Positions 1-31,652 of a DNA stretch of 31,652 bases are shown piece by piece. The notes under the pieces were generated by a model. The model did no database searches and was not told the origin of the DNA. It was given only the letters and a program-made list of their open reading frames with translations. Source of the DNA: a virus (Duplodnaviria; Caudoviricetes); IMG/VR virus record IMGVR_UViG_3300022937_000089, positions 1 through 31,652 of that record; one strand, written 5' to 3'. The stretch's first letter is position 1. Every line of letters starts with the position of its first letter. The position numbers and the translations under genes were made by a program.

Positions 1-410
1 TGCGTTCAGATACTGGTGCGTTGCAAGGACAATGCTAACTTAAGGCATGAAAGATGTGGCTCTGTGAAAAAGATACAACCACGAAGCAAGTGATTTCGAC
101 TGTTAGGGATTAACTGCTTTCCGCGGATATTGCGAATGCTGAAGTAGGGGGTTGAAGGTCTGCCGCCTCCGTACATATTATATGTAATCTTCTTTAACAG
201 GTTGGTGACGCTAACTCACATGAAGCTCAACAACACTAATTCGTCCGGCAACGGGCGAATTGTGGCTCTACTATCTACATGATGCTAACAAAACTGCTTC
301 GCAGTTGTTGTGTTCATATATAAAAGTTTCGAAGAAGAAAAATGCGTTGAGCGCAAGCGAAAACGCAAGAGATCTTTAGATCTCTATTAAACGTTTTCAA
401 CTGTTGGAAA
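1..410 (+). ncRNA. Putative large structured non-coding RNA, probably truncated at the window's left edge
   Basis: No ORF of 60 aa or more. Dense stems: GTGG 56-59/CCAC 79-82; 83-120 stem whose loop CTGTTA (100-105) matches TAACAG (195-200); TACATA/TATGTA 172-186; 10-bp stem with GCAA tetraloop 238-261; 292-306; 343-367 (tandem GA plus GCAA loop); 368-385; 394-410. G-U pairs and GNRA loops read on the + strand. Confidence 0.6.
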
Positions 411-415
411 TAATC

Positions 416-589
416 TTAAAAGAATGGAAGTTTGGTTTTTTTGGTAGTCTCAAGATTCTCTTCGACAATGTCTCCGATTAACTGTCTTTCCTCTGAACTT
501 AGATGCATGGCTTCGCTGTAGGACATACCTCTCATGTACCAACACACCTTGAGGATATCCTTCTTGAGTGCCCTTGCGTCCTTATCCAT
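416..589 (-). CDS. Small gp51-like baseplate hub/tail assembly ORF (57 aa from ATG), probably also or only made as a -1 frameshift extension of the upstream gene
   Basis: Manual translation, not in the ORF track: MDKDARALKKDILKVCWYMRGMSYSEAMHLSSEERQLIGDIVEENLETTKKTKLPFF. The YS-E-x-M-x-L-xx-EER pattern resembles the small gp51-like ORFs of T4-like phages. No Shine-Dalgarno before the ATG; the frame is open upstream through the slippery site at 643-649. Confidence 0.75.
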   Translation of the reverse strand: MDKDARALKKDILKVCWYMRGMSYSEAMHLSSEERQLIGDIVEENLETTKKTKLPFF

Positions 590-627
590 CTTGTCGGACA
601 GTTCTAAGATCTCTGATACGGGCAGCG

Positions 628-1512
628 TCAGGATCTGCGCTCGAAAAAATCCGATTGATCAAGTGTTACGGGAACATTAAAGTTGTGTTTGCATTCCTCA
701 TTTTCACACTGAACCTTTTGATCAGGAATGTTAACTCCCTGTCTCGTTTCTTCGATATGGGTCTTGAGTTCGTTAAAGATTTCGCTGGTTGTGTTTTCCA
801 AAAATTCCTTGATCTGCTCCGGGTCGCTTACGCTCCCTTCTGGCACCTCAATTTTGTCAACGCACTGCGTAATCATGTCAACTGTCATTGTTGTCAGTTT
901 GACAAAACTCTCATTGAACTTGGTCATCTTTTCGGAATCTGATAGTTTTTCATCATTGATTACCGAAAACACTCTCTGCTGTTCAAGAGCCTTTAGATTG
1001 TTATCCGTCATCTGCTTGTAGGTAAACGGTTTGATGTAAACAGTCATTGCTCCAACCTGTACTGTGGGTTGGAATTGAAACTGCTGTACCCTACCAAGAT
1101 GATCCACCAATGGTAGCGTGTATTTGTTTTCTGTTTCGCACTTAGGACAGTTTGCAAAGAAATCCATGTCCTTGCCATAGGTAGCAACCCTGATTGCCAT
1201 CAAGACAGCATCAAGATCAATAGTGGGCATTACCCACGGATTCTTGATTGCTGGTACGCAACTCTTGATCACTTCAACAGTGCTCTGTCCTGAAAGGAGC
1301 GCATCTGGCGTTTTCAATAATAGTTCGTCCTTGGCTGTCATGGCATAAACTGGATATTCACCATTTTCTGATGCATCAAGGGCATCACCATAATACACAC
1401 CTTTAGATGGCAATTTGATATAGATCTTTGGTTGTCTATAGTAGCCCTGAAGGGGATTTGGTTTCTTTGTTTGTCCCTCTGTTATCGTAACGTTAGGAAG
1501 TTCATCCGCCAT
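628..1512 (-). CDS. gp26: T4 gp26-like baseplate hub assembly protein / tail chaperone
   Basis: 294 aa with IKLPS, MTAKDELLL, IDLDAVLMAIRVATYG, CPKC and C-terminal CENEEC...DFF; GGAG SD upstream; next to the tape measure gene. Confidence 0.8.
   Translation of the reverse strand: MADELPNVTITEGQTKKPNPLQGYYRQPKIYIKLPSKGVYYGDALDASENGEYPVYAMTAKDELLLKTPDALLSGQSTVEVIKSCVPAIKNPWVMPTIDLDAVLMAIRVATYGKDMDFFANCPKCETENKYTLPLVDHLGRVQQFQFQPTVQVGAMTVYIKPFTYKQMTDNNLKALEQQRVFSVINDEKLSDSEKMTKFNESFVKLTTMTVDMITQCVDKIEVPEGSVSDPEQIKEFLENTTSEIFNELKTHIEETRQGVNIPDQKVQCENEECKHNFNVPVTLDQSDFFERRS
643..649 (-). other. Putative -1 programmed ribosomal frameshift heptamer T TTT TTC
   Basis: Minus strand reads TCG GAT TTT TTC GAG CGC AGA TCC TGA. 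The -1 frame continues TTT CGA GCG CAG ATC CTG... to TAA at 416-418. Confidence 0.7.
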
Positions 1513-1523
1513 ATTTTATCTCC

Positions 1524-1531
1524 AATAAATA
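1524..1531 (+). promoter_or_regulatory. T4-late-type promoter (AATAAATA) for the tape measure gene
   Basis: 7/8 match to TATAAATA, intergenic, upstream of the 1593 ATG. Confidence 0.65.
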
Positions 1532-1558
1532 CATTATGTTAAACATATATAGTGTAAG

Positions 1559-1566
1559 TATTTATA
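1559..1566 (-). promoter_or_regulatory. T4-late-type promoter (TATAAATA) for the gp26-like gene
   Basis: Exact T4 gp55-dependent late consensus on the minus strand, about 47 nt upstream of the 1512 start. Confidence 0.75.
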
Positions 1567-1592
1567 TGCGCAGTTTTCTGGAAAAATAAAGA

Positions 1593-4277
1593 ATGGCAAA
1601 AGTAATTATTGATATACCCGGAATTGGAGAAGTAGAAGCCAAAAATGTCGCTTCTGAGGCTACGCTACGTGAATTAGTCAAATTAATGGGCGGAAGTGCT
1701 GGCAACCAGGGTGGTGGTGCTGGCGGTGCAGCGAGCAGTTTGGCCAAGAGCCTTGCTGGTGCCGGGAAATCAAGCGGTTCTCTAACCAAGGCATTTGGAG
1801 GATTGGCAAAAATACCTCTTGCATTGGGCAAGGGATTAATGATAGCGGCCACGGCGGCCTATAAATTTACCAAGTTTGTTGCGGACATGACCAACCAGGC
1901 AAGTGCCGTGTTGGGAAGTTTTGCAGACCTTGACAAGAGCCTAACTGGTGCGGCTGCCAAGATTCCTCTGTTTGGACAAACCTATGCGAGATCGGTCAAG
2001 GCAACGGAAGAATTGGTTAATGCATTCCAGGCAGCGTCCAGCGTTGGTGCGAGTTTTGGAGGCAGCATTCTAAATCTTTCAAACGCGGCAGCACAGGGAG
2101 GCATGACCATAGACGAATATACCAGATTCGTGAGACAGAATGCAAATGCTTTCAGGCTATTGGGCGGCAGCGTTGAAACGGGAAGAAAGAGATTTGAAAG
2201 CATCAGCAAGGAATTAAGAACATCGGGATTGATGACCCAATTAACTGCACTTGGATACACTTCTGCCGAGGTTAACGAAACGGCAGCCAAATACATAGAA
2301 TTAGTAAGCATGATGGGCAGACAACAAAACATGTCTGTGCAGGAACTGGCAATACGTTCGGCAAATTATGCGAAAGAAATTGACATGCTGGCCAAGGTTA
2401 CTGGTGAAACCAGAGAACAACAAATGGATGCACAGAAACAGTTGTTGGCTGATGCACAGTTCCAGGCAAAGATTGACAATATGTCAGTAGACAGTGCCAA
2501 GGCATTGATGGCTTTCATAAATGGTCTGGAACCTGCAATGAGACCAATAGCCAAGGACATCATAGCAACTGGAAGTGCAACAACGGACCTTTCAAGAAAG
2601 TTTGCAGCAACACACGGTGATTCGTTTAGAATGATGCAGGAGTTTGCAAAGATTACGGAGAAGGATGGAATACTGACTCTCCAACAACAAACAAACTTGG
2701 ACAACATGCTACGATCAGAAGGAAATCTAAACGCAGCAAGGTTTAGAGACATAGGTAGATTTAGTTCAGACTTCGCAGGATTGTACAATGTGATGACGGT
2801 AAATTCACGTATGGACGAGGACAGACGAATGAAGGCTGCGGCTGACCAGGCAAAACAGATCAAACTCAGCGACGAATACGTCAAGACCATAGAAACCCTA
2901 AGAAGAAGAATTAACGAAACTTCCATTGAATTTAAAAACTTCCTTGTTTCATCAGGACTGCTAAACGGATTCATGCAGGCATTCGAGACGGTGACAGAAG
3001 TAGTAAGAGCAATATTCATGCCTATACAAAAATTAGGCTCTGCCTTTGCAAGACTGTTTTCAGCGGTGTTTAGTTTATTCAAACCAATCGCAACACTCGT
3101 TAAAAACGCACTCAACCCACTCGTGGACGTATTAGTTCCGGTAGTTGATTTCTTTACAAACATGGTGAATTCGATTTTTCCTGCGGTGGAACTTGGAATG
3201 CTCTACGTCAAGAAAGCATTCTATTCTGTATCGGATTGGGTATCCGATACCTTCAGACCGATCATGGATTTCTTTGGAAGAACCTTCGAAGGCATTGCCG
3301 AATGGTTCAACAACAACTTCGTGATACCTTTCCAAGAAGTAGGATTATGGTTTAGAGAAAAATTTGTCAAGTTTTGGCAGGATTCCATGCAGTGGATTGA
3401 AGAATCGTTAGGACCCCTTTCGGATGCATTTACATGGATGTACAACCACGCAATCAAACCAGTTGCCGAAGGATTCCAGAAGATGAAAAATTGGATGACT
3501 GACTTTATTGATTCGTTCTCGGGTTTTGGAGATGTACTCGAACTGTTTGGAATACAGTTTTCAAAATTAGGAGTGGCATTTGATGAGTTTGGTCTTTGGG
3601 TTGACAAGAAGACCACATTCTTTGAGAATGACGAGGACAGACAAAGATTTGCAGAAAAGCAGGCTGCCATTGATGAGAAGAATAATGAAATCAAGGAAAG
3701 ATCTCAAAAGTTGGCAACCAAGATGGAAGAAACCAAGAACAAGGTTCAGTCAGATCGTGCGATCAAGGAATTGGAAATTCTTGAAGCAAGGAAAAAGCGT
3801 GATAATGAACTTAATACACAGATTGGAAATGCACAGAGCCAACTTTGGAAGGCAGTAACAGGCAAGTCTCTTGATATCGTTGAGAAAAACGAACAGGCAA
3901 AAATAGATGCGCAGAATAAGGGCGGTGTTGATTTTGCCAATCCTTACATTGCACTCGGTTACAAAGCAGCCAAGGAAGACAGTTACCTAATAGGTGATCG
4001 AGGAAAAGGAAACATAAAATCCATTGAAGATCAAAATGCCAAAGATGATGCCAAAAAAGAAGCAGAAGAAAAAGCCAAAAAGGAACAACAATCCAAAAAT
4101 ACAGGTGCGGGAACCAATACAGGATCTTCTTCAGCCACATCTTCGAGTGCCGAGGGTGGATCTACATTAAATAGTATGATGGCACAATTGGTTGAATTAA
4201 ACAAATTACAATTAAAAGCAGCGAATAGACAAATCAAAGTAACGGCTGGACTGGCTGGCGATTTGAATATTACGTAA
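1593..4277 (+). CDS. Tail tape measure protein
   Basis: 894 aa, Ala/Gly-rich and helical. Roughly 11-residue periodic W/F spacing (DWVSDTFRPIMDFFGRTFEGIAEWF...), C-terminal coiled coil, adjacent to the gp26/gp51-like genes. Confidence 0.75.
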   Translation: MAKVIIDIPGIGEVEAKNVASEATLRELVKLMGGSAGNQGGGAGGAASSLAKSLAGAGKSSGSLTKAFGGLAKIPLALGKGLMIAATAAYKFTKFVADMTNQASAVLGSFADLDKSLTGAAAKIPLFGQTYARSVKATEELVNAFQAASSVGASFGGSILNLSNAAAQGGMTIDEYTRFVRQNANAFRLLGGSVETGRKRFESISKELRTSGLMTQLTALGYTSAEVNETAAKYIELVSMMGRQQNMSVQELAIRSANYAKEIDMLAKVTGETREQQMDAQKQLLADAQFQAKIDNMSVDSAKALMAFINGLEPAMRPIAKDIIATGSATTDLSRKFAATHGDSFRMMQEFAKITEKDGILTLQQQTNLDNMLRSEGNLNAARFRDIGRFSSDFAGLYNVMTVNSRMDEDRRMKAAADQAKQIKLSDEYVKTIETLRRRINETSIEFKNFLVSSGLLNGFMQAFETVTEVVRAIFMPIQKLGSAFARLFSAVFSLFKPIATLVKNALNPLVDVLVPVVDFFTNMVNSIFPAVELGMLYVKKAFYSVSDWVSDTFRPIMDFFGRTFEGIAEWFNNNFVIPFQEVGLWFREKFVKFWQDSMQWIEESLGPLSDAFTWMYNHAIKPVAEGFQKMKNWMTDFIDSFSGFGDVLELFGIQFSKLGVAFDEFGLWVDKKTTFFENDEDRQRFAEKQAAIDEKNNEIKERSQKLATKMEETKNKVQSDRAIKELEILEARKKRDNELNTQIGNAQSQLWKAVTGKSLDIVEKNEQAKIDAQNKGGVDFANPYIALGYKAAKEDSYLIGDRGKGNIKSIEDQNAKDDAKKEAEEKAKKEQQSKNTGAGTNTGSSSATSSSAEGGSTLNSMMAQLVELNKLQLKAANRQIKVTAGLAGDLNIT
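4166..4173 (+). promoter_or_regulatory. Possible late promoter (ATTAAATA) inside the tape measure 3' end, serving the portal gene
   Basis: TAAATA core about 115 nt upstream of the portal ATG; the intergenic gap is only 12 nt. Confidence 0.4.
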
Positions 4278-4289
4278 CAAGGATAGATA

Positions 4290-5990
4290 ATGAGTTGGAA
4301 AAAGTATTTTACACCGGTTAATCCAAATAACACAGGCGGCTCAATGAGCCCAATTAGTGGAGGAGGCAGTCCCGGACCGGCACGATCTCATTACTCATCT
4401 TTTCTTCCAGACGTCTATGCAGGTAGTCCAAATCGTATTGAAAAATACATGCAGTACGACACAATGGACATGGATTCAGAAGTAAATGCAGCCTTGGATA
4501 TTCTTGCTGAATTCTGTACAGGCAAGGACAAGGAGAACGCAACACCTTTTAACTTTTTCTTTAGGCAAGCACCAACTGGTGTTGAAACAAAACTGCTCAA
4601 GGAAGCATTACAAAAGTGGACCAAGGTAAATCAATTAGAACAAAGAATTTTTAGAATAGTAAGAAATACATTTAAGTACGGTGACTGTTTCTTTATTCGT
4701 GATCCGGAAACTAAGAAATTATTATATGTTGATCAAGCCAAAGTATCAAAAATAATTGTAAACGAATCAGCAGGAAAAATACCAGAACAGTATGTTGTTA
4801 GAGATATTAATTTTAACTTTAAGAATTTAATAGCAACAACACCACACGGAACTACTAACACATCACCAAGCGGTACTTCATCCTACACAAGCGGTGGAGG
4901 TTTTGGTCGTGGCATGGTTGGTAATGTTGCACAACCCCCTGGCACAAGATTTCATAATCAGCAAAACGAAATTACTGTTGATGCTGAACACATCATGCAT
5001 ATTTCATTATCGGAAGGACTGGACAACAACTATCCATTTGGTAATTCATTGCTCGAAAGTGTGTTTAAAGTTTACAAGCAGAAAGAATTATTGGAAGATG
5101 CTATCATCATTTATAGAATTCAGCGTGCTCCGGAAAGAAGAATATTTTATGTTGACGTGGGTAACATGCCCGCACACATGGCAATGGGATTTGTTGAAAA
5201 GGTCAAGAATGAAATCCAACAGAGACGTATTCCAAGTGCAACTGGCGGTGGAACATCAGTAATTGATGCTTCATACAATCCACTTTCAACTAACGAGGAC
5301 TACTTCTTCCCACAGACTGCTGAAGGACGTGGATCAAAAGTTGAAACACTACCGGGTGGTACCAATCTTGGCGAGATTACGGATCTAAAATATTTTACTA
5401 ATAAATTGTTCCGTGCTTTAAGAATTCCGGCGTCTTATTTGCCAACTTCAATTGATGAACAGCCTAACACAGTAGCAGACGGAAAAGTAGGAACAGCATA
5501 CATTCAGGAACTACGCTTCAACAAATACTGCGAAAGACTACAGGCAAACATTGTTGAATCATTTGATCAAGAGTTTAAATTATGGTTAGACTCAAATGGA
5601 TATAACATTGATTCAAGTCTGTTTGAATTGAAATTTAATCCACCACAAAACTTTGCAGCATACAGACAGGCAGAACTTGATGCAACAAGAGCAAACATCT
5701 ATGGTGCGATACAGGGTGTTCCATTCTTGAGTAAACGTTTTGCAATGAAAAGATATCTTGGTTTATCTCAAGAAGAAATTGTTGAGAACGAAAGATTATG
5801 GAGAGAGGAAAATGCCGCAAACATTTCAGCAGCACAGGATGCTGCGGGCGAATTAAGAAGCGCGGGCATAACTCCTTCCAGCATTTCAGCAGATGCTGAA
5901 ACACAATCAGCCGAAGCACCAGAAGGTATGGCAGCAGCGGCAGAACAACCTGGCGAAGAGGGAGCAGGCGAAGAAACGACCGCTCAATAA
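4290..5990 (+). CDS. gp20: Portal vertex protein (T4 gp20-like)
   Basis: LEDAIIIYRIQRAPERRIFYVDVGNMP, EDYFFP...GRGSKVETLPGG.NLGEI.D..YF..KL..AL..P, and EL.F.K...RLQ are hallmark gp20 motifs. Confidence 0.97.
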   Translation: MSWKKYFTPVNPNNTGGSMSPISGGGSPGPARSHYSSFLPDVYAGSPNRIEKYMQYDTMDMDSEVNAALDILAEFCTGKDKENATPFNFFFRQAPTGVETKLLKEALQKWTKVNQLEQRIFRIVRNTFKYGDCFFIRDPETKKLLYVDQAKVSKIIVNESAGKIPEQYVVRDINFNFKNLIATTPHGTTNTSPSGTSSYTSGGGFGRGMVGNVAQPPGTRFHNQQNEITVDAEHIMHISLSEGLDNNYPFGNSLLESVFKVYKQKELLEDAIIIYRIQRAPERRIFYVDVGNMPAHMAMGFVEKVKNEIQQRRIPSATGGGTSVIDASYNPLSTNEDYFFPQTAEGRGSKVETLPGGTNLGEITDLKYFTNKLFRALRIPASYLPTSIDEQPNTVADGKVGTAYIQELRFNKYCERLQANIVESFDQEFKLWLDSNGYNIDSSLFELKFNPPQNFAAYRQAELDATRANIYGAIQGVPFLSKRFAMKRYLGLSQEEIVENERLWREENAANISAAQDAAGELRSAGITPSSISADAETQSAEAPEGMAAAAEQPGEEGAGEETTAQ

Positions 5991-5996
5991 TAAATA
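5989..5996 (+). promoter_or_regulatory. T4-late-type promoter (AATAAATA), ATG 4 nt downstream
   Basis: Overlaps the portal stop codon: AATAAATA-CAGT-ATG. Confidence 0.7.
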
Positions 5997-6000
5997 CAGT

Positions 6001-6240
6001 ATGCTTCTAAAAGAATTTTTATATTTTAACGACGAGATTAACGACTTTGCTGTTGATAAGAGATACGATAACAGCAAGGACGAATCAGTGATGGATTTAG
6101 ATAATACTCGTAAAATCAGATTGACACTTCGTCAGATAAATGAACTCAGACTTCAGGCAGAAGCACACGAAGCAGAAAGACAATCTGAACTGGGGTTCAT
6201 TAGACAAATGTACGGTACTCCAGTTGAAGCACAAGAATAA
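6001..6240 (+). CDS. Small hypothetical protein (79 aa) after portal, possibly head assembly; likely leaderless
   Basis: Start re-assigned to ATG 6001 (MLLKEFLYF...), which avoids overlap with portal; basic helix RKIRLTLRQINELR. Confidence 0.7.
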   Translation: MLLKEFLYFNDEINDFAVDKRYDNSKDESVMDLDNTRKIRLTLRQINELRLQAEAHEAERQSELGFIRQMYGTPVEAQE

Positions 6241-6865
6241 GCAAAAAGATATAGCATTCGTTTTAGGAAACGGTCAGAGCCGACTCAAGTTGGACTGTCC
6301 TTCGCTATTGAACATTGGAACTGTCTATGGTTGCAATGCTCAGTATAGAGAATTTGATCCTCACTACCTCGTAGCAGTTGATGTCAAGATGGTTAACGAA
6401 ATAATCGATGCCGGTTATCATGCTCGAGGAACACTGTGGACCAACCCTAATAAGGGAATCAAAACCAAGAATCACGTAAATCTCTTCAATCCGCACAAGG
6501 GCTGGTCGAGCGGACCAACAGCACTATGGTTTGCGGCTTCAAACGGACACAAGGACATTTATATATTTGGGTTTGATTATCAAGGATTAAATGGAAAGTT
6601 TAATAATGTGTACGCTGACACGTTTAATTACAAAAAATCAGGCGATTCTGCAACGTTTTTTGGTAATTGGCTAAGCCAAACTGAGAAGGTTGTTAAGGAA
6701 TTTAAGAACACACGTTTCTACAGAATCATAGATAATGGAGCATTTATACCGGATAAATTGGGGCCGCAGCATCCTAATTTAAAGCACATATCTTTCAAGG
6801 ATTTTGAAAATACCTTTGCGGGAACCACCGTAGAAGGTAAAATGACTCAAAAAATGCCCATTTAA
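6224..6865 (+). CDS. Glycosyltransferase-like protein, CstII (GT42)/Maf (DUF115) sialyltransferase-type fold
   Basis: AFVLGNGQSR, YGCNA, PHYLVAVD, SSGPTALWFA, IYIFGFD fit the GNGxS...SG..A...G.D layout of this superfamily. Start uncertain (TTG 6224 chosen; frame open from 6140). Confidence 0.6.
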   Translation: MKHKNKQKDIAFVLGNGQSRLKLDCPSLLNIGTVYGCNAQYREFDPHYLVAVDVKMVNEIIDAGYHARGTLWTNPNKGIKTKNHVNLFNPHKGWSSGPTALWFAASNGHKDIYIFGFDYQGLNGKFNNVYADTFNYKKSGDSATFFGNWLSQTEKVVKEFKNTRFYRIIDNGAFIPDKLGPQHPNLKHISFKDFENTFAGTTVEGKMTQKMPI

Positions 6866-6885
6866 CCCTGATTTTATAACAATAA

Positions 6886-6893
6886 TGTAAATA
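6886..6893 (+). promoter_or_regulatory. T4-late-type promoter (TGTAAATA) for the head core operon
   Basis: 7/8 match to consensus, intergenic, upstream of AAGGAG and ATG 6932. Confidence 0.65.
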
Positions 6894-6931
6894 TATAATG
6901 AAACAGCCTTACCAATTTAAAGGAGAATACA

Positions 6932-7861
6932 ATGGCAGATAAAACTACATTAGAACAAATGCTTGAGCATTTGGTAAACGACGAACAAGGAAAGGCAGAA
7001 GAACTTTTCCATGAATACGTTGTAACAAAATCAAGAGAAATTTACGAAAACCTAATCCAAGAAGAGATGAAGGACGACGAAGAAGTTGATGAAGCATCAA
7101 AAGACGAAGATGCAGAAGACAAAGAAGTTGACGAAGCATCTAAGGATGAGGATTCAGAAGAAGACAAAGTTGACGAAGCATCAGACGAAGACAAGGATGA
7201 TGAAAAAGTTGACGAAGAGTTCGAAGAAGTAGCCGTAGAAGGCGACGACGAAGAAGGTGAAATGGACGCTATGGGCGGAGATGAAACCGACGAACTTGAA
7301 AAAGAAATTCAAGGCGATGAGGAAGGTGCAGAGGGTGAAAAAGAACCTGAAGAACTTTTCCAAGATCTTGACGCTATCGTAGACGAATTACAAGCAAAAT
7401 TCGACGAAATCAAAGGCGAAGGCGACGAAGAAGGCGAAGCAGAGATGGATATGGACGCAGAAAAAGAAGAAACTTTTGCTCCTGAAGCATCTGCAGACCC
7501 AGAAGGCGACGACGAATTAGCAACTATGCGTGAGTATGTTGAAAAAGTAGCAGGTGGACACGGTGCTGAGAAAAAAGGTGCTGCGGACTCTGCGGACAAC
7601 AAAAAATCTGTTGTTGACAACATGAAAAATGACATGGGTGGAACTACTGCTAACATCGCAAAAGGCGGTGAAGCATCAGAAAAGAATGATGGTGGTTTAT
7701 CAGAAGTAACACCTAAGGATATTGACTCAGGCAACGTAAACGTTCCAGGCGCTAAGAAAGCAGCGGACATGTCAGCAGTAAAAGGCGGACATGGTGCTGA
7801 AAAAGCAGGCGCTAAAGAACAAGCGGACAACAAACAATCAATTTTCCGTGGTCGTAGATAA
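6932..7861 (+). CDS. Highly acidic prohead core/internal protein (position of T4 gp67/gp68)
   Basis: 309 aa, very Glu/Asp-rich, strong AAGGAG SD, lies between portal and protease, many (V/I/L)-x-E sites. Confidence 0.7.
   Translation: MADKTTLEQMLEHLVNDEQGKAEELFHEYVVTKSREIYENLIQEEMKDDEEVDEASKDEDAEDKEVDEASKDEDSEEDKVDEASDEDKDDEKVDEEFEEVAVEGDDEEGEMDAMGGDETDELEKEIQGDEEGAEGEKEPEELFQDLDAIVDELQAKFDEIKGEGDEEGEAEMDMDAEKEETFAPEASADPEGDDELATMREYVEKVAGGHGAEKKGAADSADNKKSVVDNMKNDMGGTTANIAKGGEASEKNDGGLSEVTPKDIDSGNVNVPGAKKAADMSAVKGGHGAEKAGAKEQADNKQSIFRGRR
7082..7217 (+). repeat. Four imperfect in-frame tandem repeats (about 39-45 nt) encoding VDEA...
   Basis: GTTGA(T/C)GAAGCATC recurs three times, followed by a fourth GTTGACGAAG. 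Confidence 0.8.
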
Positions 7862-7877
7862 TAGAGGGGCATAAGGA

Positions 7878-8507
7878 TTGAAAACTAACCTACAAGAACA
7901 TCTGAGCTTCGATCAGGCTAAAATCGTCATTGAGCGTGATGAAGGCGAGAACGGTAAAACGTTACACTTGAGTGGCATCTGTATTCAGGGTGACATTCGT
8001 AACGCTAACCAGCGCATTTATTCTTCGCAAGAAATTGATAGGGCTGTCAAGACGCTCAACGAACAGATTTCTGGGGGGTATTCAGTGTTAGGTGAAGTCG
8101 ATCATCCTCAAGATTTACGTATCAACCTCGACCGTGTATCACACATGATCACAAAAATGTGGATGGACGGTCCTAACGGCTACGGAAAACTTAAGATGCT
8201 TCCAACTCCAATGGGTCAATTAATTACGACCATGTTGGAGTCGGGAGTCAAATTAGGTGTATCCAGCCGCGGATCAGGCGAAGTTGACGGTGGTGGCAAT
8301 GTAAATGGTTTTGAAATTGTCACAGTTGACGTTGTTGCACAACCGAGTGCACCAGGCGCCTATCCAACACCAGTTTATGAACACCTTATGAATAATAAAG
8401 GTGGTTACCAGGCATTTAGAGTAGCTCAAGAAGTTAAAGGCGATCCACAGGCACAACGTTACATTGCAGAGTCCTTGAAGAAGATAATTCAAGGATTAAA
8501 TCATTAG
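7878..8507 (+). CDS. gp21: Prohead protease (T4 gp21-like)
   Basis: NANQRIY, GEVDHP (catalytic His), GVSSRGSG (catalytic Ser), DVVAQPSAPGA; TTG start after GAGGGG. Confidence 0.95.
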   Translation: MKTNLQEHLSFDQAKIVIERDEGENGKTLHLSGICIQGDIRNANQRIYSSQEIDRAVKTLNEQISGGYSVLGEVDHPQDLRINLDRVSHMITKMWMDGPNGYGKLKMLPTPMGQLITTMLESGVKLGVSSRGSGEVDGGGNVNGFEIVTVDVVAQPSAPGAYPTPVYEHLMNNKGGYQAFRVAQEVKGDPQAQRYIAESLKKIIQGLNH

Positions 8508-8518
8508 GAGAATCACAG

Positions 8519-9613
8519 ATGTTAGACTTTGTAAAACAATTGTTTGAAAACAACGTGATTTCCGAGGAAGTCAAGTCGGAAATTGAAACCGCTTGGGAAA
8601 CTGCCGTAAAAGAAAACCGCGACACAGTCGCAACTGATTTGCGCGAAGAATTCGCACAGAAGTATGAACACGATAAGGCTGCAATGGTTGAAGCAGTGGA
8701 AAAAATGCTTTCAGATAGAATTGAAGCAGAACTTTCTGAATTTGCTGATGACCGCAACGGACTTATCGAAGCAAAAGCCAAGTATGCTAAGAAAATGAAA
8801 AACGATTCCAAAGCAATGGAATCTTTCGTTCTTAACAACTTGAAAAAGGAACTTGGCGAACTTCACGAAGATCGTAAATCAGTCGCAGCGAATGTTGCTA
8901 AATTAGAATCTTTCATTGTGGATCAATTGGCAAAAGAAATTGCAGAATTCCACTCTGACAAGAAGGATCTTGCTGAAACTAAGGTTAAATTAATCAAAGA
9001 CAGCAAGGCTAAGTTTGAAGAAGTTAAGAAAAATTTCTTGAACAAAGCATCCTCACTTGTTTCTGAAACAGTAGGTAAGAAATTACATGCTGAGATGAGT
9101 CAGTTGAAAGAAGATATTGAAGCAGCTCGCAGAAACGATTTTGGTCGCAGAATTTTTGAAAGTTTTGCAAGCGAATACGCAACAAGTCATCTAAACGAAA
9201 AATCTGAAACTTCAAAACTTCTTAAAGTTGTAAAACAGAAAGAAGAAGCAGTTGCAGAAGCAGAAGCAAAAGTTTCTGAAGTTGAGAAGATTGTTGAAAG
9301 TAAAGATGCTGAAATTGCTAAAATCAAAGACGCAGTAGAAAGAAAAGAGATTATGTCAGAATTGATGTCACCTCTTTCTAAAGAAAAGCGTGAATTGATG
9401 GGCGAACTTTTAGAATCTGTACAGACTAATAAATTACACGCCGCATTCGACAAGTACATTCCAGCCGTAATGGAAGGAAACGTACCAGCGAAGAAGGTGT
9501 TGTCAGAAGGCAAAGAAGTAACAGGCGATAAAGCACAGGCACAGTCCAACGGTCAAGAGAATAAGACCGCTGAGATATTTGACATCCGCAGGCTTGCGGG
9601 CTTAAAAGTTTAA
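8519..9613 (+). CDS. gp22: Prohead core scaffolding protein (T4 gp22-like)
   Basis: 364 aa Glu/Lys coiled coil between protease and capsid genes; AGGAG SD. Confidence 0.85.
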   Translation: MLDFVKQLFENNVISEEVKSEIETAWETAVKENRDTVATDLREEFAQKYEHDKAAMVEAVEKMLSDRIEAELSEFADDRNGLIEAKAKYAKKMKNDSKAMESFVLNNLKKELGELHEDRKSVAANVAKLESFIVDQLAKEIAEFHSDKKDLAETKVKLIKDSKAKFEEVKKNFLNKASSLVSETVGKKLHAEMSQLKEDIEAARRNDFGRRIFESFASEYATSHLNEKSETSKLLKVVKQKEEAVAEAEAKVSEVEKIVESKDAEIAKIKDAVERKEIMSELMSPLSKEKRELMGELLESVQTNKLHAAFDKYIPAVMEGNVPAKKVLSEGKEVTGDKAQAQSNGQENKTAEIFDIRRLAGLKV

Positions 9614-9625
9614 GGAGAACAACAA

Positions 9626-10816
9626 ATGTCACAACTATTAGAGTCACGCTGGTCAGAAACCAAAGACGCCCTTTTAGAAGGTCTTCAAGGTAACAAGCGT
9701 ACTGTTATGGCAACGACTCTTGAAAATACCCGTAAGTATTTGTCAGAGAGTGCTACAGCAGGTGCTACTTCTGCCGGCAACGTCGCAACACTAAATCGCG
9801 TCATTTTACCAGTAATTAGACGTGTTATGCCAACCGTTATTGCTAACGAGTTAGTTGGTGTACAACCAATGACTGGACCAGTCGGCCAAATTCACACATT
9901 GCGTGTGCGTTATGCTGACGCATTCACTTCATCTGCATCACCTGCTCCATTAGGAACAGATGTAACAGCAGGCGAAGAGGCACTATCGCCATTCAAGATT
10001 GCTCAAGGCTATTCAGGTTCGAGCACGACTGATAAGGCTGATACTACAGCAGCAAAAGAAGGTGTTGCTGGTAACAGATTATCAATCCAAATCTTGAAGC
10101 AAACAGTTGAAGCGAAAACTCGTAAATTGAGTGCTCGTTGGACTTTCGAAGCAGCACAAGATGCACAAGCTCAACAGGGCATTGACATCGAGGCTGAGAT
10201 CATGGCAGCTCTTGCACAAGAGATTACTGCTGAGATCGATCAGGAAGTTATCAACTCGCTTTCAACACTTGCAGGCACAGCCGCTTTAACATACGACCAA
10301 GCAGCGGTATCAGGTACTGCTACATTCGTTGGTGATGAACATGCTGCATTAGCAGTTCAAATCAACCGTGTTGCTAACTTGATTGCTCAGCGTACACGTA
10401 GAGGCGCAGGTAACTGGGCTGTTGTTTCACCAACAGTATTAACTCTGTTACAATCTGCAACTACTTCTGCGTTTGCGAGAACAACTGAAGGTACTTTTGA
10501 AGCACCAACAAACACTAAGTTTGTAGGAACTTTAAACAGTGCAATGAAAGTGTATGTAAACGGCTACGCTACATCAGACGATGTGCTTGTTGGTTACAAA
10601 GGTTCAAGCGAATCAGACGCAGCAGCGTTCTACTGCCCATACATCCCATTGATGTCAAGCGGTGTAGTACTTGATCCATCTACTTTTGAACCAGTAGTGT
10701 CGTTCATGACAAGATATGGTTATGTTGAGTTATCAAACACAGCATCATCTCTTGGTAATGCGGCAGACTACTTGGGTAAAGTAGCGGTTACAAGTGCAAA
10801 CTTACGTTTTGCGTAA
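9626..10816 (+). CDS. gp23: Major capsid protein (T4 gp23-like)
   Basis: GVQPMTGPVGQI, VEAKTRKL.A.WT.E.AQD, AEID.E, FYCPYIPL, DP..FEP...F.TRYG. Confidence 0.98.
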   Translation: MSQLLESRWSETKDALLEGLQGNKRTVMATTLENTRKYLSESATAGATSAGNVATLNRVILPVIRRVMPTVIANELVGVQPMTGPVGQIHTLRVRYADAFTSSASPAPLGTDVTAGEEALSPFKIAQGYSGSSTTDKADTTAAKEGVAGNRLSIQILKQTVEAKTRKLSARWTFEAAQDAQAQQGIDIEAEIMAALAQEITAEIDQEVINSLSTLAGTAALTYDQAAVSGTATFVGDEHAALAVQINRVANLIAQRTRRGAGNWAVVSPTVLTLLQSATTSAFARTTEGTFEAPTNTKFVGTLNSAMKVYVNGYATSDDVLVGYKGSSESDAAAFYCPYIPLMSSGVVLDPSTFEPVVSFMTRYGYVELSNTASSLGNAADYLGKVAVTSANLRFA

Positions 10817-10838
10817 TCATTAACACTTTACAGTGTTT

Positions 10839-10869
10839 AAAAGGGCGGCATTTATGTCGCCCTTTTTTT
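10839..10869 (+). terminator. Rho-independent terminator after the capsid gene
   Basis: AAAAGGGCGGCA-TTTA-TGTCGCCC followed by T7. Confidence 0.9.
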
Positions 10870-10874
10870 ATGGC

Positions 10875-10904
10875 TTGACAATCGCTCAAAAAGAGTGTTA
10901 AATA
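10875..10904 (+). promoter_or_regulatory. Composite promoter: sigma70-like -35 TTGACA with TTAAAT 17 nt later, overlapping a late-type TAAATA
   Basis: TTGACA 10875-10880; TTAAAT 10898-10903; TAAATA 10899-10904; ATG at 10910. Confidence 0.55.
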
Positions 10905-10909
10905 TTAGT

Positions 10910-11182
10910 ATGCTTGAAATAGAAAGTCATCTTGATTTTGATAAACTAAGAGACCAATTGGATAAGTGGAGAAAACGTTTTCCCATGTTTGGTCATGATG
11001 TTAGGCGCATACAATCAGCAATAGAAGTCCATATGAAAAATTATATGGAGCATCTCATCCGTTACAAGCAGACAAAAAGCGAACACTGCATAAAAAATGC
11101 ACAAGCCGAGATAGACAAAATCAACGCACTAATGAATACTATTAGCAAGGTTGAATTGATGGCATTATTGAGTAAAGGATAA
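10910..11182 (+). CDS. Hypothetical helical protein (90 aa), likely leaderless
   Basis: Start re-assigned to ATG 10910; charged helical composition unlike the Thr/Ser/Gly-rich neighbours. Confidence 0.7.
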   Translation: MLEIESHLDFDKLRDQLDKWRKRFPMFGHDVRRIQSAIEVHMKNYMEHLIRYKQTKSEHCIKNAQAEIDKINALMNTISKVELMALLSKG

Positions 11183-11264
11183 ATACATTGGTAATAGAGC
11201 CGAATCTTTCGGACTTATGCGGAACCAACCGCGTATTACATAGAATGTAACATAGGAGAAAAAA
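11178..11264 (+). promoter_or_regulatory. Late promoter (GATAAATA 11178-11185) plus structured 5' leader
   Basis: Hairpins 11200-11212, 11216-11235 and 11236-11250 precede AGGAG (11254-11258). Confidence 0.65.
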
Positions 11265-11684
11265 ATGGGAAGACCAATTAACAAAAAATGGTTTGGTACA
11301 CAGACCGGCACGTCAGAAGGCGATTATCCGAATATTCCAGTCGAAGCAGCATTCATCGGTGGAAAAATTGTAAGAAGTGATGAAGGTGGATCAGAAGTAT
11401 TCATCGTCAAGCAAAAATCTGCACGCAGATTTCTTGTGCAATCACAGGATGAAGGCGAACAGGCAGTTTGTAAACTCGTAAACAAAGTAACTGATTCATC
11501 TGCTGTTGCAGCAGGCGAAATGGTAATTGTTGGACACTTAGCATCTTCAGGCGGAGATGGTGGTCAAGCGATCAACATCATGAAGATGACCAACAGAGTT
11601 GCAACATCTTTTAACGGAACACGCTACAAGTGGTCTGTAACTGATGACTCTACTGCTAACGTTCTTGTTTTGACAGCAATGTAA
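11265..11684 (+). CDS. Putative virion structural protein (139 aa)
   Basis: Strong SD, late promoter, first gene of the appendage cluster. Confidence 0.75.
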   Translation: MGRPINKKWFGTQTGTSEGDYPNIPVEAAFIGGKIVRSDEGGSEVFIVKQKSARRFLVQSQDEGEQAVCKLVNKVTDSSAVAAGEMVIVGHLASSGGDGGQAINIMKMTNRVATSFNGTRYKWSVTDDSTANVLVLTAM

Positions 11685-11696
11685 TTTAGGTAATCT

Positions 11697-12662
11697 ATGG
11701 CACAGTTTTTACAAACAAACGGCGACTATACTATAAAGACCACAGACAGTGGAAAGATCACTCTTGACACTGGTCCGGGTATTGGTGAAGTTTATGTTAC
11801 TGGAAACCTCGTTGTTGAAGGTGACACGCTTACTGTGTCTGCAGAAAACTTAAACGTTAATGATAACGTTATCATGTTAAATTATGGCGAAACCGGTGCG
11901 GGTGTCAGTCTAAGATATTCTGGTATACAGATTGATAGAGGCACCCTAACCGATGCCATATTTTATTTTGATGATAATGATGATACATTTAATATTGCTC
12001 AAGGTTCTCCGGAAGGATCTTTTAACTTTTCGGATAGCGCATTAAGAACAAGAAAAATTTTAACAAATTCTGACACGGATAATGGAGATCTAACACTAAT
12101 TGGAACAGGTGCAGGAGTCGTTAAAGTTACTGGTACTCTTAACTATGAACAACAGATTACCGACGATGACGACATTCCTAACAAAAAATATGTTGACGAT
12201 TCAATTAGAGATAATCCAACCTTCCAGATCATTGATGACAACACAAGGGTTATTATTTCTGATAAGGAAGTTAGTGGATCGCTGGCGTACCTAACGGCTG
12301 AAACTGGTTATAGTACGTTTGGAGAATCTGGAGTTTCTGTAATTGTAGACGGAACCCTAAACACACAGTTTTATCCAAATAGAACCATCATCCAAAGTTT
12401 GGAAATTAATCAAAACGAAATTACAAACAATGATACAAACGCTAACATATATGTTAGGACACAAGGTACTGGTAAATTACAAACCAATTACGGAATTGAA
12501 TTGGAAGAATTATCAGTGACACCAGCATACGTTGCAGATTCAACAATACTTTACTCGAATGCACCGAGCACTGGAAAAACAGGATTATACTTTACTAATT
12601 CTACTGACACTGGAGAATTAATAAGTAAGAATAGAGCATTATTGTTTGGAATGTTGTTTTAA
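11697..12662 (+). CDS. Putative fibre/structural protein (321 aa)
   Basis: VTGNLVVEGD, L.V.DN.I.LN, SGIQIDRG, IPNKKYVD: motifs typical of phage fibre shafts. Confidence 0.75.
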   Translation: MAQFLQTNGDYTIKTTDSGKITLDTGPGIGEVYVTGNLVVEGDTLTVSAENLNVNDNVIMLNYGETGAGVSLRYSGIQIDRGTLTDAIFYFDDNDDTFNIAQGSPEGSFNFSDSALRTRKILTNSDTDNGDLTLIGTGAGVVKVTGTLNYEQQITDDDDIPNKKYVDDSIRDNPTFQIIDDNTRVIISDKEVSGSLAYLTAETGYSTFGESGVSVIVDGTLNTQFYPNRTIIQSLEINQNEITNNDTNANIYVRTQGTGKLQTNYGIELEELSVTPAYVADSTILYSNAPSTGKTGLYFTNSTDTGELISKNRALLFGMLF

Positions 12663-12675
12663 CAAAGGAAGATAA

Positions 12676-13020
12676 ATGGCAATTAGTAACTCACAAGTTA
12701 ACTCAAGCACAATAACAGTACCAGTGAGTGTGTACACGAGTTCAGGAACAAATGCTATTACCACAATAGCATTGTGTAACACTCAGGCAGTAACTCTAAC
12801 TGACGAAACTGCAAATTCTGTTAATGTTAATGTTTACTTGGTAGCAAGTGGCGATACCGCTGGTGCAGATAATTTAATTGTAAGTAATTTAACTATTCCA
12901 GCAGGGGAAACTGTTTTCTTCAGCGATGAAAAATTCGTTCTTGAAAACAACGATGCTGTCTGGATTGGTACATCACAGGCAAATTATATTACCGCTACTG
13001 TTAGCACATTAGCAGTGTAA
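12676..13020 (+). CDS. Small beta-rich virion protein, paralog family A (114 aa)
   Basis: VYT...IALCN...LTIPAGET...FVLEN pattern shared with 16143 and 30119. Confidence 0.75.
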   Translation: MAISNSQVNSSTITVPVSVYTSSGTNAITTIALCNTQAVTLTDETANSVNVNVYLVASGDTAGADNLIVSNLTIPAGETVFFSDEKFVLENNDAVWIGTSQANYITATVSTLAV

Positions 13021-13030
13021 GGAAGATATT

Positions 13031-13585
13031 ATGAAGTTTTTAAAAGCACAAAACACATCTCGTTATAGTCCTGCTGACAATGCTTTTTTTATCAATTCGT
13101 ACGGTAGAGCAGTGATGGATGTAACTGGCGGTCTTATGGTTCCTAAAGGATCAACAGCTCAACGACCTTACACAACTGCTGACGTTAAGCACGGAGCAAT
13201 AGGCGAAGTTGATACAAGCAAAATTCCAAACGGATATTTTAGATTTAATACTGACACTGAAAGTTTTGAAGGTTACATTAATGGCAGATGGGAAACTGTC
13301 AGAGCACCAGGTGCCTCGGCAATTTCTATAGAAACATTCGGACCAGGTGATGATACCGAAACTGTGTTTGGAACTCTTTCTAATGTTCCTGTTTCAGCAA
13401 ACAATGTTATCGTTTTAGTTGAAAACGTTATACAGATTCCAACAACGAACTTTACTCTTGAGCAGAGTGTTTCTGGTAGTCTTGCAGGACCCAATGCACC
13501 TTATGCTGACGGTTGGTATTTAAAATTTACATCACCAGTGCCTACATCAAAGTATGTTACAATGTTCTTTGGGTTTGCGAACTAA
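13031..13585 (+). CDS. Putative virion structural protein (184 aa)
   Basis: PKGSTAQRP...G..RFNTD...FEGY..G.W module plus VIVLVENVIQIP...F...F..P module. Confidence 0.75.
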   Translation: MKFLKAQNTSRYSPADNAFFINSYGRAVMDVTGGLMVPKGSTAQRPYTTADVKHGAIGEVDTSKIPNGYFRFNTDTESFEGYINGRWETVRAPGASAISIETFGPGDDTETVFGTLSNVPVSANNVIVLVENVIQIPTTNFTLEQSVSGSLAGPNAPYADGWYLKFTSPVPTSKYVTMFFGFAN

Positions 13586-13595
13586 GGAGTAGAAA

Positions 13596-14954
13596 ATGGC
13601 TCAATTGGGGCGAATTGGCGGACATCTACTAAAAGACGAACTTGTTAGAGACGGGGTCGATCTTTCATTTAAGAATACTGTTTTTGATACAGCACTATTA
13701 TACTTCGATGTTAATTCTGCAAAGATAGGAATTAACAATGACGCTCCTGCATTTGATCTACAAATTAATTCAAACATTGTTTCAACAAACGGTAATGCAA
13801 CCAACCAAGCAAGATTTGATAATATCATAGTTGACAGTACCAGTAACATTAGATCATTAACCGGACCAATTTATGTTACACCACAGACGGCTGGTTCCTA
13901 TTTAGAATTCCAAAGAATGCAATCAGATGATCTTGATTTTAATGATAATACCATTTCCACAAAATTTTCAAACACAAATATGGAATTACAAGCCAATGGT
14001 ACTGGTACCATGGAATTGCAGGCAAATACAAATGTAACTGGGGATTTATCTTTAACAGGAAATATCTTAGTTGATGGAAATTTATCATCAGCAGGAAATG
14101 TAATAGTTGGTGACTCTCCTTTGGACACAGTTACCATCGTTCCTGATCTAACACAAACTATTAAACCAGGAACTGATAATGAACACGATCTTGGTCAACA
14201 AGCAAACGACTCAAGTCCAAGAAGATGGAACGAAATATACATCACTGATAATCTTGTAAACACCACAGTAGTCAATCCAAATGCTGTTACCGTTAGTAGC
14301 CAGATGACATTGGACGGTGTGAACAATCAGATTTTTGCAATACAATCTAACGAGGATATTGAGTTACTTCCTGACACCGGTATTACTTTTATTGAAAGTA
14401 CCAAGTGGGAAAATAATGACATAACTAATTTGTTGAATACTCCTCTTACTTTTAGTAATACTGGCATAGGTTATGTTAGATTCATGGGCGATAACGCCAT
14501 AAGAATACCTGCGGGAGCAGATTCAACAAGACCAAGCAATCCTGAACTTGGAGACACGAGATGGAATACTGACGAACAGTACATGGAGTCTTTCCTTGGA
14601 GCAGTAGAATCAGTTTCATCGGCAGGAAATATTTCAGGACTTGTTAACCAAACACAAACAGGAATAACAGGAACAACAAGTGGTAACGGAGTAAATGCCC
14701 AATTTACATTTACTATTTCTGGTGGATCTTTAACTGTTACAGTTACAACTGCTGGGTATGGTTATGTAACCGGAGACACAATAATTGTTCTTGGAACAGT
14801 GTTTACTGGAGGAGCAACTCCAGCCAATGATATTACCCTCACTGTAGGGGCTCAAACCAAGGGTGGATATGTAATTTCCACTGGTGGTGGTGAGGAAGTT
14901 ACCACAGGTGTTATGGAAGATCTTGGTAATGTATACAGTCTAATCCTTGGTTAA
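13596..14954 (+). CDS. Putative fibre protein (452 aa), paralog of 15071..16138
   Basis: N-terminal GRIGGHLLK..L.R.G.DLSF, IGINN..P...L.I, PAG....RP.....GDTRWNT, C-terminal YSLILG. Confidence 0.8.
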   Translation: MAQLGRIGGHLLKDELVRDGVDLSFKNTVFDTALLYFDVNSAKIGINNDAPAFDLQINSNIVSTNGNATNQARFDNIIVDSTSNIRSLTGPIYVTPQTAGSYLEFQRMQSDDLDFNDNTISTKFSNTNMELQANGTGTMELQANTNVTGDLSLTGNILVDGNLSSAGNVIVGDSPLDTVTIVPDLTQTIKPGTDNEHDLGQQANDSSPRRWNEIYITDNLVNTTVVNPNAVTVSSQMTLDGVNNQIFAIQSNEDIELLPDTGITFIESTKWENNDITNLLNTPLTFSNTGIGYVRFMGDNAIRIPAGADSTRPSNPELGDTRWNTDEQYMESFLGAVESVSSAGNISGLVNQTQTGITGTTSGNGVNAQFTFTISGGSLTVTVTTAGYGYVTGDTIIVLGTVFTGGATPANDITLTVGAQTKGGYVISTGGGEEVTTGVMEDLGNVYSLILG

Positions 14955-14966
14955 TTTTACCAAAAG

Positions 14967-15070
14967 GCTAAATACTATTGTTAACGTAGACCAACGTTAA
15001 TCTTTTACTGTGGTCAACCCGCAATGCAAGGTGGTTGGAGGGACAGGATCCCCGCGTACAAGGAGAGCAA
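14967..15070 (+). promoter_or_regulatory. Late promoter (GCTAAATA 14967-14974) plus structured, pseudoknot-capable 5' leader
   Basis: Stems 14981-15000, 15014-15038 and 15040-15052; loop GACCA is complementary to TGGTC 15011-15015; AAGGAG before ATG 15071. Confidence 0.7.
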
Positions 15071-16138
15071 ATGGCAATTGGTCGTATAAGTGGGCCGCTC
15101 TTAAAGGCAAATCTCGTTAGAGATAACGTCAATTTGTCCTTTAGAAATGGAGCAAGTGACCCTGATATTTTGTATTTGGATGTGGTTAACTCTCGCATCG
15201 GAGTTAATACGAGCTCGCCAACCGCGGATCTTGACGTTAACGGAACAGTAAAAGCAACAAATCTTACAATAGACAATCAATTAGATATCGGTAATTTACA
15301 AATTACTGGTAACACTATTTCGAGTGATCAATCTACTATATCTTTTATTCCTTCGGGAAGCGATCCTGTAATTTATAATTCAAGATTACAGATTGATGAT
15401 CTTGAAATATCTAATAACAGAATTTTTACAACAAATAGTAATGCCAATCTTGAATTAAATCCAAATGGATCTGGTTCTATAGAATTACAATCAAACACAA
15501 ATATTACCGGCAATCTTTATGTAACTGGAAATATTAATGCAGATGGTGATGTAACAATTGGTGGTAATATTACAATTGGTGATGCATTAACTGATTCAGT
15601 TCAAATTAATGCTGCAATTTCATCTGATTTAATTCCAGAAACAGACAACACATACGACATCGGTGCTGTGGGTTTAAGATGGGCAAATTTATACGTAAAC
15701 AATTTAAACACAGATTCTTTAACAATTAATACTCTTGATGTTGGGGATCTAATGTTTCGTGATAACGAAATTACAACAACAACTGGGTTGGATCTTTATA
15801 TTGACGGAAATGGTTCCGGTGGTGTAAGACTTGGTAACTTTAGAATTGTTGACAATGTTATCACAAATGTTTCAGTAAATGCAATTACACAAATTGCACA
15901 GTCTGGAACAGGATATTTTAAAATTGATACAACAAACGGTTTTGTTCCTCCAAGAGGAACGAATGCAGAGAGACCAACAGCGTATGCGGTGTTGGGAATG
16001 ACAAGATATAATACTGATACAAAGGCTATCGAAGTTTGGGATGGAAGTGCTTGGGCATCTCCATCGGGTGCATCGGGTGCGGTTTCCGAAGCAAACGCAA
16101 ACGACATTGCTGCTCAGTATGCTTTAATGTTAGGATAA
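15071..16138 (+). CDS. Putative fibre protein (355 aa)
   Basis: Start re-assigned to ATG 15071 (MAIGRISGPLLK, AAGGAG SD, aligns with the paralog N-terminus); PRGTNAERP...GMTRYNT..IEVW; C-terminal AAQYALMLG. Confidence 0.8.
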   Translation: MAIGRISGPLLKANLVRDNVNLSFRNGASDPDILYLDVVNSRIGVNTSSPTADLDVNGTVKATNLTIDNQLDIGNLQITGNTISSDQSTISFIPSGSDPVIYNSRLQIDDLEISNNRIFTTNSNANLELNPNGSGSIELQSNTNITGNLYVTGNINADGDVTIGGNITIGDALTDSVQINAAISSDLIPETDNTYDIGAVGLRWANLYVNNLNTDSLTINTLDVGDLMFRDNEITTTTGLDLYIDGNGSGGVRLGNFRIVDNVITNVSVNAITQIAQSGTGYFKIDTTNGFVPPRGTNAERPTAYAVLGMTRYNTDTKAIEVWDGSAWASPSGASGAVSEANANDIAAQYALMLG

Positions 16139-16142
16139 GAAA

Positions 16143-16475
16143 ATGGCAACGGTATTTAAACATGCAGTAAACACAGACGTTGGAACTACTCCAGTTGATA
16201 TACTTCAAATTCCGGCAGGAGTTAGAGCAACGGTTATTGGAGTTAACCTTGCGAACACAACAGATTATGATACTGTCGTTGCTAATCTTTATGTGATTGA
16301 CGAAAACTCTACACAGGCACATTATGTTAGAGGATTAACAATTCCGCCAAACAGTACAGTGAAAGTTATTACACAGGGTGAAAGATTGATACTACCTGAA
16401 ACGGCAGGATTGAGATTAGTAAGTGATACTGAAAACAGTATTGACTCAACAATAAGTTATGTGGAGATATCGTAA
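16143..16475 (+). CDS. Small beta-rich virion protein, paralog family A (110 aa)
   Basis: P.G..ATVIGVNLAN...LTIPPNST...LIL pattern. Confidence 0.75.
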   Translation: MATVFKHAVNTDVGTTPVDILQIPAGVRATVIGVNLANTTDYDTVVANLYVIDENSTQAHYVRGLTIPPNSTVKVITQGERLILPETAGLRLVSDTENSIDSTISYVEIS

Positions 16476-16485
16476 GGAGTGAATT

Positions 16486-16851
16486 ATGCCAAGTAATTAT
16501 TATATAGGAACCAGTCCAGACGAAGCATTGGGTGATAGCCCAAGATATTTTTATGCTGTTCGTAGGAACGATGATGGTGAATTATTTTTAGTTAGACAGG
16601 ATCAATTAAGAGACAAGGATTCAATTGAAATAAACACTCCAGGAGGACCTGCAGAAAACTTTGAAGATTTTGAACCAGGTGTTGATTATTTTGAAGGAAT
16701 TCAAGCAGATCACGAAAAAGCATTTGACAATCTTTACTGGACACAGTACAGATGGGATGATAGAAACATGTTATATTATGTGGATGACGAAGGACAGTTG
16801 GTACAAAGAATAAATCAGTCTTATACGCATCCATCGGGGATTTCAAGTTAG
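16486..16851 (+). CDS. Hypothetical, probably virion-associated protein (121 aa)
   Basis: AAGGAG SD; internal duplication RRNDDGELFL / YVDDEGQLVQ. Confidence 0.75.
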   Translation: MPSNYYIGTSPDEALGDSPRYFYAVRRNDDGELFLVRQDQLRDKDSIEINTPGGPAENFEDFEPGVDYFEGIQADHEKAFDNLYWTQYRWDDRNMLYYVDDEGQLVQRINQSYTHPSGISS

Positions 16852-16860
16852 GATTAGATT

Positions 16861-19800
16861 ATGGCAGAATTTAAGATAAGCAGAATTAGGTATACCTGGA
16901 GAAATAACTGGCAGGCGGCGACAGTATACAACAAAGACGACATTGTTAAGTTTGGTGGTTCGTCATACGTCTGTATTAGAAAACACACTTCCGATCCTGA
17001 CTTCTATGCTGATCAATCATACTATGCTAATCCAAGCGATAGTGCTCCGTCTCCTGCATGGTCAAAAATGACCGATGGTGTTTTCTACAGAGGCGATTGG
17101 CAAAGTTCAACAGTTTATGGTGTGGGAGATATTGTAAGACAGGGTGGTAATTTATACTACTGTGCCACTGGTCACACTTCACAATCTACATGGGATGTTG
17201 ATTTATCAAAATGGACAACTTATGTAATTTCGAGCCATTTTAAGGGAGTATGGACTGCGGGCGTAAGATACGGAGTAGGAGATCTTGTAAGATGGGGTGG
17301 AGCAGTTTATCGTGCAAATACAGGACACACTGCATCAAGTACGGGAACAGAATTAGCCGACCAACAATCTAATTGGGATATCTATACACAAAATATTGAT
17401 CCTGTGGGTGCATGGCAAGAAACCACTGCATACGCACTCTATGATCTTGTGCTTTATCAAGGAACGGTATTTAGATGCACAACAGCACACACGTCGACAT
17501 CAACATTTGATGCTACAAATTTTGATTTAGAATTTCTTGGAAGCGGATATGAAGGCGAATGGAGCTCATCTGCGTATTATGGACAGGGAAGTGTCGTAAA
17601 ATATGGCGGTGTTTTATATAGAGCAAATGTTTCTCATGATGCTTCAGATTCAGCACATGAACCTATTCAATCTATCTATCAAACTCAAGGAACTCCTGCC
17701 TGGGCAGAATTATCGAAAGGATATAACTTTGTAGGAAGTTGGTCATCAACAGTAAGTTATAAGACTGGTGATGTTGTAAGACGTGGTGGTAATTTATATG
17801 TTGCACTTCTTGATACGGTAAGTGACGGAAGTACACTTGACTATCTTGATACATCAAACTGGGAACTGTTAACTGAAGGACAACACTGGAGAGGAGTTTG
17901 GATAGAAGACCAAGTTTACTCTATCAACGATGTCGTATCCTATAAAGGATCAGTTTATAAAAACAATCTTGAACATACTTCAAGCACAGAAAACTTTCCA
18001 GGTGATAACGGAAGTGGTTTCTTTTATTGGGACACACTGATTCAAGGTAACGAACTAATTGGAATGACCAAGGAAGGTCAGTTACTAACCTATGGATTGA
18101 GCCGAACCCTTGTTGGCGACCAAAGTACACTTGGTGCTACTGGAGTCGACATTGGAAGAATAGGCGAAGTAATAAAAATTAATGGTTCTGACAATGTAGT
18201 TTATCAGGTATATGGTGGAACTCCAAGACAATTTTATGTATCACCAAATGGAAGTGATGCCTATGATTACCCAGTGCCAACGTACACAACTTATGCGGTA
18301 ACAACTACTTCAGTATTACTTCAGGCTGCTACGGGTTTAAATCCAGCAGTTTATAGTGATGATGACGGTCAAGTCTATGTTGATAATGTAGCGAAAAAAT
18401 CTTTAACATTCGAAATTGGAAACATTTATACGTTTACATCATCGGATGAATCAATGAGACAATATCCATTATTATTCTCTTCGGACAATCCAAACGGAAC
18501 TTCACAGGGCGGATCTATTTATGATGGTGATGTTGTTTATTACCTTGACGGTACAGAAGTATCAAGAGGAGATTACATAAGTGGTTATCTAACAGCAGCC
18601 GAAAGATCCATAGAAATCACGGTTACATCAAATACTCCGTCAACCCTATACTATTTTGTTGACGGCGAAATGAACTATGGCGGAACAATATCAGTTATAG
18701 TTAATCAGTCCAACACGGGCGGAACCATATTAAAGCCTTTTAGAACAGTAAGATATGCACTTGAAAGAGCAGCAGACAATTATTCAGGACACACAACCAT
18801 CCATGTTGCCACAGGATTGTATGAGGAAGTCCTTCCATTATACGTTCCACCAAGAACCGTTGTTCTTGGAGACGAATTAAGAAGTACAACAATTAAAGCC
18901 AAGGAAGCAATTACTGCACTTGCTGGAGATGCTGACTATACAATCTTAACACTAAACAGAATTAAGAGTTTTATTTCAAATGTCATGCAGGGACTTTCAG
19001 TAACCAAGACTGCTTCAAATCCTGAAGATCCTGTAGTGATTCTTGGTGGATCCAGTGGCTTTCCACTAACTGTTTCAATAGATGATGGAATAACAAAAGC
19101 AGAAGAATTAATCGACGACATTATCAGTTACATAGATTTTCATATCAATGACACTGGTTCAGAACCAACAGCAACGGGTTCAAACACTGCTAATACTGCA
19201 CAGGGTGTAAAAAACGCTATTAGAGTATTATTAGCAAACAGAACATTCTTTGAATATGAAGCGGTTGCATACATGCAAACTAACTACCCAGGCTATGCAT
19301 TCGTTGCTGATAATTGTAGAAGAGATGTAAGAAAATATATCGATGCAATAGCATACGATATCAAGTACGGTGGAAATTGGAAATCCGTGCTTGCCGCAAG
19401 ATATTATCGAAATAGTGTTCTTGGTTCACTCACAGAAGACATGTTCTACATGAGAGATGCTACAGGATTAAGAAACTGTACATTAAGTGGATTACGAGGA
19501 ACTCTAAATCCACCAAACGTTTTTGATTTATATAGAAGACCAACTGGAGGAATTTATGTTTCTCTCGATCCAAGTTGGGGTCCAGAGGACAATACTGTTT
19601 GGATTAATACACGTTCACCATATATCCAAGGCGTAACAGTTCTTGGATATGGTTCTACCGGTCAAAAAATTGATGGTAATCTACACAATGGTGGTTACAA
19701 ATCAATGGTATCAAACGATTTTACACAGGTAATTGACGATGGTATTGGTGCACACGTTACCAACAATGGTAGAGCAGAACTTGTTTCGGTGTTCACTTAT

Positions 19801-22800
19801 TATAGCACGGTGGGATACCTGTCAGAAAGTGGTGGTAAGATACGTGCCACAAACGGTAATAACTCCTATGGTAGATATGGTTGTATCGCAGACGGAATTG
19901 ATGCAACTGAAACACCCCAAGCGACAACAGTAAACGCAAGAAATAACGAAGCAACTGTTGAGTCGGTATTCATTGGCGATCTTGCTACAGGTGTTAAAGT
20001 TTTTGAATATTCAAATTGCGGTCAGGATTATACTTCAGCAACTGCCACAGTGGTTGGTTCCGGAACGGGCATAAGCACAACGTTTGACGAACTAAGAGAC
20101 AATGGTATATTCGAAGCAAGAATAATTGACACAAGCGATTCAACTCCAGACGTTGGAGGAGGAGGCTTTGTAACCATAAATGCGAACGCACAGGCAAGCA
20201 TTGATCCAGCAGTTACATCAGTTGGTTTGGTACTAAGCGCAACTGACGCGAATGTTGAAAATGATTATCTTGGTATGAGAATCTTTATTAATTCTGGTAC
20301 TGGTGCAGGTCAATATGGTGAAATAACATCATATGACGAATCAAGCAAAAAGATTACGGTTAAGAGAGAATCAGATGGTCAACCAGGTTGGGATCATATC
20401 ATTCCAGGTACTCCAAGTGTGACTATCATGGATACTTCTTTGAACTACACCATCCAACCAAAACCAGTGTTTAGCGCACCTCCTACAACAGTAACTGAAG
20501 TGGAAGTGTCAACTTCAGGAACATACAATGATGTTGTTTATGGTGAAAACACGGAAACATTTGTGAATGTTGAAGGTACGGCAGGAACAGGAAGTGTTGT
20601 CGAAGATGATGGTTTAACCGCACTAAATGCAAAATTCTTAGTAACAAAATCCGGAAGAAATTATACAGCGGTAACGTTGTCATCCGGAGGAGCAGGTTAT
20701 GCAGTGGATGATGTTGTTACTCTTTCAGGAGAAGATCTTGGAGGATCAACACCAGATAACGACATAACAATTACTGTTACGACAACAACTGACGATTCAA
20801 CCAACTCAATATTAACGTATACTTGGGAAGGTAAACCAGCAGGTGGTAGATATGTTGCGGTCAAGACTGGATCGGCAGGTGGATTAACATCACGAAACGG
20901 TACGACATGGTCTGCTGTTACATTACCTGCATCAGGAACATGGACACTTGCAGCAGGAAACAATAGATTTGTTGCAGCAAGAAGAGGAACAACAGCAGCC
21001 GCTTATTCACTCGACGGTGTGACATGGAGTTCTGCAACATTACCTGGTGCTGACAACTGGGACAGCATTCAATACGGTGGCGGAGTATGGTTAGCGGTAG
21101 CAAGTAACACCAATGATGCTGCTTACAGTACCAACAATGGCCAAACTTGGTCAGCAGTTACTCTTCCAACAGTTGGAGACTCAACACTAAATGAATGGGT
21201 TGATGTTGCATATGGTAAGAATAAATTTGTTATTGTTGCTAATTCAAACAACATTGCTGCCGTTGGTTCTTATAACTCAGGAACGGATACTTGGACCTGG
21301 AACGGTAACGTCATGGACGTTATTGCAGACAGTTCACAGAAAGATTGGACTTCAGTTGCATTTGGTAACAATAGATTTGTTGCAGTTTCTTCGACTGGTG
21401 ATGTTTCATACAGTTTTGATGGAATTGTTTGGTATGGTGCAACTCTTCCGACACAGGATGGTTCAACTGCACACTACTGGAAAAAAATTAGATATGGACA
21501 GGGTGTATTCATTGCTGTGGGTACAACGGGTGGAAGACCAATTGCAGGAGACAATGTTGGAGAAGTAACAACATTTGCTGCTAAATCCTACGGTGGAAAT
21601 ATTTGGGAAGAATTAACATTGGCTACCAGCGCAGCATGGTCTGCGGTAACATTTGGTTCACCACACGATTCGGCGGAAGATTCAACTCCAGGTGGAAGAA
21701 CAGGAAGATGGGTTGCAGTTGCTTCAGGAAATAAATTTAACACAATTCAAACAGGTGCAAGAGCACTTGGTAGAATTACATTTGCATCGGGTAGAGTTGC
21801 CCAAGTAAGATTATGGGAACCAGGTAGTGGATACGAAAAACTTGGAAACACCTTAACATTGGTAGATCCAAATAATACTGGAGATCCTGATTTTGAATTG
21901 AGAGTTGGCGACGGAGTATTACCTCAACCTACATTTAATAATAGAGGATCTAACTATAATACATCAACTACCGTAAGCATTACTGGTGATGGATTTGCTG
22001 ATATATACGCCGTTGGTAAATTTGTTACTGTTGAAGGATTAACAACTTATCCAGGTCCGGGTGCGAGAATTATTATCAACGGAAACGAAGCAGACAGTAG
22101 AACATTAGTGGCAATTACCGAACTTGGAGCAATTACTGACAACGGGTTGAGTGCAACATTTAGAATTTCTCCAACTATTGATATTAGAGAAAATGTTGGA
22201 CACGGAACGGCTATTACCATTAGAGAAAGGTATTCTCAGGTTAGATTAACGAACCATGATTTCCTTGACGTGGGAACTGGTAATTTTTCTGAAACAAATT
22301 ATCCAGATTTATACTCTCAGGCAAATTATACATACATTGAGGCAAACGAAGTATACGAAGAGTCGGGCGGTAAGGTATTCTACACATCCACTGACCAATC
22401 AGGTAACTTTAGAACTGGTGAACTGTTCGCTGTTGAACAGGCAACAGGTATTGTTACAATTAGTGCTGACTTCTTTGACTTATCTGGTCTAACAGAATTA
22501 AGATTAGGTGGTATTAGAGTTGGCGGAACAAGTGTTGTTATTAGAGAGTTTTCAACAGATCCACTATTTTCTGAGGATTCAAACAACATTGTACCAACGC
22601 AGAGAGCAGTCGCTGCATACTTGGCTAACAGATTAAGCGTTGGCGGTGAAGATCTTGCAACCAACAGTTTTACTGCTGGTAATGTTAAGGTTGGACCAAG
22701 CGAAATAACAAACGTACTAAATCTTGGTATTAATTTCCCAAGAACAATGAAATTTGAAGGAGACAAAGCGTCAGTTCAAGGATCGATCTTAGCACAAAAC

Positions 22801-22833
22801 ATGTTTATAAGATCCTTCGATCGCGGCTTTTAA
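16861..22833 (+). CDS. Giant multidomain fibre/appendage protein 1 (1990 aa)
   Basis: Seven N-terminal CBM5/12-like repeats (W....Y..GD.V..GG..Y....H), YVSP.G.D...PF.T..YA beta-helix cap, a CxRD helical unit, Asp-box-like S.DG.TW propeller repeats; C-terminus shared with 22870..30099. Confidence 0.85.
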   Translation: MAEFKISRIRYTWRNNWQAATVYNKDDIVKFGGSSYVCIRKHTSDPDFYADQSYYANPSDSAPSPAWSKMTDGVFYRGDWQSSTVYGVGDIVRQGGNLYYCATGHTSQSTWDVDLSKWTTYVISSHFKGVWTAGVRYGVGDLVRWGGAVYRANTGHTASSTGTELADQQSNWDIYTQNIDPVGAWQETTAYALYDLVLYQGTVFRCTTAHTSTSTFDATNFDLEFLGSGYEGEWSSSAYYGQGSVVKYGGVLYRANVSHDASDSAHEPIQSIYQTQGTPAWAELSKGYNFVGSWSSTVSYKTGDVVRRGGNLYVALLDTVSDGSTLDYLDTSNWELLTEGQHWRGVWIEDQVYSINDVVSYKGSVYKNNLEHTSSTENFPGDNGSGFFYWDTLIQGNELIGMTKEGQLLTYGLSRTLVGDQSTLGATGVDIGRIGEVIKINGSDNVVYQVYGGTPRQFYVSPNGSDAYDYPVPTYTTYAVTTTSVLLQAATGLNPAVYSDDDGQVYVDNVAKKSLTFEIGNIYTFTSSDESMRQYPLLFSSDNPNGTSQGGSIYDGDVVYYLDGTEVSRGDYISGYLTAAERSIEITVTSNTPSTLYYFVDGEMNYGGTISVIVNQSNTGGTILKPFRTVRYALERAADNYSGHTTIHVATGLYEEVLPLYVPPRTVVLGDELRSTTIKAKEAITALAGDADYTILTLNRIKSFISNVMQGLSVTKTASNPEDPVVILGGSSGFPLTVSIDDGITKAEELIDDIISYIDFHINDTGSEPTATGSNTANTAQGVKNAIRVLLANRTFFEYEAVAYMQTNYPGYAFVADNCRRDVRKYIDAIAYDIKYGGNWKSVLAARYYRNSVLGSLTEDMFYMRDATGLRNCTLSGLRGTLNPPNVFDLYRRPTGGIYVSLDPSWGPEDNTVWINTRSPYIQGVTVLGYGSTGQKIDGNLHNGGYKSMVSNDFTQVIDDGIGAHVTNNGRAELVSVFTYYSTVGYLSESGGKIRATNGNNSYGRYGCIADGIDATETPQATTVNARNNEATVESVFIGDLATGVKVFEYSNCGQDYTSATATVVGSGTGISTTFDELRDNGIFEARIIDTSDSTPDVGGGGFVTINANAQASIDPAVTSVGLVLSATDANVENDYLGMRIFINSGTGAGQYGEITSYDESSKKITVKRESDGQPGWDHIIPGTPSVTIMDTSLNYTIQPKPVFSAPPTTVTEVEVSTSGTYNDVVYGENTETFVNVEGTAGTGSVVEDDGLTALNAKFLVTKSGRNYTAVTLSSGGAGYAVDDVVTLSGEDLGGSTPDNDITITVTTTTDDSTNSILTYTWEGKPAGGRYVAVKTGSAGGLTSRNGTTWSAVTLPASGTWTLAAGNNRFVAARRGTTAAAYSLDGVTWSSATLPGADNWDSIQYGGGVWLAVASNTNDAAYSTNNGQTWSAVTLPTVGDSTLNEWVDVAYGKNKFVIVANSNNIAAVGSYNSGTDTWTWNGNVMDVIADSSQKDWTSVAFGNNRFVAVSSTGDVSYSFDGIVWYGATLPTQDGSTAHYWKKIRYGQGVFIAVGTTGGRPIAGDNVGEVTTFAAKSYGGNIWEELTLATSAAWSAVTFGSPHDSAEDSTPGGRTGRWVAVASGNKFNTIQTGARALGRITFASGRVAQVRLWEPGSGYEKLGNTLTLVDPNNTGDPDFELRVGDGVLPQPTFNNRGSNYNTSTTVSITGDGFADIYAVGKFVTVEGLTTYPGPGARIIINGNEADSRTLVAITELGAITDNGLSATFRISPTIDIRENVGHGTAITIRERYSQVRLTNHDFLDVGTGNFSETNYPDLYSQANYTYIEANEVYEESGGKVFYTSTDQSGNFRTGELFAVEQATGIVTISADFFDLSGLTELRLGGIRVGGTSVVIREFSTDPLFSEDSNNIVPTQRAVAAYLANRLSVGGEDLATNSFTAGNVKVGPSEITNVLNLGINFPRTMKFEGDKASVQGSILAQNMFIRSFDRGF

Positions 22834-22843
22834 TTAACGTAAT

Positions 22844-22851
22844 GATAAATA
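22844..22851 (+). promoter_or_regulatory. T4-late-type promoter (GATAAATA)
   Basis: In the 36-nt gap between the two giant genes, upstream of a GGAG SD. Confidence 0.7.
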
Positions 22852-22869
22852 GTAACATCGGAGCAAAAA

Positions 22870-25800
22870 ATGGCAGAATTTAAACTTGGTAGAATTAGAT
22901 TTGTATGGAAGGGTGACTGGACAACAGCCACTACTTACTACAAAGATGACGTCATAAGATATGGCGGACGAACATATATCTGTGCTGTAGGACACACAGC
23001 AGCAGCATCTTTTGATACGGACTTAACTTACTCTCCTACAAAGTGGAACCAGATGTCCGATGGTCTGGATTGGAAGGGAGATTGGACTACTGCAACCGTT
23101 TACAAAGTAAGAGATATTGTCAAATACGGTGGAAATTTATATGTTGCTGCCGCTGGTCATACAGCAGCATCAGCATTTGAAACTGACTTAACAGCATCAA
23201 GATGGGATTTATTTGCAGAAGGGTTTGATTGGAAAGGAAACTGGACAACAGCCACTTCATACAAAATTGGTGACATCGTAAGATACGGTGGTAACACATA
23301 TCGTGCAAAAGCAACACATACTTCTGGAACATTTTCTTCAGACCTATCTGCCAACTGGGAAGTGTTTAACACAGGTATTGAATACAAAGGTACTTGGGCA
23401 ACTGCTACTGCTTACAAGGTAAATGATGTTGTTTTATCAGGCGGCGGTCTTTGGATCACTGCACAGGATCATACATCCGATGCCACAAGTTTTGAAAATG
23501 ATCAATCAACATACTGGACACAGTTTGTAAAAGGTTTTGAATACGAAGGTGACTGGAGCGGAGCAACTTCATATCAACCAGGAGACATTGTTAAGTATGG
23601 TGGTAATCAGTACATTGCCAAAACAACACATACGAATTCAACTCCAACACCAGGATCTGATTGGGATCTATTCACAGAAGGATTTAATTTTGTTTCTGAC
23701 TGGAGCGGAGTAACAGCATACAAGGTAGGTGACGTAGTTAGATTAAATGGTTACACTTATCTTGCTACAGCAACAAGCACAAACCAAGAACCACCTAATG
23801 CTTCATACTGGGAAAGACTAAATGCTGGTATATCATGGCAGGGAGAGTGGCAAAACTCAACAGATTACAAACTTGGTGACGCAGTTGTCTATAACGGAAA
23901 CTCTTATATCGTTGTTCAGGCACACACATCAGCAGACGATGACTCAACAACACTTGGTGATGTTGGAAGATCTCCAGCAACTGATACAACAGGAACATAT
24001 TATAACGTATTAGCACTTGGTTCAGAGGTTGCAGTATTAACAACAACTGGTGACCTTGTTTACTACGGCGGTAATGGTCCAACAAGATTACCTGTAGGAA
24101 CTGAAGGACAAATTTTAACAGCAGGTGCTACTTACCCAGAGTGGGCAACACTTGGTGATGTTGATCATGTTTATTATGTTTCACCAACTGGTGAAGATAG
24201 ACCTTATCCGTTATCAGGATATTCGATAGACAAACCATGGAAAACAATTCGTTATGCTGCGGAACAAGTTGAAAAAGGACCAAGAAATCCTGGCGCACAG
24301 AGATTGCTTGAACTTAACAGAGTATTCCTTCAAAGAGAAGTTACGGCATACATTGATTATCAGGTAAACTATTTTACAAACACTGCTCCTGACGTTTCAA
24401 GCATTTGGTATAACTTTGATTATGATGAATACAAGTGTGAAAGAGACGTTGGATTCATAGTTGACGCATTAATCTATGACTTGGGTCATGGTGGAAATGT
24501 TAAATCAAGAGGAGCAGCAAATTCATACGTTCAAGCATTGTATGAATCAGAGCGTGAGCCATACTTAAATTTAAGTGCTGAAAAAGAACAAGACATTGAA
24601 AGTTTCACTCACATGCTAACTGTTGTGCAGGCAGTCCTAAATCAAGAGGCTCCTGGTACAGTTTATCAAAATGTTAGCGATGACAGTACTGCAATTGCTG
24701 CACAGGTTTTTGATTCAGATGTTACTGCTGAATCAGGAACATATACAACCGTTGCGAGTCTTGTAGAAATTATTACAAATGCACTTGAGGATGAAGATGC
24801 TTCAAGAGTTCCAGCAAGATATTCTCCAAGCAATCTTATTAAAATAGCAACAGGTACCTACAGAGAAGTTCTTCCAATCATTGTTCCAGAACAGACTTGT
24901 ATACTTGGAGATGAATTAAGAAGTACTAATATTCGTCCAGCAGCAGTATCGGATAGAAATCTTGACATTACTGATGCAAAATACAGCATTGGTTCTTTGG
25001 GAAGAATGGAAACTATTTTACCTTTGATTGCACAGGGTTCAACAGTTACACCTACTTCAGGAAACTCAGAAACACAAAGCAAGGTTTGGCCTTATTCGGA
25101 TAACGATACTGGTGAAAGCATTGCAAGATTAGCAAGATCCACAGCACACAACATTGACTGGAGACTTGGCAGCACAGCATTGAGATCAATTCCTGATGCA
25201 ACAGGTTATAACAGTTCATTCCTAAGTGGTTATGGAGATGCGAGAAAGAACATTCTATACAATAAAAAATTCTTTGCTGAACAGGTTAAGAAATTTATTG
25301 ACACAAACTATTCATCTGTAAAATACAGCAGAACAAAATGTTTACAGGATGTTGGATACATTGTTGATGCAATGGTATACGACTTAACCTATGGTGGTTA
25401 TTCAGAATCATTAAATGCTGGTCTTGCTTATTTTGATGGACCTGGCGGAGCACTTGCTTTTGATTCTACTGAAAAAACAGCAACGCTTGCTTCATACAAT
25501 TACCTAAAAGGTATGATGTCAACAGCGGCATTGGCTAATACAGTAACATCCAATCAAAGTGTAATTGCACAATTTAAGGATACTGCTGGTAGTGCAGGTT
25601 CTGCAACATTCATTGAAGACAACATGGATATTATCTATAACATCATCAATGGTGGAACTACATCTGCTCCAACCGTAAGAATCACAACCATCGCAACTAA
25701 TACTTGTACAACTTCTGCAAACCATGGTCTTGGTGTTGGTGATGCAATTACAATTATTGACGCAGGAAATGGATTAACGGAAGGTGTTAAATATTGGATT

Positions 25801-28800
25801 AAAACTGTACCGGCTGCAAATCAATTTACACTTTCAGCAACCTACGACGGTACAACTGCAACACTAACTAACGGCACTTCTTTGACACTTGATGCTTATG
25901 CAATTGATTATCCAAGTGCTGCTGACGCAAGCGTATCAGGAACATTTACAGCGGCTTTTGCTGCCCTTGACGGACAGCAGGAAACATTGGTATCTGCGGC
26001 AACTTCATTTATTTCCGCAACTTATCCAAGTTTATCATACAATGTTGCCAAGTGTGAAAGAGACACAAGATTAATTCTTGAAGCGATCGGTTTTGACGCA
26101 ATGTTTAATTCAAACTGGAAAACAGTCAAGGCTGCACACGCATATCTAAGATCAACTGCTTCTGATGTTTACGATGGTGGTCAGAAGGCTGCAACTATTG
26201 CAACCTATAACAATGTAAAATCAACGATTGCAGGAGATACTGCAACATACGTAAACGGAGATTCAACATATGCTGCAAGAGTAGAAGCATTATTTGAAAC
26301 TCTTGAAGCAATCATATTCAGTGGTAGCATTGATGGATCAATCTGTCAAACTAATGATAGAATGAGAGATTATGCTGTTCTTCAAATTGAAAGAAACAGA
26401 GACTTTATCAAGGCTGAAGTTGATGCATGGATTGCTTCAACATACACTGACACTGTAACGGCAACTTCTGGTTCAGGAAATATAGTTACTATTTCAGACA
26501 CAAGTTGGTTACAGAGAAACACCGCTATTAGATTTAGTGGAAGTGTTGGTGGCGGATTAGCAACAGGCACAACTTACTATGTACAAAATGTTGAAAGTTC
26601 AACAACATTTACGGTTGCGCTAACAAGAAATGCAACAACTGCTATCACTCTTACAAATTATACAACATCATTTACTGTTGATTTATACTACGATTCAACA
26701 CTATGTCAAAGAGACGTTGACAGATATATCGATGCATTCAAATACGATACAAGATTTGTTGGAAACTATAAATCAATTTATGCAGGAAGATACTATGCTA
26801 ATGCAGTAACAGGATCTCTTGAAGAGGATATGTTCTATCTAAGAGATGCTACAGGTTTAAGAGATTGTACACTACAGGGACTAACCGGAGACTTATTAGC
26901 AGTAAATTCAAATGGTACTTCAAGGGTATCAGCGGGTGCTTATGCATCGCTTGATCCAGGTTGGGGTCCAGACGACTACAGAGTTTGGATCATTGATCGT
27001 TCACCATACATCCAAGGTGTAACAACAATTGGTACCGCGTGTATTGGTCAGAAGATTGATGGTGCTCTACACAACGGTGGAAATGACTCAATGGTATCAA
27101 ACGACTTTACTCAGGTATTGAGTGATGGTATTGGTGCTTGGGTTGATAACAACGGAAGAGCAGAACTTGTTTCGGTGTTCACGTATTACAATCACATTGG
27201 ATATCTATCAACAAACGGTGGTAGAATCAGAGGTACCAACGGTAACAACTCATACGGTGACTTTGGTTCAGTAGCAGAAGGCTTTGATGCCACAGAAACT
27301 CCAAATACAGCGGTTGTGGATAACATTTTCCAATTTAAAGCAACAGCAGGATCAGTATTAACCAACAACTCAAATATATTACAGTTTGAATATGACCATG
27401 CAGGTCAGGATTATACAGAGGCTGCTTGGACTATAACGGGTGGTGGTATTAACGCAGACGTTGATCAGGACGAATTCCGTGATGGTGCTGTGTCTCAGGT
27501 AAGATTACTTGATCTTGGAGATGATTCTTCCGGACAGCTCGGAGGTGATGGATTCTTAACAGTGACTGGAGGTGTATCGGGTGGCGGTACAACAACCACT
27601 CTACAACTTACTGCAACTGATGATCAGTTAACTAATGGTTATGCAGGAATGAGAATTACAATTACTACTGGTACTGGTTCGGGACAATATGGTATCATAC
27701 AATCCAATGATGCTGCAACAAAAACAGCAAACATCATTAGAGAATCAGACGGTCAAGCAGGTTTTGATACTATAATTCCAGGTACAACGGTAGTTGCTCC
27801 AGATGCTTCGTCAATTTATACAATTGAACCAGCAATTTCATTTACTGCACCTCCTACTTCAAGCACAACTGGTGCTATGCACACTTCAGCAACTTGGACG
27901 AGAGCCGTTTATGGTGAGACTGTGGGTGTTTACACACCAGCATACACATACAGTGGTTCAGGAACAGGAGCAATATTTACAGTTACAAGAAATGGTTGGA
28001 AATATGATGTAACAATTACATCTGGTGGTACTGGATACACAAGACTTGAAACTATTACTATAGCAGGAAACAATCTTGGTGGTACAACCACAGAAAATGA
28101 CTTAGTATTAACAATAACTTCAGTTGATTCAAATGGTGTCATCCAAGCATTTGATCAAACAGGTTCTGGTAAGGGTGGTGTTTACATTGCTGTTACTAAT
28201 TCAGGAACAACATCTTCAATCAGTTCCGATGGATCAAATTGGTCAGCAGGTGGCTCATTACCAAGTTCAGGTAACTGGACAGGTATCACACATGGTTTGA
28301 TAGATGATGGTTCAACCATTGCTAAGGTATCCAGATTTGTTGCGGTACAATCAGGTGCGGACATTGCTGCTTACTCAGACGATGGTGGAGCAACATGGAC
28401 ACAGACCGCATTGCCTGCTTCAGCAAACTGGAGTTCAGTAGTTTACGGTAACGGCAAATATGTTGCAATTGCTTCAAACAGCACAACAACTGCTGTATCA
28501 AATGACGGTGTGATTTGGGATCAAAACGGTACGTTACAGTCAACAGGATTCGTTGACATTGCATACGGTGCAGGTTATTATGTTGCAGTTAAACCAAGTG
28601 CTTCAACAGGCGCAATCAACAGAAGTCTTGATGGCGTAAGTTGGACAGCAGAAGATCTAAATGCATCGCACACATGGAACAGCATTGCATATGGTGACAA
28701 CGCATTTGTTGTAGTAGCAACTGATAGCAACGCCGGCGAAGTCAGTGGTGATGCTGGTGCAAACTGGACAGCAACTACAATGGGTTCGCCAGATTCAACA

Positions 28801-30099
28801 GATCCAGCAGGATATCAACAGGTAAGATATGGTCAGGGTGTGTTTATTGCAACCACATATCTTGCATCAGTAACTGGATATTCTACTGTGATGAAATCAG
28901 AAAATGGAATATACTGGGAAGCAGTTGATTTACCAAGTCCAGGCACATTCAGCGGTTACAATGCAGTTGCATTTGGTAATCCAAACAGAGTGGGACACTG
29001 GGCAATTATTTCATATGCTTCTGGAACACACGTTGCAAATCTAAAAACTGGTGCAAAAGCAAGAGCAAGATCATTTGTTTCAACAGAAAAAATCTTTGCT
29101 ATTAGATTAACTGAGCCAGGTTCAGGATATGTTACAGCACCAACAATGACTGTAACTGATCCAGGTAACACATATGATCCACCTCACACAGTAAGAATTA
29201 GTGACGGTGCTCTTGGACAGCCAAGTTTTGTAAACAGAGGTGTTCAATACACGACTGGTTCGGCAGCAATTGGAGACGGTGACGGTGACGGTTATGCTGA
29301 TATATTCCAGGATGGTGCATACGTTGCTGTAAGAAGAATCACAAACGTTCCTGTAGCAGGTTCTAACGTTGTATTCAGTCACTTGCCAGACAGGACATTT
29401 AAACTTGTTAGCATTCTAACACTTAGAGGATCTTATGATGGTGCATACACTGCATTCTATCAAGTAAGTCCAGAAATATTAAGTACTGAGGCTGCTGATC
29501 ATCTAACAGGTGTTGAAACAAGAATTAGATACTCACAGGTTAGATTGACTGGTCATGACTTCCTTGATGTTGGTACTGGTAACCTTGCAGAAACTAATTA
29601 TCCAGGAACACCTACACAGGATCCAGTACAGGCCAACGAAACCTACGAAGCGGATGGCGGACGAGTATTCTATGCTTCAACTGACCAAGACGGTAACTTT
29701 AGAGTTGGTGACTTGTTCAGCGTTGAACAGAGTACGGGTGTTGCTACGTTGAATGCGGATGCATTTAACATTTCCGGACTACAGGAAATTTCATTAGGTG
29801 AAGTTACACTTGGTGGCGGATCAGCAACAATCACTGAATTCTCAACAGATCCATTCTTTACAGCGGATTCAGACAGTGTCATTCCGACACAGAGAGCAAT
29901 TAAGGCTTACATCGCTTCACAAATTGGAGGTGGTGGTGCAGCATTGAACGTAGGAAGCGTAACTGCTGGTAACATTTTTGTAAGTGGAAACACTATTACA
30001 ACTGTTGGCGGTGCGACAACTATTACAATGAATGCTAAATTTAACTTTACTGGCGGCATAACTGGTTATCCGCTGGCAATGAACTACTTTTTAGTATAA
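22870..30099 (+). CDS. Giant multidomain fibre/appendage protein 2 (2409 aa), full-length paralog of 16861..22833
   Basis: Same order of blocks: seven CBM-like repeats, LGDELRST, EDMFY.RDATGLR, SPYIQGVT, SMVSNDFTQ, RYSQVRLT.HDFLDVGTGN, EFSTDP; has four CxRD-type units. Confidence 0.85.
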   Translation: MAEFKLGRIRFVWKGDWTTATTYYKDDVIRYGGRTYICAVGHTAAASFDTDLTYSPTKWNQMSDGLDWKGDWTTATVYKVRDIVKYGGNLYVAAAGHTAASAFETDLTASRWDLFAEGFDWKGNWTTATSYKIGDIVRYGGNTYRAKATHTSGTFSSDLSANWEVFNTGIEYKGTWATATAYKVNDVVLSGGGLWITAQDHTSDATSFENDQSTYWTQFVKGFEYEGDWSGATSYQPGDIVKYGGNQYIAKTTHTNSTPTPGSDWDLFTEGFNFVSDWSGVTAYKVGDVVRLNGYTYLATATSTNQEPPNASYWERLNAGISWQGEWQNSTDYKLGDAVVYNGNSYIVVQAHTSADDDSTTLGDVGRSPATDTTGTYYNVLALGSEVAVLTTTGDLVYYGGNGPTRLPVGTEGQILTAGATYPEWATLGDVDHVYYVSPTGEDRPYPLSGYSIDKPWKTIRYAAEQVEKGPRNPGAQRLLELNRVFLQREVTAYIDYQVNYFTNTAPDVSSIWYNFDYDEYKCERDVGFIVDALIYDLGHGGNVKSRGAANSYVQALYESEREPYLNLSAEKEQDIESFTHMLTVVQAVLNQEAPGTVYQNVSDDSTAIAAQVFDSDVTAESGTYTTVASLVEIITNALEDEDASRVPARYSPSNLIKIATGTYREVLPIIVPEQTCILGDELRSTNIRPAAVSDRNLDITDAKYSIGSLGRMETILPLIAQGSTVTPTSGNSETQSKVWPYSDNDTGESIARLARSTAHNIDWRLGSTALRSIPDATGYNSSFLSGYGDARKNILYNKKFFAEQVKKFIDTNYSSVKYSRTKCLQDVGYIVDAMVYDLTYGGYSESLNAGLAYFDGPGGALAFDSTEKTATLASYNYLKGMMSTAALANTVTSNQSVIAQFKDTAGSAGSATFIEDNMDIIYNIINGGTTSAPTVRITTIATNTCTTSANHGLGVGDAITIIDAGNGLTEGVKYWIKTVPAANQFTLSATYDGTTATLTNGTSLTLDAYAIDYPSAADASVSGTFTAAFAALDGQQETLVSAATSFISATYPSLSYNVAKCERDTRLILEAIGFDAMFNSNWKTVKAAHAYLRSTASDVYDGGQKAATIATYNNVKSTIAGDTATYVNGDSTYAARVEALFETLEAIIFSGSIDGSICQTNDRMRDYAVLQIERNRDFIKAEVDAWIASTYTDTVTATSGSGNIVTISDTSWLQRNTAIRFSGSVGGGLATGTTYYVQNVESSTTFTVALTRNATTAITLTNYTTSFTVDLYYDSTLCQRDVDRYIDAFKYDTRFVGNYKSIYAGRYYANAVTGSLEEDMFYLRDATGLRDCTLQGLTGDLLAVNSNGTSRVSAGAYASLDPGWGPDDYRVWIIDRSPYIQGVTTIGTACIGQKIDGALHNGGNDSMVSNDFTQVLSDGIGAWVDNNGRAELVSVFTYYNHIGYLSTNGGRIRGTNGNNSYGDFGSVAEGFDATETPNTAVVDNIFQFKATAGSVLTNNSNILQFEYDHAGQDYTEAAWTITGGGINADVDQDEFRDGAVSQVRLLDLGDDSSGQLGGDGFLTVTGGVSGGGTTTTLQLTATDDQLTNGYAGMRITITTGTGSGQYGIIQSNDAATKTANIIRESDGQAGFDTIIPGTTVVAPDASSIYTIEPAISFTAPPTSSTTGAMHTSATWTRAVYGETVGVYTPAYTYSGSGTGAIFTVTRNGWKYDVTITSGGTGYTRLETITIAGNNLGGTTTENDLVLTITSVDSNGVIQAFDQTGSGKGGVYIAVTNSGTTSSISSDGSNWSAGGSLPSSGNWTGITHGLIDDGSTIAKVSRFVAVQSGADIAAYSDDGGATWTQTALPASANWSSVVYGNGKYVAIASNSTTTAVSNDGVIWDQNGTLQSTGFVDIAYGAGYYVAVKPSASTGAINRSLDGVSWTAEDLNASHTWNSIAYGDNAFVVVATDSNAGEVSGDAGANWTATTMGSPDSTDPAGYQQVRYGQGVFIATTYLASVTGYSTVMKSENGIYWEAVDLPSPGTFSGYNAVAFGNPNRVGHWAIISYASGTHVANLKTGAKARARSFVSTEKIFAIRLTEPGSGYVTAPTMTVTDPGNTYDPPHTVRISDGALGQPSFVNRGVQYTTGSAAIGDGDGDGYADIFQDGAYVAVRRITNVPVAGSNVVFSHLPDRTFKLVSILTLRGSYDGAYTAFYQVSPEILSTEAADHLTGVETRIRYSQVRLTGHDFLDVGTGNLAETNYPGTPTQDPVQANETYEADGGRVFYASTDQDGNFRVGDLFSVEQSTGVATLNADAFNISGLQEISLGEVTLGGGSATITEFSTDPFFTADSDSVIPTQRAIKAYIASQIGGGGAALNVGSVTAGNIFVSGNTITTVGGATTITMNAKFNFTGGITGYPLAMNYFLV

Positions 30100-30118
30100 C
30101 ATATGGAGGTAAACTAAA

Positions 30119-30439
30119 ATGGCAACAGGAAGACTTGGAGCATCCAACTTATCAGCAACGACTGATACCGTGGTGTACACATGCCCAGCCAGCAATTTTG
30201 CAGTTGCAACAGTTTCTATTTGTAACAGAAACGCATCAGCAATTACGGTTAGAGTGGCGGTAGCATCTACAGCATCACCAGGAAATGATGAATACATTGA
30301 ATATGATACTTCGTTATCAGGAAACGGTGTACTTGAAAGAACTGGTTTGGTACTTGACGCAGGTAAGAATATTGTTGTTTACTCAAGCTCAACAAACGTA
30401 AGTGTTGTTGTGATGGGTATTGAAACATCTACTGCTTAA
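30119..30439 (+). CDS. Small beta-rich virion protein, paralog family A (106 aa)
   Basis: GGAGG SD; VYTCPA...TVSICNR...GLVL pattern. Confidence 0.8.
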   Translation: MATGRLGASNLSATTDTVVYTCPASNFAVATVSICNRNASAITVRVAVASTASPGNDEYIEYDTSLSGNGVLERTGLVLDAGKNIVVYSSSTNVSVVVMGIETSTA

Positions 30440-30457
30440 TAAAAGAGGAATTGATTA

Positions 30458-31156
30458 ATGCCACGTAACATACACCCCGGATTCGTAGCAAAGAACGTAG
30501 GTAATCTGGCCATTGGTTCAAACAAAATTGCTCCATTAGCCGATAACGATGACGTTATTTTGAACGTTGACGGAACAGGAATTATCACATCTCCCGACAG
30601 GGTTACTATCACTAATGGCACCGCTTCAAACAGTTCAGGAACAGGCGCAATGGTGGTAACTGGAGGAATGGGAGTTGGTGGAGACTTGTTCGTTGGTGGA
30701 GACATCAGCGTTGGTGGAGTTTCCGGTTTTAACGGTGTGGCAATTGGTGGAACTTCAGTAGGAACATTTACTAATCTAACAGCAACTGGAACATCCACAT
30801 TTTCTGAGACTGTTAACGTTGCAGAAGCAATTACAGGAGCAACAGGAACTGTTGTTCATGATACTGCGTTGACGAATAATTGGGTTCATACCTCCATAGC
30901 ATCCAATTTTACGGTAAATTTTACCAATCTTGCAACAACAAACAATAGATCATACACACTGAACTTATTCTTATACCAAGGGGGAGCAGCATATCTTGGA
31001 AATGCTGTGCAAATTAATGGAGTCCCGGAAAGTATTAGATGGGCGGCATACGGTACACCAACCGTTAATGCCAATAGATTTGAAATATTAACATTCGTTA
31101 TCTATCGTGTTGGTAGCACGTGGGACGTATGGGGCAACCTTACATCTCATGGATAA
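30458..31156 (+). CDS. Short fibre protein (232 aa)
   Basis: S....GA.VV.GG.GVGGDL.VGG shaft motif, IGG.....GTFT.L, C-terminal NFTVNFTN...Q domain. Confidence 0.8.
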   Translation: MPRNIHPGFVAKNVGNLAIGSNKIAPLADNDDVILNVDGTGIITSPDRVTITNGTASNSSGTGAMVVTGGMGVGGDLFVGGDISVGGVSGFNGVAIGGTSVGTFTNLTATGTSTFSETVNVAEAITGATGTVVHDTALTNNWVHTSIASNFTVNFTNLATTNNRSYTLNLFLYQGGAAYLGNAVQINGVPESIRWAAYGTPTVNANRFEILTFVIYRVGSTWDVWGNLTSHG

Positions 31157-31159
31157 TGG

Positions 31160-31167
31160 CATAAATA
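31160..31167 (+). promoter_or_regulatory. T4-late-type promoter (CATAAATA)
   Basis: Intergenic, upstream of GAGG SD and ATG 31185. Confidence 0.65.
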
Positions 31168-31184
31168 CGTAGAGGAAAACAATT

Positions 31185-31652
31185 ATGGGAAGAAAAGTTT
31201 ATCAAAGTGGAGGAACAGTAGCAGGTGATATCCAACTTACCACAAACCGTGTCTCTACAAAAGCAATCAACCAGGATCTTGTGTTAGATGCACGAGGAAC
31301 TGGAATTATTACCACAGACGATAGATTTACAATTACGAATACTACCGCAAGTACAAATTCAACATCAGGTGCAGCAGTAGTTACAGGCGGACTTGGTGTT
31401 GGTGGAGACTTATATATCGGTGGTGGTTTTAATGGCGGCCAACTTGACAACTTAACAATTGGTGCTTCGGTACCTGCCGCTGCTACATTTACAAATTTAA
31501 CAGCAACTGGCACAACAACACTGGCTGAAATTGCAGAAACTGTTGCTGCCAAAACTGGAGCAACTGGTGTTGTAACTCACGATTTTACTGAATCTAATCT
31601 TTGGCACCACAGTTCAATGAGTGCAAACTTTACAATGAATTTAACAAATGTT
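31185..31652 (+). CDS. Short fibre protein, paralog of 30458..31156; runs off the window end
   Basis: Manual translation, not in the ORF track: MGRKVYQSGGTVAGDIQLTTNRVSTKAINQDLVLDARGTGIITTDDRFTITNTTASTNSTSGAAVVTGGLGVGGDLYIGGG...TFTNLTATGTTT...TGATGVVTHD...ANFTMNLTNV; no stop in 156 codons. Confidence 0.85.
   Translation, partial: MGRKVYQSGGTVAGDIQLTTNRVSTKAINQDLVLDARGTGIITTDDRFTITNTTASTNSTSGAAVVTGGLGVGGDLYIGGGFNGGQLDNLTIGASVPAAATFTNLTATGTTTLAEIAETVAAKTGATGVVTHDFTESNLWHHSSMSANFTMNLTNV

Follow-up and report, generated by a model that had tools for sequence, protein, structure and literature searches.

The window, i.e., the whole stretch of 31,652 nt analysed here, is an entire virus record of about 9% completeness (CheckV) from a giant, uncultured phage of the T4-like kind, with genes for T4-like portal, protease, capsid, tail-fibre, and baseplate-hub proteins. 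The nearest deposited relatives of the hub protein belong to the jumbo phages Phosso, Atu_ph07, and PA5oct (31-35% identity). Positions 1-385 constitute the 3' part of a non-coding element of around 450 nt on the + strand. Three longer contigs (L001-L003) match window positions 1-1600 at 99.9-100% identity and, together with a further near-identical longer contig (L053), place the beginning of the element around 65 nt to the left of the window, about at the stop codon of a nuclease gene. On the longer contigs, the genes for a late sigma factor, gp47, gp46, and a 2OG-Fe(II) oxygenase are followed by a small ORF, the nuclease gene, a gap of 483 nt, and then a convergent small ORF and the hub gene, window position 1 being situated 66 nt past the nuclease gene. 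The element closes the gp55-gp47-gp46 operon and faces a convergent gene. The upstream nuclease is a SegE-type GIY-YIG protein of 149 aa (Pfam PF19835, E 2.9e-34); an earlier note on this DNA had suggested looking leftward for such a gene, and on the longer contigs it lies directly upstream of the element.

The same note had described the first 410 nt as free of ORFs, and no credible ORF is found there: the longest stop-free frame on the + strand comprises 51 codons, and the - strand contains one ATG frame of 56 aa. The + strand folds better than its shuffles (z -2.29, 0/100) and the - strand more weakly so (z -1.38, 7/100 shuffles), in accordance with the + orientation previously ascribed to the structured, RNA-like element; for the full 483-nt gap, z is -2.75. 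Fold, covariation, and the longer contigs agree that the sequence is, as had been assumed, the 3' portion of a large RNA-like element that contains pseudoknots and lies on the + strand, and a real structured element is almost certainly present. The conserved part stops near 385, and a hairpin at 393-410 was not seen in relatives. The following features can be distinguished:

1-285, + strand: RNA-like body of the element (its first ~65 nt lie left of the window), delimited by near-identical longer contigs and covariation
1-24, + strand: 3' strands of a 5' multi-stem domain (2-7, 15-18, and 20-24 pair leftward of the window), variable among subtypes
32-48, + strand: hairpin P3 (32-36/44-48); pair 34-46 is GC in 27/42 and AT in 15/42 relatives; 19% G-U
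55-83, + strand: hairpin P4 with a T-loop-like segment (59-72); 57-81 is the top covarying pair
85-118, + strand: hairpin P5, whose loop 100-105 forms pseudoknot 1 with 195-200 (covariation)
123-163, + strand: pseudoknot 2, 123-127 with 159-163 (covariation, mutual information)
141-192, + strand: P7 (141-144/189-192) around P8 (147-151/166-170) and the variable hairpin P9 (172-186)
195-200, + strand: 3' strand of pseudoknot 1 (covariation)
218-226, + strand: box 1 (ACATGA and the next 3 nt), repeated directly as box 2, with whose template strand it is predicted to pair
238-261, + strand: hairpin P10 with a GCAA tetraloop, between the boxes
277-285, + strand: box 2, ACATGA plus 3 nt; 8/9 identical to box 1 in the window copy
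292-306, - strand: hairpin D1, whose bottom (template) strand has the DNA mini-hairpin loop C(GAA)G (covariation)
312-342, + strand: A/T-rich spacer of variable length
343-367, + strand: hairpin D2, with a conserved tandem GA/GA mismatch and a GNNA loop
368-385, + strand: hairpin D3, a perfect stem with the loop TTTA in this copy
416-589, - strand: small ORF of 57 aa, flanking, behind the hub gene and outside the element
628-1512, - strand: baseplate hub (gp26-like) gene, convergent on the element and outside it (phrog_150, E 2.2e-21)

The small ORF has no PHROG match, and a TTTTTTC run is situated before it at the end of the gp26-like gene (643-649, - strand). Elsewhere in the window, the Rfam model freshwater-2 matches positions 11198-11267 (+ strand) with 50.2 bits (cut-off 49.9), adjoining the start of a 139-aa ORF.

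Secondary structure, twin boxes, and terminal hairpins

Mutual information was obtained from 42 relatives that belong to the two nearest clusters and have a mean identity of 65%, and its top pairs are Watson-Crick helices. An early alignment of relatives left out five rows with offset starts. In an alignment of 19 rows, the 59 named pairs are 94% paired and 40 of them exhibit two-sided changes, as compared to 42-46% paired when slid, controls that flatter the structure, since it was derived from the same sequences. The long-range pseudoknot between 100-105 and 195-200, proposed in the earlier note, stood up to the test of covariation, with 111 of 111 cells paired and two-sided changes in five of six pairs (29-51% paired in the slid control). 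Pseudoknot 2, which the earlier note had missed, surfaced by mutual information; it is paired in 95/95 cells, with two-sided changes in four of five pairs and 17-59% pairing when slid. Two other long-range contacts were rejected: pairing of the GGTC loop at 157-160 with 264-267 appears plausible by eye but is not general, mutual information pairing 159-163 with 123-127, and the contact 59-62/349-352 obtained with RNAalifold lacks any two-sided change, position 352 covarying with 357.

Concerning the short motifs described before, all their positions are correct, but not all of them are motifs of the family. The segment 59-72, which we take to be T-loop-like, is nearly invariant in the 42 relatives. 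As to the two GCAA loops read as GNRA loops, the one at 248-251 is kept in 38/42 relatives, whereas at 353-356 no GNRA loop is conserved (see D2 below). The repeat TGTGGCTCT (55-63, 261-269) and the threefold GCTAAC are not kept as repeats in relatives and do not exceed chance level, any 9-mer being found twice in 29%, and any 6-mer three times in 69%, of 2000 shuffles. Two of the three CATGA sequences (219, 278) belong to true twin boxes, whereas that at 46 is unconserved; the boxes covary as direct repeats instead of as the CATG palindromes that had been described.

The stems of the 5' domain have moderate support, from compensatory changes seen by eye and from 54-58% Watson-Crick pairing in 42 rows of mixed subtypes; this domain is less well resolved because the subtypes differ. 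In three loci (L096, L128, L095), an AGGCAA-containing tail of the nuclease gene is repeated before the element where another ORF intervenes, which suggests that the 5' end of the RNA lies within this tail. In L116, the end of the nuclease gene and the 5' domain of the element are both shortened, such that the reading frame runs into the RNA.

The hexamers of the two boxes are identical in 80 of the 80 elements that could be parsed out of 86, both boxes being constrained by the search pattern in this count; the remaining six have a different prefix and, by eye, likewise the same hexamer twice. With box 2 left free, identity is found in 119 of 120 loci and in 142 of 143 distinct modules (the single deviating module has G in box 1 vs A in box 2), and 22 of 22 further metagenome modules agree. 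At least ten hexamer variants exist, most of them non-palindromic, and they recur across the nuclease tree (18 changes, minimum 7). The boxes are spaced by 47-64 nt, without reading-frame preference. Each variable box column finds its best partner over the 42 rows in its twin column of the other box and not in a complementary one, and a complementary partner for the boxes was not found within the element. The simplest source of a complement would be the template strand of the DNA. Over the nine box positions of 165 modules, 127 mismatches would be wobble pairs in a duplex of box-1 RNA and the complement of box 2, as compared to three in the opposite direction (15 vs 1 among 26 clusters), counts in which relatives are not independent. 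This bias derives mostly from positions 8-9 and may partly reflect composition, with box 1 keeping its G for reasons of its own and box 2 entering A-rich DNA. A further 42 box mismatches are transversions, including one at position 7 in the window copy. The strict identity covariation of the two boxes requires a mechanism even if the function proposed below should fail.

The last ~100 nt of the element look like DNA hairpins, not RNA. D1-D3 covary and yet contain 0-2% G-U pairs, whereas P3, P5b, and P8 contain 19-21%; low G-U content alone does not mark DNA, since P7 and pseudoknot 2 are also G-U-poor (1-3%). Among 76 parsed elements, the bottom strand of D1 carries C(GAA)G in 38, most loops being GNA or GNNA (about 2% G-U); D1 is weak or missing in L247, L256, L280, and L296. 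The loops of D2 are GATA (33 of 76), GTTA (18), GTAA (10), GCAA (7), and others (8), and with GNYA in 55/76 this is not an RNA GNRA loop; its pair 352-357 is CG in 30/42 and TA in 11/42 relatives. D3 is 99% Watson-Crick without any G-U pair, 368-385 and 369-384 are among the top covarying pairs, and its top-strand loop in relatives is mostly GNA, GNNA, or TTTA. GNNA and TTTA loops as well as tandem GA mismatches prefer DNA. DNA hairpins whose GNA loop has a sheared closing G-A pair are described as compact (PMC5449611). Perfect hairpins of this type occur only twice in the 31.6-kb window, both times within the element, and three to five times per contig in three contigs of 167-236 kb, where the longest ones lie within the element. 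The spacer at 312-342 resembles an unwinding element and may act as one. A conserved U-tract terminator after D1-D3 was not found in relatives. Taken together, the DNA-like hairpins and the twin boxes point to an action on the element's own DNA locus and not to a free RNA such as GOLLD or ROOL; the earlier idea of an RNA of that kind throughout is less likely for this terminal part, given its G-U content and loop types.

Relatives, neighbouring genes, and syntenic elements

Hundreds of relatives of the element exist. According to pattern scans, stored viral sequence contains about 500 candidate stretches by one count and about 200 by another. Of 120 metagenome sequences that matched the T-loop-like motif, 69 belong to the family, and 86 non-redundant elements fall into six clusters. 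Viral contigs provided the 80 best nuclease relatives; the 54 with 450 nt or more of downstream sequence all carry the element, a count for which the profiles were built largely from the same loci. Comparison of three subtypes by blastn with 50,697 deposited phage records gave nothing significant. In bacterial and archaeal genomes, five pattern matches were obtained, two of which (L358, L359) are phage-like contigs with a nuclease gene in one MAG and the sole family members found in the species-genome collection; the other three are without a family match.

No Rfam match was obtained for the window element at E up to 10, nor for the full element at E up to 1, and ARAGORN found no tRNA in the window or in L001-L003; the former statement that this stretch is neither tRNA nor tmRNA can thus be extended to the other families of Rfam 15. 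The further exclusion of RNase P and introns agrees with the same lack of matches and with the absence of an interrupted host gene. The element had also been considered possibly an undescribed family, and this is correct in part: the window subtype has no Rfam match, whereas two of the clusters begin at their 5' end, at the same genomic site, with the Rfam motif Polynucleobacter-1 (RF01718), found in 3/20 loci of one set and in 13/20 chosen loci of another. The profile of these RF01718-bearing clusters matches window positions 163-392 (E 7e-33), and that of the largest cluster positions 212-366 (E 5e-10). A piece of the family is therefore already catalogued; the window element is not a member of an Rfam family by model match but is, judged by the profile alignment, homologous to the elements bearing Polynucleobacter-1. 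The motif forms the first ~140 nt of the sister elements, whereas the window subtype possesses a different 5' domain, and the 141-position model (at least 37 bits) matches neither the window nor full-length copies of its subtype. This model stops before the pseudoknots, boxes, and hairpins of the element. In L358/L359, a 5' domain like that of the window is joined to the core of another subtype, and together with the presence of RF01718 in some clusters this indicates a modular family, in which the Rfam motif is one of the 5' domains. In the tables of Weinberg et al. (2010; PMC2864571), Polynucleobacter-1 has 16 examples and is rated a candidate with a possible cis-regulatory role; a full-text search for the name yielded this paper alone, and a description of the full element was not found in the freely accessible literature searched.

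The GIY-YIG nuclease appears from the sequences compared to be a frequent but dispensable neighbour of the element. Of 73 loci selected by pattern and with 900 nt or more of upstream sequence, 71 contain it, the pattern having been derived from nuclease-linked loci. In L090 and L095, the element follows other genes and the nuclease is absent, and in L096, L098, L128, L147, and L149 extra ORFs are situated between the two. Another gene precedes the element in 11 metagenome loci that contain twin boxes and 600 nt of upstream sequence, and 7 of the 12 upstream genes in these loci and L090 encode RusA-like resolvases. Conversely, phage Melnitz possesses a 67%-identical nuclease without the element, and the nuclease family occurs in 722 phage records, many of them of cyanophages and coliphages. 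The RNA subtypes are mixed across the nuclease tree, nuclease proteins of 96% identity accompany different boxes, and no nuclease residues were found that track the box sequence. The HEARO-like nuclease association suggested before is therefore unsupported, because each of the two, element and nuclease, is also found alone.

At the same genomic site, the cultured jumbo phages Munch, PBECO4, CBB, GAP32, PA5oct, and Phosso possess gaps of 0.6-1 kb without credible genes; in Atu_ph07, no such gap is present at this site. Equally to the window element, these elements lie in the same gene neighbourhood and exhibit a GC-rich hairpin followed by hairpins with tandem GA and GNA loops (by eye), but homology to the window family was detected neither by nhmmer nor by a covariance model, and they occur at four to five places per genome, whereas each of three partial contigs of the window family contains a single copy. 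No description of them was found in the literature searched. The Rak2-like element (L363:7046-7740 on the - strand, L364-L369) is structured, around 600 nt long, and possesses its own twin repeats, matched by eye in 7 of 7 aligned copies in two variants (CGTCAAG or CGTCAG); it also holds a segment resembling the T-loop-like motif of the window family and has no Rfam match. In Phosso (L362:7855-9256, - strand), a 1-kb structured gap without genes is directly followed by the gene for RNase HI. In PA5oct, the unannotated element beside the hub gene (L361:7525-8900, - strand) is a paralogue of the annotated ncRNA004 (within L370:817-1518), the two having 126 nt at 83% identity and an identical 32-nt hairpin in common; the syntenic copy is not among the four ncRNAs given in PMC7318152, where the share of ncRNA004 in the phage reads falls from 0.08% early in infection to 0.03% in the middle and 0.02% late (Table 1). 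Two CATAAG repeats flank a GC-rich hairpin in ncRNA004, and its annotated 3' end (position 1435 of L370) coincides with the final base of the second repeat, the shared hairpin following 52 nt further on; this coincidence is a single case, seen by eye, in an element without detectable homology to the window family. By analogy with it, the 3' end of the stable RNA would likely be situated near position 285, at box 2.

Proposed function and alternative explanations

The organization of the element fits that of origins primed by a transcript. We propose, with a probability of about 0.5, that it is a cis-acting gene for a primer RNA combined with a replication origin, at which box-1 RNA would pair with the template strand of box 2. 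The transcript of the + strand would fold with the two pseudoknots (the fold itself follows from covariation), and box identity would be enforced by ~9 bp formed between box 1 and its sole complement at hand, the template strand at box 2. That a segment of the RNA can pair with the downstream template strand is seen at the sequence level only, in the identity covariation and the directional wobbles. Such pairing would hold the duplex open, such that the RNA 3' of box 2 would stay hybridised over D1 and the A/T-rich spacer and the displaced top strand would fold D2 and D3; RNase H would then make the primer end, and helicase and primase would load on the displaced strand, as in ColE1 and T4 oriF. 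The order of the parts (folded RNA, box 1, hairpin, box 2, template-strand hairpin, A/T-rich spacer, displaced-strand hairpins) fits this scheme by analogy. In three contigs of 167-236 kb, the one copy of the element lies 5-6 kb from the minimum of the cumulative GC skew in 3/3 cases, a minimum which gene direction explains as well and for which third-position skew is not decisive. RNase H (PF00075) was not found in five partial contigs of the window family, and the genes just downstream of the element in relatives look, by eye, like those of small virion proteins and not of RNase H.

Concerning ColE1, replication requires that a stretch of the RNA pairs with a stretch of the template strand (PMC4412123), and the persistent hybrid is cut by RNase H, the displaced strand serving helicase and primase (PMC4412123, PMC3977913). 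The long folded transcript, the template-pairing stretch, and the signals on the displaced strand known from RNA II (PMC4412123) are all predicted for the window element. There are, however, differences: ColE1 is a plasmid, no sequence likeness exists, its G/C tracts correspond here to purine-rich variable boxes, and the window element has two pseudoknots and no identified counterpart of the antisense RNA I. No Rfam match to RNA II or RNA I was obtained, and the proposal is that the element works like them, not that it belongs to them. In T4, oriF forms its R-loop within an A/T-rich element, and strand switches are found close to the active origins (PMC3016281). A T4-like phage, priming by a transcript (as proposed here), an A/T-rich unwinding region, and the proximity of a strand switch would be common to T4 oriF/oriG and the window element (PMC3016281), whereas the T4 origins comprise ~100 bp, need no specific R-loop sequence, and exhibit no common motifs, as opposed to the structured RNA of 350 nt, the matched boxes, and the conserved hairpins found here.

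Among the alternatives, a free ornate RNA acting in trans, i.e., a scaffold or cage like GOLLD or ROOL, deserves the most attention and appears rather unlikely. The boxes would then represent a symmetric RNA contact or the site of a dimeric protein, and D1-D3 would end transcription. Such an RNA would be in accordance with the size, the two pseudoknots, the T-loop-like motif, and the swappable 5' domain over a conserved 3' part; GOLLD exhibits similar features and, in addition, symmetric A-A and kissing contacts (PMC12286853), and both GOLLD and ROOL are large, phage-encoded RNAs with several pseudoknots and of unknown function. Most box variants, however, are non-palindromic and cannot kiss themselves, the boxes have stayed identical through some 18 changes along the tree of the neighbouring gene, and the GNA loop of D1 sits on the bottom strand. 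Furthermore, the element is shorter than GOLLD and ROOL, ends in DNA-type hairpins, is fixed between the recombination operon and the gp26 side, and has no tRNA genes nearby (window, L001-L003), and the Rfam models of GOLLD, ROOL, and OLE gave no match in the window element or in the examined loci. All box evidence fits equally well if the same pairing of RNA and template served, where the gp55-gp47-gp46 operon ends, to stop transcription, to form the RNA 3' end, or to initiate recombination, a possibility we consider improbable. The position of the element at the end of an operon facing a convergent gene speaks in its favour. So do the mixing of RNA subtypes on the nuclease tree and the ends of contigs, both as at a recombination hotspot: in 26 of 80 loci the contig breaks off no more than 450 nt past the nuclease stop, as compared to 3 of 80 upstream of the gene. 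Nevertheless, such breaks may stem from sequence common to co-occurring phages, a doubly knotted RNA of 350 nt would be much for a terminator, and the conserved U-tract is missing. Many of the downstream contig ends (L004-L083) lie at 135-147 nt, and the window itself starts inside the element.

Three further explanations have little probability. An RNA partner or guide of the upstream GIY-YIG nuclease, in a ribonucleoprotein like HEARO/OMEGA, would suit a structured RNA beside a gene for a single-domain nuclease with a basic insert, and the high co-occurrence (71/73 and 54/54, with selection bias in both) would suit it too; it is nonetheless scarcely to be expected, given the loci with the element alone (L090, L095, 11 metagenome loci), the nuclease of Melnitz, and the lack of box-tracking residues and of any visible variable guide segment. 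In HEARO/OMEGA, moreover, the ORF is of the HNH/RuvC type (IscB), whereas the neighbour here is a PF19835 GIY-YIG gene, upstream and dispensable, and the element exhibits neither an Rfam match nor signs of mobility or a guide. A reverse transcriptase that jumped from box 1 back to box 2, on the model of DRT2 or telomerase, would produce tandem cDNA, and the direct repeats on either side of its short template would likewise be expected to change together as identical copies. This is very improbable: RVT_1 was not found in five partial contigs (105-236 kb, 29-66% complete), the metagenome collection yielded no concatemer junction for the commonest subtype, and the box spacing varies without reading-frame preference. 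Finally, GIY-YIG genes are common in group I introns, and the complex knotted fold might suggest a ribozyme, derived from an intron (group I/II) or of another kind (RNase P-like), that reacts at the boxes; such an origin has hardly any likelihood, as Rfam matches are absent at the thresholds given above, the element interrupts no gene, and the order of its helices is, by reading, unlike the P3/P7 core of group I.

Large ornate phage RNAs still lack functions. Returning to the primer RNA and origin, a broader version, which we put forward more tentatively, is that jumbo T4-like phages share a class of RNA-primed origins in which an internal copy of downstream DNA guides the RNA to invade its own template; Polynucleobacter-1 would then be an interchangeable 5' domain, and the Rak2-like elements and PA5oct ncRNA004 would be counterparts. 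No description of an origin of this kind in these jumbo phages was found in the literature searched. If true, it would give a job to an Rfam motif orphaned since 2010 and extend the primer-RNA principle of ColE1 to viruses, and the cultured jumbo phages of E. coli and Pseudomonas with look-alike elements make it directly testable.

The slot right after the element is occupied in relatives by genes for highly variable proteins of 100-560 aa (e.g., L010:3998-4549, L005:3904-4818), whereas this slot gene is absent from the window. These proteins have a short N-terminal pattern in common and presumably resemble phage internal head proteins.
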